A stretch of 64,000 nucleotides of DNA from an uncultured Actinomycetes bacterium (GTDB lineage Bacteria > Actinomycetota > Thermoleophilia > Gaiellales > Gaiellaceae). The translations under genes were made by a program, and so were the position numbers. A model generated the notes under the pieces. It made no database searches, had not been told where the DNA came from, and saw only the letters and a program-made list of their open reading frames with translations. The DNA is taken from the NCBI GenBank assembly GCA_963711545.1, contig CAVQEP010000014.1, forward strand, positions 246,598 to 310,597, given 5' to 3'. Positions within the stretch are counted from its first letter, which is position 1, and each line of letters starts with the position of its first letter. Of the stretch, positions 1-64,000 are shown piece after piece.

Positions 1-1518
1 GTCGACGCGCAGGATCGCGCGCGGGAGGTTCCCGAACGCAGCCCCGTCGATCCGGCGGCCGCCGTTCGCGAACGTGGAGAAGGCGCGCGCCATCTCGAGT
101 GGGCTGACGGGATCGGCTCCGAGACCGATGGCGAAGTAGGGATTCAGGTGCCGGGTGATCCCGAGCCGGCGCGCGGTGCGTGCGACGTTCGCGGGCCCGA
201 CGAGCTGCGTCAGTTGCGCGTAGATGCTGTTGTCCGACACCACCGTCGCCGTCGCCAGGCTGGCCGAGCCCATGTACGAGTTCTCGTAGTTGTGGACGGG
301 CCAGTACTTGTCCCCGATGAAGATCGAGACCGGCTTGGAGGCGAAGGTCGTCGTCGGCGCGATCCCCTGCTGGAGAGCGGTGGCCAGCACGAAGGGCTTG
401 AAGGACGAGCCGGGCTGGCGCTCGCCCTGGACAGCGAGGTTGAACTGGCTCTGTCTGAAGTTGTCCCCGCCGTACATCGCGAGGATCTCCCCGGTCCGCG
501 GGCGAATCGCCACTAGTGCGGCGGACGGCCCGTTCGGTTCCTTCAGCACCCGTTCGATCGCGAGTCGGGCGAGCTTCTGCAAGCGCAGGTCGATGCTGGT
601 GTGGACGTTGAGGCCGCCGCCGAACACGCGCCGCGTTCCGTACTGCTCGATCAGCTGTTCCTTGACGTAGTTGACGAAATACGGCGCCGGCCCCTGGATC
701 CCCGGCAAGCGGACATCCGACGCGCGAGGCAGGGCGGACCGGTCGGCGGCCTGGACGTCGAGCTTCGTGATCTCGTTCTGCCCCTGCATCGCGTCGAGCA
801 CCTCGAGCCGGCGTGCCCGCGCGGTCTGCGGATTCGTGACCGGGTCGTAGCGGGTTGGATCCGCTGGTATGCCGGCCAGGAGGGCGGCCTCGGGCAGTGT
901 CAGCTTCGACGCGGGCTTGTTGAAGTACGTCTGCGCCGCCCGCTGGATCCCGTACGCGCCGTTCCCGAAGTAGATCGTGTTCAGGTACGCGGTCAGGATC
1001 CGATCCTTCGACCAGCGCTGCTCCAGCTGCCACGCGAGTGCCGCCTCCTTCAGCTTGCGGCTGATCGTGCGCTGCGAGGTGACGCATGAGTTCTTGACGA
1101 ACTGCTGCGTGATCGTGGAGCCGCCCTGCACGACCTTCTTGCTCGTGATGTCGGCCCAGACCGCGCGCCCGATCCCGCGCAGGTCGACGCCGCGATGCCG
1201 GTAGAAGCGCTTGTCCTCGATCGCCACGATCGCCTGGCGCATGATCGGTGCGATCTGGTTCGAGCCGACGAGAATCCTGCTCTCGGCACCGCGGAGGGTG
1301 GCCAGAATCGTCTTGTTGTCGCCCGCGTAGATGTGGCCGTCGACCTCCCGAGGGACACGCGCGGGATCGCAGTTCGGGATCTGGCTCGCGACGGCCGTGA
1401 TCATGCCGAACGTGAACGACGTGACCCCGAGGAGCGCGAGGATGAGGAGGATGACGGTGAGCCGGAGCTTGCGGATCCTCCGGCGACCGGCTCCAGCCTT
1501 GCGCTTACGCCCGAACAA
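1..1518 (-). CDS. Class A penicillin-binding protein (GT51 transglycosylase + transpeptidase); 3' end runs off the window
   Basis: My translation of the minus strand (codon low coordinate = 1 mod 3) is open from position 1 up to a TGA at 1636-1638. It contains the GT51 motifs EDKRFYRHRGVD, GGSTITQQ and RKLKEA, then the transpeptidase motifs SSFKP (SxxK) and SDN. The N-terminus is a basic tail plus TM helix (FGRKRKAGAGRRRIRKLRLTVILLILALLG). The start is uncertain: TTG at 1516-1518, or GTG at 1630-1632. Confidence 0.85.
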   Translation of the reverse strand, partial: MFGRKRKAGAGRRRIRKLRLTVILLILALLGVTSFTFGMITAVASQIPNCDPARVPREVDGHIYAGDNKTILATLRGAESRILVGSNQIAPIMRQAIVAIEDKRFYRHRGVDLRGIGRAVWADITSKKVVQGGSTITQQFVKNSCVTSQRTISRKLKEAALAWQLEQRWSKDRILTAYLNTIYFGNGAYGIQRAAQTYFNKPASKLTLPEAALLAGIPADPTRYDPVTNPQTARARRLEVLDAMQGQNEITKLDVQAADRSALPRASDVRLPGIQGPAPYFVNYVKEQLIEQYGTRRVFGGGLNVHTSIDLRLQKLARLAIERVLKEPNGPSAALVAIRPRTGEILAMYGGDNFRQSQFNLAVQGERQPGSSFKPFVLATALQQGIAPTTTFASKPVSIFIGDKYWPVHNYENSYMGSASLATATVVSDNSIYAQLTQLVGPANVARTARRLGITRHLNPYFAIGLGADPVSPLEMARAFSTFANGGRRIDGAAFGNLPRAILRVD

Positions 1519-1963
1519 GCGGCGAACTCTAGCTCTGAGCGCTGCTCCGGACGACGACGAAAGGTGTCTGGGTGGGAGCTTTGATCCTTGAACAGGCCGG
1601 CCGGGCGTGGGGCGCCGCCGTCGGCCACCCACGCCTCATAGGTGCGCCCCGAGCCGGGCTGCGCCAGATTGCGGAGCAGGAGGGCGGCCTCGCCCGCGCT
1701 GGTGACGACGAGGCTCCCACGGGGGAAGATCCACAGCAAGCTTTTCGCGGTGGGCGCACTCGCGCTCTTCGCCGGCTTCACTGCGCTCTCGATGGCGGTC
1801 CTCTCGACAGGTTGGGGCGCGGCCCTCGGCTCGGCCCCGGTGCAAAGGTCGTATCACCGCGTCGCACCCATGATCGGCGGAGCGAGCCTCGCGTGTTGGG
1901 GGTCTGGTACGCGCTCGGCGCCCCGGGGCTCGTCACGTACGTCCTCTGAGCAGTTGCGGTACG

Positions 1964-3931
1964 TTGGCGGCCGTGGCAACCATTGCCCCGTACGGTTCCT
2001 GGCGCTCTCCGATCACGACCGATCTCGTCGCGAGCGAAGGCTCGGTCTCCTTCGGCTGGCTCGACGTCAGCGACGAGGGGATCTACTGGACGGAGAGCCG
2101 CCCAGAGGAGCAAGGTCGGACAGCGCTCGTGCTCCAGCTTCACGACGGCGCGGCGGTCGACGTCGTCCCGGCCGGCTTCAACGTCCGGACCCGCGTGCAC
2201 GAGTACGGCGGCGGTGCCTGGTTCCGGGACGGCCGCACGGTCTTCTGCTCGAGCTTCGACGACAGCCGCCTCTACCGGATCGACGCCCCTGGGGAGCAAC
2301 CGCGCCCGATCACGCCTGAGCCGAACGCCCCGCACGCGCTGCGCTATACGGATGGACGCGTGTTCGCCGAAGGCCGGCTGATCGTCTGCGTTCGGGAGTC
2401 CCACGGCAACGGAGAGCCCGTCAACGAGCTCGTCGTCGTTCCGACCGACGGCTCGGCCGAACCGCGTGTCGTCGCCGCCGGGCACGATTTCTACGCGGCG
2501 CCCAGGCCGAGCCCCGACGGCACACGGATCGCGTTGCTCGCCTGGGATCACCCGCGCGTGCCCTTCGAAGGCACGGAGCTGTTCGTGGCGGACATCGCCC
2601 CTGACGGATCGCTGACGGGCGACCGGCTCGTCGCCGGGTCGGACAAGGAATCGATCTTCCAGCCGGAGTGGAGTCCTTCCGGGGTCTTGCACTTCGTCTC
2701 CGATCGGACCGGCTGGTCGAACCTCTACGTCGAGCGCGACGGAGAGGTGCGCGCGCTGACTTCCGAGCGGGCGGAGCTGGGCTTCCCGCAGTGGGTCTTC
2801 GACCTCACGCGCTACGCATTCCTCGCCGACGGGAGGATCGCGTGCGTCTTCACCCGCGACGCCGTCGACGGCCTGGACGTGCTCGATCCGGACAGTGGCC
2901 GGCTCGAGCACGTCGACCTCCCGTACAGCAGCTTCTTCTCGCCTTCACTCCGAAGCGCGGGGATGCTCGTCGCGTTCCCCGCCGCCTCATCGACGACTCC
3001 AGTCGAGATCGTCAAGCTCGACCTGGCGTCCGGCACGCGGACGGTGATCAAGCGCTCGACCGACCTCGAGCTCGACGATCGGTACCTGTCGGTCGCGGAG
3101 CCGATCGTGTTCCCCGGCGCCGACGATCTCCCGTCTCACGGGTTCTACTACTCGCCGAGGAATCCCGACTTTGCCGGCCCACCGGACGAGCTGCCGCCCC
3201 TGATCGTGTCCGTGCACGGCGGGCCGACTTCGAACGTCTCCTCGGCGCTCGACCTCGACATCCAGGCGTTCACGAGCCGCGGGATCGCCGTCGTCGACCT
3301 CAATTACGGCGGGAGCACCGGCTACGGACGGGATTACCGGGATCGTCTGCGCGGGCAGTGGGGCGTGGTCGACGTGGAGGACAGTGCCGCCGCCGCCCGG
3401 TTCCTGAGCGAGCGGGGCGACGTGGATCAGGCGCGCGTCGAGATCACCGGCGGCAGTGCGGGCGGCTATACGACTCTCCTGGCACTGGCGCTCCGCGACG
3501 AGTTCGCCGCCGGGGCCTCGTACTTCGGCGTCGCCGATCTCGTCAGCTTCCACGACGAGACCCACAAGTTCGAATCTCAATACGACGCGTATCTCGTCGG
3601 GCCCTGGCCGGAAGCGATGGAGCTCTATCGTGATCGCTCCCCAATCACTCACGCCGACTCGATCTCGCGCCCTCTGCTGCTGCTTCAGGGGCTCGACGAC
3701 AAGGTCGTTCCACCGGCTCAGGCCGAGGTGTTAGTCGACGCGCTCGAGCGTCGCGAAATTCCCTATGCCTACATCGCGTTCGAGGGCGAGGGTCACGGCT
3801 TTCGCAAGGCGGAGAACGTCAAGCGCGCGCTCGAGGCGCACCTCTCCTTCCTCGCGCAGGTGTTCGGCTTCGAGCCCGCGGACGGCTTCGAGCCGATCGA
3901 GATCGAGAACCTGTCGAAGACAGCGAACTAG
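1964..3931 (+). CDS. S9 family serine peptidase (prolyl oligopeptidase / acylaminoacyl-peptidase-like)
   Basis: 655-aa ORF. N-terminal beta-propeller-like region, C-terminal alpha/beta hydrolase domain with the nucleophile elbow GGSAGGY and a DDKVV / GEGHGF C-terminal signature. The track start is TTG; the true start may be a few codons downstream. Confidence 0.9.
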   Translation: MAAVATIAPYGSWRSPITTDLVASEGSVSFGWLDVSDEGIYWTESRPEEQGRTALVLQLHDGAAVDVVPAGFNVRTRVHEYGGGAWFRDGRTVFCSSFDDSRLYRIDAPGEQPRPITPEPNAPHALRYTDGRVFAEGRLIVCVRESHGNGEPVNELVVVPTDGSAEPRVVAAGHDFYAAPRPSPDGTRIALLAWDHPRVPFEGTELFVADIAPDGSLTGDRLVAGSDKESIFQPEWSPSGVLHFVSDRTGWSNLYVERDGEVRALTSERAELGFPQWVFDLTRYAFLADGRIACVFTRDAVDGLDVLDPDSGRLEHVDLPYSSFFSPSLRSAGMLVAFPAASSTTPVEIVKLDLASGTRTVIKRSTDLELDDRYLSVAEPIVFPGADDLPSHGFYYSPRNPDFAGPPDELPPLIVSVHGGPTSNVSSALDLDIQAFTSRGIAVVDLNYGGSTGYGRDYRDRLRGQWGVVDVEDSAAAARFLSERGDVDQARVEITGGSAGGYTTLLALALRDEFAAGASYFGVADLVSFHDETHKFESQYDAYLVGPWPEAMELYRDRSPITHADSISRPLLLLQGLDDKVVPPAQAEVLVDALERREIPYAYIAFEGEGHGFRKAENVKRALEAHLSFLAQVFGFEPADGFEPIEIENLSKTAN

Positions 3932-3941
3932 ACTCGCGCCC

Positions 3942-5090
3942 GTGAGCATCGCTGATCTCACGCGCCACGCGGTCGACGTCCTGCCCGAAGGTGAGCTCGA
4001 GCGGAAGCTGAAGCTCGGCCGTCCGCTGCGCGTCAAGCTCGGCATCGATCCGACCGCACCGGACATCCACCTCGGGTTCGCCTGTGTGCTCGACCGGCTC
4101 GCGGGGTTCCAGCAGGCAGGGCACACGGTGGTGCTCATCATCGGCGACTACACGGCGCGCATCGGCGATCCCTCGGGCCGGTCCGAGGAACGACCGGTCC
4201 TGCCGGGCGAGGAGCTCGACGCGAACGCGACGGAGTTCGCGGAGCAGGCGTTTCGAGTGATAGACCGCGAGCGCACGGAGATCCGCTTCAACGGCGAGTG
4301 GCTCGGGAAGCTCTCCTACGCGGAGGTCGTGCGGCTCGCACGGACGATCACCGTCGCGCGTATCCTCGAGCGCGACGACTTCGCAAAGCGCTTCGCCGCG
4401 CGCGAGCCGATCTCGATCTCGGAGCTCCTCTATCCGCTCATGCAGGCGTACGACTCGGTTGCGATCGAGGCCGACATCGAGATCGGGGGAACCGACCAGC
4501 TCTACAACCTGCTCGCCGGCCGTGACGTCATGCAGGACTACGGCTTGGACCCGCAGCTCGTCATGACCTATCCGCTCCTCGTCGGGCTCGACGGGGTGGA
4601 GAAGATGTCCAAGTCCCGGGGGAACTACATCGGCATCAACGAGCCACCCGAAGAGATGTTCGGCAAGACGATGTCGATCCCGGACATGGCGCTCCCCCAG
4701 TGGTGGGACCTGCTCGCCGACGGGGGGACGCATCCGGACGATCCGATGCGGTGGAAGCTCGAGTTGGCGCGCCGAATCGTCACGCGCTGGCACGGTGAAG
4801 ACGGCGCACGGGGCGGAGAGAAGCACTTCACGCGCGTCGTCCGCGAGCACCAGGCGCCCGACGACGTCCCCGAGGCACACCTGCCGGAGGGCGATCCGGT
4901 TCACCTCCCGACGCTGCTCGTCGCGCACCTCGGAATCGGCTCGACGAGCGAGGCCAGGCGGCTGATCGCGCAGGGCGGCGTCAAGGTCGACGGGGAGGCG
5001 GTCGCCGAGAACGATCTTCCGAGGGCACGGCTCGAGGGCGCGCTCGTCCAGGCCGGAAAGCGTCGTTTCATGCGGTTTTCTACTGCTTGA
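3942..5090 (+). CDS. tyrS: Tyrosine--tRNA ligase
   Basis: In-frame GTG at 3942, 10 nt after the upstream stop. The Arg/Ser-rich track extension from 3765 overlaps the S9 gene and is rejected. Class I motifs are present: PDIHLGF (HIGH-like) and KMSKS. C-terminal S4-like domain (ARRLIAQGGVKVDGE). Confidence 0.9.
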   Translation: MSIADLTRHAVDVLPEGELERKLKLGRPLRVKLGIDPTAPDIHLGFACVLDRLAGFQQAGHTVVLIIGDYTARIGDPSGRSEERPVLPGEELDANATEFAEQAFRVIDRERTEIRFNGEWLGKLSYAEVVRLARTITVARILERDDFAKRFAAREPISISELLYPLMQAYDSVAIEADIEIGGTDQLYNLLAGRDVMQDYGLDPQLVMTYPLLVGLDGVEKMSKSRGNYIGINEPPEEMFGKTMSIPDMALPQWWDLLADGGTHPDDPMRWKLELARRIVTRWHGEDGARGGEKHFTRVVREHQAPDDVPEAHLPEGDPVHLPTLLVAHLGIGSTSEARRLIAQGGVKVDGEAVAENDLPRARLEGALVQAGKRRFMRFSTA

Positions 5091-5104
5091 CGGAGCCCTC
5101 TCGG

Positions 5105-5135
5105 TTGCTATCATTCCCCGGCTGCCCGATAGGGT
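5105..5135 (+). promoter_or_regulatory. Candidate rRNA operon promoter (TTGCTA, 19 nt spacer, TAGGGT)
   Basis: Hexamers resemble -35 TTGACA and -10 TAnnnT and lie upstream of the rRNA leader. The 19-nt spacing is at the long end. Motif reading only. Confidence 0.2.
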
Positions 5136-5217
5136 GGTGTAGGACGGTTTCCGTACCTCGACACTGGAGCGCCCTCAGGACGCAGCGGATACGACGAAAG
5201 TTTCCGAGCTTCCCTGG

Positions 5218-5245
5218 GCCTCTGGCGCGAGTCGGAGGCTTTTTT
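5218..5245 (+). terminator. GC-rich hairpin with GCGA tetraloop plus T6 tract (tyrS terminator and/or boxB-like rRNA leader hairpin)
   Basis: gcctctggc-gcga-gtcggaggc forms 9 pairs (2 G.U) and is followed by tttttt. It lies about 130 nt after the tyrS stop and immediately upstream of the boxA-like element. Confidence 0.45.
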
Positions 5246-5262
5246 ACGCCACACGCAGCGCC

Positions 5263-5285
5263 GGTCTTTGAAAACTCAGCAGCGT
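5263..5285 (+). promoter_or_regulatory. boxA-like element (GGTCTTTGAAAACTC) and 5' half of the 16S processing stem
   Basis: Resembles the rRNA antitermination boxA (TGCTCTTTAACAA). Positions 5266-5285 are complementary to 7073-7092 in the spacer, apart from one G.U and one mismatch. Confidence 0.6.
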
Positions 5286-5423
5286 TTACGTCGAGACCTC
5301 GGCGACCCGTTCTCGGGCCGACGAGGCTTTAACCTGTCATGCCTCTGTTGCAGAGGCAGACTTTGAGCACAAGCTCAAGGTGAAAAGATCGCCGGCACCC
5401 TCGTGGAGTCGGCAATCACTCTT

Positions 5424-6971
<1,548 letters not shown>

Positions 6972-7072
6972 AGGGATTCCGGAGCTCTTACTCCGGAGGC
7001 TCCTGGCTCGTCGATGGCGAAACCTGCCGTCCGAACAACCAGGCCGCCTAGAAGAATGTCGACCTCGAATAG

Positions 7073-7092
7073 ACGCTGCTGAGTTTTGAGAG
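7073..7092 (+). other. 3' half of the 16S processing stem (ITS)
   Basis: acgctgctgagttttgagag is complementary to leader 5266-5285. The ITS is too short for a tRNA gene and none is seen. Confidence 0.6.
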
Positions 7093-7136
7093 ACCGTCCT
7101 GTCGGGCGGTTTTCTCGTGGGCGAGCGTGCCCGCTG

Positions 7137-7163
7137 CACCTTGAAAACTCCATAGCGACACAC
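7137..7163 (+). promoter_or_regulatory. Second boxA-like element (CTTGAAAACTC) and 5' half of the 23S processing stem
   Basis: caccttgaaaactccatagcgacacac is near-perfectly complementary to 10916-10942 downstream of the 23S gene. Confidence 0.6.
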
Positions 7164-7702
7164 AACGTGTTCTTTTCGATCAAGAGAACAAGAGCACACG
7201 GTGGATGCCTTGGCGCCAAGAGCCGATGAAGGACGTGGGCGGCTGCGATAAGCGCGGGGGAGGTGCTGACCAACCTTTGATCCCGCGATCTCCGAATGGG
7301 AAAACCTACGCGTGGTAATGCGCGCGTACTTCCAGCTGAATCCATAGGCTGGAAGAGGCAAGCCGGAGAACTGAAACATCTTAGTACCCGGAGGAAAGGA
7401 AAGAAACCTCGACTCCCTGAGTAGTGGCGAGCGAAAAGGGAATAGCCCAAACCTGTGTGATGTGACAGGCGGCAGCCGTTGTCACGCAGGGGTTGTAGGG
7501 CCTGATTCGATCCGCCTGCCGGCGGGTCGGGAAGTTACAAAGTTGCGCGTTAGCCGAAGTGGATGGAAAGCCACACCACAGCGGGTAATAGTCTCGTAGG
7601 CGAAAGCGCGCAGCCTTCCTGATCAGGTTCCTGAGTACGGCCGGGCACGGGAAACCCGGTCGGAACCCGCGGGGACCACCCCGTAAGGCTAAGTACTCCT
7701 TG

Positions 7703-7750
<48 letters not shown>

Positions 7751-9181
7751 GGAAGGGGAGTGAAATAGCACCTGAAACCGTGTGCTTACAAGCGGTCGGA
7801 GCAGCTTCGTGCTGTGACGGCGTGCTTTTTGCATAACGAGCCAGCGAGTTACTCTTCAACGGCAAGGTTAAGGAAACGGAGCCGTAGCGAAAGCGAGTCT
7901 GAATAGGGCGTCTAGTCGTTGGAGGTAGACCCGAAACTGAGTGATCTATCCATGGGCAGGTTGAAGCGGGGGTAAGACCCCGTGGAGGACCGAACCGACC
8001 TAGGTTGAAAACTGGGCGGATGACCTGTGGATCGGAGTGAAAGGCTAATCAAACTCAGAGATATCTGGTTCTCCCCGAAATATATTTAGGTATAGCGTCA
8101 TGCGTTCAATAACGGTTGTAGAGCACTGTTTGGGCTAGGGGGCCTACCAGCTTACTGAACTCAGGCAAACTCCGAATGCCGTTATTCCAGAGCATGGCAG
8201 TCAGAGTGCGGGGGATAAGCTTCGTGCTCAAAAGGGAAACAGCCCAGACCGTCGGCTAAGGTCCCTAATTTCCAGCTAAGTGGGAAACGATGTCCGATTG
8301 CAAAGACAACCAGGATGTTGGCTTAGAAGCAGCCACCATTCAAAGAGTGCGTAACAGCTCACTGGTCAAGTGGTCGGGCGCGGACAATGTAACGGGGCTC
8401 AAGTTGGAAACCGAAGCCACGGACTCCTTCGGGAGTGGTAGGGGAGCGTTCCCAGGCCGGAGAAGCGGCGGCGGAAGCCTGCCGTGGAGGGCTGGGAAGT
8501 GAGAATGCTGGCACGAGTAACGAAAGACGAGTGAGAAACTCGTCCGCCGAATGCCTAAGGGTTCCTGAGTAAAGCTAATCTACTCAGGGTTAGTCGGGAC
8601 CTAAGCCGAGGCCGAAAGGCGTAGGCGATGGCCGACAGGTTGATATTCCTGTACCACGTAGCCACCGCTATCACCGATGGCGGGACGGGGTAGGCTAAGG
8701 AAACCCGGGCGATGGTCGTCCCGGGGTAACCGCGTAGGGCGGCCGGTAGGTAAATCCGCCGGCCACTAAGCCTGAGACGGGACACCGAGCCCCTTCACCG
8801 GGGCGAAGTTCTTGAAGCCATGCCTCCTAGAAAAGCGTCTAGGGAGGTGGCGCGTGCCCGTACCAAAACCGACACAGGTAGGCAGGTAGAGAATACCAAG
8901 GCGATCGGAAGAACCCTCGTTAAGGAACTCGGCAAAATGGTCCCGTAACTTCGGGAGAAGGGACGCCCCGGTAGAGTGAAAACCCTTTTCGGGTTTAGCT
9001 CGAGGGGGCCGCAGTGAAACGGCCCAAGCGACTGTTTACCAAAAACACAGGTCTCTGCGAAGTCGAAAGACGACGTATAGGGGCTGACGCCTGCCCGGTG
9101 CCGGAAGGTCACGAGGAGAGGTTAGCCTTCGGGCGAAGCTTTGAATCCAAGCCCCGGTAAACGGCGGCGGTAACTATAACC

Positions 9182-9957
<776 letters not shown>

Positions 9958-10242
9958 AAGTTCCGACCTGCACGAATGGCGTAACGACTTGGGCACTGTC
10001 TCAACGAGGGATCCGGTGAAACTGTAGTCTCGGTGAAGATGCCGAGTACCCGTGGTTGGACGGAAAGACCCCGTGAACCTTTACTACAGCTTGACGTTGA
10101 AGTCTGGTGTTCGTTGTCCAGGATAGGTGGGAGGCTGTGAAGCGGGGACGTCAGTCCTCGTGGAGCCAACCTTGGGATACCACCCTGCGGATTCTGGGCT
10201 TCTAACCAGAGGCCGTTATCCGGCTCTGGAACAGCGTCAGGT

Positions 10243-10274
<32 letters not shown>

Positions 10275-10424
10275 ATGTAACGGAGGCGCGCAAAGGTTCC
10301 CTCAGCACGGTTGGAAATCGTGCGTAGAGCGTAATGGCATAAGGGAGCTTGACTGCGAGACTGACAAGTCGAGCAGGTGCGAAAGCAGGCCATAGTGATC
10401 CGGCGGTGAAGCGTGGAATTGCCG

Positions 10425-10467
<43 letters not shown>

Positions 10468-10494
10468 CTTCCCAAGAGTCCACATCGACGGAAG

Positions 10495-10624
<130 letters not shown>

Positions 10625-10740
10625 CCATGGGCGCTGGAAGCTTGAGAGGAGTCGCTCCTAGTACGAGAGGACCGGAGCGAACAGACCTCTGGTGTATCAG
10701 TCGTCGTGCCAACGGCGCTGCTGATTAGCCACGTCTGGAT

Positions 10741-10777
<37 letters not shown>

Positions 10778-10915
10778 CTCGAGATGAGGCTTCCCATCCC
10801 CTAGAGGGAGTAAGAGCCGTGGGAGACCACCACGTTGATAGGCGGGACGTGCAAGCGTGGCAACGCGTTTAGCGGACCCGTACTAATTGCTCGAGGTCTT
10901 GATTTTGAACACCGA

Positions 10916-10942
10916 GTGTGGAGCTATGGAGTTTTGAGGGTG
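10916..10942 (+). other. 3' half of the 23S processing stem
   Basis: gtgtggagctatggagttttgagggtg is complementary to 7137-7163. Confidence 0.6.
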
Positions 10943-11018
10943 CGCGGGAAGCCGCGGCGCTCTTGAAAATTGCGCGTCGAAGCCGGACTGGGGTCTGGCA
11001 CCGGAGTGCGGTAAAGCT

Positions 11019-11132
<114 letters not shown>

Positions 11133-11140
11133 TTAATTCC

Positions 11141-11178
11141 GAAGCGGGAGCCGCATCGCGGCTCCCGCTTCTCTTTTT
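11141..11178 (+). terminator. Rho-independent terminator of the rRNA operon
   Basis: Perfect 14-bp stem gaagcgggagccgc / gcggctcccgcttc with a 3-nt loop, followed by tcttttt. Confidence 0.85.
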
Positions 11179-11197
11179 GCCCGCCGACAGCAGTCGA

Positions 11198-11623
11198 TCA
11201 GACGCGGGACTGCAACCGCTTCACCTCACGATCCAACTCCGAGCGCGACACCGGACGGCGGATGTACCGTCCGACGGGCCCGATCGGCGGCCCGAGGTAC
11301 GTCCTGAGGGCGTGGGCTGCGAGGATGATGAACCAGATCCCCGCGACGAAGAAGAACCACGGATCCCACGTCCCAGCCACATCGGGGGCGGAAGCGAACC
11401 GACTCGGCCAGGTGTGCTCCTCGTAGTACTCCGTCAGGACCCACACGCCTCCGAGGATCGGAAGCCCGAGCGCGAACGCGACCAGGTGCAGCTTGAACCT
11501 CCGCAGCCTGTGGATTCGCTCGATCGCGAGCGCCCGGAGGTGGGACTCCACCTTCGGTTCCCCGATCACTGGAGCCAGCTCCGGAGTCACCCGCCCGTTC
11601 TTGGTGAGGGTCTCAGTGGGCAT
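11198..11623 (-). CDS. 2TM-domain membrane protein (hypothetical)
   Basis: ORF with two predicted TM helices and an RxxRLRRFKLHL pattern like the 2TM family. GGAGGTG lies upstream of the ATG at 11623; the track start is 2 codons earlier at a TTG. Confidence 0.7.
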   Translation of the reverse strand: MPTETLTKNGRVTPELAPVIGEPKVESHLRALAIERIHRLRRFKLHLVAFALGLPILGGVWVLTEYYEEHTWPSRFASAPDVAGTWDPWFFFVAGIWFIILAAHALRTYLGPPIGPVGRYIRRPVSRSELDREVKRLQSRV

Positions 11624-11724
11624 CGACAAATCACCTCCTCCTGAGCTCTCCCAGCATCACAGGCCGGCCGCGTCAGAGCATCCGGGAAAAACCGGATCGC
11701 CCGTTGGACTTCCACGCGAGCCCT

Positions 11725-12864
11725 CTAAGCGGGTGGAAGCCCTGCCGCCGGCGCGACCGGCACGACGCCGTCCTCGACCACGGCCGTCTCGTCGCTCGAC
11801 GCCGGTGTGTGGCGGCGCTTACGCCGCAGGAAAGGCTTCTCGACGAGCTCGTACGATGCCACCGCAAGCGCGACCGAGATGAAGAGACGCTCGGCGACCG
11901 AGAAACGCGTCGCGGGCCAGAGTGTCAACATCGCGTAGTGCCAGATGTAGAGCGCATACGAGATCTCGCCGAGGTAGACAACGGGCCGCCAGACCAGAAA
12001 GCGGATCGGCAGCACCGGACGCTCGTCGATCGCGGCGTAGACGAGCACGACCGCTGACGCGGCTATCACAAACAGGCCCACCGTCATTCCCCAGTTCGAA
12101 TACGGCGCGCCGCGGACCGACACCAGCACGAGCACGACGGTAGCGATCGGGACAGCGGAAAGCAGGAGTCGGCGCACGGTCTCAGGCCCCGGGAGCATCC
12201 GCCACGCATAGGCCAGGCCGAGCGCACATCCGAGCAGCAGGCCGTCCGAGTGCAACGGGCTGTAGAAGAGCGTCTTCGCGGACGCCGAGTCAGAGACGGA
12301 GAGAGCGATCCTCGCCCCGGCAAGTAACGCAGCGCAGGCAACTGCGACTGTCAGGACGAGAGATCGTGGCGCCCTCAGCCAGAGCAGCACGACGAGAAGC
12401 ACCGGCCAAACGAGATAGAACTGCTCCTCCATCCCGAGTGACCACAGGTGGGGGAGCACGAACTCCGGCCGGTGGAGTGTCTTGGCGATGTTCCCGACGA
12501 AGAGCGCCGACATCCAGACCGAGTGCAGCAGCGGACGGCGGAGCGAGGCCGGCTGAGCAATCGGCGCCAGCGCGAGCATGGCGACGAGGAAGGCTGCGAG
12601 CGCCGGCAAGAGCCGTAGCGCCCGCCGAACGTAGAACTGCCGCAGTGAAACGCTGCCCGTCCGCGCGTGCTCGCCGACGAGCAACGACGTGATCAGGAAG
12701 CCGCTGAGGACGAAGAAGATGTCCACGCCCGCGAATCCGAAACTGAACGCGCTGATCCCCGCCGCCTCGCCGGCATGGCGCCCCACGACGATGACGATCG
12801 CGACGGCACGCAGACCCGTCAGGGCGGGGCGCTTCCCGAGCGGGCGAACAGAGGCCGACTGCAC
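11725..12864 (-). CDS. Acyltransferase family 3 (membrane O-acyltransferase)
   Basis: 379-aa polytopic membrane ORF. N-terminal signature LRAVAIVIVVGRH...VDIFFVLSGFLITS. GTG start. Confidence 0.85.
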   Translation of the reverse strand: MQSASVRPLGKRPALTGLRAVAIVIVVGRHAGEAAGISAFSFGFAGVDIFFVLSGFLITSLLVGEHARTGSVSLRQFYVRRALRLLPALAAFLVAMLALAPIAQPASLRRPLLHSVWMSALFVGNIAKTLHRPEFVLPHLWSLGMEEQFYLVWPVLLVVLLWLRAPRSLVLTVAVACAALLAGARIALSVSDSASAKTLFYSPLHSDGLLLGCALGLAYAWRMLPGPETVRRLLLSAVPIATVVLVLVSVRGAPYSNWGMTVGLFVIAASAVVLVYAAIDERPVLPIRFLVWRPVVYLGEISYALYIWHYAMLTLWPATRFSVAERLFISVALAVASYELVEKPFLRRKRRHTPASSDETAVVEDGVVPVAPAAGLPPA

Positions 12865-12905
12865 TCGCCGACGAAGCTAACGCGACCGTCAGACGAATGG
12901 AAGCG

Positions 12906-14096
12906 TTACGCCGGCAGCGTCAGGCTCTCGAGGTCACGCGGGTAGTACGTGAGGAACTCGATCCCGTCGCTGGTCACTGCGACGGTGTCCGAGTGGCGGA
13001 AGCCGCCGAGACCGGCAGCGTAGAGGCCGGGCTCGACGGTAAAGACCATCCCGGGCTTGATCTCCGTTTCGTCTCCGATGTCGAGGAACGGCCCCTCGTG
13101 GTAGCGGAGGCCGATGCAGTGGCCGACGTGGTGCTTCCAGGAGCCCCAGAGTCGGTGCTCGTCGTAGTACGCCCGCACGGCTCGGTCGACGTCCGCGCAC
13201 CGCGCTCCCGGCTTGATGGTTTCGAAAGCCGTGTCTTGGAGGGCCACCATGTGGTCGAACATCTCGCGCTGCTCGGGTGAGGGCTCCCCGATCACCATCG
13301 TTCGCTCGAGCTCCGAGAGGTAGCCCCAGACGGGAGCGCTCGCCCCGGTGACGAGCACGTCGCCCCGCTCGAAGGTGATGTTCGCCGTCAACGCGTGCGG
13401 AATGGCGGCGTTCCGCCCGATCTGTCCGCGGTAGCCGGCGCTCGCGCCCTCGAAGAAGGGACTCTGGGCTCGGTAGATCGGCCCGATCGCGTCGAGCATC
13501 GCAAGGGTTGCCTCGTTCGTCGCGCGCTGCGACACCTCGACCTCGGTCAAGCCGGGGCGCGTGTACCGCTGCAACAGCGTGTGCGCCAGGTTTCCCCACT
13601 TCGCGCTCTCGCGGATCAGCGCGATCTCGGCCGGGCTCTTGACCGCAAGCTGGTCCTCGACCAGAGCGGTGATCTTCTCCGGCGTCGTCCCGGTCAGCTC
13701 CGTGAGCGACGGCCCGCGATAGCCGAGGATCCAGGGATACCCGTCGTGGTCGGACCCGAGCCCGCCGCCCTCGAGCTTCATCGCGCCCAGCAGCTTCCGA
13801 AGCGACTCCATCGGGTGGATCTCGGACGGGTACTCGGGGTAGTCGGCAACCTCGCGGACGAGTGCATTCGCCTTGGCATGCTCGCGCTCCAGTCGCGGCA
13901 CCAGCATCCCTCCCTCGCCGTCCGACGTGAGCACGAACGCCATCGGCCGTTCCGTCGGTACGAAGGCGAAGCCAACGTAGTAGAGGACGTAGGCCGGATC
14001 GAAGAGTACGGCCCCGGCGAGCCCTCGCTCAGCGAGGGCGGCCCCCAGCGCGGCAGTCCGCTGCTCGTACTCGGCTTGCTCGATCGCGAGGCTCAC
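12906..14096 (-). CDS. M24 family metallopeptidase (Xaa-Pro peptidase / creatinase-like), paralog 1
   Basis: 396 aa. Creatinase-like N-terminal domain and pita-bread C-terminal domain with HHVGHCIGLRYHEGP and FTVEPGLY. Confidence 0.9.
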   Translation of the reverse strand: MSLAIEQAEYEQRTAALGAALAERGLAGAVLFDPAYVLYYVGFAFVPTERPMAFVLTSDGEGGMLVPRLEREHAKANALVREVADYPEYPSEIHPMESLRKLLGAMKLEGGGLGSDHDGYPWILGYRGPSLTELTGTTPEKITALVEDQLAVKSPAEIALIRESAKWGNLAHTLLQRYTRPGLTEVEVSQRATNEATLAMLDAIGPIYRAQSPFFEGASAGYRGQIGRNAAIPHALTANITFERGDVLVTGASAPVWGYLSELERTMVIGEPSPEQREMFDHMVALQDTAFETIKPGARCADVDRAVRAYYDEHRLWGSWKHHVGHCIGLRYHEGPFLDIGDETEIKPGMVFTVEPGLYAAGLGGFRHSDTVAVTSDGIEFLTYYPRDLESLTLPA

Positions 14097-14935
14097 GCCG
14101 CGCGGAGCCTCTCACGCCATTCGGGGTCGAGCTCGCGCAGACGGCGAACACGCTGCCCTACCGGCGGGTGGGTGACGAACAACGCCGCGAGCCCCTCCTC
14201 CATGAAGGGGTTGATCGTGTACAGGGGCTCCGTCGCGGGGCTGCCGGCGAACGATACGAGCTCGGACGCCTGGTCGAGGCGAAGGAGGGCGTCCGCCATA
14301 GGGTGCGGGGTGTCGCACATCACCGCGGCGGCGCGATCGGCGAGAAACTCGCGCTTCGGCGAGAGCATCAGGTGGACGAAGGCCGCCGCGATCGGGCCGA
14401 TGACGAAGAGCAGGGCGCGCGAGAACCAGCCACCCGCGCGTGTGAGCTCGAGCAGCGTCGCGGCCAGGACCACGACCGATGTCTGGACGACGACGTCGCG
14501 GTGACGGACGTGCGCGAGCTCGTGGGCGAGCACGGCCTCGAGCTCGGCCGGCGTGGCGACGGAGAGGAGCCCGGAGCTGACGGCGAGAATCGAGCCACCC
14601 GGGCCGCGCCCCGCTGCGAGCGCCCGCGGCAGGCCGTCGTCGATCAGGTAGAGCCGCGGCTTCGCGACACCTGCCACCGCGGCGAGACGCTCGACGGTCG
14701 AATGAAGTCCGGGGGCCTGGCCGACCGGAAGCTCCCGCGCGCCGACGAGCCCGACGGCGGCCCGATCGGAATACCAGTAGAGCGCGCCGGCGAGGAGCAC
14801 GCCGCAGAAGACGAAGATCGAGAGGAGCTGATACCCGCCGAGCACCCAGCCCAGGGCGCCGAGCACCGCGCACGTGCCAAGCAGTAGGGCCCACGCCTTC
14901 GCAACGTTCCGAACGACGAGGAGCCGGCCGCCCAT
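14093..14935 (-). CDS. htpX: M48 family zinc protease HtpX
   Basis: 280 aa with N-terminal TM helices and the HELAHVRHRD (HExxH) motif. Its stop overlaps the downstream M24 start by 4 nt. Confidence 0.9.
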   Translation of the reverse strand: MGGRLLVVRNVAKAWALLLGTCAVLGALGWVLGGYQLLSIFVFCGVLLAGALYWYSDRAAVGLVGARELPVGQAPGLHSTVERLAAVAGVAKPRLYLIDDGLPRALAAGRGPGGSILAVSSGLLSVATPAELEAVLAHELAHVRHRDVVVQTSVVVLAATLLELTRAGGWFSRALLFVIGPIAAAFVHLMLSPKREFLADRAAAVMCDTPHPMADALLRLDQASELVSFAGSPATEPLYTINPFMEEGLAALFVTHPPVGQRVRRLRELDPEWRERLRAA

Positions 14936-14945
14936 GCCAGAGGGA

Positions 14946-15215
14946 TTAGTTGTTGCCGTCTTCCTGCTCGAGCCCGCGCGGAGGCCAATCGTCGTCGGGT
15001 GCGTCGCAGCGGCTCGAGCAGTGCAGCGAAGCGATGTTCTGGAGCGGAACGAGGATGTGCCCGTTCAGCTCGATGTGGGCGACGTCCTCCACGTAGCAGT
15101 AGGCGGTCAGCACGCCTTCCTGGTACTCGCCTCCGAAGAGCGCCACGTCGACCTGCTCGCCCTTGTACTTGTTCGTGTAATCCTCCACCCTCCGGAGCCT
15201 AGCGCGATGCCGCAT
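14946..15215 (-). CDS. Hypothetical small protein (89 aa)
   Basis: ORF with host-like GC3-rich codon usage, lying 10 nt upstream of htpX on the same strand. No family recognised with confidence. Confidence 0.55.
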   Translation of the reverse strand: MRHRARLRRVEDYTNKYKGEQVDVALFGGEYQEGVLTAYCYVEDVAHIELNGHILVPLQNIASLHCSSRCDAPDDDWPPRGLEQEDGNN

Positions 15216-15372
15216 TTCTCCGGGGCCGTCTAGGCCGTAAAGGCCGCTAAATGCTGTGCCCGTGTGGTCTCGGTGTGGTCTCGCCCAAGCGCCCGGAGTT
15301 GCTCATCGGTCGGCGCGTCCCAGCGGTCGGCGTCCGCGGATCCTTCATTTAAACGCTTGTTAGAGTGTTTGC

Positions 15373-15738
15373 GTGCCAGGGAAGGACGGCCAATGCGAGC
15401 TTCTCTGCCTCGACCTTCCGCTCGCCAAACGCCTCCGCAACGAACGGATAGAGCTACAGGCTGCTGCCCTGGTAGCCGGTCTTGCTGGCGCGCTTGGCGA
15501 TCCGACGCGCGTGGCTGTGGCCTCGACTCTTCTACAGGCGGACGAACTGTGTGTCTGTGATCTGTCCTGGATCGTCGAGCGTCCGCAGGCGCTTGTCTCG
15601 CATCATGCCCGGGTTCTGCGTGAGCGCGGGCTCGTGCGTTCACGGCGCGAGGGGAAGATGGTCCTGTACTCCGTAACCGACCAAGGACGGGCTTTGCTCG
15701 GCTCCGTGCTCGCATTGACGAAGCCCGCGTATGTCTAG
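15373..15738 (+). CDS. ArsR/SmtB family metalloregulatory transcription factor
   Basis: 121 aa. LGDPTRVAVASTLL...ELCVCDL...SHHARVLRERGLV wHTH pattern, including the ELCVCDL metal/metalloid-binding box. The start codon is uncertain. Confidence 0.85.
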   Translation: MPGKDGQCELLCLDLPLAKRLRNERIELQAAALVAGLAGALGDPTRVAVASTLLQADELCVCDLSWIVERPQALVSHHARVLRERGLVRSRREGKMVLYSVTDQGRALLGSVLALTKPAYV

Positions 15739-16420
15739 CCACGCAGGAGGCGGTCTGATTCAGCTTGGGACTGTTCCGCCCGGTCCGGCTGCTGCGCTCG
15801 GTCTGTCAGCAGCGGAGCGGTCGCACTGGGAGCATCGGGCTCGGCTGCTTGCATGGAGCGGGATCGCGTGGCACGTCGTCGAGTTCCTGATTGCGCTCCT
15901 CGCCGGTCTCGCCGCGGGCTCGATCGCGCTCATTGGCTTCGGCGCCGACAGTCTCATCGAAGCCATCGCAGGATTCGTCGTCATCTGGCTGTTCACCGGG
16001 CGTCGGATCGGTTCGAGCCACGCCGAACGACGGGCGCAGCAGATGATCGCCGTCAGCTTCTACGTCCTCGCCGCCTACGTAAGCGTTGAGTCGATACGTA
16101 CGCTCGTCAACACCGATCACCCACAAGTGAGCTGGGTCGGGATCGGCTTGGCGGCATTCACCGCGATCACGATGCCGCTGCTCGCCCGTGCGAAGCGGCA
16201 TGTCGGAGCGAAGCTGCACTCGGCCGCGACCGTGAAGGAAGCGTCGCAGACGAGCCTGTGCGCGTATCTCTCTGTGGCCCTGCTCGTCGGGCTCGGCGCG
16301 AATGCCCTCTTCGGCTTGTGGTGGGCCGACCCACTCGCTGCGCTCGTGATCGCGGCTTTCGCCCTCAGGGAAGGCCGCGAGAGCTGGCGTGGCGAAGGCT
16401 GCGCCGACGGCTGTTGCTGA
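15731..16420 (+). CDS. Cation diffusion facilitator-like membrane transporter (TMD only)
   Basis: 229 aa and polytopic. GADSLIEAI...WAD pattern of cation-efflux family TMDs, with a Cys-rich C-terminus (GEGCADGCC). Overlaps the arsR stop by 8 nt. Confidence 0.7.
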   Translation: MSSHAGGGLIQLGTVPPGPAAALGLSAAERSHWEHRARLLAWSGIAWHVVEFLIALLAGLAAGSIALIGFGADSLIEAIAGFVVIWLFTGRRIGSSHAERRAQQMIAVSFYVLAAYVSVESIRTLVNTDHPQVSWVGIGLAAFTAITMPLLARAKRHVGAKLHSAATVKEASQTSLCAYLSVALLVGLGANALFGLWWADPLAALVIAAFALREGRESWRGEGCADGCC

Positions 16421-16546
16421 CTGACTGCGGCCTCGCTCCGCCGATGCCGCGGCGACTGGTTCGGGCGCTGTCCAGGACTATGCTCGTCTCGGTAGACGGA
16501 CACGGCGCAATGGACCAACCGGGGCGTTTTGACCGCCTGGAGGTAG

Positions 16547-18160
16547 ATGAAAGTTCTTGAAGGATTGTCCGGGGGCATCGAGGCCGGGAGCACCTTGTCG
16601 GTGGCTGATCTGGAGCTTCCGGTGAATGGCACGAACGGTGTGCTCCTGGTCTTCTGGAAATCGACCTGACAAGGCTGTCGGCAGGAGTCTCCTGCCGTCG
16701 TCAGGCTCCATGAGCGGTTCGCTGGGGACGGGCTCGAGGTCGTTTACATCGGTGCGATCGAGACCGAGGACTCATGTCGCGCCTGGAAGGAGGAGTTCGG
16801 TCTCGAGTTCCCGGTGATCCCGGACCGCGAAGGGGAGCTGTTCCGCGCGCTCACCAACGGGTGGGTTCCTTGGAGCGTTCTCGTGGGACCTGACCGCAGG
16901 GTCGTGTTCTCAGAGAACGAGTTCGACGAGTCGGGCTTCTCGATCGCCATCCAGCAGATGTATCAGCGTCCCACCGTGGGGAAGGCGAGCTCCCGCCGCA
17001 CCACTGGATCTGCCGGCTGCACAGTGGTGCTAGGCGGTGGAACCGGTGGGTTGGTTGCCGCGAACGAGGTTCGGCGCCGGCTCCCATCCGAGCATCGGGT
17101 CGTGCTCGTCGACCGCGCCGCGGCGCACGTGTACCAGCCGTCGCTGCTGTGGCAGATGGTGGGCGAGCGTCGCCTGAGCCAGTTCACGCGGCCGCTTGCA
17201 GGGCTACAGAAGAAGGGGATCGAGTTCCGCAACACGGAAGTCCAGATACTCGACCTCGACAACCGGGTCGTCGTTACCCCGTCCGGAGATCTCGACTACG
17301 ACTCGCTGGTCGTCTCGTTGGGCGCCCAACTTGTGCCCGAGACGGTCGAGGGCTTCGACGAGATGGCCCTTAACCTTTATAGCCCCGCCGGGTGCGACCA
17401 GATCCACAACGCCCTTCGGGGCTTCACAGACGGCGTCGTCGGAATCCTCATCCCGGAGCTGCCGTTCAAGTGCCCCGCCGCGCCATACGAGGCCGCTTTC
17501 CTCGCTGAATCGTTTCTACGCAAGAAGGGGATCCGCCGGAACGTCGAGATCCACCTGTTCACGCCCGAGCACACGCCGATGCCCGTTGCACCCGCGACTC
17601 TTGGTGGCTCGATCGCAGACATGCTCGCCGCGCGCGGTATCCATTACCACCCACTGTTCACCTTCGAGAAGCTTCGGCCCGAGACGCGGGAGGTCGTCGC
17701 CTCAGACGGCCGTACGCAGCAGGTCGACCTGCTGATCGGCGTCCCACCCCACCACGCCCCTGAGGTCGTGCGGTCGTCACCGCTCCTCGGGGTTTCGGGC
17801 TTCGTACACGTTGACTCGCTGACCCTTCAGACCGATTTCGAGGACGTCTACGCGATCGGTGACGTGGCGACCATCAAGCTCTCCAACGGTAAGGCTCTCC
17901 CAAAGGCGGGTGTCTTCGCCCACGCCGAGGCCAAAGTCGTAGCGCGTCGGATTGCCGATGCGGCCGAGCGCAAGACGTCCGGGGCCGTGTTCGACGGTCA
18001 CGGCTACTGCTGGATCGAACTGGGCGACGGTCGGGCTGGATTCGCTGGGGGCAACTTCTACGCCGAGCCCGATGCCCGGGTCAAGATGAGACGACCTCGG
18101 CGCACGCTCCACTGGGGCAAGGTGGCATTCGAGAAGTGGTGGCTGCACCACTGGTTCTAA
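16547..18160 (+). CDS. Thioredoxin-fold (redoxin/TlpA-like) domain fused to a sulfide:quinone-oxidoreductase-like FAD flavoprotein. It has an in-frame TGA (16667-16669) at the first Cys of CxxC, so it is a candidate selenoprotein, or alternatively a pseudogene.
   Basis: ATG at 16547 is preceded by GGAGG and by an in-frame TAG. Forty codons later comes VLLVFWKST-TGA-QGC. The frame stays open with no further stop into the track ORF 16814..18160, through EEFGLEFPVIPDREGELF...WSVLVGPDRRVVF (the remainder of the thioredoxin fold). Then come GGGTGG (FAD), FKCPAAPYE and GYCWIELG (SQR-type redox Cys). The 16814-18160 portion is certainly coding. The read-through interpretation is inference. Confidence 0.6.
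16679..16697 (+). promoter_or_regulatory. Candidate bacterial SECIS hairpin
   Basis: cggcagga-gtc-tcctgccg is an 8-bp perfect stem. The loop G (16687) is 20 nt downstream of the U of the TGA. A possible 3-bp lower extension pairs ctg (16675-77) with cag (16702-04). Confidence 0.45.
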
Positions 18161-18190
18161 GACTGGTCAGTTTGCGCCGTTGAGGCGCTG

Positions 18191-20827
18191 GTGCGAGCCT
18201 TCTCCCAAGTGGAGCAGACGTTCCTGGAGCGCGACCGCGAGACGGAGGCACTGGGCCGCTGGCTCGATGATGTCGGACGCTCCGGTGCAGGCCACTTCGT
18301 CCTTGTCGCAGGGGAAGCGGGTATCGGCAAGACGACGCTAGTGCGTCACTTTTGCGAGAGCCGCAGTCGCTCGCGCCTGTTCTGGGGCCTTTGTGATCCG
18401 CTGGCGACGCCTGCTCCTCTGGGGCCGATCGTCGAGGTCGCCGCGCAGCTGGACGGCGCGGCTGCCGAAGTCGTAGCGGGGGTGGCGCGGCCGTACGAGG
18501 TCGGCCGAGCAATGCTCGAGGATCTGGCCGGCCAGAGGTCGGCGATCGTGGTGCTCGAAGACCTCCACTGGGCCGACGACAGCACGATCGATGTCCTGGT
18601 CTATCTCGCGCGTCGCATCGACCGCGCTCCAGTGCTTCTGATCGGCACGTACCGAAACGACACGGTCGATGAGTCGCACCGGCTTCGGCTGGCGCTCGGT
18701 CTGCTCGCGACGGCGCCGCGAGTCGAGCGTCTCTCCCTGCGGCCGCTCTCGCTCGAAGCGGTTCGCAGTCTTTCGGGCGCGGCAGGGCGGGATGGAGATG
18801 TCGTGTTCGCAACCACCCGCGGCAATCCGTTCTTCGTTAGCGAGCTACTCGCCTCGCCTTCTGGCGAGCTCCCGGCGACCGTGCGCGAGGCCGTGCTCGG
18901 CCGCGTGTGGCGGCTGGACGAGGATGCGCGGGCTCTGCTCGATCTCGTGTCGGTGGTGCCGCCTCAGGCCGAGCTCTGGCTGGTCGATGCGATTCCGGGC
19001 GCAGCGAGTGGTGCGGTTGAGCGGTGCCTGATCGCCGGGCTCCTCGAGCGCGACGGGCAAGCGGTGTCATTTCGCCACGAATTGGCAAGGCTCGCGGTCG
19101 AGCAGGCGCTGAGCCCTGAGCGGGCGGCGAGGCTCAACGAGCAGGTGATGCGCGCGCTCGAGGCTGCCGGAGCTGAGCACGCTCGGCTCGTCCACCACGC
19201 CGAAGCTGCCGGCGACGCACCTGCGCTGCTCCGGCATGCGACCGCTGCCGGCAAACGCTCGGCGGAACTCGGGGCCCACCGCGAGGCTGCAGAGCAGTAC
19301 GGTCGCGCGCTCTCGGTCGCGGCGTCCTTGCCCGATGTGGAGCGCGCGGACCTGCTGTCCCGCTACTCCTTCGAGCGCTACCTGACTGACCGACTCGATG
19401 AGGCGATCCTTGCGCAGCGACAGGCCGTCGAGCTCTTCGGCGCTGCGGGCGACCGCGAACACGAGGGCGACGGATTGCGCCGTCTCTCGCGCTACCTCTG
19501 GTTCGGCGGCCACAACGAAGAGGCTGAGACAACAGCACACGAGGCGGTGACGGTGCTGGAGCAGCTTCCGGAGGGCGCAGCGCTTGCCCGTGCGTACAGC
19601 AACGTCTCGCAGTTGCGGATGCTGGCATACGACAGCGGCGCGGCGATCGACTGGGGCACACGCGCGCTTCGTCTCGCAGAGCGCTGCCAGGCGGACGACA
19701 TCGGCATCCACGCGCTCGCAAACATCGGCTCCGCCGAAGTGCTCATCGGACGCGAGGCGTCCGGTCGCGCGAAGCTCGAAGCCAGCCTCGCACGAGCCCG
19801 CGCCCTCGGGCTCGACGACGACGCTGGCCGTGCCTATGCCAACCTGGCCACGCTGGCGGTCGAGCGGCGCCAGTTTGCGCTCGCCGATCGCTACCTCGCG
19901 GAAGGGATTGCGTATTGCGACGAGCACGACCTCCTTTCATACGGCCTCTACCTCCGCGCTTGGCGGGCGCGCCTCGCGCTCGACAGCGGCCGCTGGAGCG
20001 CGGCCGCGAAGCTCGCCGCGGAAGTCCTGGCGCACCCACAGGCGTCAGCGCCGACGCGAATCGTCGTCTCTGTCGTCGGCGGGCTCGTCGCGGTTCGCGT
20101 GGGCGAGGCAGAGCGCGGGGAGGCAATGCTGGACGAGGGGCTGGCGACAGCTGCGCCGACAGGCGAGCTACAACGGCTGGCTCCAGTCGGCGCCGCGCGG
20201 GCGGAAGCAGCCTGGCTTCGCGGAGACTCAGCGGGCGTGGACGAGGCAACCGCCGCCGTCGCCGCTCTTGCAGCTCAGCGGGGTCAGCGCTGGCTGCTCG
20301 GCGACCTCGCTGTGTGGCGGCAGCGCTCCGGGCTGACGACGTCGGCCGCCCATGTGTCGCCACCGGCCGAAGCCGAGCTAGCTGGTGATTTTGTGAGGGC
20401 GTCTACGTTGTGGGGCGATCTTGGCTGCCCGTACGAGGCGGCGCTTGCATTAGCAGGGGCCGAGGAAGAGCCAGCACTACGGCGGGCGCTCGGAGAGCTG
20501 CAGCGGCTCGGCGCGACGTCTGCGGCTCGGATAGTCACGAGGCGGCTGCGAGCACGAGGCGTGCACGACGTCCCGCGCGGCCCCTACCGAGCGGCGCGGC
20601 AGAACCCGGCAGGACTCACTGCACGCGAGCTCGACGTGCTCGCACTGCTCGCACAACGGCTGAGCAACGCCGAGATCGCCGGCCGGCTCGTCCTTTCGCC
20701 GCGCACGGTCGATCACCACGTCTCACGGATCCTGGCGAAGCTAGACGTCCACACACGCACGGAGGCCGTCGATGCAGCGCGTGAATTAGGCGTCGTGAAA
20801 GACCAGGTGTCTCAGCGCGAAAAATAG
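18191..20827 (+). CDS. Large ATP-binding LuxR-family regulator (LAL/MalT-like: AAA/NACHT-type ATPase + TPR-like + LuxR HTH)
   Basis: 878 aa. Walker A GEAGIGKTTL. C-terminal LTARELDVLALLAQRLSNAEIAGRLVLSPRTVDHHVSRILAKL. Confidence 0.9.
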   Translation: MRAFSQVEQTFLERDRETEALGRWLDDVGRSGAGHFVLVAGEAGIGKTTLVRHFCESRSRSRLFWGLCDPLATPAPLGPIVEVAAQLDGAAAEVVAGVARPYEVGRAMLEDLAGQRSAIVVLEDLHWADDSTIDVLVYLARRIDRAPVLLIGTYRNDTVDESHRLRLALGLLATAPRVERLSLRPLSLEAVRSLSGAAGRDGDVVFATTRGNPFFVSELLASPSGELPATVREAVLGRVWRLDEDARALLDLVSVVPPQAELWLVDAIPGAASGAVERCLIAGLLERDGQAVSFRHELARLAVEQALSPERAARLNEQVMRALEAAGAEHARLVHHAEAAGDAPALLRHATAAGKRSAELGAHREAAEQYGRALSVAASLPDVERADLLSRYSFERYLTDRLDEAILAQRQAVELFGAAGDREHEGDGLRRLSRYLWFGGHNEEAETTAHEAVTVLEQLPEGAALARAYSNVSQLRMLAYDSGAAIDWGTRALRLAERCQADDIGIHALANIGSAEVLIGREASGRAKLEASLARARALGLDDDAGRAYANLATLAVERRQFALADRYLAEGIAYCDEHDLLSYGLYLRAWRARLALDSGRWSAAAKLAAEVLAHPQASAPTRIVVSVVGGLVAVRVGEAERGEAMLDEGLATAAPTGELQRLAPVGAARAEAAWLRGDSAGVDEATAAVAALAAQRGQRWLLGDLAVWRQRSGLTTSAAHVSPPAEAELAGDFVRASTLWGDLGCPYEAALALAGAEEEPALRRALGELQRLGATSAARIVTRRLRARGVHDVPRGPYRAARQNPAGLTARELDVLALLAQRLSNAEIAGRLVLSPRTVDHHVSRILAKLDVHTRTEAVDAARELGVVKDQVSQREK

Positions 20828-20900
20828 GCGGTCCCTGCCGATTCAGCCGTGACACAGCCGCGCGACCATCAGGGCGTCCCGACTCAAGAAGGAGGCTCCG

Positions 20901-21275
20901 ATGGACGGAAACGGAAACGGCAAAGTGGTCGTCAACCTCGCGACTGGGCTCGAGGATCCCGAGCGGGTGACCGTGGCGTTCCTCGTCGCCGGCGCAGCCG
21001 CCACACAAGGCAAGGACGTCACCATCTTCCTGACCAAGGAGGCAGTGCGCCTCGCACTCCCGGGTGTCACCGAAGGCACCGCCTGCGACGGCTGCCCGCC
21101 TCTTCCGACGCTGGCGGCGCAATTCGCGGAGGCCGGCGGGAGACTGCTCGTCTGTCCGATCTGCCTCGGTGCGCGCAAGCTCAGCGAGGACGGCCTCATC
21201 GATAACGCGCAGCTCGGCGGTGCGACGCCGCTCTGGCAGTGGATTGGCGATGGCGCGACGGTCTTCAGCTACTGA
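20901..21275 (+). CDS. DsrE/DsrF-like sulfur-relay family protein
   Basis: 124 aa. KVVVNLATG...VTIFLTKEAV...LLVCPICLGAR...GGATPLWQWI pattern. AAGGAGG RBS lies 6 nt upstream of the ATG. Confidence 0.8.
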   Translation: MDGNGNGKVVVNLATGLEDPERVTVAFLVAGAAATQGKDVTIFLTKEAVRLALPGVTEGTACDGCPPLPTLAAQFAEAGGRLLVCPICLGARKLSEDGLIDNAQLGGATPLWQWIGDGATVFSY

Positions 21276-21285
21276 TCTGGGAGCG

Positions 21286-21600
21286 ATGTTCGTCGGGGCG
21301 CTCACCGAGCGGGACTTTGGCCGGCTCGCCGGCACGCTCGCGCCAGACGTACGCATGCGTGCGCTGATCCCGCCCGGCCTCAATGAGCTCTCAGGGGCTG
21401 GGGCCGCAGCCGCCAGGTTCGCCTCCTGGTTCGGCGAATTAAACGGGCTCGAGCTCGTTCGCTCGGACAGCGACGAGATCGGCGATCGACTGCATGTCTT
21501 CTACCGACTCCGAGTGAGGAGGCCCGGAGATGCCTGGAAGGTCGTCGAACAGCACCTATTCTGCGCCCTCGACGAAGGCCGCATCTCCGCCCTCGATTAG
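21286..21600 (+). CDS. Hypothetical protein (104 aa)
   Basis: ATG at 21286 with GGGAG upstream, 10 nt after the DsrE-like stop. The track ORF from 21064 overlaps the DsrE-like gene in another frame and is rejected upstream of 21286. Confidence 0.55.
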   Translation: MFVGALTERDFGRLAGTLAPDVRMRALIPPGLNELSGAGAAAARFASWFGELNGLELVRSDSDEIGDRLHVFYRLRVRRPGDAWKVVEQHLFCALDEGRISALD

Positions 21601-21808
21601 TCTGCTCGGGCTTCCGTCCGGACGCGGCTGGAGCACGTTTCGCTCAGGTGATCCCACCGCCCGGACACGCCGCGACGGCCGCCGGACACTCGCAGCTGAC
21701 TAGCTCATCCCTCCTGTTCAGTTGGGATTAGCGGGTTCCACTGGGCTCCGCTCGCCAGCCTCCCGGCATGTTCGAGCCGCAAAAACGCGACGCGGCGAAA
21801 TGACCCCG

Positions 21809-22399
21809 CTAACTCCCTGTGTCTACCGGCCCGAGTTTCCCATCCCGGACCGCGTAAAGGGCCACGGCACAGTTGGGCACGGCCGGTATCGACCTGTGAT
21901 CACGGACGTAGTCGAGGCCCGCGACGAGCGCGTGGATCACCCGGATGGAACCGCCGTGGGAGACGACCAGGACCTCCTGGGCCGGATGCCGCTCGAGGAC
22001 GTCCGCGACGAAGCCGTTCACGCGCGCGGCGAACTCGTCGAACGGCTCGGCGTCGTCTGCTCCCGGGCCGTCTCCGGCGCGCCAGCGGCGGTGGGCGTCG
22101 GGGAATCGCTCCGCGATCTCGGCGGAGGTGAGGCCCTCCCAACTGCCGAAGCGCCGCTCGCGGAGCCTCGGGTCGAGGTGGATCTCGAGCCCGAGCCGCT
22201 CAGCGACGATCTCCGCCGTCTCGCGTGCCCGGGCGAGATCGCTGGAATAGAGGACGCCGATCGAGCCGTCGAGCTGCGCGGCGAGCGCGCCCGCCTGTTC
22301 CCGGCCGAGCTGGTTGAGGTGCGTGTCCGATCCGCCCTGCCAGCGCCCCTCACGGTTCCAGTCGGTCTCGCCGTGGCGGACGAGAAGGAGCGTCGTCAT
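21809..22399 (-). CDS. Histidine phosphatase family protein (phosphoglycerate mutase-like)
   Basis: MTTLLLVRHGETDWN...SDLARA...VVSHGG. Only the last 196 codons of the 756-aa track ORF are credible. Confidence 0.9.
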   Translation of the reverse strand: MTTLLLVRHGETDWNREGRWQGGSDTHLNQLGREQAGALAAQLDGSIGVLYSSDLARARETAEIVAERLGLEIHLDPRLRERRFGSWEGLTSAEIAERFPDAHRRWRAGDGPGADDAEPFDEFAARVNGFVADVLERHPAQEVLVVSHGGSIRVIHALVAGLDYVRDHRSIPAVPNCAVALYAVRDGKLGPVDTGS

Positions 22400-22420
22400 T
22401 GCAACTAGGCTAGCGAGCCG

Positions 22421-23206
22421 ATGGATCTCGGCCTTCGCGACCGCGTCTGCCTCGTCACCGGGTCGACCTCCGGGATCGGGCTCGAGGTTGCCCGGCTTCT
22501 CGCCGCCGAAGGAGCGCGAGTCGTCGTCACCGGCCGCGATCCGGGGCGGGTGGAGGCGGCTCGCCTCGAAGCGGACGCCGCCCTCGGGGTCGCCTGCGAC
22601 CTCTCCGAGCGGTTCGCGGCGACCGCCCTCGTCGAGCGGGCTACCCACGAGCTCGGGCCTGTCGCCTGTCTCGTGAACAACGTCGGCGAGGCCTACCAGG
22701 CCTCCTTCGAGGAACTGACGGACGAGCAGTGGGACGCAATGTGGCAGCTCAACGTCATGAGCCACGTGCGCTGCATCCGCGCCGTGCTCCCGGCCATGAA
22801 AGCCGCGGGAGCGGGCGTGATCGTCAACGTCTCGTCGACAGCGGGGAAGCGGCCGTCCACGGGAATGCCGAACTACTCCGTGACCAAGGCGGCAGTTCTG
22901 TCGCTCTCGCGCCTCGTGGCAGACCTCTATTCGAAGGACGGGATCCGCTGCAATGCCGTCACGCCGGGGCCGACGGCGACCAAGGCCTGGCTCGGGGCCG
23001 GCGGGTTGGCCGACCAGCAGGCGGCACGCTCGTCGAAGACTCGCGACGAGGTGCTCGACGCGGTCGGCTCGGGCCGCCCGCTCGGACGCCTTGCCGAGCC
23101 CGGGGAGATCGCGTCGGTGATCGTGTTCCTCTGTTCGGACCGCGCGTCGTACGTCACCGGAGCCGCGTGGAGCGCGGACGGCGGAACCGTCCCGATCATC
23201 ATCTAG
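22421..23206 (+). CDS. SDR family oxidoreductase
   Basis: 261 aa. TGSTSGIG Rossmann motif, NNVG, and a YSVTK (YxxxK) catalytic motif. Confidence 0.9.
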   Translation: MDLGLRDRVCLVTGSTSGIGLEVARLLAAEGARVVVTGRDPGRVEAARLEADAALGVACDLSERFAATALVERATHELGPVACLVNNVGEAYQASFEELTDEQWDAMWQLNVMSHVRCIRAVLPAMKAAGAGVIVNVSSTAGKRPSTGMPNYSVTKAAVLSLSRLVADLYSKDGIRCNAVTPGPTATKAWLGAGGLADQQAARSSKTRDEVLDAVGSGRPLGRLAEPGEIASVIVFLCSDRASYVTGAAWSADGGTVPIII

Positions 23207-23215
23207 CCTGAGCTC

Positions 23216-24175
23216 ATGCCGTCCGAAGTTGCGGGAAAGGTCGCGGAAGCCTTCGAGGCGCGGGTGCGGGAGCACGAGGAGGGCTGGCTGTCTCCGCTCG
23301 CCATTCGGTCGTACGAAGCCGGCGGCCGTCTCCGCGAGGAGGACGACTGCAGGCTGCGCACTCCGTTTCAGCGCGACCGGGACCGGATCCTGCACTCGAA
23401 GCCGTTCCGCCGCCTCAAGGGGAAGACCCAGGTCTTCATCGATCCCGCCGGCGACCACTACCGGACGCGGATGACGCACACGCTCGAGACCAGCGCCATC
23501 GCGCGCGGCGTCGCGCGTGCGCTCCGCCTGAACGAGGATCTCGTCGAGGCGATCGGGCTCGGGCACGACACCGGCCATCCGCCCTTCGGGCATGCGGGCG
23601 AAGAGGCGCTCGACGACGCCCTGAACGACCGCTTCGGCCGCCGCTTCCGGCACAACGAGCAGTCGCTTCGAATTGCAGAGTCCCTGAACCTCACCGAGGA
23701 TGTCCGCGACGGCATCCTCACCCACACGGGCCCGCTCGAGCCCTCGACGCTCGAGGGCAAGATCGTCCGCATCGTCGACCGCGTCGCCTACATCAACCAC
23801 GACATCGACGACGCCGTGCGCTTCGGAATCCTCGACCCCGCCGACCTGCCGCAGGCCGAGGTCGCACTGCTCGGCGAGCGGGGGTCGCGCAGGATCGACA
23901 CGCTCGTCCACGATCTGGTCGAGAGCTCCGAGCGCGCCGGCGACATCGTCCAGAGCGAGGAGATCGGCGGCGCGATGCACGCCCTTCGCGCGTTCATGTT
24001 CGACCACGTCTATCTCGGCCCTCACGCGCGACTCGAGCACGAGCGCGCGCGCGTCACCATCCGCCGGATCTTTGATCATCTCGCCGGGCGCGGCGACGAG
24101 CCGGAGCAGATCGCCGACTTCATCGCAGGGATGACGGATCGCTTCGCGTTGACGTACGTCGCGGAGCTCGAGTAG
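23216..24175 (+). CDS. dgt: dGTP triphosphohydrolase-like HD-domain protein
   Basis: 319 aa. FQRDRDRILHS, RTRMTHTLE, GHDTGHPPFGHAGE. Conserved position upstream of dnaG. Confidence 0.9.
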   Translation: MPSEVAGKVAEAFEARVREHEEGWLSPLAIRSYEAGGRLREEDDCRLRTPFQRDRDRILHSKPFRRLKGKTQVFIDPAGDHYRTRMTHTLETSAIARGVARALRLNEDLVEAIGLGHDTGHPPFGHAGEEALDDALNDRFGRRFRHNEQSLRIAESLNLTEDVRDGILTHTGPLEPSTLEGKIVRIVDRVAYINHDIDDAVRFGILDPADLPQAEVALLGERGSRRIDTLVHDLVESSERAGDIVQSEEIGGAMHALRAFMFDHVYLGPHARLEHERARVTIRRIFDHLAGRGDEPEQIADFIAGMTDRFALTYVAELE

Positions 24176-25842
24176 TGGCCCGCATCAAGGACGCGTCCGT
24201 CGAGGAGGTCAGGGCCGCCGCGGACATGGTCGCGGTCGTCTCGGGGCGGACCCAGCTGCGCAAGGCGGGCGCGCGATACCTCGGTCGCTGCCCGTTTCAC
24301 GAGGAGCGGACGCCGAGCTTCTCCGTGAACCCCACGGACAAGCTCTACTACTGCTTCGGCTGCGGCGCGAAGGGCGACCTGATCACGTTCGTGCGCGAGA
24401 CCGAGCAGCTCGACTTCGCCGGCGCGATCGAGTGGCTCGCGGACCGGTTCAACGTCCTGATCGAATACGAGGAGACCTCACCGGCTCAGGACGCGCGCCG
24501 CCGCCGCCGCGAGCGACTGCTCGAGCTGCTCGACGCCGCCGCGTCGTTCTACGAGCGCTACCTGTGGGACTCGCAGGCGGGCTCGCTGGCGCGTGACTAC
24601 CTCGCGGGGCGTGGTCTCGGGGAGGAGGTCTGCCGCGAATACCGGCTCGGCCTAGCCCTCGGCGGGACGACGCTCGCCCGCAAGGCGGTCGAGCGGGGAT
24701 TCACGCGTGAGGAGCTGCTCGCCGCCGGCCTGCTCAACCGGCGCGGAAACGACTACTTCTCCGGCCGGCTGCTGTTTCCGCTCGGGGACGCTCGCGGTCG
24801 TGTGCTCGGTTTCCAGGCGCGGAAGCTGCGGGAGGACGATCCGCTCCGGGCGAAGTACGTCAACTCGCCGGAGGGCGAGCTCTTCCGCAAGGGCGACCTC
24901 CTTTACGGCCTCGACAAGGCTCGCGCCGCGATCGCCAAACAGGAGCGCGCGATCGTCGTCGAGGGGAACACCGACGTGCTCGCGTTGCACCAGGCGGCCC
25001 TCGAGCCCGTGGTCGCATCGATGGGGACCGCCCTGACAGAGCGCCAGCTCAAGGAGCTCGGCCGGCTGACGAAACGGGTCTGGCTCTGCTTCGACGGCGA
25101 CGCTGCCGGCGAGGCCGCGACGCTGCGCGGGATGGAGCTCGCAGCTGCGCAGGGTCTCGACGTGCGGGTGGTCGCGCTCCCGTCCGGGTTCGATCCCGCC
25201 GACCTGGCCGACGGGTTCGACCAGCGGCTTGCACGCGCCGAGAGCTACCTCGGCTACAGGGTGCGGCTGGAGATCGAGCGGGCGGCGGACCGTCAGGAGG
25301 CATTCGTCCGCGTCCGCGACGTCCTGTCGCGCTTCGACGAGTCGCCGGAGCGCCAGGACGCGATTCGCTTCGCCGCCGACAAGCTCGACCTGCCGAAGGA
25401 GACGCAGGCGGGCCTGGCTCCGCGCCTCGGAGCGCCGGCGACCGGCACTGTCTCGCCGCGCCTCCTCGATGCGGGCGAGCGGCTGGAGCGCGACGCCCTC
25501 GCCGGAGTGGCCGCGCACCGCTCGCTGGTGCGGATCCTCGTCGAGCTCGGGCCTGAGCACTTCGACTCGGAGACGTATCGAAGGGTTCGTGAGCAGCTCG
25601 TGTCCGAGGCCGAGCCGGTTGAGGAGCTCGTCGGCCTGCTCGCCGAGCTGGACGCGCGGGCGGCCTCCGAGGGGATCGACGAGCGCACGGCCGAGGAGCT
25701 GCTCCTGCGCCTGCGCGAGCGGCGCCTTCGCCGGGAGCTGAGCGACGCCGATCCGAGCCGCACCCTGGAGCTCCAGGCGGCCCTGGAGAAGATCGTCCGT
25801 GCGATGGAGGAAATCTCGACGGCGCAGACCCTGTCGCGCTGA
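24175..25842 (+). CDS. dnaG: DNA primase
   Basis: 555 aa. Zinc ribbon CPFHEERTPSFSVNP..YYCFGCGAKGD. TOPRIM EGNTDVLAL...DGDAAG. The GTG start overlaps the dgt stop. Confidence 0.95.
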   Translation: MARIKDASVEEVRAAADMVAVVSGRTQLRKAGARYLGRCPFHEERTPSFSVNPTDKLYYCFGCGAKGDLITFVRETEQLDFAGAIEWLADRFNVLIEYEETSPAQDARRRRRERLLELLDAAASFYERYLWDSQAGSLARDYLAGRGLGEEVCREYRLGLALGGTTLARKAVERGFTREELLAAGLLNRRGNDYFSGRLLFPLGDARGRVLGFQARKLREDDPLRAKYVNSPEGELFRKGDLLYGLDKARAAIAKQERAIVVEGNTDVLALHQAALEPVVASMGTALTERQLKELGRLTKRVWLCFDGDAAGEAATLRGMELAAAQGLDVRVVALPSGFDPADLADGFDQRLARAESYLGYRVRLEIERAADRQEAFVRVRDVLSRFDESPERQDAIRFAADKLDLPKETQAGLAPRLGAPATGTVSPRLLDAGERLERDALAGVAAHRSLVRILVELGPEHFDSETYRRVREQLVSEAEPVEELVGLLAELDARAASEGIDERTAEELLLRLRERRLRRELSDADPSRTLELQAALEKIVRAMEEISTAQTLSR

Positions 25843-25883
25843 TTTGGCGCTCGGGAGCAGCGGCTACACTAGCCCCGCTGCCG

Positions 25884-25956
25884 TCCCCAGTAGCTCAATT
25901 GGCAGAGCATCCGGCTGTTAACCGGAGGGTTGTTGGTTCGAGTCCAACCTGGGGAG
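25884..25956 (+). tRNA. tRNA-Asn (anticodon GTT)
   Basis: I folded it by hand into a perfect 73-nt cloverleaf. Acceptor tccccag/ctgggga, D arm gctc-aattggca-gagc, anticodon arm tccgg-ctGTTaa-ccgga, T arm gttgg-ttcgagt-ccaac. CCA is not encoded. Confidence 0.92.
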
Positions 25957-25987
25957 CTACGAAGACGCTGCTGAGGGCCAGAAACGC

Positions 25988-26018
25988 GAAGGGCGCCCGT
26001 GTGGAGCGCCCTTCTTGG
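25988..26018. terminator. Hairpin between tRNA-Asn and the convergent small ORFs (bidirectional terminator candidate)
   Basis: gaagggcgc / gcgcccttc is a 9-bp stem with a 9-nt loop, followed by ttgg. A second palindrome, ggtacc..ggtacc, follows. Confidence 0.4.
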
Positions 26019-26080
26019 TACCGGAGTTGGTACCTCAGCCGCGGAAGAACAGCGCGACCGTGAAGGCGGCGATCACCACG

Positions 26081-26197
26081 TCAGCCGGCGTCGACCAACG
26101 CGAGCAGCTCCTTAGCCATCTCGCCCATGAAGTTGCTTGCGCCTGCCGGAAACTCGACGACGACATCGTCGACCGGCCCCAGCTCAATGCCTGCCAA
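26081..26197 (-). pseudogene. Truncated ORF (38 codons) resembling the N-terminus of DUF6325-type actinobacterial proteins
   Basis: TTG-MAGIELGPVDDVVVEFPAGASNFMGEMAKELLALVDAG-stop. The LGPV..VV.FP....F.GE...EL..LV..G pattern is recalled from family members of about 140 aa. Here the ORF stops after about 38 aa. Below the ORF-track cutoff. Confidence 0.3.
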
Positions 26198-26207
26198 CGT
26201 CTTCGCC

Positions 26208-26381
26208 CTAGGCGACCTGGGCCGCCGACGGCCTCATGAAGGCGCCGAAGATCCAGAGCACCGGGAAGAAGATCCCGAAGAAGAACATCCACCCGTGCCC
26301 ATTTCGGAGCGTCATCAGGCCGAGAGTGAACGCCACGATCAAATACAAGATGGCGCCGCCGATACCGATTCCCCACCACAT
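26208..26381 (-). CDS. Small membrane protein (57 aa), not in the ORF track
   Basis: Strong RBS GAGGGAGGAACT directly before the ATG. MWWGIGIGGAILYLIVAFTLGLMTLRNGHGWMFFFGIFFPVLWIFGAFMRPSAAQVA gives two hydrophobic helices. Confidence 0.55.
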   Translation of the reverse strand: MWWGIGIGGAILYLIVAFTLGLMTLRNGHGWMFFFGIFFPVLWIFGAFMRPSAAQVA

Positions 26382-26642
26382 AGTTCCTCCCTCGATAGGC
26401 AGGTCGTTCCGATTCCGGCCTCGACCGTGACATGGGGAACAAACCGGCGCATCATCCGATCAGGACGAGGTACACGCTCTCGCTGCCGCCGCGGTTGCCG
26501 CGATCGGGGTAGGAGGGCTGACGTCATCGCCTATCCAAAATTGGTTCCGCGTTTGGTACGGAATCCAGATGATCTGACGTGACCTGGCAGGCCCTATCTG
26601 CGCTTAACCGTGCGGAGCCGCAGGACGTGACCTTGTACGAGT

Positions 26643-26661
26643 CGGCTGTTAACCGGAGGGT
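26643..26661 (+). repeat. Partial direct copy of the tRNA-Asn anticodon arm and variable region
   Basis: cggctgttaaccggagggt is identical to 25912-25930 (19/19). A further gttg matches after a 1-nt gap. There is no T arm or acceptor. Confidence 0.75.
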
Positions 26662-26682
26662 GTTGTAGGGGCGGTTAGCAGC

Positions 26683-26755
26683 GGGAGCGGACGGGACTCG
26701 AACCCGCGACCTACGGCGTGACAGGTCGGTACGTGCTCAACCGGCGCCACCCAGC
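26683..26755 (-). pseudogene. tRNA-Asp-like fragment (3' half intact, 5' half degenerate, not foldable)
   Basis: The minus strand reads ctGTCac-gccgt-aggtc-gcggg-ttcgagt-cccgt-ccgctcc-c (26724 down to 26683). This nearly matches the E. coli tRNA-Asp 3' half as I recall it. The required 5' acceptor strand ggagcgg is absent, and only 3 of 5 anticodon-stem pairs form. Confidence 0.5.
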
Positions 26756-27153
26756 AGAGCCTGCGTAGTACGTGTGTAAAGCGGTGGTTCATCGTCCGGA
26801 GCGGGTGGTTTTCCAGCGGGCTGTCGCCCCTCGTGAATCCACGCTCTCTCTTGCACGGCGAGGGGGTTGCACGCGACCGTGTGGGTGTCGCATAGTTGCG
26901 GGGCCGTGATCCTCGCGATCCACGAGAACCCGTTAATTCGTGCGTCTTGTCCGGGCGAACTGCAGGGTTCGCTACATCCGGGCGCCGAATCTTGAGCGCA
27001 CGCTCGCCAGCCAAGGTCCTCCATGAGGCCCGACTGCGGCCGATACCGGTGCGAGCCGCCCTTGGTATTGGGGGCGGACTCCCGGTCGCAGCCGGAGCGA
27101 AAGAACGCGATCGCGCCCGGAAACCCGCAGCGAAGTCCGCACCGGAGGCTTAG

Positions 27154-28647
27154 ATGACCGACCAGCCCACTGTCCCGGCTGAACCGGAGAAGAAAAGCGG
27201 GTTCACGCTTCCGTCGGCGTACACGATCTTGTTCGCGCTGATCGTGCTGGCGGCGATCGCGACGTGGATCATCCCGGCCGGCATCTACAACCTCAACGCC
27301 GCGGGCGAGCCGATTCCCGGGACGTACCACGAGGTGCCGTCGCATCCCGCGCGAATCCTCGTCGACTCGCTCACGGCGCCGATCAACGGCCTCTACGGGA
27401 TCGAGAACGCGAAGGGGAACATCAATTACTACAACTCGGGATCGCTCTTCGGCGCGATCGACATCGCGCTGTTCATCCTCGTGATCGGCGGGTTCCTCGG
27501 CGTGACGATGAAGACCGGGGCGATCGAGGCCGGCATCGGCAAACTCGTCCAGCGGATGCAGGGCAAGGAGCGATGGATGATCCCCGTCCTTATGAGCGTC
27601 TTCGCCCTGGGAGGTACGACTTTCGGGATGGCCGAGGAGAGTCTCGCCTTCTACGCGCTCGTGATCACCGTGATGATCGCCGCGGGGTACGACGCGCTCA
27701 CGGGTGCAGCGATCGTCCTAGTCGGCTGCGGGATCGGCGTGCTCGGTTCGACGGTCAACCCGTTCGCGACCGGGATCGCATCCGGAATCGCCGGCATCCC
27801 GATCAGCGAAGGCATCGTCGGACGGCTCGTGATCCTGCTCGTCGGGCTGTTGATCGGCATCTTCTTCGTCCTGCGGTATGCCGACCGGGTGAAGCGCGAC
27901 CCGTCGAGATCGCTCGTCTACGCGATGAAGGCCGAGAACGAGGCGCGCTTCCGGACCGAGAGCGGCGCCGGCGCCGTCACGCTCACCGGCAAGCAAAAGA
28001 CGGTTCTGGCCGTCTTCGCGCTCGCGTTCGTCGTGATGATCTACGGCGTCGTTCCGTGGGAGGACATCGGGATCCCGTTCCCGACCTGGTGGTGGTGGTT
28101 CCCCGAGATGACCGCCTCCTTCCTGCTCTTCGCGATCATCATCGGGGTGATCGGCCGGATGGGCGAAGGCGCGCTGACGACCAGCTTCGTCGACGGTGCG
28201 CGCGACCTGCTCGGGGTGGCGCTGATCATCGGCATCGCGCGCGGCATCACGGTGATCATGAACAACGGCAAGATCACCGACACCATCCTGCACTGGGTCG
28301 AGAAAGCCCTGGGAGGGACGGGCGCCGTTGCGTTCTTGATCATCATGTTCCTGCTCTTCCTGCCGCTGTCGTTCGCGATCCCCTCGACCTCGGGGCTCGC
28401 GACCTTGGCGATGCCGATCATGGTTCCGCTGGCGAGCTTCCTCGGCGTCTCGGCGGCGCTCGTCGTGACCTCCTACCAGAGCGCCTCCGGTGTCATGAAC
28501 CTGGTCGTGCCGACGTCTGCGGTCGTGATGGGCGGCCTCGCGATCGCCCGCGTCCCCTACGGCACCTACCTTCGCTGGGTCTGGCCGCTGCTCGCGTTGC
28601 TGAGCGCCCTATCCGTGATCGTGCTCGCCATATCGGCGGCGGTGTGA
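27154..28647 (+). CDS. YfcC/DcuC-type anion/basic amino acid transporter family protein (often linked to arginine deiminase clusters)
   Basis: 497-aa polytopic ORF. ATG preceded by GGAGG. Family-typical GVTMKTGAIEAGIG segment. Confidence 0.88.
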   Translation: MTDQPTVPAEPEKKSGFTLPSAYTILFALIVLAAIATWIIPAGIYNLNAAGEPIPGTYHEVPSHPARILVDSLTAPINGLYGIENAKGNINYYNSGSLFGAIDIALFILVIGGFLGVTMKTGAIEAGIGKLVQRMQGKERWMIPVLMSVFALGGTTFGMAEESLAFYALVITVMIAAGYDALTGAAIVLVGCGIGVLGSTVNPFATGIASGIAGIPISEGIVGRLVILLVGLLIGIFFVLRYADRVKRDPSRSLVYAMKAENEARFRTESGAGAVTLTGKQKTVLAVFALAFVVMIYGVVPWEDIGIPFPTWWWWFPEMTASFLLFAIIIGVIGRMGEGALTTSFVDGARDLLGVALIIGIARGITVIMNNGKITDTILHWVEKALGGTGAVAFLIIMFLLFLPLSFAIPSTSGLATLAMPIMVPLASFLGVSAALVVTSYQSASGVMNLVVPTSAVVMGGLAIARVPYGTYLRWVWPLLALLSALSVIVLAISAAV

Positions 28648-28682
28648 CGTGCGCACGTCGACCCTAGGAGAGGAGGACCGAG

Positions 28683-28832
28683 ATGCGACGTGGCCTTGAA
28701 TGGGTGCTCATCCTGGCGGGCGTGCTGCTGCTGGTCGGCCTGATCGCGTACGCGCGCGGTCCGAAGCATCACCGCGGCGACGAGGTCGGCACTCACGGCA
28801 CGAAGATCGTTGTCGTGCACATCGTCCCCTGA
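28683..28832 (+). CDS. Small membrane protein (49 aa), not in the ORF track
   Basis: AGGAGAGGAGG RBS 6 nt upstream of the ATG. MRRGLEWVLILAGVLLLVGLIAYARGPKHHRG... gives one TM helix. It sits between yfcC and pepD. Confidence 0.4.
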   Translation: MRRGLEWVLILAGVLLLVGLIAYARGPKHHRGDEVGTHGTKIVVVHIVP

Positions 28833-28848
28833 CCGGGAGGAAGCCTCG

Positions 28849-30324
28849 ATGGCTACCCGGCCCGCAGTACTAACGGGAGTCGAGCCCGGCGCTTGCTGGC
28901 GGCACTTTGAGACCTTGACCAAGATCGCGCGCCCTTCGCGGCACGAGGAGCCCGTGATCGAGCACATTCGCGGGTGGGCTGTCGAGCACGGCTTCGAGCT
29001 TCGTCAGGATGCGGCCCGCAACCTCGTCGTGCGTGTGCCGGCGACCGCGGGTCGTGAGTCGGCGCCGGTTCTCGTCCTGCAGGGGCACCTGGACATGGTG
29101 TGCGAGCGTCGGCCGGACAGCCTCTACGATCCGGCCGAGGGCAGGATCGCGCTTGTTCGCGACGGCGATTGGCTGACCGCTGACGGGACGACGCTCGGCG
29201 CGGACGACGGCATCGGCATCGCGGCGATGATGGCGCTGGCCGAGGACGAATCGTCGCCGCACGGCCCGCTGGAGCTGCTGATGACGGTCAACGAGGAGGT
29301 CGGTGGCCCCGGCGAGGGTGCGAGCGGGCTCGACCCGAGCCTTGTGAGCGGGGCGACGCTATTGAACCTGGACAGCGAGGAAGACGGGAAGCTGACCGTT
29401 GGCTCTGCGAGTAGCACCGACACGTCGATCCGGGTCGAGAGGCCGCGGAAAGCGCGCGGCCCGGGCGCGGTGACGCTGTCGGTGACTGTGAGCGGAGGCC
29501 TCGGCGGGCACTCCGGCACCGACATCGCCCACGGCCGCGCGAACGCGATCAAGGTGCTCGGGCGCGCGCTGCGCGAGGCGCTCGCCGTTGCCCCGTTCCG
29601 GCTGGCTTCCCTGCAGGGTGGCAAGAGCTGGAACGCCATTCCTCGGGACGCCACCGCGATCTGCTCGTTGCCGCCCGAGCGAGAGCCCACCTTCGGAGTC
29701 GCCGTCGCAAGCGCCGCAGCGGCGATCGGCGACGCCTACGCGGACACCGATTCGGGCGTCACCGTGAGGGTCGCGCGCGCGGCCGACGCGGCGGAGGCCT
29801 GGACGGCAGACGGGACCCGCGACGTGCTCGACCTCGTCGCAGTTGTCCCGAGCGGGCCGCTCGCCATGAGCCCGCACTTCGAAGGGCTCGTCGAGACGAG
29901 CACCTCGATCGGCGAGGCGGTCACCGACGGGGCGACGCTCACGCTGCACAGCCTCTCGCGCTCGTCCAACGCCTCGGCGCTTCCGGAGGTTGTTGCCGCG
30001 CTCGAAGCCGCCGCTCGCCTCGCAGGGGGCTCGCTCGAGATCGGGCAGGCCGACCCCGGCTGGCGACCCAACCTCGACTCCCCTGTCCTGGACGTTTCCC
30101 GTCATGTCTACGAGCGGCTCTTCGGCGGGCCCCCGATCGTCACGGCGGTACACGCCTGGCTGGAAACGGCCGTGATCGGCGACCGGGTCGCCGGCCTGGA
30201 CATGGTCTCCTTCGGCCCGCAGATCGAGGCGCCGCACTCGCCCGACGAGCGGGTCAGTATCCCGACCGTCGAGCGATTCTGGCGGCTGCTCGAGGGTGTC
30301 GTCGACGAGTTCTCAGCCGCTTGA
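28849..30324 (+). CDS. pepD: Aminoacyl-histidine dipeptidase (M20C, PepD-like)
   Basis: ATG at 28849 with GGGAGG 8 nt upstream. FETLTKIARPSRHEE, LQGHLDMV, and GADDGIG motifs. Confidence 0.9.
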   Translation: MATRPAVLTGVEPGACWRHFETLTKIARPSRHEEPVIEHIRGWAVEHGFELRQDAARNLVVRVPATAGRESAPVLVLQGHLDMVCERRPDSLYDPAEGRIALVRDGDWLTADGTTLGADDGIGIAAMMALAEDESSPHGPLELLMTVNEEVGGPGEGASGLDPSLVSGATLLNLDSEEDGKLTVGSASSTDTSIRVERPRKARGPGAVTLSVTVSGGLGGHSGTDIAHGRANAIKVLGRALREALAVAPFRLASLQGGKSWNAIPRDATAICSLPPEREPTFGVAVASAAAAIGDAYADTDSGVTVRVARAADAAEAWTADGTRDVLDLVAVVPSGPLAMSPHFEGLVETSTSIGEAVTDGATLTLHSLSRSSNASALPEVVAALEAAARLAGGSLEIGQADPGWRPNLDSPVLDVSRHVYERLFGGPPIVTAVHAWLETAVIGDRVAGLDMVSFGPQIEAPHSPDERVSIPTVERFWRLLEGVVDEFSAA

Positions 30325-30405
30325 AGTAAAGGGACGCGGCTGGCCGTAGGCGAGCGGGCTCCTCGAGGCGACTCGGGTATGCCGGCGCCCAGGAAAGGCG
30401 TAGCA

Positions 30406-31137
30406 CTACTCCAGGGCGCTGATCGCGAAGGCGAGCCCGAAGCCGAGTGTCGTGACGACGCCGACGAGCTTTCCCCCGTGCTCGAAGGCCTCCGGCATCA
30501 TCGTGTCGGCGAGCATCGTCAGAATCGCGCCCCCGGCGAATGAGAGCACGAACGCGATCGTTTCCTGGGAGGCCGAATCGAAGACCGCGAAGCCGAGCAG
30601 CGCGGCCAGACCGGACACCGCCGCGACCAGCGTCCAGAGGCCAATGATGCGGCGCGTAGCCCAGCCTGCTTGCGCCAGCCCGGTGCTGGCGGCGATCGCC
30701 TCGGGCACGTTCGAGAGCGCAACGGCGATGAGGAAGGCGGCGCTGACGCTTCCGCTGACGACGATGGTGAGCCCGAGCACGATCGACTCGGGGATGCCGT
30801 CCAGCACGATGCCGAGGACGATGGCGAGCGCGGAGCCCGCGGCCTGGCGGCCGCCCGAGTGCTTGCGGTCGGAGCCGCCCATTCGGTCAATGAGAGAGTC
30901 GCCTGCGAAGAAGGTCAGGGACCCGGCACAAAGGCCTAGGGCGACGGCTCCTTTCCCGCCGGCCTTGTTGAACGCTTCCTCGACGAGCTCGAAGGCGACT
31001 GCGCTGATCAGGACACCGCTCCCGAAGGCCATGACCATGCCGAGCGCCCGCTCTCCCACCGGGTAACGGAGTGCAAAGGCCCCGCCGACGATCAGGGTCG
31101 AGGCGGCGATAAAGCCCCAAGCGAACGAAGCCAGCAT
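30406..31137 (-). CDS. ZIP family metal transporter
   Basis: 243-aa polytopic ORF. IVLDGIPESIVLG and LSNVPEA signature helices. Confidence 0.88.
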   Translation of the reverse strand: MLASFAWGFIAASTLIVGGAFALRYPVGERALGMVMAFGSGVLISAVAFELVEEAFNKAGGKGAVALGLCAGSLTFFAGDSLIDRMGGSDRKHSGGRQAAGSALAIVLGIVLDGIPESIVLGLTIVVSGSVSAAFLIAVALSNVPEAIAASTGLAQAGWATRRIIGLWTLVAAVSGLAALLGFAVFDSASQETIAFVLSFAGGAILTMLADTMMPEAFEHGGKLVGVVTTLGFGLAFAISALE

Positions 31138-31234
31138 CGCTCCGAATCATCAACGCTCTGCTCCTACGGTGCCAGCTGGAATACTCCTCGGGATGGCACG
31201 TGAGGCGGATTGGCCGGCGCCGGCCACACCTTGA

Positions 31235-31498
31235 GTGCAGTCGGGGTCGAGGAAGATCAGGTTCCCCACTGAGTTCACCGTGCTCGCCGCCGTCCTGCTG
31301 TTCGTCTGGATCGCATCGTTCTTTGTCCCGGCCAACCCGTCGGCGGCGATCTCTCGCCTCGCGCTCGCGGTTGGAGCGTTCATCATGGTGACGATGAAGA
31401 CGGGCGCGATCCAGCCCGGGATCGGTCGTCTCGCTGCGCCCTGGCCGCCTTCATCGTCGTCTGCGCGTTTCGTCGGCATCGCCGCCGCGACCGGTTGA
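31235..31498 (+). pseudogene. Remnant of a second YfcC-family transporter gene upstream of arcA
   Basis: FPTEFTVLAAVLLFVWIASFFVPA resembles LPSAYTILFALIVLAAIATWIIPAG of the intact paralog. GAFIMVTMKTGAIQPGIGRL resembles GGFLGVTMKTGAIEAGIGKL. About 65 intervening codons and about 370 C-terminal codons are missing. Confidence 0.6.
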
Positions 31499-31517
31499 GC
31501 ATGAAAGGAGAGAACGC

Positions 31518-32750
31518 ATGAGCACCGCCACCGACACCGTTCTGGGAACACATTCCGAGGTCGGAAAGCTGCGCATGGTGATGGTGCATCGGCCCGACCT
31601 TGCGCACGAACGCCTCTCGCCGAGCAACTGCCACGAGCTGCTCTTCGACGACGTCATCTGGGTGCGGCGGGCGCGGCAGGAGTTCGACGCCTTCGTCGAC
31701 CTGATGCGCGAGCGTGGCACCGAGGTCCTGCTCCTGCACGAGCTGCTCGCGCAGACGCTCGAGGACGCCGAGGCGCGCGAGTGGCTGCTCTCGCGGCGAG
31801 TCCGCCCTGAAGAGGTGACGGTGATGTTCACCGAACCGCTTAAGGACTGGCTGACCGAGATGCCGGCCGAGGAACTGGCGACCCGCCTGACCGGCGGGAT
31901 CACCGTGCTCGAGCTCCCCGACGAGATCAAGTCTGCGATTGGGCCTGCACTCGGCCCGACGGACTTCGTGCTGCCGCCGCTGCCGAACCAGCTCTTCACC
32001 AGAGACACGAGCGCGTGGCTCTACGGCGGGGTCAGCCTCAACCCGATGTTCTGGCCGGCCCGGCAGCTGGAGACGCTCAACGTCGAGGCGATCTACCGCT
32101 TCCACCCGCGCTTCCGGGAGGCGGACTTCCAGATCTGGTTTGGCGGCGCCGACCACGACTGGGGCACCGCGCGCATGGAGGGCGGCGACATGATGCCCGT
32201 CGGCGACGGCGTCGTCCTGATCGGCATGGGCGAGCGCAGCACGGCGAAGGCGGTCAGCATCCTCGCGCGCACCATGTTCGAGGCCGGCGCGGCGCGCCTT
32301 GTGATCGGGGCGCAGATGCCGCGCGATCGGGCGGCCATGCACCTCGACACGGTCTTCACGTTTTGCGACCACGACATCGCGACGCTCTACGAGCCGGTCG
32401 TCTCGCAGATCCGGCCGATCCTGTTCCGGCCCGGCGGCCCGGCCGGCGTGCAGGCGGAGGTGTCGGAGCGCGCCTTCCTCGACGAGGTGAAGGACGCGCT
32501 CGGCCTCGAGCGGCTGAAGGTCGTCCCGACCGCGGGCGACGAGTTCGAGGCGGAGCGCACGCAGTGGGACGACGGCAACAATGTCGTGGCGCTCGAGCCC
32601 GGCGTCGTCGTTGCGTATGAGCGCAACGAGGCGACCAACGCGAAGCTCGCCAAGGCAGGAATCGAGGTTCTCACAATTGCTGGGCAGGAGCTCGGCCGCG
32701 GACGCGGCGGTGGCCACTGCATGACCTGCCCGATCGTCCGGGAGGCCTGA
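31518..32750 (+). CDS. arcA: Arginine deiminase
   Basis: 410 aa. [19 protein letters not shown], and C-terminal [11 protein letters not shown] (catalytic Cys). AAGGAGAG RBS. Confidence 0.95.
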
Positions 32751-32766
32751 GGAAAGGAGCCGAATC

Positions 32767-33774
32767 ATGAGCACCGTTGTCGACCTACGAGGCAAGCATC
32801 TGCTGAAGCTGGCCGACTTCAGCCCCGAGGAGATCACCTACCTGATCGAGCTCGCGGCGGAGCTGAAGGCGGCCAAGAAGGAGGGTCGGGAAGAACAGAA
32901 ACTCGTCGGTAAGGAGATCGCACTGATCTTCGAGAAGGACTCGACCAGGACGCGATGCGCGTTCGAGGTCGCTGCCTACGACCAGGGCGCCCACGTCACC
33001 TTCATCGGGCCTTCCGGCTCGCACATGGGACACAAGGAGACCGTGAAGGACACCGCGCGGGTGCTCGGCCGCATGTACGACGCGATCGAATACCGCGGCT
33101 TCGGGCAGGAAACGGCCCAGGAGCTCGCGCGCTGGTCCGGCGTCCCGATCTACAACGGGCTGACCGACGAGTGGCACCCGACCCAGATCCTGGCCGACTT
33201 CCTCACCTTCAGGGAGCACATCTCCAAGCCGCTCAACGAGGTCGTCTTTTGCTACCTCGGCGACGCGCGGTTCAACATGGCGGACTCCTACCTGATCGGC
33301 GGGGCGAAGCTCGGGATGGACGTCCGCGTCGCCAGCCCGAAGTCGCTCTGGCCGCGGGACGAGATCGTCGATCTGGCGCGCTCCATCGCGGGCGAGACCG
33401 GCGCGCAGATCACGATCACCGAGGACGTCGCCGAGGCCGTGCGCGGCTGTGACGTACTGCTGACCGACGTCTGGGTCTCGATGGGCGAGCCGGACGAGGT
33501 CTGGGCCGAGCGAATCGACCTCCTGAGGCCGTACCAGGTGAACGCCGAGACGATGGCCGCGACCGGCAATCCGGACGCGATGTTCATGCACTGCCTGCCG
33601 GCCTTCCACAACACGGAGACCCAGGTCGGCAAGGAGATCTTCGAGAAGTTTGGGATGGACTCCCTTGAAGTAACCGAGGAGGTCTTCGAGTCCCCGGCGT
33701 CGCTCGTCTTCGACGAGGCCGAAAATCGGCTGCACACGATCAAGGCCGTGATGGTCGCGACTCTCGGGAGCTGA
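32767..33774 (+). CDS. arcB: Ornithine carbamoyltransferase (catabolic context)
   Basis: 335 aa. [26 protein letters not shown]. Confidence 0.95.
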
Positions 33775-33776
33775 CC

Positions 33777-34730
33777 ATGCGCGTCGTTGCCGCACTGGGC
33801 GGGAACGCCCTGCTTCGGCGGGGGGAGCCGCTGACGGCCGAGAACCAGCGTGCCAACGCGCGTGTGGCGTGCAAGGCACTCGCTCCCGTGGCGCTCGAGC
33901 ACGAGCTCGTCATCTCGCACGGCAACGGGCCGCAGGTCGGCTTGCTCGCCCTGCAGGGCTCCGCCTACACCGAGGTCGAACCGTATCCCCTCGATCTGCT
34001 CGGCGCTCAGACCGAGGGCATGATCGGCTACCTGATTCAGCAAGAGCTCGGGAACGAGCTTCCCTTCGAGAAGCGGCTCGCCTCGCTGTTGACCCTGATC
34101 GAGGTCGATTACGAGGATCCCGCGTTCCAGGATCCGACGAAGCCGATCGGCCCGATCTACGAGAAAGCCGAGGCCGACCGGCTTGCAGAGGCTAAAGGCT
34201 GGGACTTCAAGCCCGACGGGGATAGCTTCCGCCGCGTCGTGCCATCACCGCTGCCGCAGCGGATCTTCGGGATCGAGCCGGTCGAGTGGCTGCTCGAGCA
34301 CGGCGCAGTGGTCATCTGTGCGGGAGGCGGCGGGATTCCGGTCATGTACACGAACGCACCGGCGACCGCAGGGCGCCAGCTCGTGGGCGTCGAGGCCGTG
34401 ATCGACAAGGACCTCGCGAGTGCGCTTCTCGCCAGGGATCTTCATGCCGACGCGCTCCTGATCATGACCGACGTCGACGCCGTCTACGCCGACTGGGGCA
34501 CGCCCGAGCAGCGCGCGATCCGGCGGGCGACCCCGGACGCGCTCGCCGCGACGGAGTTCGCGGCCGGATCGATGGGGCCGAAGGTGCGGGCCGCCTGCTC
34601 GTTCGTCGAGGAAACGGGCGGCCTGGCCGCGATCGGCTCCATCTCCGACACGGCGGCGCTGCTCCGCGGCGACGCTGGTACGACCGTCACGCTCGACGCA
34701 TCCGGGCTCGAGGTCGGGGCGCTGCACTGA
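33777..34730 (+). CDS. arcC: Carbamate kinase
   Basis: 317 aa. [29 protein letters not shown], and DKDLASA motifs. Confidence 0.95.
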
Positions 34731-34774
34731 GCGAACGAGGGGCTGCGAAGGAACCCACGGAAGGAGACCGCGAC

Positions 34775-37573
34775 ATGGCGACGGCAGAAGAAGCACCCGC
34801 TGCGACCGACGGGCTGGGGGATGCGCGGTCGGTTGCATGGCACACGCTCGCGCCCGACGACGTCGGCGGCCGCCTGGGCGTCGACCCTGGGAGCGGCCTC
34901 TCGGCCGCCGAAGTCTCGTCGCGGCGGGCCTCGGTCGGCCCCAACAAGTTCGCGGAGGTGGCGGTCGAGCCGCGCTGGCGCGCGTTCGTACGCCAGTACC
35001 GCGACCCGATGCAGATCGTGCTGCTCGTCGCGGGGATCGGCAGCCTCTACCCGCTGAAGGAGCTCGGCACCGGCCTCGTCCTGCTCTTCCTGACGCTGTT
35101 CAACGCCGTGCTCGGCCTGCGCCAAGAGGGGAAGGCGGCCGAGGCGGTCGCGGCGCTACAGAAGATGATGATCGTAAAGGCGCGTGTGCGCCGCGACGGC
35201 GAGCTCGTCCAGATCCCGGCCGAAGAGCTGGTGCCCGGCGACGTCGTCTCGATCGAGGCGGGAGACGTCGTGCCGGCCGACGGCCGCCTGCTGTCGGCGG
35301 CGACGCTCGAGGTTGCGGAGTCGGCGCTGACCGGCGAGAGCATGCCGGTCTCAAAGGGCGTGGACGCGGTCGAGTCAGCCGAGACGCCGCTCGGTGACCG
35401 AACGGACATGGTCTACATGAACACGAACGTGACGCGGGGCGCGGGCGCGTTCATCGTCACCTCGACCGGGATGTCGACGGAGGTCGGGCACATCTCGCAC
35501 ATGCTCCAGACGACCGAGGACGCGGAGACGCCGCTCACGGTCCAACTCAAGAAGCTGACCAACCAGATCTTGTTCATCGCGGGCGGCGCGGTCGCACTCT
35601 CGATCATCCTCAACCTGTCGCGCGACCAGAGCTTCGACACCGTCTTCACGGCGGCGATCGCCTTCGCGATCTCCGCGATACCGACAGGGCTTCCCGCGGT
35701 CGTGACGACGATCCTCTCGTACGGGACGCAGATGCTCGCGAAGGCGAACGCGATCATGAAGCGGCTCCGGTCGACCGAGACGCTCGGCTCGACGTCGGCG
35801 ATCAACTCGGACAAGACCGGGACGCTCACGCTCAACCAGATGACCGCCGTCGAGCTGACCATCCCCGGCCGCCGCTACACGATCTCGGGCGGGGGCTACT
35901 CGACCGAGGGGACGATCAAGCACGTCTTCGGCCCGCCGGAGGTGCCGCTCGAACAGTTCCTGCTGCCGATGGCCCTCTGCGCCGACGCCGTCGTCAAGGA
36001 CGGCGGCCTGGTCGGCGACCCGACCGAGGGGGCGCTCGTAGTACTCGCGGAGAAGGGCGGCCTCGATGCGGCCGGGACGCGGCAGGACTACCCACGCGTC
36101 GCGGAGCTCCCGTTCGACTCCGCGTACAAGCTGATGGCCACCTTCCACCGGATGCGCGATGAGAACGGCCGCGATGTCGTCCGCGCCTTCGTCAAGGGCG
36201 CGCCCGACCAGTTGCTCGCCCGGGCGGCGTCGCGACCCGACCCGGACGACCTGTCGATCGTCCCCGCGGACGACGCGTTCAAGCAGCGCTACATGGACGA
36301 GAACGAGCGGCTCGCGAGCCAGGGCCTGCGCGTGCTGGCGACCGGACGCAAGGACTTCGACCCCGACGAGTTCGATCCGTCGGCAGATCTCCTCCCGCTC
36401 CTGGACGGCCTGACCGTGCTCGCCGTCGTCGGGATCGTCGACCCGCCGCGGCCGACGGCGAAGACGGCGATCGAGACCGCGCACGCAGCAGGGATCCGCG
36501 TACGGATGATCACCGGCGACCACGCCGTCACGGCCGCGGCCATCGCCAAGGAGCTCGGCATCCCCGGCAAGGCGATCACCGGCGCCGAGTTCCAGGCCAT
36601 GTCCGACGACGAGCTCGACACCGCGATCGACGACATCGGCGTGATCGCGCGCGTAGCACCCGAGGACAAGGTCCGCCTCGTTAGCTCGCTGAAGCGCAAG
36701 GGCCAGATCGTCGCGATGACCGGGGACGGCGTCAACGACGCGCCGGCCCTCAAGAGCGCCGACATCGGCATCGCGATGGGCATCACCGGCACGGAAGTCT
36801 CGAAAGAGGCGGCGACGATGATCCTCACCGACGACAACTTCGCGACGATCGTCAAGGCGGTCGAGCTCGGCCGCGGCCTCTACGACAACCTGACGAAGTA
36901 CATCCGCTTCCAGATGGGCGTACTGGTCGGCTTCATCGTCACGTTCCTCGGCGCGAGCATCTTCAACATCGTGGGCGGCGTCCCGTTCGTCCCGCTCCAG
37001 ACCCTCTACATCAACTTCACCACGCAGGTGCTCCAGGCGATCGGCCTCGGCTACGGCCGGCCGGCCGAGGGCCTGATGAAGCGCAAGCCGCGTCCCTCCG
37101 ACGAGCAGATCCTGCCGCGACCACTCCTGATCTGGGTCTGCATCGCGGGCCTTGTCCTCGGCGGGGCCACGCTCGGCGTGATCGGGTGGGCGGACGACCA
37201 CTATGGGAGCAGCGCGATCGCGCGCACGATGGGGATGACGACGTTCGCGATCAGCAACGTGGTCTTCTCCCTGGCCACGCGCGACGAGCGGCGCTCGATC
37301 TTCTCGCTCGATGTGCTCGAAGACCGGATGTTCCTAATGTGCACCGGCGGCTCCTTGGCGGCGATCCTGTTCGGCACCGAGCTTCGGGTCTTCCAGCGGA
37401 TCCTCGGCACCGTCCATCTCGACCTCCATCAGTGGCTCGTCTGCATCGTGGTCGGGCTCGCGATCGTGCCGGTCTCCGAGGCGAGACGGCTCCTGCTCCA
37501 GCGGCGCGGCTCCGCGGCGGGCCCGACAGAGGAGCCACCTGAGGGCGTGCCGGCGGTGAGCCCCTCTCTGTGA
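34775..37573 (+). CDS. P2-type cation-translocating P-type ATPase (Ca2+/Mg2+-ATPase-like)
   Basis: ATG at 34775 with AAGGAG 8 nt upstream. The track ORF start at 34286 overlaps arcC and is rejected. TGES, DKTGTLT, and TGDGVNDAPAL motifs. Confidence 0.9.
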   Translation: MATAEEAPAATDGLGDARSVAWHTLAPDDVGGRLGVDPGSGLSAAEVSSRRASVGPNKFAEVAVEPRWRAFVRQYRDPMQIVLLVAGIGSLYPLKELGTGLVLLFLTLFNAVLGLRQEGKAAEAVAALQKMMIVKARVRRDGELVQIPAEELVPGDVVSIEAGDVVPADGRLLSAATLEVAESALTGESMPVSKGVDAVESAETPLGDRTDMVYMNTNVTRGAGAFIVTSTGMSTEVGHISHMLQTTEDAETPLTVQLKKLTNQILFIAGGAVALSIILNLSRDQSFDTVFTAAIAFAISAIPTGLPAVVTTILSYGTQMLAKANAIMKRLRSTETLGSTSAINSDKTGTLTLNQMTAVELTIPGRRYTISGGGYSTEGTIKHVFGPPEVPLEQFLLPMALCADAVVKDGGLVGDPTEGALVVLAEKGGLDAAGTRQDYPRVAELPFDSAYKLMATFHRMRDENGRDVVRAFVKGAPDQLLARAASRPDPDDLSIVPADDAFKQRYMDENERLASQGLRVLATGRKDFDPDEFDPSADLLPLLDGLTVLAVVGIVDPPRPTAKTAIETAHAAGIRVRMITGDHAVTAAAIAKELGIPGKAITGAEFQAMSDDELDTAIDDIGVIARVAPEDKVRLVSSLKRKGQIVAMTGDGVNDAPALKSADIGIAMGITGTEVSKEAATMILTDDNFATIVKAVELGRGLYDNLTKYIRFQMGVLVGFIVTFLGASIFNIVGGVPFVPLQTLYINFTTQVLQAIGLGYGRPAEGLMKRKPRPSDEQILPRPLLIWVCIAGLVLGGATLGVIGWADDHYGSSAIARTMGMTTFAISNVVFSLATRDERRSIFSLDVLEDRMFLMCTGGSLAAILFGTELRVFQRILGTVHLDLHQWLVCIVVGLAIVPVSEARRLLLQRRGSAAGPTEEPPEGVPAVSPSL

Positions 37574-37589
37574 CGACGATGGCGGTGCC

Positions 37590-39131
37590 GTGACGGTGGG
37601 CGCCGACCAGGAACGAGGCCAACGACCGCCGACCCTGCTCGACGCGATCCTCCCCGTGGTTGTGCTGATCGCGCTGATCGCGCTTACGATTGTTCTCTTC
37701 GGCGTCAGCGCCACGGACGGGCCTCTGCAGGTCGCGCTGCTGCTCAGCGCGGCCTTCGCGAGCCTGATGGCGCTCAAGAACGGGTACACGTCCGCTGCGG
37801 TCGCCGACGCCGCGATCGGCGGCGTGACGACGGCGATGAGCGCGATCTTCATCCTGCTTGCGGTCGGCGCGCTGATCGGGACCTGGAACATGGCCGGCAC
37901 GATCCCGACCGTCGTCGATTACGGCGTGCGGCTGCTCAACCCGACCATCTTCTACCTAACGACCGCGGCGATCTGCGCCGTCGTCGGGATGGTGACCGGG
38001 AGCTCGTGGACGACGGCGGGAACCCTCGGCGTCGCCTTCGTCGGGATGTCCAAGGTCATGGGCCTCTCGGAGGCGACGGCCGCTGGTGCGGTTATCTGCG
38101 GCGCCTACTTCGGCGACAAGATGACGCCGCTCTCCGAGACGACCATCCTGGTGCCGAAGCTGGTGGGCCGCGGCCTCACCACCGGCCAGCACATCCGGAA
38201 CATGTTCTGGACCGCAGGCCCCGCACTCGGCATCAGCCTGCTCATCTTTCTCGTCCTCGGACTGACCGCCGAGCCGAAGGGTGGCGTGAGCACGGACGCC
38301 GCGCTCGACGTGCTGGAGCACGAGTTCAACATCACTGTTCTGAACCTGCTGCCGCTCGCGCTGCTGGTCGTCTTCACCGTCAAGAAGGTGCCGCCCTTTC
38401 TGGCCATTCTGGGATCGGCGTTATTCGCCGGCATCCTCGCCTGCTTCACGCAGTGGACCGTGGTGAAGGCGTTCGTGGACGAACCGGGCCGCAGCGCCGT
38501 CGGAATCGCCATCAAGGGGGTCTACGCGGCGATGGCGACCGGCTTCGTGAGCAAGAGCGGCAACGCCGCGATCGACACGCTTTTCTCACGCGGCGGAATG
38601 GCGAGCCTGCTCACGACCATCTGGCTCGTCCTCGCGGCGCTGTCGTTCGCGGCGATCATGGAACATGCCGGCTTCCTCGAGCGCCTGCTCCGGCCGGTCG
38701 TCGCGCACACCCCGACCCGCGGACGGCTGATCGCCGCGGTCAACGGGAGTGGCATCGGCCTGAACGTGATCGCCGGCGACCAGTACGTCGCCGACGTCCT
38801 CCCGGCTCGGATGTTCCGGACGGAGTTCGAGCGGCGCGGCCTCGCGCCGCAGGTGCTCTCGCGCGCGGTCGAGGACTCCGGCACCGTCACGTCGGTGCTC
38901 GTCCCCTGGAATACGTGCGGCGCATACATCTCCGGTGTGCTCGGCGTGTCGACGGCCTCCTACTTCCCGTACTGCTTCTTCAACTTCCTGAGCCCGATCC
39001 TCGATGTCATCTACGGGTTCCTCGGTTTCAAGGTCCCCGTGGTCACGACCGCAGCGCATGCGCCAGACGTCGAGGAGCCCCGCGAGGCCGAAGGAGCCCG
39101 GACGGCGCCCGAGAGCGGACCCTCAGGCTGA
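37590..39131 (+). CDS. nhaC: NhaC family Na+/H+ antiporter
   Basis: 513-aa polytopic ORF with overall family resemblance. GTG start 17 nt after the ATPase stop. Confidence 0.85.
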   Translation: MTVGADQERGQRPPTLLDAILPVVVLIALIALTIVLFGVSATDGPLQVALLLSAAFASLMALKNGYTSAAVADAAIGGVTTAMSAIFILLAVGALIGTWNMAGTIPTVVDYGVRLLNPTIFYLTTAAICAVVGMVTGSSWTTAGTLGVAFVGMSKVMGLSEATAAGAVICGAYFGDKMTPLSETTILVPKLVGRGLTTGQHIRNMFWTAGPALGISLLIFLVLGLTAEPKGGVSTDAALDVLEHEFNITVLNLLPLALLVVFTVKKVPPFLAILGSALFAGILACFTQWTVVKAFVDEPGRSAVGIAIKGVYAAMATGFVSKSGNAAIDTLFSRGGMASLLTTIWLVLAALSFAAIMEHAGFLERLLRPVVAHTPTRGRLIAAVNGSGIGLNVIAGDQYVADVLPARMFRTEFERRGLAPQVLSRAVEDSGTVTSVLVPWNTCGAYISGVLGVSTASYFPYCFFNFLSPILDVIYGFLGFKVPVVTTAAHAPDVEEPREAEGARTAPESGPSG

Positions 39132-39186
39132 GTAATGGGCTGAGGATCCATACTTCATCAGGAGCGACTTGGGCGACGAAGAGGCC

Positions 39187-39963
39187 TCACGTGTCGGAGA
39201 TGCTCGAGCCGTAGACGTAGGCGGAGTTCACGAGAGCACCGGAGCCCGCTGAGTGGGCGGCCCACATTGGTGAGGAGGCGCTCGTTCCTCCCACGGTCCA
39301 CCAACCCTGCTGTCCCTGGTAGCGGGTTGAGTCGTACACGGACAGGCCGGAGGCGGGATCGGCGTCGAGCGGGACATCTGGTGTGTCGCGCGTGCCGTTG
39401 CAGTTGACGGAGCCTGTGTTCTGCGCGGAAGGCTTAGGTTCGTACGCGCTGCAGGTGCCGCGTGAACCGCTCCAGCCCGTCTCGCTCTGGAACGAGCCGC
39501 CGCTGAAATTGAGCCTTGTACCCCCGACGGAGATCACATTGGGCGAAGCCGACGGGTACTGCGCCGGCAGCCCCGAGTCGCCGGAGGAGGCGAAGAAGCT
39601 AACGCCGGTCTGTGAAAAGTGGGAGTCGTAAGCCGACTCGCCGCTGAACTCGGAGGAGCCCCAGCGGTTCGAGACGTACTGCGCGTGCGTCTTGGCGTAG
39701 TCCTCGGCCGCGAGGAGGTTCGCGAAGCTGTTCGAGTAGGCCTCGACAAGCAAAATCTTCGCTCCGGGCGCAATGGCGTGCGCCCATTGGACGTCGAGGG
39801 AGATCTCGGGCGCCCAGCCAGGGTCCTTGCGCGGATAGGAGGTTCCTCCGCGCTGGCTCACCTTCTGGAAGCACCCGTTCGCCGTGGTGCAGGAGGGCAG
39901 GCCGTATTGGCTGGAGAAGACGGCGAGGTCGCTCTCGGCCGTCGGATCGTCGGTGACGCGAGC
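39187..39963 (-). pseudogene. S53 (sedolisin/kumamolisin-type) peptidase, N-terminally truncated
   Basis: The catalytic-domain core is present: EISLDVQWAHAIAPGA (Glu/Asp), SSGDSG, and GGTSASSP (Ser). The frame is open upstream only to a TGA at about 39964. A YTPTTL-like mature-N-terminus motif lies in another frame just upstream. There is no signal peptide, prodomain or start codon for a full-length protein. Confidence 0.6.
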
Positions 39964-40065
39964 TCAAGCGGCGCTCCGGGCGCTACCAACGTCGTCGGAG
40001 TGTAGTCCCGAACTTGCCGAACGCCATCCCTCGAAGGTGGGGGTGGGTGCTTGCCCCGGAGCCCG

Positions 40066-40749
40066 CTAGCGCGACGTCAAGAACCAGCGGCAGACGCCCG
40101 CTTTCGTGTGACGTTCGACCTTGCCTTGAAGCTGGAGAGAGCGAAGCTTGGTGCCGATCCGCTGCGGGAGATTCCGAATGGTTGCTGCTCGCTCGCCGAG
40201 TAGCTCTCGCCCGACCTCTGCGGCGGTGGCTCCGCTATCGCCGCCCAATCGATCCAGAGCCCCGAGGAGCGCTTCTTCCGTGATCGCAGCGATCGCAGAC
40301 GGCTTCGGGCTCTCCGCCGACACTGGGACCGCGGCTGGCTCGGCCGGGGCCCCCTCGTATCCGGCGATCGCCGGCCCGACGATCCGCCAGCCACTTTGGA
40401 CGAGGTCGTCGACGAGCTCGGCGAGCGCCGCTGTTGCCGCGGGCTGCTCATTCACCGGAGCTCTCCTTCGCCGAAGCGTCCATGTACGGAACATGGGTGA
40501 GCACAGAATGGCCGCGCCAGGGTCAGACACATAGGCGTAGAACTGTCCCATGACGTACCCCTGCCAGAAGCCGACCCGGCACTCGGGTCGGTCGCTGGCT
40601 TCACTGAGTGGTCCCTCTTCGCGGCGCATCCGAATTCGCTGGAGGCGGTAGCCAAGAGCCGGTGCCCGAGCGCCGCAGTCTCTCAGGCGGCCGATCTCCT
40701 CGAGCCGCCAGGCGCAGATGACGCTCTCACAGCAGAACCGCGGAAACAA
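40066..40749 (-). CDS. Hypothetical protein with C-terminal winged-helix-like domain
   Basis: 227-aa ORF with noticeably more A/T-ending codons than its neighbours. N-terminal ECRVGFWQGYVMGQFYA motif region, Ala/Pro linker, and a C-terminal GATAAEVGRELL....IGTKLRSLQLQGKVER wHTH-like segment. Alternative ATG start at 40629. Confidence 0.5.
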   Translation of the reverse strand: MFPRFCCESVICAWRLEEIGRLRDCGARAPALGYRLQRIRMRREEGPLSEASDRPECRVGFWQGYVMGQFYAYVSDPGAAILCSPMFRTWTLRRRRAPVNEQPAATAALAELVDDLVQSGWRIVGPAIAGYEGAPAEPAAVPVSAESPKPSAIAAITEEALLGALDRLGGDSGATAAEVGRELLGERAATIRNLPQRIGTKLRSLQLQGKVERHTKAGVCRWFLTSR

Positions 40750-40854
40750 CTAGTCCTTCTGTCAGGTTTGTTCGCGCCGCACCTTGCTCCGGGCCAGGGT
40801 CGCGAGATGCGTTACGTTCTTGACAGTGGCCAGCGGCATTTGGGCAAATAGCGC

Positions 40855-41664
40855 ATGCTCCTGAGGGAGGTCGAGTACGCTCGCCCGGCGAGCGTCGAGG
40901 ACGCCGTCCGCCTCCTCGGCGAACACGAGGGCGCGCGCTCGCTCGCCGGAGGCCAGACGTTGATCAACGTCATGAAGGCCCGTGCAGCCTCGCCCGACGT
41001 CCTCGTCGACCTCAACTCGCTCGCCGACCTGAAGGCGATCGAGCTCGGCGCCGACGGGACGCTCGAGCTCGGGGCCATGGCGACGTACTCCGACGTGATG
41101 GCTTCCGCAGAGGCCCGCGCCAGGCCGATCCTCGGAGAGGTGTGCTCGCAGATCGCGGATGTCCAGGTGCGCAATCGGGGCACGATCGGCGGCAACGTGT
41201 GCTCGAACGATCCGACGAACCACCTGCCGCCGCTCCTCGTCGCGGTCGGCGCGTCGATGACGATCCTGGGGGCCGGAGGAGAGCGAATCGTCCCCGCCGG
41301 AGAGTTCTTCCTCGGTGTCTACCTGACCGCCGCCGGGCCCGGCGAGCTGCTGACGAAGGTTTCCGTGCCGCCGGGGAAGAAGGACGGCTTCGCCTCGATC
41401 ACGATCGGCGCGGAGGGAACGTGCATCGTGAACGCGGCCGCCTCTCTGGAGGACGGCTCCCTGAGGGTTGCGCTCGGATGCGTCGATGCCGTTCCTGTCG
41501 TCGTCCTGCCCCAATCGGCCGATGCGGACGCCGTGCGCGCCGCGGTGAAGGCGGCCGCCCTCGAGCCACCCTCGGACGTCCACGCGTCGGCCGAGTATCG
41601 CCGCCACCTCGCCGGGGTGGTCGCCGCGCGCGCCGTCGCCCAGGCCTCGTCAGGAGCGAAGTAG
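40855..41664 (+). CDS. Xanthine dehydrogenase family FAD-binding subunit (CoxM/CutM-like)
   Basis: 269 aa. LAGGQTLINVMK and RNRGTIGGN motifs of FAD_binding_5. Confidence 0.9.
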   Translation: MLLREVEYARPASVEDAVRLLGEHEGARSLAGGQTLINVMKARAASPDVLVDLNSLADLKAIELGADGTLELGAMATYSDVMASAEARARPILGEVCSQIADVQVRNRGTIGGNVCSNDPTNHLPPLLVAVGASMTILGAGGERIVPAGEFFLGVYLTAAGPGELLTKVSVPPGKKDGFASITIGAEGTCIVNAAASLEDGSLRVALGCVDAVPVVVLPQSADADAVRAAVKAAALEPPSDVHASAEYRRHLAGVVAARAVAQASSGAK

Positions 41665-42134
41665 TGGAGCCCGTCTCGAGCGCGATGATCAGCGTTGCGG
41701 TCAACGGCGAGACCTACGAGCGCGAGGTCGACGCGCGCCGCCTGCTGATCCACTTCCTGCGCGACGAGCTCGACCTGACCGGCAGCCACATCGGCTGCGA
41801 CACCGGCAACTGCGGCGCCTGCTCCGTCCTCGTGGACGGCGTGCTCGTGAAGAGCTGCATGATGCTCGCGATCCAGGCCGACGCGGCGAAGGTCGAAACC
41901 GTCGAAGGGCTGGCACAGGACGGAGAGCTCACGGTGCTTCAGCAGTCGTTCTCCAACCATCACGCGCTGCAATGCGGCTACTGCACGCCGGGCATGCTGA
42001 TGAGCGCGACGGCCCTGCTGCGGGCCAACCCGCATCCGTCGGAGCCGGAGATCCGGAAAGGGATCCAAGGGAACATCTGCCGCTGCACGGGCTACGTCAA
42101 CATCGTCGAGGCGATCAAGGCGGCCTCGGAGTGA
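41664..42134 (+). CDS. (2Fe-2S)-binding small subunit (CoxS/CutS-like)
   Basis: GTG at 41664 overlaps the upstream TAG, with AGGAG 8 nt upstream. CDTGNCGACSV and CGYCTPG...CRCTGY cluster motifs. Confidence 0.9.
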   Translation: MEPVSSAMISVAVNGETYEREVDARRLLIHFLRDELDLTGSHIGCDTGNCGACSVLVDGVLVKSCMMLAIQADAAKVETVEGLAQDGELTVLQQSFSNHHALQCGYCTPGMLMSATALLRANPHPSEPEIRKGIQGNICRCTGYVNIVEAIKAASE

Positions 42135-44611
42135 CCGAGACGACCGTCAGCCCGGAGCGACCCCTCGTCGTCGAGGAAGGCGAGGCGCAGCGAGGTTTCA
42201 TCGGCCAGAGCGTCCGCCGCAAGGAGGACAAGCGCCTCGTGCAGGGCGAGGGTGTCTTCTTCGACGACATCAAGCGGCACGAGATGGGGTTCGTGCACTT
42301 CGTCCGCTCGCCGTACGCGCACGCCCGCATCAAGTCGGTGGACGTCTCGAAGGCCCTCGAGCTCGACGGCGTCTACGGCACGCTCACAGGCGACGAGGTC
42401 GCGATCCTCACCGACCCGTTCTTCGAGCTCTCAACGCCGCCCGGGGCAAACATCAAGGACTACGCCCTGGCGGTCGGCAAGGTGCGGCACGTCGGTGATC
42501 CGGTCGCCGCCGTGGTGGCGCGCACTCGAGACCTGGCGCGCGACGCGGCGGAGCTCGTCGAGGTCGACTACGAGCCGCTGCCCATCGTGCTCGACAGCGA
42601 GGAGGCGCTGAAGGACGAGGTGATCCTGCACGAGGACGCCGCCTCGAACACCGTGTGGTCGGGCGTCTTCGACTGGGGCGACTTCGACGCGGCGCTCGCG
42701 GACGCCGACCACGTGGTGCGGATCGAACGCCTCCATTTCGACCGGTTCTCCTCGACGCCGCTCGAATGCTCGGGCTGCCTCGTCGAGTACAACCGCGGCA
42801 CGGGCCAGTGGACGATCAACGGGACGCACCAGATGCCGGGCGTCGGTGCGATCTGGATGGCGCCGGCCCTTCGCGTGGGCATCGACAAGCTCCGCTTCGT
42901 CAGCCAGGACATCGGCGGCGGCTTCGGCAACAAGATCACGCTGCATCCGCAGTTCACGGTGTGCTGCCTGCTGGCGCGGAAGCTCAACCGGCCGGTGCAG
43001 TGGACCGAGTGGCGAACCGACCAGCACACGGCCAACACGCACGGGAACGAGCGGACGTTCCTCGACGTGATCGTTCCCGTGAAGGCCGACGGAACGATGC
43101 TCGGCTTCTCGGTGCGTGCGATCGACGACTGCGGCGCGTTCCCGCGCTACGAGCCGCTCGGGTGCATCATCTGGGCGCAGGTGACGCCGGGCTGCTACCG
43201 CTGGCGGAACGTCCGCGTCGACTTCACGCAGGTCTGCACGAACAAGTCGCCGGTGGCGCCGAACCGCGGCTACTCCCGCATGCAGCACCTCTGGCTGACC
43301 GAGCGGATCGTCGACATCGTCGCGCGTGAGCTCGGCCTCGACCCGGTCGACGTCCGCAAGCGCAACTACGTCAAGCAGGAGGAGTTCCCGTACGAGACGC
43401 CCAACGGGTGCGTCTACGACTCCGGCGACTATGCGCGCTGCCTCGACATGGCGCTCGAGCTCGTCGGCTACGAGTCGATCGAGGAGAAGCGCGCGGACGC
43501 GGAGGCGCGCGGCAAGCTGCTCGGCATCGGGATCGGGTCGACGCTCGACTCGGGAACGAACAACTTCGGTCAGTCGATGATCCTGAACCCCGAGCTGCAG
43601 TTCTCCGGAAACAACGAGGTCGCTACAGTCAAGCTCGACATCTTCGGCGAGGTCGTCGTCACCCTCGGGACGGTGCCGCAGGGCCAGGGGCACGAGACGA
43701 CGACGGCGCAGGTCGTGTCGGACATCCTGGGCTGTAGCACCGACGACGTGAACGTCCGCGCCGGCCACGACAGCTACTGGAACTCGTACGCGGGCTTCTC
43801 CGGCACCTATGCGTCGCAGTTCGCCGTCTCCGGGCTCGGCGCCGTGAAGGGGGCAGCCGACAAGCTCGCCGCCGAGATGAAGCTCCTCGCGTCGGCGGTG
43901 TTCGGCTGCTCGGCTGACGACATCGAGCTCGCAGAGAGCCAGGCGCGCATCAAGGGAAATCCGGAAGCCGCGCTGCCGTTCATGGCCCTCGGCGCGATCC
44001 TGAACGCGAACAACGCGGGCCTGCCGCCCGAGCTCGACATCACGCTCAACGTTCGCCACGTCTACCGCCCGCCCTTCGAGAAGCCGGATCTCGAGCGAAA
44101 GTTCGGGAACCTCACGCTCACGTACGCGACCCAGATCCACGCCTGCGTGGTCGAGGTCGATCCGGAAACAGGGGTTTACGAGCTCGTCGACTACGCCGCG
44201 GTCGACGACTGCGGCAAGCGGATCAACCCGCAGATCGTCGAGGGCCAGGTGCACGGGGCGACGGCTCACGCGCTCGGGGCGGCGACGCACGAAATCTTCA
44301 CCTACGACGAGGAGGGCAACCTGCTCACGCCCAACTTCTACGACTACCACGTCCCGCACGCGCTCGACATGCCGCCTCTGAAGACCGGCTATATCGAGTC
44401 CGAGTCGCCGTTCAGCCCGCTCGGGACGAAAGGGATGGGCGAGGGCGGCGGCGCCGGCATCCACGCGGTGTGCGCCGCGCTGCAGGACGCTGTGGGACGG
44501 CGGGGCGAGGGTCCCATCGTCTGGCGTAGCTGCAACCCGTATCACCGCGTGTGGGAGCTGCTGCAGAGCCCGGGCGACACTCGCAGGCTCGTCACCGTGG
44601 AGAGCCGATGA
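42131..44611 (+). CDS. Xanthine dehydrogenase family molybdopterin-binding large subunit (not a canonical CO dehydrogenase)
   Basis: GTGA overlap with the upstream stop. 826 aa. RKEDKRLVQGEG N-terminus. At the position of the CODH active-site loop it reads APNRGYSRMQ, not AYRCSFR. Confidence 0.9.
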   Translation: MTETTVSPERPLVVEEGEAQRGFIGQSVRRKEDKRLVQGEGVFFDDIKRHEMGFVHFVRSPYAHARIKSVDVSKALELDGVYGTLTGDEVAILTDPFFELSTPPGANIKDYALAVGKVRHVGDPVAAVVARTRDLARDAAELVEVDYEPLPIVLDSEEALKDEVILHEDAASNTVWSGVFDWGDFDAALADADHVVRIERLHFDRFSSTPLECSGCLVEYNRGTGQWTINGTHQMPGVGAIWMAPALRVGIDKLRFVSQDIGGGFGNKITLHPQFTVCCLLARKLNRPVQWTEWRTDQHTANTHGNERTFLDVIVPVKADGTMLGFSVRAIDDCGAFPRYEPLGCIIWAQVTPGCYRWRNVRVDFTQVCTNKSPVAPNRGYSRMQHLWLTERIVDIVARELGLDPVDVRKRNYVKQEEFPYETPNGCVYDSGDYARCLDMALELVGYESIEEKRADAEARGKLLGIGIGSTLDSGTNNFGQSMILNPELQFSGNNEVATVKLDIFGEVVVTLGTVPQGQGHETTTAQVVSDILGCSTDDVNVRAGHDSYWNSYAGFSGTYASQFAVSGLGAVKGAADKLAAEMKLLASAVFGCSADDIELAESQARIKGNPEAALPFMALGAILNANNAGLPPELDITLNVRHVYRPPFEKPDLERKFGNLTLTYATQIHACVVEVDPETGVYELVDYAAVDDCGKRINPQIVEGQVHGATAHALGAATHEIFTYDEEGNLLTPNFYDYHVPHALDMPPLKTGYIESESPFSPLGTKGMGEGGGAGIHAVCAALQDAVGRRGEGPIVWRSCNPYHRVWELLQSPGDTRRLVTVESR

Positions 44612-45072
44612 AGGTCACCGGTGAGCGCGTGTTCGATGCCCCCCTCGCCACCGTCTGGGAGGTGCTCAACGACCCGTCGCGGATGGCGAAGACGATGCCC
44701 GGTGTCGAGTCGTTCGACATCCAGGACGACAGGCACTGGCGCGCGCACGTGAAGATCCCGCTCGGCCTCGGCGGCCTGCGGATGTCGATCGACTTCGAGA
44801 AGACGGAGGAGCGCGAGCCGGAGTTCGCCAAGCTGCACGCGAAGGGGAACGGGGTCGGGGCGATCATGAACATGGACACCGCCTTCCACCTGAGCGATCA
44901 GGGCAACGGCACGAACATGCAGTGGGAGGCGGAGGTCCACATCCTCGGCCCGGTCGCGTCGATGGGGCAGCGCGTCCTGCAGCCGATCGTGAATCAGCAG
45001 GTGTCACAAGTCCTGGGCGCCCTCGACGGGCAGGTTCAGGAGGCCGCCGCGGCCAAGGCCGAGGGCTCGTAG
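44608..45072 (+). CDS. CoxG-like SRPBCC family protein
   Basis: ATGA overlap with the upstream stop. MKVTGERVFDAPLATVWEVLNDP... Confidence 0.85.
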   Translation: MKVTGERVFDAPLATVWEVLNDPSRMAKTMPGVESFDIQDDRHWRAHVKIPLGLGGLRMSIDFEKTEEREPEFAKLHAKGNGVGAIMNMDTAFHLSDQGNGTNMQWEAEVHILGPVASMGQRVLQPIVNQQVSQVLGALDGQVQEAAAAKAEGS

Positions 45073-45167
45073 CAGCGTCGGCTCGCTTTCGCACAGTTCG
45101 ACCCGCGGAGGCGGACGAGATCTGCGCGAGCCTGGCGGGGCTTCACCGCGAGGCGCTTCGATCCGGC

Positions 45168-45599
45168 ATGGCGCTCGGGTCGCTCGAAAAGGTGCGGCAA
45201 GCCACGCTCGAGCGGTCCTATCGTGACGTCGTCGCCGGGCTCGGCGACGCGCGGAGGCTCCTCCTCGTGGGCGAGGACGGCAAGGCCATCGTCGCCATGG
45301 CACAGCTCGCCTTCAGCCCGGAGACGAACGCGGATCACCGCGCCGAGGTGCAACGCGTCGCAGTCGCGGTCGAGTCACGCGGCGGCGGAGTCGGCCGGGA
45401 GCTCATGTCGGCCGTCGACGCGGCCGCCCGCGAGCACGGCGTCACGCTCCTCTGGCTGACGACGCACGACGGCACCGACGCGTGCCGCTTCTACGAGTCG
45501 GTCGGCTATACCAAGCTCGGCGTGATGCCGGACTACTCGAGGCGTCCGGACGGGACGCTCTGGCCGGGCGCGTTCTATTTCCGCCGGCTCGCGACATGA
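45168..45599 (+). CDS. GNAT family N-acetyltransferase (start uncertain)
   Basis: RVAVAVESRGGGVGRELM (acetyl-CoA motif A) and FYESVGY. GNAT-like sequence (VRPAEADEI) continues upstream to about 45096 with no canonical start there. The first ATG after the coxG stop is 45168. Confidence 0.7.
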   Translation: MALGSLEKVRQATLERSYRDVVAGLGDARRLLLVGEDGKAIVAMAQLAFSPETNADHRAEVQRVAVAVESRGGGVGRELMSAVDAAAREHGVTLLWLTTHDGTDACRFYESVGYTKLGVMPDYSRRPDGTLWPGAFYFRRLAT

Positions 45600-45612
45600 G
45601 AGGATCGAGCTG

Positions 45613-46644
45613 ATGGCACAGCCGTTCCGCATCGGCGTCATGCAGCTGACCATGGAGCCGCTCGAGGAGATGCTCGAGTCGGCCCGGGTCATGGACCGGG
45701 CGGGGATGGACACGATCTGGCTGGCCGAGGCCTATCCGTGGTGGCGCAAGCACGGGATGGAGGCCCGCTCCTCCACCGTCGTGTCGGCGCTGATCGCGCG
45801 CGAGACCGAGCGCCTCGCCGTGGGCTGGGGGATCATCTCCCCGTTCACGCGCCATCCGGTGCAGGTGGCGATGGACGCCCGGGTCGTGCAGGAAGCCGCC
45901 GGGCCTGACCGGTTCCTGCTCGGGTTCGGGACCTCCAAGATCTTCCTCAACAACGCCCGCATCGAGACGAAGCGGACGCTCGGCCCGATGCGCGAGGCGG
46001 TGGAGATCGTCCGCGGCGTCCTGGCCGGCGGGCCCTTTCGGTACGAGGGCCTGACGTTCGGCGCGGACGTGCCCGCGTTGCGCGACGAGGCGCAGACTCC
46101 ACGCGGGGTGCCGCCGGTCTACGTTGCCGCGACCGCGCCGAAGATGCAGGCGCTGGCGGGGGAGATCGCGGACGGCTGCCTGACACCGTCCATCACGACG
46201 CCGGCCTTCGTGCGCTACACATGCAAGAACGTCGCCGCCGACATCGACATCGGCTGCACCGTGGTCGCTTCGATCGACGCCTCCGACCGTGCGGCTGGCC
46301 GGGACGGGGCACGGGAGATCGCGGGCATGTACCTGGCCAACAAGGTGCAGAACATCCGGGGCGCGGCCGACACGCTGCTCGACCTCGCGGGCCTGACGCA
46401 GGAGGAGATCCGGCCGGTCGCGGATGCCATGGAAGCGGGCGGCCGGCTGGCTGCCAAGGCTCGGGTGACGGACGAGATCCTCGACAAGTGCAAGCCGATC
46501 GCCGGCACTCCGGCGGACTGCATCGCCGCGATCGAGGAGTATCGCGACGCCGGCTGCTCGCACGTGATGCTCGAGCTGTGGGGAGACCGGCGCCACGAGC
46601 AGATCGAGCTGTTCGGACGGGAGGTGCTGCCCCATTTCCGTTGA
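45613..46644 (+). CDS. LLM-class (luciferase-like) flavin/F420-dependent oxidoreductase
   Basis: 343 aa with overall Mer/LLM family resemblance (TIWLAEAY, GFGTS, AGTPADCIAAIEEY). Confidence 0.88.
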   Translation: MAQPFRIGVMQLTMEPLEEMLESARVMDRAGMDTIWLAEAYPWWRKHGMEARSSTVVSALIARETERLAVGWGIISPFTRHPVQVAMDARVVQEAAGPDRFLLGFGTSKIFLNNARIETKRTLGPMREAVEIVRGVLAGGPFRYEGLTFGADVPALRDEAQTPRGVPPVYVAATAPKMQALAGEIADGCLTPSITTPAFVRYTCKNVAADIDIGCTVVASIDASDRAAGRDGAREIAGMYLANKVQNIRGAADTLLDLAGLTQEEIRPVADAMEAGGRLAAKARVTDEILDKCKPIAGTPADCIAAIEEYRDAGCSHVMLELWGDRRHEQIELFGREVLPHFR

Positions 46645-46663
46645 TGTCGACGCCGACCGGCTG

Positions 46664-47857
46664 GTGAGGCTCGCGGTCGACCTCGTGTCCATCCCGAGCC
46701 CGACCGGCGACGAGCAGGCAATGGGGGAGCGGGTCCGAGAGGAGCTCGAGGACATCGGCCTTCAGGTTCAGTGGCAGGAGGTCGAGGAGGGCCGTCCGAA
46801 CGTCGTCGGCCTCTGGGAGGGGCAGGGTGGCGGCCCGTCGCTGATGTTCAACGGCCACATGGACACTTCGTACTCGGGCCGCGAGCCCTGGCTCGCCGGG
46901 ATCCGCGGTTTCCAGCCAGAAGGGTTCGTGCAGGACGGACGCGTCTTCGGCCTCGGGATCTCGAATATGAAGGGCGCGCTCGCGTGCTATCTGGAGGCGA
47001 CCCGCACGCTTCGTGATGCGGGCGTCCGGCTGCGCGGCGACGTGATGATCGCGTGCGTCGCGGGTGAGATCGAGAAGACCCAGTGGCATCCCGATTTCGT
47101 CGGCCGCGAATACCGCGGCTATGCCGCGGGGTCGCGCTTCCTCCCGTCACACGGCGGCATCACCGACATGTGCATCCTGGGGGAGCCGACCGAGCACAAG
47201 ATCGTGCTCGGTCATTACGGAGCGGTCTGGATGCGCCTGTCGACCTCCGGCCCGTTCATCCACACAGCCTTCAGCGAGGGCCGCCGTGGCGAGACGTCGA
47301 TCGTCCGCATGCGGGACGTTCTCGATGCCGTGCTCGAGTTCGCGCCGGAGTGGGAGCAGCGCACGTCCTACAGAGGCAAGCCGGGAATCGTCAACATCGG
47401 CGCGATCAACGGCGGCTTCGCATGGCGTGTCTCCCGGACGCCTCATCGCACCGACCTCTTCGTCGACTTCCGCGTGCCGCCGACGATGCCGATGGCCCGT
47501 GCGCGCGCCGAGCTCGGCGACTTCGCGCGCGAGCTCCGCCACCGCTTCCCCGACCACGGGATCGAGTCCGAGATCTACGTCACCGCGCCCGGCTCCGAGA
47601 TCGCGGAGGACCATCCGCTCGTCGCCGCGATCGACGCCGCGCACGGCGAGGTCTTCGGCGAGCATCCCGAGCGCGACACAGTCAGGTGGTTCTCGGACGC
47701 CTCGGCGTTGACGCGCTATGGGATCGAGAGCGTGAACTACGGCACGTCAAGCGGGCTCCCCGACCCGGTCCTCGGCGAGAATCTCGAGATCGAGGGTCTC
47801 GTGAAGATCGCGAACGTCTACGCGCGCGTCGCTTCGCGGGTGTGCGAGCCGGCGTGA
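46664..47857 (+). CDS. M20 family metallohydrolase (ArgE/DapE/ACY1-like)
   Basis: 397 aa. LVSIPSPTGDE, NGHMDT, and GISNMKG motifs. Confidence 0.9.
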   Translation: MRLAVDLVSIPSPTGDEQAMGERVREELEDIGLQVQWQEVEEGRPNVVGLWEGQGGGPSLMFNGHMDTSYSGREPWLAGIRGFQPEGFVQDGRVFGLGISNMKGALACYLEATRTLRDAGVRLRGDVMIACVAGEIEKTQWHPDFVGREYRGYAAGSRFLPSHGGITDMCILGEPTEHKIVLGHYGAVWMRLSTSGPFIHTAFSEGRRGETSIVRMRDVLDAVLEFAPEWEQRTSYRGKPGIVNIGAINGGFAWRVSRTPHRTDLFVDFRVPPTMPMARARAELGDFARELRHRFPDHGIESEIYVTAPGSEIAEDHPLVAAIDAAHGEVFGEHPERDTVRWFSDASALTRYGIESVNYGTSSGLPDPVLGENLEIEGLVKIANVYARVASRVCEPA

Positions 47858-48723
47858 AGCTCGTCACTTTCGACGACGGGAAGGTCGGCGAGCTGCACGA
47901 CGGCCGCGTTCTCGAGCTCGACGCTCCGACCATGCGGGCGTACTTCGAGCAGGGAGGGAGAGCAGCTCCGACCGGACGCGAGCACGATCTCGGAGACGTC
48001 ACGTTGCGCGCGCCGATCGTCCCGAAGAAATTCATCCACACCGCAGGCAACTTCCGTGAGCACGAGGAGGAGTCGAAGCGCGTCGGCTGGTCGCACGAGA
48101 TCGCGCCGTGGATCGTCTTCTTCCAGAACGTGGACGCGATCATCGGGCCCGACGAGCCCATCGTCTACCCGGAGCATCTGACCGAGGAGCTCGACTACGA
48201 GCTCGAGCTCGCCGTGGTCGTCGCCAGGGACGGCAAGTGGTTCGGGCCCGAAGAAGCGGCGGACTACATCGGAGGCTACGTGATCTTCAACGACATCACC
48301 GCGCGCGACATCCAGCGGCGCGAGATGCGCTCCGGTGTCTTCTCCTTCTGCAAGGGCATCGACACGTTCTGCCCCCTGGGGCCTTGGATCGTGACTCCCG
48401 ACGAGGTGGGCGATCCACACGACCTGAAGATGGAGCTGCGCGTCAACGGCCAGAAGCGCCAGGAGTCGTACAGCGGCAACATGTCGGTGACGATCCCGGA
48501 GATCCTCTCCCACTACTCCGCGCTCGGCTACTCGGCCGGCGACGTCGTCTCGACCGGGACCGTGAGCGGAGTTGCCGGCTTCAGCGAGGACGCCGCCTCC
48601 CTCTACCTCAAGCCGGGCGACGTGATCGAGGCGGAGATCCAGAAGATCGGCGTGCTGCGGAACCCCGTGGTCTCGTGGCAGGACGCGCACGGGGAGCCCG
48701 CGCCGGCGCGCGCGCAATGGTGA
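47854..48723 (+). CDS. Fumarylacetoacetate hydrolase (FAH) family protein
   Basis: GTGA overlap with the upstream stop. DYELELAVVV, NDITARD, FCKGIDTFCPLGPWIV, and TGTVSG motifs. Confidence 0.9.
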   Translation: MKLVTFDDGKVGELHDGRVLELDAPTMRAYFEQGGRAAPTGREHDLGDVTLRAPIVPKKFIHTAGNFREHEEESKRVGWSHEIAPWIVFFQNVDAIIGPDEPIVYPEHLTEELDYELELAVVVARDGKWFGPEEAADYIGGYVIFNDITARDIQRREMRSGVFSFCKGIDTFCPLGPWIVTPDEVGDPHDLKMELRVNGQKRQESYSGNMSVTIPEILSHYSALGYSAGDVVSTGTVSGVAGFSEDAASLYLKPGDVIEAEIQKIGVLRNPVVSWQDAHGEPAPARAQW

Positions 48724-48742
48724 CTCCCGCCGCGTCGCGCCG

Positions 48743-49894
48743 ATGAGCTGGCCGCGCGACGACGTCAAGCTCGACCGTGTTCGAGCGCTCATGGCCGACG
48801 AGGAGCTCGACGCGCTGGTCGTGCGGGCGCCCGACAACGTCCTCTACCTGACGAACTTCTGGGGGATGAAGGGATACGACGCGGCCGTCTTCCCGCGGGA
48901 GGGCGAGCCGACGCTGATCACGATCGAGGCCTCGGCGGAGGACGCGGCCGAGCACGCGTGGACGGGCGACGTCCGCTTCGTCGCGGGCTACGACCCGTCC
49001 GACCCGCGTCCGCCTTCGGCCCGGACGCTCGATACAGCCGCGGCGATCGCCGCGCAACACGGCTCCGTAGGGATCGAGCTGTCGCTCGGAACGCAGGCGT
49101 CGGACCGTATGGTCGGCGAGCCCACGACGTACACGCGCGCGTGGTTCGACGCGTTTCCCGACTCGGCCGACGCGGTGCCGCTGCTCGTGCGGGCACGATC
49201 CGTCAAGACGCCGCAGGAGCTCGAGCGGATGCGCCTCGCAAACGAGATCGCCGCCGGCGCGATGGAGCACGTCGCCGGTCAGCTGCGCGCGGGCATGAAA
49301 GAGAGCGAGGCGGCGGCGCTCTGGCAGGGCTTCGTCCACGGCGAAGGCACCGGGTGGAATGGGAAGGTCGACCTGGCGCTCGGCTTCTCCCTCGTCTGGT
49401 CGGGCCCGGGGATCAGGACGTTCACGGCGACCGGCCACCGGCCGGTGCAGGAAACCGAGCCGACGCTGTTCGAGATCTGGGTCTGCGCCGACGGGTACTG
49501 GTGCGACCACACGAAGAACGTCTGCCCGGGCGACCTCGATCAGCGTTACGACGAGCTGCTCGATGCATTGCTGGGCGTCTACGACCGGGCCGTGGCTCAT
49601 TGCCGCCCGGGTGCGAGCCTCGCGGAGCTCGACGTCCTCGTCCGCGACGGCCTGTCTGCGGCCGGCTATCCGGGGCAGCCGACTCATCCGATCGCACACG
49701 GGGTCGGCGCCCGGGCACACGAGCCGCCCTACGCCCACCAGGCCGGAGGCGGGACGATCGATGAGGGGATGGTGCTCGCGATCGAGCCCGGCGCGTACTG
49801 GGAGGGCGGAGGAGGGCTCAGAGTCGAGGACAACTTCCTGATCACCGCGGAGGGGGCGGAGAAGCTGTCCAGCTACCCGGACGATTTTAGGTGA
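48743..49894 (+). CDS. M24 family metallopeptidase (creatinase/prolidase-like), paralog 2
   Basis: 383 aa. Creatinase N-domain, HPIAHGVGARAHEPP and LAIEPG. Confidence 0.9.
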   Translation: MSWPRDDVKLDRVRALMADEELDALVVRAPDNVLYLTNFWGMKGYDAAVFPREGEPTLITIEASAEDAAEHAWTGDVRFVAGYDPSDPRPPSARTLDTAAAIAAQHGSVGIELSLGTQASDRMVGEPTTYTRAWFDAFPDSADAVPLLVRARSVKTPQELERMRLANEIAAGAMEHVAGQLRAGMKESEAAALWQGFVHGEGTGWNGKVDLALGFSLVWSGPGIRTFTATGHRPVQETEPTLFEIWVCADGYWCDHTKNVCPGDLDQRYDELLDALLGVYDRAVAHCRPGASLAELDVLVRDGLSAAGYPGQPTHPIAHGVGARAHEPPYAHQAGGGTIDEGMVLAIEPGAYWEGGGGLRVEDNFLITAEGAEKLSSYPDDFR

Positions 49895-49961
49895 CCCTAC
49901 CGGCGACATCGCTTAGATCCCTGACGCGCGATCACGCCGCGCCATGCTGCGTCCTCGATCG

Positions 49962-49990
49962 CCCCTGGGCAATCAGCCCAGGGGTTTCCT
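49962..49990 (+). terminator. Candidate intrinsic terminator after the M24 gene
   Basis: cccctggg-caatcag-cccagggg is an 8-bp stem followed by tttcct. It lies in a 160-nt gap that splits the cluster into two units. Confidence 0.35.
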
Positions 49991-50054
49991 GCGTCCTTGC
50001 CTGGCTTGGTGCTCGCACGCCAGGAACCTGGCAACGTCACCGGCAGGATCACCC

Positions 50055-51206
50055 ATGACTTTCTGGACCGGCCACGTGAACGATCCGTACCACTTCGACG
50101 CGGAGGTGGGCTTCTATGACACGACGCTCCGCGACGGCGAGCAGACCGTCGGTGTGGTGCTCTCGCCCGAGGACAAGCTCGAGCTGGCGAAAGGTCTCGA
50201 CGAGCTCGGCATCGAGCGGATCGAGGCGGGGTTTCCGAGGGTTTCCGCGGACGACCGGCGCGCGGTCGAGCTGATCCTCGCCGCGGGCCTGCGCGCGGAC
50301 GTCTGGGGGTTCTCGCGCGCGGTCGAGGCGGACGTGGAGGCGCTCGTCGAGCTCGGCGTGCAGGCGAGCGTGATCGAGTCGCCGATCTCGGACCTCAAGC
50401 TCGAGGCGCTCGGTGTCGACCGCGAGGCGATGCTGGAGCGGATCGTCTACGCGATCTCCTTCGCGGTCGAGCGGGGCGTCACCGTGGCCTTCTTCGGGGT
50501 CGACGGCACCCGCGCGGATCCGGCGTACTTCGAGACCGTCTACAAGACCGCGGTCGAGGCGGGGGCGCAGGAGGTCGCGGTCGTCGACACGCTCGGGATC
50601 GCAGGGCCCGAGGCCGCCGCCGATCTCGTCGGCCGGGCGCACGAGTGGCTCGGGCCCGACGTGCCGATCCATTTCCACGGGCACAACGACTTCGGGCTCG
50701 CCACCGCGGCGGCCGTTGCCGCCGTCCGCGCGGGCGCGCGCTGGGTGCAAGGAACGATCAACGGGATGGGGGAGCGCGCGGGCAACGCGAACCTCCCCGA
50801 GATCGCCCTCGCTCTCCGCGGCCTCTACGGGATCGAGACGAACCTCCGGCTCGACCGGGTGCGGGACTTCTCCGAGCGGCTACGGGAGCTCTCTGGCTAC
50901 GGGCTCGAGCCCTACAAGCCGCTCGTGGGCGACAACCTGTTCACCCGAGAGTCGGGGGCCGTCGCGAGCCAGTTCCACGACCCTCCCGCGATCGAGCCGT
51001 ACTCCTCGGACGTCGTCGGGGCGGAGCGGCGGATCGTGCTCGGCAAGAAGAGCGGGATCGACTCGATCCGCATCAAGGCCGCCGAGCTAGGCCTCGACCT
51101 CGACGACGAGACGGAGCGCGAGGTGCTCATCCGCGTCAAGGAGCTGGGCGCCCAGAAGCGCGGGCTCGTCACCGACGACGAGTTCCGGAGCCTCGCCGGT
51201 GGCTGA
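50055..51206 (+). CDS. HMGL-like domain protein (2-isopropylmalate / homocitrate / citramalate synthase family)
   Basis: ATG at 50055. YDTTLRDGEQ, HFHGHNDFGLATA. Confidence 0.85.
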   Translation: MTFWTGHVNDPYHFDAEVGFYDTTLRDGEQTVGVVLSPEDKLELAKGLDELGIERIEAGFPRVSADDRRAVELILAAGLRADVWGFSRAVEADVEALVELGVQASVIESPISDLKLEALGVDREAMLERIVYAISFAVERGVTVAFFGVDGTRADPAYFETVYKTAVEAGAQEVAVVDTLGIAGPEAAADLVGRAHEWLGPDVPIHFHGHNDFGLATAAAVAAVRAGARWVQGTINGMGERAGNANLPEIALALRGLYGIETNLRLDRVRDFSERLRELSGYGLEPYKPLVGDNLFTRESGAVASQFHDPPAIEPYSSDVVGAERRIVLGKKSGIDSIRIKAAELGLDLDDETEREVLIRVKELGAQKRGLVTDDEFRSLAGG

Positions 51207-52839
51207 CCACGACGCGGTCGTCGTCGGCAGCGGGATCAATTCCCTGGCCTGCGCGGCGCTCCTCGCCCGGGCCGGCTGGGACGTGTGCGTCCTCGAGCGC
51301 GAGGCAGAGCTCGGCGGCGCGATCAAGACCGCCGAGCTGACGGAGCCGGGCTTTCACCACGACGTGTTCAGCGCCTGGCACCCACTCTGGGTCGGCGGCC
51401 CTGCGCACGCGGAGCTCGGCGGCGAGCTGGCGGCGCGCGGGCTCGAATACCTCAACACGGAGCACCCGACCGGCACTGCGTATCCCGACGGATCGAGCGC
51501 CTTCCTCGCGACGAGCACCGACGCCAACGCCGAGGAGCTCGAGCGGCACGCCGCGGGTGACGGCGACGCCTGGCGCGCGGCGATGGCCGACGTCGGTGGG
51601 CGCGCGGAGCTCGTCTTCGGCGTGCTCGGCACCGAGCTCTGGTCGGGCGCCGGGGCGGGCCTCGCGCTCTCTGCCTATCGCCGCCTGGGGCGGCGCGGGC
51701 TGGCCGGCTTCGGTGCCGAGGTGGTGCAGTCGAGCCGCGACTGGCTCGAGACGACCTTCGAGTCCGAGGCGGCGCGCGGGCTGCTCGCCCCCTGGGTTTT
51801 GCACACCGGCCTCGGCCCGGACGCGGCCGCGTCCGGCTTCATGACCCGCGTGATCGCGTTCGCGATCGAGACCGGCGGCATGCCCGTCCCGCGGGGCGGA
51901 GGCGCCCGGCTCGTCGACGCGCTCGTCAGCCTCATCGGCGATCACGGAGGCGTGTGCCGGGCGGGCGTGGACGTCGAGCGCGTGCTCGTCCAGAACGGGC
52001 GAGCGCGCGGGGTTCGCCTCGCCGGCGGTGACGTCGTGACCGCATCGCGCGCCGTCGTCTGCAACGTGACACCGTCCCAGCTCTACGGCCGCCTGCTCGA
52101 CGCAGGCGATGTCTCTGCGGACGTTCGCAGGGCGGCGTCGAGGTTCCGTTTCGGCCGCTCGGAGATGCAGATCCACTTCGCGCTCTCCGAGCCGGCTCGC
52201 TGGAGCGGGGACGAGCGTCTTGCCGAGACCGCCGTCGTCCACGTCACGCCCGGGCTCGACGGCGTCTCGCGCGCGGTCAACGAAGCCGAGCGGGGCCTCC
52301 TCCCGGCGGAGGCGACGATCGTCGTCGGCCAGCCGCTCGCCGTAGATCCCTCACGCGCGCCGGCGGGCCGTGGCCTGCTCTGGATCCAGCTCCAGGAGCT
52401 GCCGTGGCGGATCAAGGGAGACGCGGCCGGCGAGCTCGACGTCGGCGACGCGAGCTGGACGGAGTCGTTGAGGGAGCGCTACGCCGACAGAATCCAGGCA
52501 CGTCTCGCGCGGCACGTAACGAACCTCGAGTCGGCGTTGCTCCGGCGTGTCGTCCTCTCCCCGGCCGACCTCCAGGCGGCGAACGTCAACCTCCAGCAGG
52601 GGGATCCGTACTCGGGCTCGCTCGCGCTCGACCAGAACTTCCTCTGGCGCCCGTTCGCGCGGCAGCCCGGCCACAGCACGGCGGTCGAGGCCCTCTTCCA
52701 CATCGGAGCGAGCACCTGGCCGGGGCCCGGGCTGGGAGCCGGCTCCGGGACCCTCGTCGCGAAGGAGCTGCTGCGGCCGCCGGTCGTCACGCGTCTCGCC
52801 CGCCGGTTCAGCAGGTTCGCAGGGGCCGGGCGAGCGTAG
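51199..52839 (+). CDS. NAD(P)/FAD-dependent oxidoreductase (phytoene desaturase/CrtI-like family)
   Basis: 546 aa. VVVGSGINSLACAALLARAG...VLERE..LGG dinucleotide-binding fold. The GTG start overlaps the upstream gene end by 8 nt. Confidence 0.85.
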   Translation: MADHDAVVVGSGINSLACAALLARAGWDVCVLEREAELGGAIKTAELTEPGFHHDVFSAWHPLWVGGPAHAELGGELAARGLEYLNTEHPTGTAYPDGSSAFLATSTDANAEELERHAAGDGDAWRAAMADVGGRAELVFGVLGTELWSGAGAGLALSAYRRLGRRGLAGFGAEVVQSSRDWLETTFESEAARGLLAPWVLHTGLGPDAAASGFMTRVIAFAIETGGMPVPRGGGARLVDALVSLIGDHGGVCRAGVDVERVLVQNGRARGVRLAGGDVVTASRAVVCNVTPSQLYGRLLDAGDVSADVRRAASRFRFGRSEMQIHFALSEPARWSGDERLAETAVVHVTPGLDGVSRAVNEAERGLLPAEATIVVGQPLAVDPSRAPAGRGLLWIQLQELPWRIKGDAAGELDVGDASWTESLRERYADRIQARLARHVTNLESALLRRVVLSPADLQAANVNLQQGDPYSGSLALDQNFLWRPFARQPGHSTAVEALFHIGASTWPGPGLGAGSGTLVAKELLRPPVVTRLARRFSRFAGAGRA

Positions 52840-52849
52840 GATTCCCTGC

Positions 52850-53729
52850 ATCCGGCCGCGTTTCTCGATCTCGCAAGTCACGACCCTGGCGTCGACGTTT
52901 GCGGAAGATGTCCGCGCATACGCGTCCGCGGGCGTCGACGGCATCGGCATCTGGGAGATCAAGCTGCCCGAGGGCGGCGACGAGGAAGCCCTCGAGGCGT
53001 TGGCCTCGTCCGGACTGGGCGCCGCGTCGGCTGTCCCCGCGGTGCCGTCGATCCTGCCGCTGGCGCTCATGGAAGGCCCCTCCGATCCCGACGAGCGGAT
53101 CGACGCCATCTGCGGCTCGCTGCACCGCCTGGCCCGGTTCGGGCCGAGCGCGATCGTCTGCCTCACCGGGCCGGGCGACGACCGGGACACGGTCGTCGAC
53201 GGTTTGCAGGCTGATCGGCGGCGAGGCGGCTCGCGCGGGTGTCAGGGTCGGCCTCGAGCCGATCAACCGGGTCGGCGGCGAAGACTGGACGATCATCCGG
53301 TCGCTTCGCGAGGCGGTCGACCTGCTCGAGGACGTCGACCGGCCCGCGATCGGAATCCAGTTCGATACGTGGCACCTCTGGAACAGCGCCGACCTCTTCA
53401 CGGACATCGAGCGTTACGCCGACCGCTTCGTGGGGGTGCACGTGGCCGACTGGCGGGAGCCGACTCGCGGCTGGGCGGACCGCGTCCTGCCGGGAGACGG
53501 CGGCGCCGACCTGCCCGCGATCATCGGCGCGCTCGACCGCGCCGGCTGGGACGGCTTCTACGACCTCGAGATCTTCTCGGACAACGGCACGTTCGGGAAC
53601 GCATATGCCGACTCCCTCTGGGATCACCCGCCCGATGAGATCGTGCGGGCGGGCAAGGAGGCTTTCGAGCATCTCTGGGCAGGGCGAATCCGAAGTCCTG
53701 TACAGGAGGTATCGCCCGGTGCCGTGTAA
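52850..53729 (+). pseudogene. Sugar phosphate isomerase/epimerase (xylose isomerase-like TIM barrel), frameshifted and lacking a canonical start
   Basis: The N-terminal half (FSISQVTTLASTFAEDVRAYASAGVDGIGIWE...VCLTGPGDDRDTVVDGL) is in the frame of track ORF 52547. The C-terminal half (RLIGGEAARAGVRVGLEPIN...FDTWHLW...GWDGFYDLEIFS) is in the frame of track ORF 52404. The switch is near 53204-53210. No ATG/GTG/TTG lies between the upstream stop (52839) and the first conserved residues. Confidence 0.7.
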
Positions 53730-53762
53730 TCGACTTGCGACGAACCAAGGAGGAGGAAGTAG

Positions 53763-54962
53763 ATGAGAGGTCGAGGAAGGTGGGTGATCGCCGCTGCGGT
53801 GGTGACGGCGCTTGCCCTGATTGGAAGCGCGCTCGCCGCAACCGCGGGACGCGACGGCGCGAGCGCGAAAGCGCCGATCGTGATCGGCTGGGCGTTCGAC
53901 AGCACTGGGGCGATGGCCCCGTTCGACAATCCGGCCCTCGCGGCCGCGAAGCTCAGGGTCAATCGGGTCAACGCGACGGGCGGCGTCCTCGGCCGCAAGC
54001 TGCAGATCCAGACCTGTGACACTCAGGGCAACAAGCCGGAGACCGCGAAGGCCTGCGCTCTCCAGCTGCTCGATCAGAAGGCGAACATCCTCTTCACGAC
54101 GTGCGATGTCGAGCTCGCGGCGCCGGTCGTCCAGACTGCGATCAACCGCGGCGTGCTTGCAGTGGCGCCGTGCATCGGCACCGACCAGATGGGGCCGAAG
54201 CGCTTCGGCTCGAAGGGACGGCTCGCGTTCAGCTTCGGGAACGTCGCCCAGGACGAGGGCTCCGCGATGGCCCAGTACGCGTGGAACCGCGGCTGGAAGC
54301 GGGCGGCACTCGCGACCGACACCGTCATCATCTACTTCAGGAACGTCGTGCAGGCCTTCGAGGCCCGGTTCAAGCAGCTCGGAGGCAAGATCGTCGCGAG
54401 CGAGACATACCAGTCGCTCGGAGGCAACAACGTCCAGAACGCGGTCAGCCGCCTCAACCCGGTCAAGGCCGACGTGATCGTGACCTCCACGGCCGGCGCG
54501 TTCGGCGCGCTGTCTACCTTCGTGAGCGGGCTGCGCTCGCTCGGGAACAACACGCCGATCCTGAACTCCTGGGCGGGCGACGGAACGTACTGGCTTCCCA
54601 CCAATCCGAAGGTGACCAACTACTGGTTCGTGACCTTCGCCTCGTCCTTCGGAGACGACCCGGTCAAAGCGGTCAACACGCTCGCGAAGCAGGTCAAGGC
54701 GGGGACCGGCGGCTTCATCACCGGGCCCTCGGCGATCGACGGCGTCGTCACTGCGATCAGGCGGGCGAAGGGCTCGACGAAGGGAATCGTGCTCGCCAAG
54801 GTGATGGAGAAGTTCAAGGACGTGCCGACCATCTCCGGCAACGTCAGCTTCTCGCGAACGTTGCACACCGTCTTCGGACGGCGCTATCGCGTGATCCGCA
54901 TCCAGGAGAACGTTCCGAAGTTCGTAGGCACGATCCGCGCCAAGGTCGTCCCGAAGATCTAG
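53763..54962 (+). CDS. ABC transporter substrate-binding protein (LivK / branched-chain amino acid type I PBP family)
   Basis: 399 aa. Signal/TM segment WVIAAAVVTALALIGSALA. AAGGAGGAGG RBS. Confidence 0.9.
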   Translation: MRGRGRWVIAAAVVTALALIGSALAATAGRDGASAKAPIVIGWAFDSTGAMAPFDNPALAAAKLRVNRVNATGGVLGRKLQIQTCDTQGNKPETAKACALQLLDQKANILFTTCDVELAAPVVQTAINRGVLAVAPCIGTDQMGPKRFGSKGRLAFSFGNVAQDEGSAMAQYAWNRGWKRAALATDTVIIYFRNVVQAFEARFKQLGGKIVASETYQSLGGNNVQNAVSRLNPVKADVIVTSTAGAFGALSTFVSGLRSLGNNTPILNSWAGDGTYWLPTNPKVTNYWFVTFASSFGDDPVKAVNTLAKQVKAGTGGFITGPSAIDGVVTAIRRAKGSTKGIVLAKVMEKFKDVPTISGNVSFSRTLHTVFGRRYRVIRIQENVPKFVGTIRAKVVPKI

Positions 54963-54968
54963 GGACGC

Positions 54969-55751
54969 TTGGCGGCGGCAAGCTCGGACGACCTCAAGCG
55001 GAGGCCCGGAGAGACGCTCCGGGCCTCCGCCGTTTCGCGGTCCTTCGAGGGCGTCGAGGCCCTCCGCGATGTGACCCTCGAGCTCCACCGCGGCGAGGTG
55101 GTCGGACTGATCGGGCCGAACGGCGCAGGCAAGTCGACCCTCGTCAACATCCTCACGGGCTTCGACCGTCCCAGCGCCGGAACAGTCGAGCTCGAGGGCC
55201 GCGACGTCACGCGCTGGAAGCCGAACCGCCGCGGCAGGGCGGGCCTCGCTCGAACCTTCCAGCACAGCCACGCGTTTCGTGCGCTGTCGGTTCGCGAGAA
55301 CGTCGAGGTCGCGGCGATCGGCGCGGGCAGCTCGCCGCGCACTGCCCGGGATCGCGCGCAGGAGCTGCTCGAGCTCCTCGGCCTCGCGAAGAACGCAGAC
55401 GGGCCCGCGGCGGCGCTGGCGCAGGGCGACGAGCGCCGGCTCGGAGTCGCGCGCGCGCTCGCGACGAATCCCCGCTTCGTCCTGCTCGACGAGCCCGCCG
55501 CCGGCCTGCCCGATGCCGAGGTGTCGGGCTTCGCCGAGGCCGTCCGCAGCGTGCAGCGGGACCACGGGGCCGGCGTGCTGCTGATCGATCACAACATGGC
55601 GCTGATCATGGATCTCTGCGACCGCATCCACGTGCTCGATCAGGGCCGCACCCTCGCCGAGGGTACTCCGGGCGACATCCGGGGCAACCTCGACGTCGCG
55701 GCCGCCTATCTCGGGGAGAGCGCAGTGCACGAAGGCGGGGACGACGCGTGA
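54969..55751 (+). CDS. ABC transporter ATP-binding protein (LivG-like)
   Basis: GPNGAGKST Walker A, an LSGG-like region, and LLDEPAAG Walker B. TTG start. Confidence 0.9.
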   Translation: MAAASSDDLKRRPGETLRASAVSRSFEGVEALRDVTLELHRGEVVGLIGPNGAGKSTLVNILTGFDRPSAGTVELEGRDVTRWKPNRRGRAGLARTFQHSHAFRALSVRENVEVAAIGAGSSPRTARDRAQELLELLGLAKNADGPAAALAQGDERRLGVARALATNPRFVLLDEPAAGLPDAEVSGFAEAVRSVQRDHGAGVLLIDHNMALIMDLCDRIHVLDQGRTLAEGTPGDIRGNLDVAAAYLGESAVHEGGDDA

Positions 55752-56461
55752 AAGAGCCGGCGCTCCGGCTCGAAGCGCTCGAGGTCCGCCACGGCGCCGT
55801 CCACGCCGTGCGGGGCCTCTCGCTCGAGGTCGACCGCGGCGAGATCGTCGGCCTGATCGGGCCGAACGGCGCCGGCAAGTCCTCCACGCTGCACGCGGTC
55901 ATGGGCCTGGTGCGCCCGAGCAACGGTGACGTGCGGCTCGGTGGAGAGTCGATCGTCGGGAAAGATCCTGAGGCGATCGCGCGCCGGGGGATCGCGCTGG
56001 TACCGGAGGGACGTCGGATCTTCGCCGAGCTCAGCGTCGAGGAGAACCTGCGGCTCGGCCTCGCCGGCCGCCGCGAGCGCGGCGACCTCGATGCGGACCT
56101 GCAGCGCGTCTATTCGCTCTTCCCGATCGTCGAGGAGTTCCGAAAGAGGCCGGCCGGCAGTCTCTCCGGAGGGCAGCAGCAGCAGCTCGCGATCGGCCGG
56201 GCGCTCGTGGCCGCCCCCGACGTCCTGCTGCTGGACGAGCCGTCGCTCGGGCTCGCCCCGCGCGTGGTCGACCTCGTCTTCGCGGCGCTGCAGGAGATCA
56301 GCGCCGCCGGGATCGCCGTCCTCCTGGTCGAGCAGAGAGCGCAGCGAACCGTCGCGCTCGCCTCTCGCACGTACGTGCTGTCGAACGGGAGCCTCCGCCT
56401 CACGCTCGGGCCCGAGGCGGCCGGGGACACGGAAAAGCTCGTGGCCGCGTACTTCGCATGA
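55748..56461 (+). CDS. ABC transporter ATP-binding protein (LivF-like)
   Basis: GTGA overlap with the upstream stop. GPNGAGKSS, LSGGQQQ, and LLLDEPSLGL. Confidence 0.9.
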   Translation: MKEPALRLEALEVRHGAVHAVRGLSLEVDRGEIVGLIGPNGAGKSSTLHAVMGLVRPSNGDVRLGGESIVGKDPEAIARRGIALVPEGRRIFAELSVEENLRLGLAGRRERGDLDADLQRVYSLFPIVEEFRKRPAGSLSGGQQQQLAIGRALVAAPDVLLLDEPSLGLAPRVVDLVFAALQEISAAGIAVLLVEQRAQRTVALASRTYVLSNGSLRLTLGPEAAGDTEKLVAAYFA

Positions 56462-57381
56462 GCTCGACGCTCGTGGCAACAGTGCTCGGCGCCGACTGGC
56501 AGACCCTGGCGGACGCGATGGGTCAGGGCGGGCTCTATGCGCTGATGGCGGTGGGGATCGGCCTCGTGTTCGGCGTGCTCAGGCTCGTCAACTTCGCCTA
56601 CGGGCAGTTGATCATGGCCGGTGCGTATGCGCTCGCCTTCGCATCCGAGCGCGGCTGGCCGGTCTGGGGAGGAATCCTCCTCTGCTTCGGCGTCGTCCTC
56701 GTCCTCACGCTCGCGATGGACCGCGTCGTCTTCCGTCCGCTCCGCGCCCACTCGCCCGCGGTCATGCTCGTCGCGACCTTCGCGGTCGCGTTCCTGCTCC
56801 AGGCTATCGCCCTCCTCTGGTTCGGCTCTCTGGGGAAGATCGCCGCCTCGCTCGCGACGCTGAACCAGCCCGTGACCATCTCCGGCGTGGACATCAGGAA
56901 GATCTCGATCGTCGCGACCGCGGTCGCAATCGGCTGCCTCCTCGTGCTCGTGGCAGTGCTCGGCAGGACGAGCGTCGGTCTGCACATGCGGGCCGCCGCC
57001 CTCGACTTCCGCACGGCGCGGCTCCTCGGGGTGCGGGCCAACCGGGTGATCGGCGCCGCCGTTTTGATCTCGGGGCTCCTGGCGGCGACGGTCGCCGTGA
57101 TGATGACCGTGCAGACGCCGCTCGTCACTCCCGATTTCGCGCTGCGCGACACGATCCTCGTGCTCGCCGGCGTCGTGCTCGGAGGGATGAACCGGCTCGT
57201 CCCCGCGACCCTCGGAGGCTTCGCGATCGGCTTCGCCTCAGGGTTCCTGGGGGGAGCCCTGCCGACGGACAAGAGCCAGTACCTGCCGTCGTTCCTCTTC
57301 GCGGCGGTGATCCTCGTGCTGCTGATCCGGCCCGGCGGCCTGTTCACGCGTGCGGGAGGACAGGCCGTGGAGCGTCTGTGA
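56458..57381 (+). CDS. Branched-chain amino acid ABC transporter permease (LivH-like)
   Basis: 307-aa polytopic ORF. ATGA overlap with the upstream stop. Confidence 0.9.
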   Translation: MSSTLVATVLGADWQTLADAMGQGGLYALMAVGIGLVFGVLRLVNFAYGQLIMAGAYALAFASERGWPVWGGILLCFGVVLVLTLAMDRVVFRPLRAHSPAVMLVATFAVAFLLQAIALLWFGSLGKIAASLATLNQPVTISGVDIRKISIVATAVAIGCLLVLVAVLGRTSVGLHMRAAALDFRTARLLGVRANRVIGAAVLISGLLAATVAVMMTVQTPLVTPDFALRDTILVLAGVVLGGMNRLVPATLGGFAIGFASGFLGGALPTDKSQYLPSFLFAAVILVLLIRPGGLFTRAGGQAVERL

Positions 57382-58415
57382 CGCGTCTGCGCCTCACGCG
57401 GATCGTCGAGCTCCTCGCGCCCGCGCTGCTCGTAGGCGCGGTGGCGCTCGTCGGGACGATCGTCTCGACCTCGACCCAAACGTACGTGATCTCCACGCTC
57501 GTGAACATCGTGATCGTCATTGCGCTCTACGTCTTCATCGGCAACTCAGGAGTGCTCTCGTTCGGCCACGTCAGCTTCGTCGCCGTGGGCGCGTGGACCG
57601 GCGGCATCCTCTCGATCCCAGTCGCGGAGAAGCCGGCGATCATGCCGAGCCTGTTCGGCTTCCTGCGGGACACGACCGTCGGGAACGCGTCGTCGCTCGC
57701 GGTGGCGGCCGCGGTCGGGGCGATCTTTGCGCTCGTGGTCGGGCTGCCGCTGATGAGGCTTTCCGGCCTTGCCGCCGGGATCGCGACCTTCGGCGTGCTC
57801 GAGATCACACACAACGTGCTCCGTTACTGGGAGAAGATCGGGCCGGGTGTGACGACCTTCTCGGCGGTGCCCGAGACAACGGGCCTGCTCCAGGCCATGG
57901 TCGGTGCGCTCATCGCGGTGGTCGTGGCCTACCTCTACCAGCGCAGCCGCTACGGCCGGCAGCTGCGCGCGACGAGGGAGGACGCCGCCGCGGCGCGCGC
58001 GGTCGGGGTATCCGTGTACGGGCAGCGGCTCGTGGCCTTCGTGCTGTCCGGAGGGCTGGCCGGTCTGGCCGGGGCGCTGTACGTCCACCTTCTGCCGGTC
58101 ACCACGGAGTCCGTCTACCTCAACCTCACCTTCATCACGCTCGCCATGCTGGTCATCGGCGGCGCGACAAGCCTCTGGGGCGCCGTCGTCGGGGCGGTGG
58201 CGGTGAGCGCGGTCGACTCGTTCCTGGCAGAGGCCGAGAACGGGATTCACGTCTTCGGCCGCCTGCTGGACCTGCCCGCGGGAACGCGCGTGGTCGTCGT
58301 CGGCGCATTCATGGCGCTCGTGCTCATCGTGCGGCCGAGCGGGATCACGGGCGGCCGTGAGTTCTCGCTGCCCATCGCGGCGGCTCAGGCCCTTCTGACA
58401 AAGTCTCGGCCATGA
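57378..58415 (+). CDS. Branched-chain amino acid ABC transporter permease (LivM-like)
   Basis: GTGA overlap with the upstream stop. Only the last 345 codons of the 829-aa track ORF are credible. Confidence 0.9.
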   Translation: MTRLRLTRIVELLAPALLVGAVALVGTIVSTSTQTYVISTLVNIVIVIALYVFIGNSGVLSFGHVSFVAVGAWTGGILSIPVAEKPAIMPSLFGFLRDTTVGNASSLAVAAAVGAIFALVVGLPLMRLSGLAAGIATFGVLEITHNVLRYWEKIGPGVTTFSAVPETTGLLQAMVGALIAVVVAYLYQRSRYGRQLRATREDAAAARAVGVSVYGQRLVAFVLSGGLAGLAGALYVHLLPVTTESVYLNLTFITLAMLVIGGATSLWGAVVGAVAVSAVDSFLAEAENGIHVFGRLLDLPAGTRVVVVGAFMALVLIVRPSGITGGREFSLPIAAAQALLTKSRP

Positions 58416-59911
58416 GCGATTCCGCCTTCGAGCGCCTGAAGGAACGTCTGGCCGAGGTCGCCGACCTCCGGAACGCAGGCACGCTCCTCGGCTGGGACGA
58501 GCGTGTGATCATGCCCCGCGCGGGCGCAGCAGCTCGCGCCGATGCGCTCGGCACGGTCGGCCGGCTCGCGCAGGAGCGCTTCGTTACATCCGAGATCGGG
58601 CAGCTTCTCGACGAGCTGCGCGACCTCGAGGAGAGCTCCCCCTATGACTCTTTCGAGGCGAGCCTCATCCGCGTCACCCGGCGCGACTTCGAGAAGGCGA
58701 GCCGCGTTCCGCCCGAGCTCGTCGGCGAGCTCAAGCGCGCCGGGGCTCTCGGTCTCGCGGCCTGGGGGCCCGCGAAGGCGGAATCGAACTTCGAGGTGAT
58801 GCGTCCCGCCCTGGAGACGAACCTCGAGCTCCTGCGCCGGTATGTCGACTGCTTCGACCGGCCCGACGAGACCTACGACGTGCTGCTCGACGTCTACGAG
58901 CCGCGGATGACCACCGCGGAGGTGCGGAAGATCTTCTCCGGACTCAAGGAGGAGCTGCCACCGCTGATCAAGACGATCGCGGCGAACGGCGACGTCGACG
59001 ACTCGTTTCTCGCCGGCGACTTCGACGTCGACCGGCAGCGCGAGGTCGGTCTCGAGATCGCGCGCAAGTTCGGTTACACGGACGACGAGTGGACGCTCTA
59101 CCACACGCCGCACGCATTCATGTCGTCGCCCGGTGCAGGTGACATCCGCCTGACGACGACCTTCCGTCCGCGGGACCTCAGCTCGCTCTTCGGGACGATG
59201 CACGAGTTCGGCCACGGGGTCTACGAGTGGGGCGTCGACCGGTCGCTGGCGCGGACGCCGCTTGGATCCGGCGTCTCGCTCGGCGTGCACGAGTCGCAGA
59301 GCCGTCTGTGGGAGAACCTGGTCGGCCGCCGTCGTTCCTTCTGGAGCCACTTCTACCCCGGCCTGCAGCGGAGGTTCCCGGCGCAGCTCGGATCCGTGGG
59401 CGAGGAGGCGTTCTACCTCGCCGTGAACAGGGTCCATCCATCGTTCGTCCGGATCGATGCGGACGAGGTCACCTACAACATGCACATCATCCTCCGCTTC
59501 GAGCTCGAACAGGACCTGATCGAGGGGCGCCTGCCGCTGTCCGACCTTCCGGCCGCGTGGAACGAGCGGATGGAGGAGTACCTCGGCGTCGAGGTGCCGG
59601 ACGACGCCCGCGGCGTCCTCCAGGACATGCACTGGGCGGCCGGGGGCTTCGGCTACTTCCCGACCTACGCGCTCGGCAACGTCATCTCCGTGCAGATCTG
59701 GGAACGGCTGAGCGAGGACCTCGGCGATCTCGACGAGCGCTTCGAGCTGGGCGAGTTCGGCGAGCTCCGCGACTGGCTGCGCGAGCATCTCTACCGGCTC
59801 GGCCGGAAGTTCACGCCGCAGGAGACGATCGAGCGGGTGGTAGGGAGCCCGATCGACTCGGCGCCGTATCTGCGTTATCTCCGCGAGAAGCTCGCCCCGC
59901 AGCCGGCTTGA
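58412..59911 (+). CDS. M32 carboxypeptidase (Taq-type)
   Basis: 499 aa. HEFGHGVYE (HExxH), HESQSRLWEN, and the IRIDADEVTYNMHI pattern. ATGA overlap with the upstream stop. Confidence 0.9.
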   Translation: MSDSAFERLKERLAEVADLRNAGTLLGWDERVIMPRAGAAARADALGTVGRLAQERFVTSEIGQLLDELRDLEESSPYDSFEASLIRVTRRDFEKASRVPPELVGELKRAGALGLAAWGPAKAESNFEVMRPALETNLELLRRYVDCFDRPDETYDVLLDVYEPRMTTAEVRKIFSGLKEELPPLIKTIAANGDVDDSFLAGDFDVDRQREVGLEIARKFGYTDDEWTLYHTPHAFMSSPGAGDIRLTTTFRPRDLSSLFGTMHEFGHGVYEWGVDRSLARTPLGSGVSLGVHESQSRLWENLVGRRRSFWSHFYPGLQRRFPAQLGSVGEEAFYLAVNRVHPSFVRIDADEVTYNMHIILRFELEQDLIEGRLPLSDLPAAWNERMEEYLGVEVPDDARGVLQDMHWAAGGFGYFPTYALGNVISVQIWERLSEDLGDLDERFELGEFGELRDWLREHLYRLGRKFTPQETIERVVGSPIDSAPYLRYLREKLAPQPA

Positions 59912-59945
59912 CCGTCGCCGGCTTCTTCATGGGCGGGCTCGCGCC

Positions 59946-60860
59946 GTGAGGGTCTGCGTCGTCGGGGCCGGCTCGATCGGCAGCCTCCTCGCCGCGCACC
60001 TGGCAACGGTGACGGACGTGCTCGTCCTCACACGCCGTGACGAGCATGCGCGCGCCCTCAACGAGAAGGGGCTCCGCGTCAGCGGCCGCCACGATTTCAC
60101 CGCCCGGGTGACGGCGGCATCGAGTGCGAGCGCGTTGCCGGAGTTCGACCTCGGGATCGTCGCGACGAAGGCGACGGGGCTGGACGCGGTCGCGGACTCA
60201 CTCGCGGGGCACGTTCCGGGGGCGACGATCATGACTGTCCAGAACGGTCTCGGGGCGGAAGACGTGATGCGTCGGCGCGGTGACTGGCCGCTCGTGTCGG
60301 CGGTCACCTTCATGAGCGGCACGAAGCACTCGGACACGCACGTCGAGTACATCCTCGACACGCCGACCTGGCTCGGTCCCTACGGGGAGACGCCGTTCGA
60401 GCGCGTTCAGGAGATCGCGGACCTGATGGTCGACTCCGGCCTGAAGGCGGAGGCGATGCCGGACCTCCTGCCGGCGCAGTGGTCGAAGCTGATCTTCAAC
60501 GCCACCGTGAACGGGGTGGCGGCGCTCACCGGACTCCGGCACGATCCGCACTTCGCCGCGGAGTCCGAGCCGTCCGATCTCGGGCATCTCGTCCACGATC
60601 TCGTGAGCGAGGGCAAACGAGTTGCCGCGGCGGCCGGCGTCGAGTTGAACGACGATCCCTGGGAGATGAACGTCCTGGCCACGAAACGCGGCAGCGCCCA
60701 CTATCCGTCCATGCTCGAGGACGTCGACGCGCATCGGCCGACCGAGGTGGAGCTCATCAACGGCGCGCTGGTGCGCGAGGCGGAGCGCAACGGCGTGGAC
60801 GCGCCGCTGCACACGGCCGTCTACCGCCTGGTCAAGGCGAAGGAAGCCTCGTACCGGTGA
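59946..60860 (+). CDS. Ketopantoate reductase (PanE/ApbA) family oxidoreductase, copy 1
   Basis: 304 aa. VCVVGAGSIGS Rossmann motif, QNGLG, PSMLEDV, and EVELINGALV. Confidence 0.85.
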   Translation: MRVCVVGAGSIGSLLAAHLATVTDVLVLTRRDEHARALNEKGLRVSGRHDFTARVTAASSASALPEFDLGIVATKATGLDAVADSLAGHVPGATIMTVQNGLGAEDVMRRRGDWPLVSAVTFMSGTKHSDTHVEYILDTPTWLGPYGETPFERVQEIADLMVDSGLKAEAMPDLLPAQWSKLIFNATVNGVAALTGLRHDPHFAAESEPSDLGHLVHDLVSEGKRVAAAAGVELNDDPWEMNVLATKRGSAHYPSMLEDVDAHRPTEVELINGALVREAERNGVDAPLHTAVYRLVKAKEASYR

Positions 60861-61777
60861 GGGTCTGCGTCGTCGGGTGCGGCGCCGTCGGCTCGCTCTT
60901 CGCAGCCAATCTCGCGCAGCTCGAGGACGTCGAGGTCTGGGCGTTCGATCTCGCGCGCGACCACGTCGACGCCATCAACCGCGACGGACTGCGGCTGAGC
61001 GGTGCGGGAGAGACCGTGGGCCGCCTTCGTGCGACGACGGACGCGGGTGAGATTCCTCCCTGTGACTTCGGCATCGTTGCGACGAAGGCGATGCACACCG
61101 CCGCCGCGATAGCCGCGACCGCTCACGCCTTCGAGGCCGGGTCGGTAGCGACCGTTCAGAACGGCCTCGGGAACGAGGAGGTGATCGCCCAGCACGTCGG
61201 CCGTGTCATCCGCGGCACCACGTTCCCCGCCGGCAAGCTGCTCGAGCCGGGGCATGTCCAGTGGGACGTCAAAGGCGACACGACGCTCGGGCCCTTCGAG
61301 CCGAAGCCCGCGGCACGGCCAGAGATCGAGCGGCTGGCAGAGGCCTGTACGCGCGCCGGGATGCCGACCACCGCTGTCGACGACGCGCGCGGCCCTCAGT
61401 GGCGGAAGGTCATCTTCAACGCGGGCACGAACCCGGTCGGCGCGCTCACCGGCCTCACCCACGGGCGGGTCTGCGAGGACCCTGCTCTCAGGCGCCTGGT
61501 CAGCGGCCTCGTTGAGGAGGGCAAGGCCGTGGCGGCGGCGCAGCACATCGAGCTCGACGCGGATCCCGAGGACCTCATCGACCATGCGGCAAGGCCCGAC
61601 GTGGCGTACGACCACAAGGCCTCGATGCTCCAGGACGTCGAGGCGCGGCGGGCGACGGAGATCGACTATCTGAACGGCGGCATCGTGCGTTTCGGCGAGC
61701 AGCACGGCGTGCCGACGCCGCTCCACCGCACGATCTGGGCGCTCGTGAAAGGGTTGGAAAGCTCATGGCCGAAGTGA
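60857..61777 (+). CDS. Ketopantoate reductase (PanE/ApbA) family oxidoreductase, copy 2
   Basis: GTGA overlap with copy 1. VCVVGCGAVGS, QNGLG, ASMLQDV, and EIDYLNGGIV. Confidence 0.85.
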   Translation: MRVCVVGCGAVGSLFAANLAQLEDVEVWAFDLARDHVDAINRDGLRLSGAGETVGRLRATTDAGEIPPCDFGIVATKAMHTAAAIAATAHAFEAGSVATVQNGLGNEEVIAQHVGRVIRGTTFPAGKLLEPGHVQWDVKGDTTLGPFEPKPAARPEIERLAEACTRAGMPTTAVDDARGPQWRKVIFNAGTNPVGALTGLTHGRVCEDPALRRLVSGLVEEGKAVAAAQHIELDADPEDLIDHAARPDVAYDHKASMLQDVEARRATEIDYLNGGIVRFGEQHGVPTPLHRTIWALVKGLESSWPK

Positions 61778-61809
61778 CCACGTCCGCTGCCTGGCACGGT
61801 GACTGAATC

Positions 61810-62919
61810 GTGACGAGACCGGCGACGAGCCCTGCGGAGGTCGACCGACGCTACGCGCTCGTGCGCGAGGCGATGGCGGTGCACGGGCTCGACGCCGTCC
61901 TCGTCACGGGCTCCGAGTACACGGGCTTCGAGGGCGCCGTCACGTACATGTCCGGCTTCGAGATCGTCCACCGGTACGCGTATGTCCTGCTGCCGCGTGA
62001 GGGAGAGCCCACGATCGTCTTCCCGGCCGAGGCCCGTTACGTCGGGGAGCACGGAACCTCGTGGATCGGAGACCAGGTCTTCGCCGAGCGTCCGGGCGCC
62101 TGGCTCGCCGACCGCCTGAAGGGCAAGCGAGTCGGCGTCTACGGCCTCGACTACGTCTTCACGGTGCGGGACTTCGAGGCGGCGCGGCACGCCGCCGAGC
62201 TCGTCCCGTTCGACGTGGAGTTCGACTTTGCGCGGGCGGTGAAGAGCGACGCCGAGATCGCATCGGTGCGCGACTCCGTGCGCATCAACACGGCCGGCTT
62301 CTGGGAGTTCCTGGAGGCCTACGAGCCGGGAAAGTCGGCTGCAGATGTCCTGGCGCCGGCGGAGCGGCTCTTCGTGGCGGAAGGCTGCGGCCGGCTGACG
62401 ATGAACATGGTGCTCGTCGGCGCCGAGTTCGCGCTCGCCCGCAGCGACACGATTCTCGGGGAGTTCTGTATCCCCTCGCTCGAGATCGCCGGGCCTGGCG
62501 GCCACTGGGTGGAGGTGTCACGCGCGCTCGGCGAGCCGAATGCCGAGGTGAGCCGGATGCTCGAAGCCTACGAGGACTACTTCGAGGCGGCCAAGGCCGG
62601 GCTCCGGGCGGGAGCGACCGCGCACGACGTCCACCGAGCCGTGTCGAAGGGCTTCACCGACCGCGGCTATCACCTCGGCCACGTGACGGGTCACTCGATC
62701 GGCATGACGATGATCGAGCATCCGAAGATCGGCGAGGGAGTCGAGGTCGAGCTGCGGGAGAACATGGTCTTCTCGATGCATCCGCACGTGATCGCGGACA
62801 ACGGCACCGACTGCCTCTACATGCAGGACACCTGGCTCGTGACGGAGGCCGGCGGCGAGCCGCTCGCCGGGCTGCCGATGCGGATCTACGGGGCCGGAGA
62901 GTCGCGGCCCGCGGCTTAG
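61810..62919 (+). CDS. M24 family metallopeptidase (creatinase/prolidase-like), paralog 3
   Basis: 369 aa. Creatinase N-domain, HVTGHSIGMTMIEHP, and FSMHP. Confidence 0.85.
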   Translation: MTRPATSPAEVDRRYALVREAMAVHGLDAVLVTGSEYTGFEGAVTYMSGFEIVHRYAYVLLPREGEPTIVFPAEARYVGEHGTSWIGDQVFAERPGAWLADRLKGKRVGVYGLDYVFTVRDFEAARHAAELVPFDVEFDFARAVKSDAEIASVRDSVRINTAGFWEFLEAYEPGKSAADVLAPAERLFVAEGCGRLTMNMVLVGAEFALARSDTILGEFCIPSLEIAGPGGHWVEVSRALGEPNAEVSRMLEAYEDYFEAAKAGLRAGATAHDVHRAVSKGFTDRGYHLGHVTGHSIGMTMIEHPKIGEGVEVELRENMVFSMHPHVIADNGTDCLYMQDTWLVTEAGGEPLAGLPMRIYGAGESRPAA

Positions 62920-62925
62920 AAGGAC

Positions 62926-63942
62926 CTAGACGACCTCGGCGTGGATCCGGCCGCCGGCGTCCTTGAGGCGGCCGCCGTCGCGGGCCGCGCGTACCGCCAG
63001 GATCTCGGCCATGATCGAGACCGCGGTCTCGGCGGGGCTGTGCGCGCCGAGGTCGAGGCCGGCAGGGCCGCTGATCCGCTCGAGTGCGTCTTCGTCGACG
63101 CCTGCGTCGAGGAGACGCTCCCGGCGGCGCTCCTGATTTCGCCTCGAGCCGAGCGCACCGATGTAGAACGCCTCCGTCTCGAGCGCCCGGGTGAGCAGTG
63201 GAAGGTCGAACTTGTCGTCGTGGGTCAGCACGACGATCGCCGTCGTGTGGTCCGCGCCGACGCGCTCCAGCGCCTCCTCCGGCCAGGCCACGATGATCTC
63301 GTCGGCGTTCGGCAGGCGCTCGGGTGTCGCGAACCTCCCTCGGGCATCGGCGACGATCGTGTGCCAGCCTAGGTGCCGCGCAGTGGCGCAGAGCGCGTCC
63401 GCCGTGTCGATCGCGCCGTAGACGAGGAGCCTCGGCGGCGGGCCGAAGACGTCCGCGAACGTGCGTCTGCCTTCGAGCTCGAGCACCTTGCTGTGGCCGG
63501 CACGAATGAGGACGTCCGTCGAAGGATCTTCACCGTCGCCTACGAGGCGCTCGGTCCCGGCGTCGAGGTCAACGAGCGACACCGCTCGGCGCTGCTCGCG
63601 CGCGACCTCCGCCAGGGAATCAAGCAGTTCGGCGTCCGGCTCTGCGACCCAGACGTCGATCTCGCCGCCGCAGGGCAGCCCGACGCTGAAGGCCAGGTCG
63701 TCGGAGATCCCGAAGGTGAGCAGGCGCGGCTTTCCGCCGCCGAGGACTTCCCTGGCAACCTCCACGACCTCGTTCTCGACGCATCCGCCCGAGACCGAGC
63801 CTGCCAGCTCTCCGCGCTCCGAGACGATCAGCTTCGAGCCGACAGGCCGCGGCGCGGAGCGCCGGGTCGCGACCACGCGGGCCAGGGCGATGCGGTCGCC
63901 ACGCTCCCGCCATCGCTCCAGCTCGGGGAGGATCTCACGCAC
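62926..63942 (-). CDS. XdhC/CoxI family molybdenum-cofactor insertion accessory protein
   Basis: 338 aa. VVATRRSAPRPVGSKL...GSVSGGCVE N-domain and a Rossmann-like C-domain. Convergent with the preceding cluster. Confidence 0.9.
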   Translation of the reverse strand: MREILPELERWRERGDRIALARVVATRRSAPRPVGSKLIVSERGELAGSVSGGCVENEVVEVAREVLGGGKPRLLTFGISDDLAFSVGLPCGGEIDVWVAEPDAELLDSLAEVAREQRRAVSLVDLDAGTERLVGDGEDPSTDVLIRAGHSKVLELEGRRTFADVFGPPPRLLVYGAIDTADALCATARHLGWHTIVADARGRFATPERLPNADEIIVAWPEEALERVGADHTTAIVVLTHDDKFDLPLLTRALETEAFYIGALGSRRNQERRRERLLDAGVDEDALERISGPAGLDLGAHSPAETAVSIMAEILAVRAARDGGRLKDAGGRIHAEVV

Positions 63943-64000
63943 GGCGCAATCGTAGCCCTGCGGTCGAGATCAAGGCGTGATGCTCAGTGGCAGCGGCAGA

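Follow-up and report, generated by a model that had tools for sequence, protein, structure and literature searches.

An in-frame UGA codon in a conserved redoxin-SQR-type flavoprotein fusion is almost certainly a selenocysteine codon

Introduction

In SQRs, a persulfide on one active-site Cys gives its sulfur to an acceptor (PMC9163753). SQRs with a fused rhodanese-type domain that tunes how sulfane sulfur is released are known, and rhodanese genes are common partners of sqr (PMC9163753). Selenocysteine (Sec) has been described separately in both of the folds that concern us here. Stand-alone Sec redoxins with a UxxC motif are listed in a 2026 prokaryotic selenoprotein catalogue (PMC13188914) as a “Prx-like thiol:disulfide oxidoreductase” (PF00578), a “Redoxin family protein” (PF08534, HEU0032618.1) and a “thiol-disulfide isomerase-like” entry (cd02966). 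A stand-alone flavoprotein of ~400 aa, the type III SQR selenoprotein subtype NF049943, carries Sec in place of its C-terminal redox Cys (HxxU). Cys-containing homologs were reported for all nine new families predicted in the deep-Sep study.

Here we describe a gene in a 64-kb stretch of DNA (the window, meaning the whole stretch analysed) in which a redoxin domain and an SQR-type flavoprotein are joined in a single reading frame interrupted by one TGA. The original prediction held that this TGA encodes Sec in place of the first Cys in the CxxC motif of a thioredoxin fold, in a protein fused to an SQR-like enzyme. All coordinates refer to the window and all features lie on its forward strand.

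Results

The frame of the fusion gene (16547..18160) opens at an ATG at 16547 and runs to a TAA at 18158-18160, giving 537 codons including UGA-41, plus the stop. Its sole internal stop is the TGA at 16667-16669, which is codon 41. A Shine-Dalgarno-like GGAGG was read directly at 16539..16543, followed by an in-frame TAG (16544-16546) and then the ATG; purine-rich GGAG-type motifs also precede the aligned start in many orthologs. The joined product around codon 41 reads ...GVLLVFWKST-[TGA]-QGCRQESP..., with the UGA at the first position of a UxxC motif (FWKST-U-QG-C). The mechanical ORF call begins at a GTG at 16814, within the redoxin domain, and the first in-frame start past the TGA in the window gene is 49 codons downstream. 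Every sequence statement of the original prediction (the GGAGG, the in-frame TAG, the ATG, the single TGA and the GTG in the middle of the fold) checks out, and the open frame to the TAA bears out the 537-residue joined product. Scanning 15200-18400 for promoters and terminators found none. TGA is the ordinary stop for 17 of the 30 other genes in the window and the commonest stop there; UGA is therefore not reassigned in the source genome.

The aligned codon is TGA in all 32 sequences compared (the window gene and 31 full-length orthologs), with no sense codon and no other stop at this position. Exactly one internal stop, the TGA, is present in 25 of the 32 genes. The TGA-bearing sequences span at least four phyla and come from at least 31 species-level genomes, with carriers among Thermoleophilia, other Actinomycetota, Gemmatimonadota, Acidobacteriota and Desulfobacterales. 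Purifying selection is equally strong on the two sides of the TGA, with dN/dS ratios of 0.15 in the upstream part and 0.17 in the downstream part, and 138 residues are invariant across 26 clean sequences; U41, C44, C77, C309 and C488 are all invariant in this alignment. Among the orthologs no restart codon downstream of the TGA is conserved, and database calls start at varied positions.

The original prediction had asked whether orthologs carry Cys or TGA at codon 41, to which the answer is TGA in 31 of 31. It had also left room for three other outcomes, namely orthologs without the thioredoxin part, a separate upstream gene ending at the TGA, and a recent nonsense mutation. None of the 31 orthologs lacks the thioredoxin part, and the short calls that end at the TGA reflect gene callers splitting a conserved frame. 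The TGA is not a recent nonsense mutation, because it is common to distant lineages spread over several phyla and the codons upstream of it evolve at a dN/dS of ~0.15.

The UGA occupies the site of the first Cys of the CxxC motif in the ResA, TlpA and Redoxin families that match the domain. Very large protein searches found no intact Cys form of the redoxin-SQR fusion. A TGC at the Sec codon was seen in a single case (L050, P0121), but the contig is defective: it measures 575 bp, contains a frameshift and has a chimeric end. It was therefore not accepted as a Cys-form ortholog. Two further candidates for full-length Cys orthologs (P0137 and P0138) were rejected, as their calls are riddled with frameshifts.

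A SECIS-like hairpin, CGGCAGGA-GUC-UCCUGCCG, is located at 16679..16697 by MFE folding, comparative pairing and RNAalifold, the last of which yields the same 7-bp helix. The stem comprises 7-8 bp and begins 9-10 nt past the UGA (9 nt in the window gene); the apical loop, of the form G-U/G-C/G, opens 17 nt after the UGA and has G as its first base. Criteria of the bSECISearch type place the apical loop ~16-37 nt from the UGA, require four or more base pairs in the stem and expect a G among the first two loop bases, and the hairpin falls within these criteria for stem, loop distance and loop G. Cells of the hairpin are paired in 94.6% of cases, compared with 33-62% in slid controls. A double change between A-U and G-C is found in 10 of 30 distinct sequences, and one sequence (L024) shows a G-C to A-U change. 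Where one arm changes from CAG to CGG (Gln to Arg), the other changes synonymously from CCU to CCC (Pro). The covariation is carried by a single main pair and by a small number of independent events. The fold of the single sequence is unexceptional at its GC content (z = -1.44) and not distinctive; the evidence for the hairpin is comparative. The SECIS-type hairpin that the original prediction sought after the UGA is thus present at the right distance, conserved and covarying.

Ortholog TGA codons, dN/dS and the covarying hairpin all agree with Sec at the first position of the SQR-fused CxxC motif, and chance alone would not give such a pattern. Codon 41 is thus almost certainly a genuine Sec codon within a 537-residue enzyme, and we have high confidence in the identity of the gene and in its recoding as described. 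Recoding of UGA-41 would be aided by the downstream hairpin acting as a bacterial SECIS. With the UGA as early as codon 41, synthesis of the whole enzyme would depend on selenium.

The 64-kb window and ~400 kb of related loci yielded no selA, selB, selD or tRNA-Sec gene. The window was searched with ARAGORN and Rfam and the loci with ARAGORN, and E. coli SelA, SelB and SelD served as tblastn queries; the search covered <0.5 Mb, and absence from such a span is uninformative. Other selenoprotein genes do adjoin the fusion gene in related genomes. In two close Thermoleophilia relatives (L009 and L032) the neighbour is a Sec-ArsC, which scores 108.6 bits with TIGR00014 (cutoff 106.05) and has its own hairpin, and in a Gemmatimonas relative (L024) it is a Sec Prx-like UxxC gene. 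Further TGA-interrupted coding frames sought in the window amounted to two antisense artefacts, with a filter strict enough to miss the fusion gene itself.

The N-terminal part of the product (aa 14-129; 16586..16933) is a ResA/TlpA-like thioredoxin-fold redoxin domain by its Pfam and structure matches. With C put for U, it scores 48.6 bits with AhpC-TSA (PF00578; cutoff 26) and 34.8 bits with Redoxin (PF08534; cutoff 26.6), and it matches ResA structures in the PDB with E ~1e-10. Invariant in this domain are C44 (16676-16678), E72, C77 (16775-16777) and the W106-V107-P108 loop. More specific models were not reached: the domain scores 49 bits with ResA (NF002854; cutoff 170), 25.8 bits with the ResA-like WAxxUGC selenoprotein (NF041054; cutoff 300), where the motif here is WKxxUxxC, and 18.8 bits with the SelL-related redox protein (NF040769; cutoff 120). 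Judged by sequence comparison, the domain is ResA-like in type and is not a ResA/TlpA ortholog. Inspection by eye of the N-terminus (MKVLEGLSGGIEAGS...) revealed no hydrophobic segment, and no signal or anchor is apparent.

The redoxin domain is followed by an inter-domain linker (~aa 141-157; 16967..17017), a gap-rich block rich in A, P, T, E and R in the 26-sequence alignment. It varies in length (~17-40 residues) and composition between orthologs. An AF2 model of the 496 aa after the TGA, built on the shallow 26-sequence alignment, had a mean pLDDT of 58 and a pTM of 0.56, with the redoxin part below 50. Its confidence was too poor for fold search or domain docking and it was set aside for both.

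The C-terminal part (aa 158-537; 17018..18157) is an SQR-type FAD flavoprotein domain, as indicated by matches to Pyr_redox_2 (from aa 160; 64.3 bits, cutoff 26.1), FCSD_central and human SQOR. An SQR-type FAD enzyme of ~440 aa had been predicted at the C-terminus. The type of enzyme stands, and the length is corrected to 380 aa, the other residues belonging to the redoxin domain and the linker; in 25 of 25 orthologs the flavoprotein domain has a length of exactly 380 aa. The FAD motif of the window gene, VVLGGGTGG (17024-17050), has invariant positions at G163, G165, G167 and G168, but its third Gly and its Thr differ among orthologs. Both SQR redox cysteines are present as predicted: Cys309 (17471-17473) and Cys488 (18008-18010) align with those of human SQOR, which we take to be Cys201 and Cys379, and neither varies in the 26 of 26 sequences aligned. 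The flavoprotein carries no motif for NAD(P)H binding; the region is SQR-like. A putative Trp/Phe-rich C-terminal helix (~18105-18157) is suggested by alignment to the A. ferrooxidans SQR. The alignment to the A. ferrooxidans and A. aeolicus SQRs reaches aa 533-534, a part in which AF2 confidence is low, and H522, W523, K525, F528, E529, W531, W532 and W536 are invariant near the C-terminus. In the tree the fusions form one clade within stand-alone SQR-type enzymes; the placement of L020 and its pairing with L013 are artefacts of trimming.

Upstream of the fusion gene lie an ArsR-family regulator with an ELCVCDL motif (15373-15738; Pfam HTH_5) and a CDF cation-efflux protein (15731-16420; Pfam Cation_efflux), a pair that recurs near the fusion gene in 8 loci. 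A DsrE-like protein with two CxxC motifs (20901..21275) is encoded 2.7 kb downstream and is a candidate sulfur-carrier partner. It is 82% identical to the DsrE protein of L008 (Pfam DsrE), and such a gene recurs in 4 loci; in L008 itself the DsrE gene is directly upstream, in the order dsrE-SnoaL-fusion. Rhodanese or DsrE-type genes occur within ~3 kb in 15 of 32 loci and ArsR regulators in 14 of 32, four of the latter being ArsR-rhodanese fusions. Two loci (L025 and L030) contain operon-like strings of arsR-dsrE2-fusion, and in P0212 ArsR, rhodanese and a flavoprotein of the same type are joined in one chain. The neighbourhoods are loose and mixed. They also include CDF proteins, ArsC, an ArsM-like methyltransferase directly downstream of the fusion gene (L005, L016 and L024) and a 1-Cys peroxiredoxin (L014). 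A persulfide dioxygenase gene was not seen in that part of the neighbourhoods that was annotated.

All of the best 120 database homologs are truncated calls of 448-496 aa, the longest of which begin one codon past the TGA. The names given to these 120 entries are “sulfide:quinone oxidoreductase” and “FAD-dependent oxidoreductase”, and the first 40 codons of the gene are left over as separate hypothetical mini-ORFs. As a result of these truncated calls, the active-site domain of a widespread enzyme is missing from public proteomes. On the evidence of the aligned genes, the architecture is conserved across several soil and sediment phyla and is routinely mis-annotated as a truncated gene.

Discussion

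The best explanation of the locus as a whole is probably a single Sec gene, recoded with the aid of the hairpin, whose product oxidises sulfide with a tethered Sec sulfur acceptor. The flavoprotein would oxidise sulfide and pass the electrons via FAD to quinone, as in SQRs. A flexible linker would tether the U41-x-x-C44 domain (with E72, C77 and cis-Pro108) to the flavoprotein with C309, C488 and a putative Trp-rich C-terminal membrane/quinone helix. The Sec41 selenolate would then accept the persulfide left on C488, so that the tethered redoxin would serve as a built-in sulfane-sulfur acceptor, and C44 and/or C77 might hold this sulfur or pass it to rhodanese/DsrE-type carriers. Expression may be under ArsR-type regulators, possibly persulfide-sensing ones. 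Taken by itself, the role of the Sec-redoxin as sulfane-sulfur acceptor in sulfide oxidation is quite possible, and we propose it tentatively. The earlier suggestion of a Sec/Cys pair that would resolve a persulfide held by the flavoprotein is plausible.

Two observations about the motif were counted against a relay. UxxC is a classic dithiol/disulfide-exchange motif and not a typical single-Cys sulfur-relay site. Also, if C44 simply resolved the Se-S-H adduct, sulfide would be released again.

A stronger version of the sulfur-acceptor proposal is that the protein is an obligately selenium-dependent sulfide/persulfide:quinone oxidoreductase, in which Sec-x-x-Cys is a compulsory intramolecular acceptor or relay, perhaps through a Se-S-S bridge, and Cys is unable to replace Sec. 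We regard this version as rather doubtful. If Cys were indeed unable to replace Sec, this would explain why no intact Cys form of the fusion was found.

The same Sec gene could be read with the redoxin as electron input. U41/C44 would be oxidised by C309/C488 and the electrons passed through FAD to quinone, which would make the fusion a (seleno)thiol:quinone oxidoreductase that acts on a dithiol or a protein and does not need sulfide, in the manner of DsbA-DsbB or of VKOR fused to a thioredoxin-like domain. UxxC combined with E72, a buried Glu of the ResA type, and with a cis-Pro loop is the signature of thiol-disulfide exchange, the invariance of all five redox residues fits such an electron relay, and electron flow from thiol to quinone is thermodynamically downhill. 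However, the flavoprotein retains the hallmarks of SQRs, a putative C-terminal helix among them, and in the tree it falls within stand-alone enzymes of the SQR type, which function without a redoxin; its neighbours are sulfur carriers and persulfide-type regulators and not obvious dithiol substrates. A disulfide-forming role in the envelope is unlikely because there is no signal peptide or membrane anchor. Overall, we consider electron input through the redoxin unlikely.

A Sec peroxidase or reductase in the N-terminal domain, acting on peroxide, arsenate, selenium/tellurium oxyanions or polysulfide, is less probable still and would be a poor guess on present comparisons. The flavoprotein would here recycle the selenenylsulfide and so link detoxification to sulfide or to the quinone pool. 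AhpC/TSA is the best Pfam match of the domain, and the ArsR (ELCVCDL), Sec-ArsC, ArsM-like and 1-Cys peroxiredoxin neighbours point the same way, but most loci lack neighbours of the arsenic type. The motif is of the TlpA/ResA type, W-x-x-x-U-x-x-C, and not the PxxxTxxC of peroxiredoxins. In addition, quinol is too weak to reduce the selenenylsulfide, and a motif for NAD(P)H binding is absent from the flavoprotein.

It is very improbable that no Sec is involved, with the TGA either a true stop (leaving a pseudogene, or a 40-aa leader and a flavoprotein gene) or read through with a standard amino acid: gene callers and submitters do annotate mini-ORFs ending at FWKST and proteins of 448-496 aa, but a stop here would cut the thioredoxin fold between strand beta1 and the active-site helix, purifying selection on the 40 upstream codons matches that on the remainder of the gene, 32 of 32 sequences from several phyla retain TGA even though read-through would be better served by a sense codon, the covarying hairpin is kept at SECIS distance, the first start lies 49 codons past the TGA with no restart position conserved, UGA is not reassigned, and other selenoproteins are encoded in related genomes.

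Conservation of the Sec-containing fusion implies Sec decoding and a selenium requirement in the lineages that carry it, under-studied soil bacteria among them. An obligate dependence on selenium would couple the detoxification of sulfide and the cycling of sulfur to selenium availability in soil lineages that are abundant (Gaiellales, other Thermoleophilia and Gemmatimonadota).

As far as checked, the fusion is absent from selenoprotein catalogues. No model of NCBIfam release 20 reaches its cutoff, and a redoxin-SQR fusion is neither listed in the 2026 catalogue (PMC13188914) nor mentioned by BSepDB, Peng 2016 or the GOS paper, in line with the original prediction, which recognised no described selenoprotein family. 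The best NCBIfam match is the NF049943 subtype (E = 1.7e-67), which the fusion matches with 228 bits where the cutoff is 525. Like the fusion, this subtype is a selenoprotein of the one broad flavoprotein family, but it has no redoxin Sec; the Sec of the fusion sits in the added N-terminal redoxin domain, and the fusion keeps Cys488 (HGYC) where NF049943 has its Sec. Two further loci (L042 and L043) encode NF049943 members with TGA at the HxxU position aligned with Cys488. Because these proteins and the fusions are far apart in the tree, Sec was acquired independently. No intact Cys fusion was found, unlike the nine deep-Sep families, each with reported Cys-containing homologs; together with this separate use of Sec in the same flavoprotein family, this offers a natural system for comparing selenium with sulfur in persulfide and polysulfide chemistry.

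The stand-alone UxxC redoxins of PMC13188914 share with the fusion the fold, the Pfam families and the position of Sec. A flavoprotein is unmentioned for them, whereas the fusion has a 380-aa SQR-type enzyme and an invariant Cys77. HEU0032618.1 is described in the catalogue as a redoxin, and it may be a member of the fusion family under a generic name.

The closest solved structures for the N-terminal domain are those of ResA/TlpA (PDB 1ST9 and 4NMU). ResA and the fusion both keep a W-x-x-x-C-x-x-C-type motif, a buried Glu (Glu80 in ResA, E72 in the fusion) and the cis-Pro loop. ResA/TlpA proteins are extracytoplasmic, membrane-anchored, Cys-only and function in cytochrome c maturation, whereas the domain in the fusion has Sec and neither signal nor anchor. 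For the flavoprotein, the closest solved structure is human SQOR, a type II SQR (PDB 6OI5 and 8DHK; E ~1e-31 over aa 160-510), and the similarity is distant. Its VKCAGAPQ and YTSCPLV align with FKCPAAPYE and HGYCWIE of the fusion. Human SQOR depends on an external acceptor for its sulfane sulfur, a requirement taken as common to both. In contrast to the fusion, it has no redoxin domain and no Sec, and its acceptor is a small molecule.

The SQR-rhodanese (DUF442) protein of Cupriavidus pinatubonensis JMP134 (PMC9163753) resembles the fusion in joining an SQR to an extra domain with a nucleophile for sulfane sulfur, a function that is predicted in the case of the fusion. The extra domain has a rhodanese fold with a single Cys in C. 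pinatubonensis and a thioredoxin fold with Sec-x-x-Cys in the fusion. The C. pinatubonensis enzyme works in an sqr-pdo operon, whereas no pdo was noticed among the annotated neighbours of the fusion gene. The fusion adds a thioredoxin-fold Sec partner to the known SQR-rhodanese fusions and suggests an alternative route by which sulfane sulfur may leave an SQR.

Reading frame and domain organization

The candidate gene (16547-18160) starts at an ATG at 16547, which is preceded on the forward strand by a Shine-Dalgarno-like GGAGG (16539-16543) and an in-frame TAG (16544-16546), as read from the sequence. The frame closes with a TAA at 18158-18160 and contains a sole internal stop, a TGA at codon 41 (16667-16669). 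A mechanical ORF list instead starts the gene at a GTG at 16814 (448 aa) and records a separate 40-aa ORF at 16547-16669. The original prediction, made from this stretch of DNA without searches, had named the ATG, the lone in-frame TGA and the GTG start, and all three were borne out. Reading through the TGA gives a 537-residue product (...GVLLVFWKST-U-QGCRQESP...).

With Cys substituted for Sec, Pfam assigned AhpC-TSA and Redoxin to residues 14-129 and Pyr_redox_2 and FCSD_central from residue 160. Among solved structures, the N-terminal domain comes closest to ResA (E ~1e-10) and the C-terminal part to human SQOR (E ~1e-31). The flavoprotein part had been put at about 440 aa; the actual domain spans 380 aa (158-537), a length kept exactly in 25 of 25 sequences, and the linker before it (~141-157 in the window) differs among orthologs in length and composition. 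Both SQR redox cysteines that had been claimed, FKC309PAAPYE and HGYC488WIE, align with the pair in human SQOR. Across 26 clean sequences of the fusion 138 residues are invariant, among them U41, C44, E72 (the counterpart of the buried Glu80 of ResA), C77, the cis-Pro loop W106-V107-P108, C309, C488 and, at the C-terminus, H522, W523, K525, F528, E529, W531, W532 and W536. The fusion lacks a hydrophobic segment at its N-terminus, and the redoxin domain is therefore not an exported protein of the ResA/TlpA type.

Conservation of the TGA and translation on both sides

Homologs were sought among 5.8 billion predicted proteins. The best 120 (72-100% identity) are all shorter than 537 aa, with lengths of 448, 467, 472, 486-487 and 496 aa, and the 496-aa entries start with "xGCRQESP", one codon past the TGA site. 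This is the pattern expected from gene callers halting at a conserved TGA. Scanning one genome for each GTDB species yielded 31 full-length loci (loci with orthologs or relatives carry L numbers below) in Gaiellales, Solirubrobacterales, other Thermoleophilia, other Actinomycetota, Gemmatimonadota, one Acidobacteriota MAG and one Desulfobacterales MAG. The aligned codon, proposed earlier as a check, is TGA in 31/31 and TAA, TAG, TGC or TGT in none.

Counting the window, the TGA is the sole internal stop in 25 of 32 genes; the other seven carry indel frameshifts 3' of the TGA and come mostly from long-read MAGs. Such downstream indels were observed in the long-read-derived MAGs L021, L026, L032, L034, L035 and L041. 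The frameshifts in these six, and in the database matches P0137 and P0138, are probably assembly errors and not signs of pseudogenes. For ten Thermoleophilia sequences dN/dS was 0.15 over the 40 codons before the TGA and 0.17 over the 100 codons after it; both sides are therefore translated in the fusion frame. Termination at codon 41 would also sever strand beta1 (VLLVFW) of the thioredoxin fold from the active-site helix. UGA ends 17 of the 30 GC3-supported window genes and is thus not reassigned.

A SECIS-like hairpin

A SECIS-like hairpin, CGGCAGGA-GUC-UCCUGCCG, lies at 16679-16697 on the forward strand. Its stem starts 9 nt after the UGA and its loop begins 17 nt past the UGA with a G. 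This distance and the loop G agree with the usual description of bacterial SECIS elements (bSECISearch). The single-sequence fold is unremarkable for its GC content (z = -1.44). Over 32 sequences the hairpin is 94.6% paired, versus 33-62% with the partner columns slid, and unguided RNAalifold recovered the same helix. In 12 of the 32 the 5' arm changes from CAG to CGG (Gln to Arg), always together with a synonymous CCU to CCC change (Pro) in the 3' arm; judged from its distribution on the tree, this covariation reflects at least ~3 independent switches. L024 has a further change, GAC/GUC. In GC3-rich genomes, CCU is used precisely where its partner is A, a sign of selection at the RNA level. 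The original prediction had suggested a check for a SECIS element, and the hairpin just 3' of the UGA is conserved and covaries across 32 sequences.

Other selenoproteins and Sec decoding

Two Thermoleophilia MAGs whose orthologs of the fusion are 78-79% identical encode a Sec-containing ArsC arsenate reductase convergent with the fusion and 16 nt from its stop (reverse strand, L009 7627-7977 and L032 7629-7979). A TGA occupies the catalytic Cys position of this ArsC (IYHNPN-U-GSSRN), the protein scores above the TIGR00014 cutoff (108.6 bits against 106.05), and a hairpin of its own, CGCAAUGC-CGUGA-GCAUUGCG, lies 11 nt downstream of the UGA. Sec-ArsC carrying UxxS has been catalogued as a family (PMC13188914), and its presence shows that these MAGs use Sec beyond the fusion. 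In a Gemmatimonas MAG (L024), a Prx-like, AhpC-TSA-type gene on the forward strand (~4199-4672, TGA at 4304), 1.7 kb upstream of the fusion, encodes FYRGWW-U-PYC. The protein resembles catalogued Prx-like UxxC selenoproteins and matched no NCBIfam model above cutoff. Within the window and the flanks of related loci, selA, selB, selD and tRNA-Sec were not found. Comparative sequence evidence makes it very probable that 16547-18160 is a conserved selenoprotein gene in which UGA-41 is recoded as Sec.

Cys forms of the fusion

Used as a query with position 41 set to Cys, residues 1-75 retrieved only 14 proteins, 13 of which are orphan mini-ORFs ending in ...FWKST or ...FWKAT. The remaining match, P0121, comes from a 575-bp metagenome contig (L050) with TGC at the Sec site (159-161) and an intact hairpin, the only sequence seen with TGC replacing the TGA. 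This contig is also frameshifted and has an unrelated 3' end; it represents a decaying copy, a chimera or a sequencing error. When 1.84 billion cluster representatives were searched exhaustively with HMMER, no intact Cys form of full length turned up. The two long matches in this representative search, P0137 and P0138, were rejected as such forms because they are frameshifted translations. On these data, the fusion always occurs with Sec. This looks unusual compared with deep-Sep, where Cys-containing homologs exist for all nine new predicted families.

Genomic neighbourhood

The fusion loci share a recurring neighbour theme and no fixed operon. A rhodanese or DsrE-type gene lies within ~3 kb in 15/32 loci. 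Rhodanese genes flank the fusion in L004, L007, L009, L032 and L034, and a DsrE2-like gene lies 47-61 nt upstream in L025, L030 and L031. ArsR-family regulators adjoin the fusion in 14 loci, giving the orders arsR-dsrE2-fusion (L025, L030) and arsR-fusion (L022, L027), and in four of these 14 the regulator is an ArsR-rhodanese fusion immediately beside the gene (L020, L023, L024, L047). L025 also has a stand-alone flavoprotein paralog downstream, and a 1-Cys peroxiredoxin is among the neighbours in L014. A 644-aa protein from the representative search (P0212) joins an ArsR-type HTH, a rhodanese and this SQR-type flavoprotein in a single chain. Substitution of both its redox cysteines (YKSPVAPYE, GNYILDLG) suggests that the chain may be an enzyme-derived sensor or regulator.

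In the window, overlapping genes for an ArsR-family regulator with a metal/arsenite-type ELCVCDL motif and a CDF cation-efflux protein (15373-16420) are directly upstream; this pair is near the fusion in 8/32 loci. An 878-aa AAA_16/LuxR-type regulator (18191-20827) starts 30 nt past the selenoprotein stop and is followed by a DsrE-like protein with two CxxC motifs (20901-21275) and a SnoaL-like gene. This DsrE-SnoaL pair, 2.7 kb downstream here, is directly upstream of the fusion in L008. A complete rRNA operon (5423-11134; 16S 5423-6969, 23S 7178-10906, 5S 11018-11134) and a tRNA-Asn (25884-25957) are also present. At three loci in two phyla, an ArsM-like SAM-dependent methyltransferase (Methyltransf_31; forward strand, L005 3020-3628, L016 7672-8295, L024 7675-8298) lies 34-165 nt downstream on the same strand; its ArsM-like N-terminal region lacks the usual Cys in 'GVGNP'.

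Proposed mechanism

In SQR, sulfide attacks a two-cysteine centre, and the persulfide of one Cys reduces FAD and then quinone. Sulfane sulfur from the second persulfide goes to an acceptor, a transfer that in some known SQRs is modulated by a fused rhodanese-type domain (PMC9163753). We tentatively propose a sulfur relay in which the tethered Sec41 selenolate would be the acceptor, taking sulfur off C488-SSH. C44 and/or C77 would then hold the sulfur or pass it on, possibly as a Se-S-S bridge, with rhodanese, DsrE carriers or a small thiol as recipients. Sec would be retained for its higher nucleophilicity and its better leaving-group character in S-S and Se-S exchange. A point against this model is the UxxC motif, which belongs to redox exchange; plain resolution by C44 would give sulfide back. 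A (seleno)thiol:quinone oxidoreductase, whose redoxin domain would deliver a dithiol substrate's electrons to the flavoprotein, is a less likely reading than the sulfur relay. A role as Sec peroxidase or metalloid reductase, with the flavoprotein recycling it, is improbable.

Relation to known selenoproteins

Sec at the first position of a thioredoxin-fold CxxC, SQRs, and one Sec-SQR are known already. The original prediction recognised no described selenoprotein family, and the redoxin-SQR fusion is indeed absent from NCBIfam release 20 and from the 2026 prokaryotic selenoprotein catalogue, whose entry Redoxin family protein (PF08534, UxxC, HEU0032618.1) could, however, belong to the fusion family despite its generic name. 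It is unmentioned in the GOS paper, Peng 2016, deep-Sep and BSepDB.

The closest relatives of the window protein are in MAGs of Gaiellaceae and other Thermoleophilia. Those without the redoxin domain are stand-alone flavoproteins of ~380 aa (35-49% identity) with the two cysteines and the C-terminus alike. In a neighbour-joining tree, where the placement of L020 is an artefact, the fusion flavoproteins group as a single clade inside these, which indicates that the domains fused once and the gene then spread among phyla.

The known HxxU Sec-SQR was found by deep-Sep in Desulfosediminicola (PMC12013277, PMC13188914). Against its model, NF049943, the window protein scored 228 bits, below the cutoff of 525. 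Two stand-alone flavoproteins, from a Deltaproteobacteria MAG (L042) and a Binatia MAG (L043), have an in-frame TGA (LHTI-U-LL; match 6001-7092 in each) and are members of that family. Their "HTI-U" aligns with HGY-C488, and both are distant from the fusion clade, which argues that this enzyme family recruited selenium twice, in different ways: in the HxxU Sec-SQR, Sec replaces a redox Cys, whereas in the fusion it sits in an acquired redoxin domain.

Follow-up and report, generated by a model that had tools for sequence, protein, structure and literature searches.

A conserved hairpin behind an in-frame UGA is a probable bacterial SECIS element in a redoxin–SQR-type fusion gene

A 19-nt hairpin at positions 16679–16697 of the window, by which we mean the whole stretch of 64,000 nucleotides analysed here from an uncultured Gaiellaceae bacterium, is very probably a bacterial SECIS element, and the in-frame UGA just upstream of it would be read as Sec in a 537-residue redoxin–SQR-type protein. 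This reading, which an earlier note had proposed from the DNA alone, is supported by the conservation and covariation of the hairpin among orthologues, by its agreement with the published bacterial SECIS (bSECIS) consensus and by the Sec machinery that the genome encodes. The features concerned, all on the forward strand and given in window positions, are as follows.

16539–16543, + strand: Shine-Dalgarno-like GGAGG, 3 nt 5' of ATG 16547, read from the sequence.
16547–18160, + strand: predicted selenoprotein ORF, a redoxin (UxxC)–SQR-like fusion of 537 aa plus a TAA stop, with TGA 16667 taken as Sec.
16586–16933, + strand: ResA/TlpA-like thioredoxin-fold (AhpC-TSA/Redoxin) domain, aa 14–129, which spans the TGA (Pfam).
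16667–16669, + strand: in-frame UGA, read as Sec codon 41; the next base is C (UGAC).
16679–16697, + strand: putative SECIS hairpin with an 8-bp stem and apical loop GUC, 7 bp being conserved (16680–16686 with 16690–16696).
16687–16689, + strand: apical loop G-U-C, 3 nt, alignment columns 21–23.
16814–18160, + strand: truncated ORF of table-11 gene callers, 448 aa, with a GTG start inside the redoxin domain.
17024–18157, + strand: SQR-type flavoprotein domain, aa 160–537, with a GGGTGG motif, Cys309, Cys488 and a C-terminal amphipathic helix.

The basic geometry described in the earlier note proved accurate. The TGA shares its frame with ATG 16547 and with the downstream ORF, and both it and the hairpin fall within the ORF 16547–18160; cggcagga (16679–16686) pairs with tcctgccg (16690–16697) exclusively through Watson–Crick pairs; and G16687 and U16688 of the loop lie, as read from the sequence, 20 and 21 nt downstream of the U of the UGA, which makes the UGA-to-loop spacing 17 nt. 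The GGAGG motif favours 16547 over GTG 16814 as the true start of the gene.

Translated through the UGA, the ORF matches Pfam AhpC-TSA (aa 14–105, 48.6 bits) and Redoxin (aa 31–129, 34.8 bits), each above its cut-off, followed by Pyr_redox_2 from aa 160. When aligned to B. subtilis/Bacillus ResA structures (FWKST-U-QGC-RQE-P against FWGTW-C-KPC-EKE-P), U41 takes the place of the first Cys of the ResA CxxC and C44 that of the second; the match of U41 to the catalytic Cys holds at superfamily level only. Residues on both sides of the UGA are invariant among orthologues (G14, L24, P25, V35, F36, W37 and K38 upstream; C44, R45, E47 and P49 downstream), and codons 1–40 are under purifying selection, with a dN/dS of 0.08–0.27 among Gaiellales relatives that equals the value downstream of the TGA. 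By its predicted model and its sequence, the C-terminal part has what defines the SQR superfamily, namely a Rossmann FAD motif (GGGTGG, aa 163–168), two redox cysteines and the SQR fold. Cys309 (17471–17473) and Cys488 (18008–18010) are invariant and align with the catalytic Cys pair of human SQOR (E value 9e-32), which is also the best Foldseek match (TM 0.82) of an AF2 model of the protein (pLDDT 82.5, pTM 0.80).

Public gene calls miss this architecture. The best 120 public homologues are all 448–496 aa long and none spans the TGA; one of them, P0004 (448 aa), is 100% identical to the truncated ORF. Of the longer matches, P0178 and P0179 are frameshifted calls, and P0126, whose C-terminal end is divergent, likewise starts 3' of the TGA. 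We found no Cys form of the fusion, neither in the 120 entries listed out of 225 N-domain matches nor among the 150 best matches from a search of 1.84 billion representatives, and no description of a redoxin–SQR Sec fusion in the literature searched.

For bSECIS elements, the published consensus has an apical loop of 3–9 nt, an upper stem of 4–16 bp, a G at loop position 1 or 2 that is usually followed by G or U, and a minimum free energy (MFE) of −7.5 kcal/mol or lower (PMC13188914). The hairpin agrees with all of it, with a 3-nt loop that begins G then U, a stem of 8 bp here and of 7 bp common to all orthologues, a spacing of 17 nt and an MFE of −13.1 kcal/mol for the isolated 19 nt. It resembles SECIS elements of the E. 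coli fdhF/fdnG type in being a stem-loop inside the CDS, just 3' of the Sec-UGA, with a small G-U-first loop and a GC-rich upper stem. Its primary sequence, however, is unrelated to that of fdhF, its loop has 3 nt, and the bulged U that the E. coli SECIS element contains is absent. Rfam covariance models returned no SECIS family, either at the gathering threshold or at E values up to 10; we treat this miss as uninformative. The published bSECIS consensus is structural, and the element of one gene is often unlike that of another in sequence (PMC13188914).

Taken as a single sequence, the hairpin is only mildly unusual in energy for the 69% GC of this genome, as the weak z score of its 49-nt context shows (−20.3 kcal/mol, z = −1.85, 7 of 200 shuffles equally stable). 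Perfect stems of at least 8 bp in the SECIS zone, with a G within the first two loop positions, have a chance expectation of about 0.0055 per site, and stems of this kind (perfect, at least 8 bp, G in loop positions 1–2) trail 3 of the 673 TGA triplets on the same strand. The decisive support for the hairpin comes from orthologues rather than from the single sequence.

We fetched 31 orthologues at full length, spread over four phyla (Gaiellales/Thermoleophilia, Gemmatimonadota, Acidobacteriota and Desulfobacterales), which with the window's own make 32 sequences, 30 distinct ones being used for pair counts. The TGA occupies the same alignment column and codon in 31/31. The earlier note had named loss of the hairpin from orthologues that retain the TGA as the observation that would count against a SECIS; on running this comparison we found that all 31 keep both, with compensatory changes in the stem. 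Across the 30 distinct sequences, pairing is intact in 209 of the 210 cells that make up the seven core pairs; the first loop base is G in 32/32 and the second is U or G in 31/32 (C in L037). The C that follows the UGA (column 4) is invariant even though the residue it helps to encode varies between Q, H and L, and, the alignment being gap-free, every orthologue has the same 17-nt spacing between UGA and loop.

These comparisons bear directly on whether the TGA might simply be a true stop, either ending a 40-codon uORF that precedes a separate SQR-like gene of 448 aa with its start at GTG 16814, with the hairpin there by chance or for unrelated reasons, or marking a nonsense pseudogene. Such a stop would match every public gene call, and GC-rich DNA often forms hairpins, but it would also split the redoxin domain and leave its N-terminal half untranslated, although the protein sequence encoded between TGA and GTG is conserved and codons 1–40 show the low dN/dS given above. 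It would further require the same 'nonsense' codon to have been fixed in all 31 orthologues from four phyla, in front of a hairpin that covaries. We consider a true stop extremely improbable.

The covariation itself comes from two pairs. At 16683/16693, 20 sequences have A-U and 10 have G-C with no intermediates, a switch that ties a CAG (Gln) to CGG (Arg) change to a synonymous change of the Pro codon between CCU and CCC; it entails four independent changes on the best tree, at least two of them on well-supported branches, and CCU makes up merely 10% of the Pro codons in redoxin–SQR orthologue genes. At 16681/16695, the pair is G-C in 24 sequences, G-U in 5 and A-U in 1, a route from G-C through G-U to A-U in which CGG is replaced synonymously by CGA. 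Taken as a whole, the 8-pair helix is 94.6% paired, a figure that falls to 33–63% once the 3' partners are shifted by 1–3 columns; pairing and covariation score beat those of 500/500 shuffles, a significance that is overstated because the orthologues share kinship. The stem is located in the highly conserved coding sequence for CRQE.PA, and three of its eight pairs show no variation, giving no evidence for or against.

What is conserved is the 7-bp stem 16680–16686/16690–16696 together with its loop. The eighth pair, C16679–G16697, is formed in only 18 of the 30 distinct sequences, and the extension of the stem by ctg (16675–16677) and cag (16702–16704), which the earlier note had suggested, did not hold up: it is paired in 70% of cells across orthologues with no compensatory change, and we do not count it towards the conserved element. 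No other conserved helix was found in the orthologue alignment. Synonymous diversity drops to 0.17–0.25 at codons 35–52, against a gene mean of 0.49 (sd 0.10), a profile that supports constraint at the RNA level but is confounded by a second dip at codons 120–130, probably caused by two-fold-degenerate, biased codons.

That three pairs are invariant, as are the encoded R45, E47 and P49, and that MFE folds of individual orthologues disagree outside the core stem would also be expected if the UGA did encode Sec but the hairpin owed its existence chiefly to the conserved peptide CR(Q/R)E.PA, with the SelB determinant elsewhere in a larger or alternative fold. Selection on the peptide does not, however, account for a Gln/Arg change that is matched without exception by a synonymous change at a Pro third position, one involving a rare codon, nor for the passage of the second pair through G-U to A-U with a silent change of Arg codon, and the alignment offers no other conserved helix in which the determinant might reside. 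Moreover, the SelW-like (Rdx) gene of the same genome, with a CxxU motif, has the hairpin GGCCGCGA-GUC-UCGCGGCC, whose apical GAGUCUC is identical to that of the redoxin–SQR hairpin in an unrelated coding context. We judge a by-product of the peptide very unlikely.

The recurrence of the GAGUCUC apex in the SelW-like gene makes the hairpin typical of its lineage. A Prx gene in this genome also has a hairpin 3' of its TGA, which brings to two the further probable selenoprotein genes that we found there. Our first genome-wide scan, which required a TGA, a hairpin and GC3 ≥ 0.8, gave 109 mostly off-frame matches, missed the redoxin–SQR gene and was discarded; with an added GC1 > GC2 filter the scan gave 72 matches, at least three of which look selenoprotein-like on inspection.

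The genome encodes tRNA-Sec (70.8 bits; called SeC with anticodon tca by ARAGORN), SelA, SelB and SelD, the SelB gene including the C-terminal winged-helix domain. SelA is present in 12/12 orthologue-bearing genomes tested, compared with 2/14 control genomes. Reassignment of the code was rejected, given that TGA is the most frequent ordinary stop codon of this genome and is the terminal stop in 8 of 25 orthologues.

With this machinery in place, there is little room for readthrough of the UGA without Sec, by a near-cognate Trp or Cys tRNA or as a pausing signal, with the hairpin as a generic stimulator of either. The UGA-C context is leaky in bacteria, and downstream structures can stimulate readthrough; yet the UGA stands exactly where a CxxC motif has its catalytic Cys, the SelB-type SECIS model fits both the geometry and the loop G, and a sense codon for Cys or Trp, which would be expected in some of the 31 lineages, occurs in 0/31. 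Together with the SelA distribution, these points leave non-Sec readthrough, like a true stop, with next to no credence, and a SECIS remains by far the preferred reading of the hairpin.

Insertion could proceed as in other bacterial systems of this kind. On the mRNA, SelB carrying GTP and Sec-tRNA(Sec) would bind the apical 7–8-bp stem with its G-first loop through the winged-helix domains at the SelB C terminus. With the stem starting 9–10 nt past the UGA, the complex would be tethered so as to reach the A site when the UGA at 16667–16669 arrives, and Sec would be inserted in place of termination by RF2, aided by the weak UGA-C termination context. SelB binding and Sec insertion at this site are what we infer from the comparisons above. 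The predicted product is a single 537-residue protein in which Sec41 would substitute for the nucleophilic first Cys of a ResA/TlpA-type CxxC, its redoxin domain being joined to an SQR-type FAD enzyme that keeps both redox cysteines.

A ResA-like Sec-redoxin fused to an SQR-type flavoenzyme is absent from the catalogues that we consulted, which are Table 1 of the 2026 review PMC13188914, the GOS fusion list and NCBIfam. The UxxC families in Table 1 of PMC13188914 (Prx-like thiol:disulfide oxidoreductase, Redoxin-family and TlpA-like, cd02966) are alike in having a thioredoxin fold (PF00578/PF08534) with Sec first in UxxC (U-QG-C here), but none is listed with an SQR fusion, whereas here the domain makes up the N-terminal 150 of 537 aa. 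No NCBIfam selenoprotein model reaches its cut-off, NF041054 (WAxxUGC_long) scoring 25.8 against 300 bits and NF040769 18.8 against 120. The best NCBIfam match, over aa 160–508, is NF049943, the selenoprotein subtype of type III SQR; its 228 bits fall below the 525-bit cut-off and place the protein outside that family. Both would be selenium-using SQR-type flavoproteins, but in NF049943 the Sec is an SQR active-site residue (HxxU), whereas the redoxin–SQR protein has HGYC there, with Cys488, and carries its Sec in an extra N-terminal redoxin domain.

The resemblance to solved human and bacterial SQRs (SQOR; PDB 8dhk, 6oi5, 3hyv and 3t2z) shows in the predicted fold (Foldseek TM 0.80–0.82) and extends to the FAD-binding motif, both redox Cys and the C-terminal helix. 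These enzymes differ in sharing only about 25% identity with the redoxin–SQR protein, in having no fused redoxin domain and in using free acceptors, and no PDB entry spans both the N-terminal domain and the flavoprotein. The Sec domain may serve as an intramolecular partner, or as a sulfane-sulfur acceptor, for the SQR active-site cysteines. More tentatively, the family might be an apparently obligate-Sec class of SQR whose tethered selenolate redoxin is its own acceptor or resolver of sulfane sulfur through a Se–S relay, a conjecture that we think less likely to be right than wrong.

As a textbook-type bacterial SECIS, the hairpin is a further example of a known mechanism. What makes it valuable is its validation of an internal UGA as a probable Sec codon in genes that are cut short in public gene calls. 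The family they form occurs widely in soil and groundwater phyla that have been little studied; it seems to be without Cys forms and could reveal why some enzymes cannot swap Sec for Cys. The GAGUCUC apex also provides a usable predicted SelB-recognition motif with which further selenoprotein genes of Thermoleophilia can be sought. Lastly, the redoxin–SQR family would connect selenium with sulfide and persulfide metabolism: if the relay is real, sulfide and persulfide handling would be selenium-dependent in Gaiellales/Thermoleophilia, Gemmatimonadota and Acidobacteriota that are abundant in soil and groundwater.

Read as Sec, the TGA at 16667-16669, in frame with an ATG at 16547, gives a single open reading frame of 537 codons that ends at the TAA at 18158-18160. 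The features within and just before this gene are:

16539-16543: GGAGG, upstream of the ATG at 16547
16679-16686 and 16690-16697: inverted repeat cggcagga / tcctgccg, 8 perfect pairs
16687-16689: loop GTC, between the repeat arms
16814-18160: table-11 ORF of 448 aa, starting inside the redoxin domain

Pfam places an AhpC-TSA/Redoxin thioredoxin-fold domain at residues 14-129, with the TGA inside it, and the beginning of a pyridine-nucleotide-disulfide oxidoreductase domain at residue 160. When the N-terminal domain is aligned with solved structures, U41 and C44 correspond to the first and second Cys of the ResA CxxC motif (FWKST-U-QGC-RQE-P here, FWGTW-C-KPC-EKE-P in ResA). For the C-terminal domain, alignment with human SQOR (E value 9e-32) matches both catalytic cysteines, which are invariant across orthologues as Cys309 and Cys488. 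An AlphaFold2 model of the fusion built on 26 orthologues (pLDDT 82.5, pTM 0.80) has human SQOR (TM 0.80-0.82) and bacterial SQRs as its top Foldseek matches, a search that returned no solved structure covering the redoxin-SQR fusion.

The gene is mis-annotated in all public gene calls we examined. Among 5.8 billion protein clusters, the best 120 homologues are all 448-496 aa long, named by their sources 'sulfide:quinone oxidoreductase' or 'FAD-dependent oxidoreductase', and none spans the TGA; as 496 equals 537 minus 41, those gene calls begin just past it. With residues 1-140 as the query, coverage is at most 70% in every match listed (120 of 225), so that the first 41 residues are missing from all of these. 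At the DNA level, 31 loci in species-representative genomes of Gaiellales/Thermoleophilia, Gemmatimonadota, Acidobacteriota and Desulfobacterales match residues 1-537, and in every one of the 31 the codon at this position is TGA, flanked as FWKxx-TGA-xxCRxE. Among Gaiellales relatives, dN/dS is 0.08-0.27 over codons 1-40 and no different over codons 42-141, which implies that the region upstream of the TGA is translated in this frame. Several orthologues from long-read MAGs (loci L032, L037, L043, L045, L046 and L052; proteins P0178 and P0179) contain frameshifts inside the gene, probably assembly errors rather than pseudogenes; their public protein calls include out-of-frame stretches, and the branch lengths of L032 and L045 in the tree are distorted.

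The earlier note had described, immediately downstream of the TGA, a stem of eight perfect pairs whose loop G and U lie 20 and 21 nt from the U of the UGA, and its coordinates and distances are exact on the sequence. The consensus for bSECIS elements has a loop of 3-9 nt that starts with G and in most cases continues with G or U, an upper stem of 4-16 bp, a spacing of 16-37 nt and a minimum free energy of at most -7.5 kcal/mol (PMC13188914); with a 3-nt loop starting G-U, 8 bp, a spacing of 17 nt and -13.1 kcal/mol for the isolated 19-nt hairpin, the element falls within every one of these ranges. No Rfam model matches the hairpin. In its 49-nt context the minimum free energy is -20.3 kcal/mol, with a z-score of only -1.85 against dinucleotide shuffles, so that in a genome of 69% GC the folding energy carries little weight. 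In the 22-nt SECIS zone, perfect stems of 8 bp or more whose loop starts with G are expected at about 0.0055 per site, and one follows 3 of the 673 TGA triplets on this strand; this is unusual without settling the matter, and it is the comparative evidence that bears the case.

The 45 nt from the TGA onward align without gaps across orthologues, and the eight-pair helix is paired in 94.6% of alignment cells, a value that drops to 33-63% when the 3' partners are slid by 1-3 columns; the observed values of both pairing and covariation exceed those in all 500 shuffles. The seven inner pairs account for 209 paired cells of 210, and the outermost (16679/16697) is kept in 18 of 30 distinct sequences. 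At pair 16683/16693, 20 sequences have A-U and 10 have G-C, with no intermediates, 16683 being the second position of CAG (Gln) or CGG (Arg) and 16693 the synonymous third position of Pro49 (CCU or CCC; only 10% of the Pro codons of these genes are CCU). On a maximum-likelihood tree this swap needs four changes, at least two of them forced by well-supported branches. In Gemmatimonadota, an Ala to Val change turns pair 16681/16695 from G-C into G-U, and in locus L035 a synonymous change from CGG to CGA then makes it A-U. Synonymous diversity around codons 35-52 (0.17-0.25) is the lowest in the gene (mean 0.49, s.d. 0.10), although a second dip at codons 120-130 indicates that codon bias can give similarly low values.

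The loop's first G is invariant across orthologues. UGA-C is a weak termination context, and the base after the UGA (16670) is C in 32 of 32 sequences despite a variable residue after Sec (Gln, His or Leu), which fits selection for that context. The extension of the stem by ctg/cag that the earlier note proposed is not conserved, being paired in 70% of cells without compensation in orthologues. With TGA and hairpin kept through compensatory changes and the bSECIS consensus matched, the SECIS reading of the earlier note is supported, and we regard the hairpin, on these sequence comparisons, as very probably a functional SECIS element.

The source assembly (3.25 Mb, 17 contigs) encodes SelA, SelD, SelB including its C-terminal winged-helix domain, and a tRNA-Sec (70.8 bits against RF01852; called SeC with anticodon tca by ARAGORN). 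SelA is present in 12 of 12 orthologue-bearing genomes tested, compared to 2 of 14 control genomes. Reassignment of TGA was rejected, as this codon ends 8 of 25 orthologues and 1,293 of the genome's 2,224 long open frames. Two further genes with an in-frame TGA, both members of classic selenoprotein families and outside the window, came out of a filtered scan of the genome:

Contig C17, TGA 290131-290133, minus strand: SelW-like/Rdx gene, MRVEIYYCPV-U-DGYDQRAASL (Pfam Rdx, 52.9 bits)
Contig C10, TGA 283440-283442, minus strand: Prx gene, FDWSAT-U-TNE (AhpC-TSA, 88.9 bits)

The hairpin of the SelW-like gene, GGCCGCGA-GUC-UCGCGGCC, has its loop beginning 25 nt after the UGA, and its apex, GAGUCUC, is identical to that of the element at 16679-16697; since the two coding contexts are unrelated, this points to the apex as the feature that the organism's SelB recognises. 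In the Prx gene, a candidate third selenoprotein, the TGA sits at the peroxidatic position and is followed after 21 nt by a 7-bp hairpin, GCUCCUG-CGUGA-CAGGAGC.

A 2026 catalogue of prokaryotic selenoproteins lists Prx-like thiol:disulfide oxidoreductases (PF00578, UxxC), Redoxin-family and TlpA-like UxxC proteins, and a type III SQR selenoprotein whose HxxU active site contains Sec (NF049943), which originates from the deep-Sep study (PMC12013277). Against NF049943, whose cut-off is 525 bits, the protein here scores 228, and its corresponding motif carries Cys (HGYC); the protein reaches the cut-off of none of the selenoprotein-specific NCBIfam models, and no SQR fusion appears among the selenoprotein fusions listed by the GOS study. 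Among the best 150 HMMER matches in 1.84 billion representative proteins there is no full-length Cys form, the matches being post-TGA truncations, stand-alone SQR-like proteins of about 380 aa and one fusion, P0253 (644 aa), in which an N-terminal ArsR-type HTH and a rhodanese-like domain precede an SQR-like flavoprotein of the same clade with Ser at the Cys309-equivalent position (PYKSPVAPYE). That fusion is a hint of sulfur-carrier domains being recruited by this SQR clade. The gene studied here represents a variant of known selenoprotein families, a fusion absent from the catalogues compared.

Its neighbours in the window are:

15373-15738: ArsR-family HTH regulator
15731-16420: CDF-like (cation-efflux-like) short membrane protein, overlapping the ArsR-family gene
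18191-20827: LAL regulator (AAA+/LuxR), 878 aa
20901-21275: DsrE/DsrF-like protein

The CDF-like protein ends in GEGCADGCC immediately before its TGA stop, and CDF-, DsrE- or ArsR-like genes lie within 1.5 kb of the orthologues at L015, L019, L020, L032 and L043. Elsewhere in the window, a 23S rRNA match at 7178-10906 spans 3,729 nt against a 2,925-position model, implying that the LSU gene carries about 800 nt of inserted sequence.

On this reading, the apical stem-loop would be the binding site of SelB loaded with GTP and Sec-tRNA(Sec), which would place Sec at UGA41 and so yield the redoxin(UxxC)-SQR fusion. Tentatively, Sec41 could serve as a tethered selenolate, either accepting sulfane sulfur from the SQR cysteines or resolving it. 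The neighbouring genes are in keeping with a thiol/sulfur theme without proving it, and may form a sulfur/thiol-stress module.
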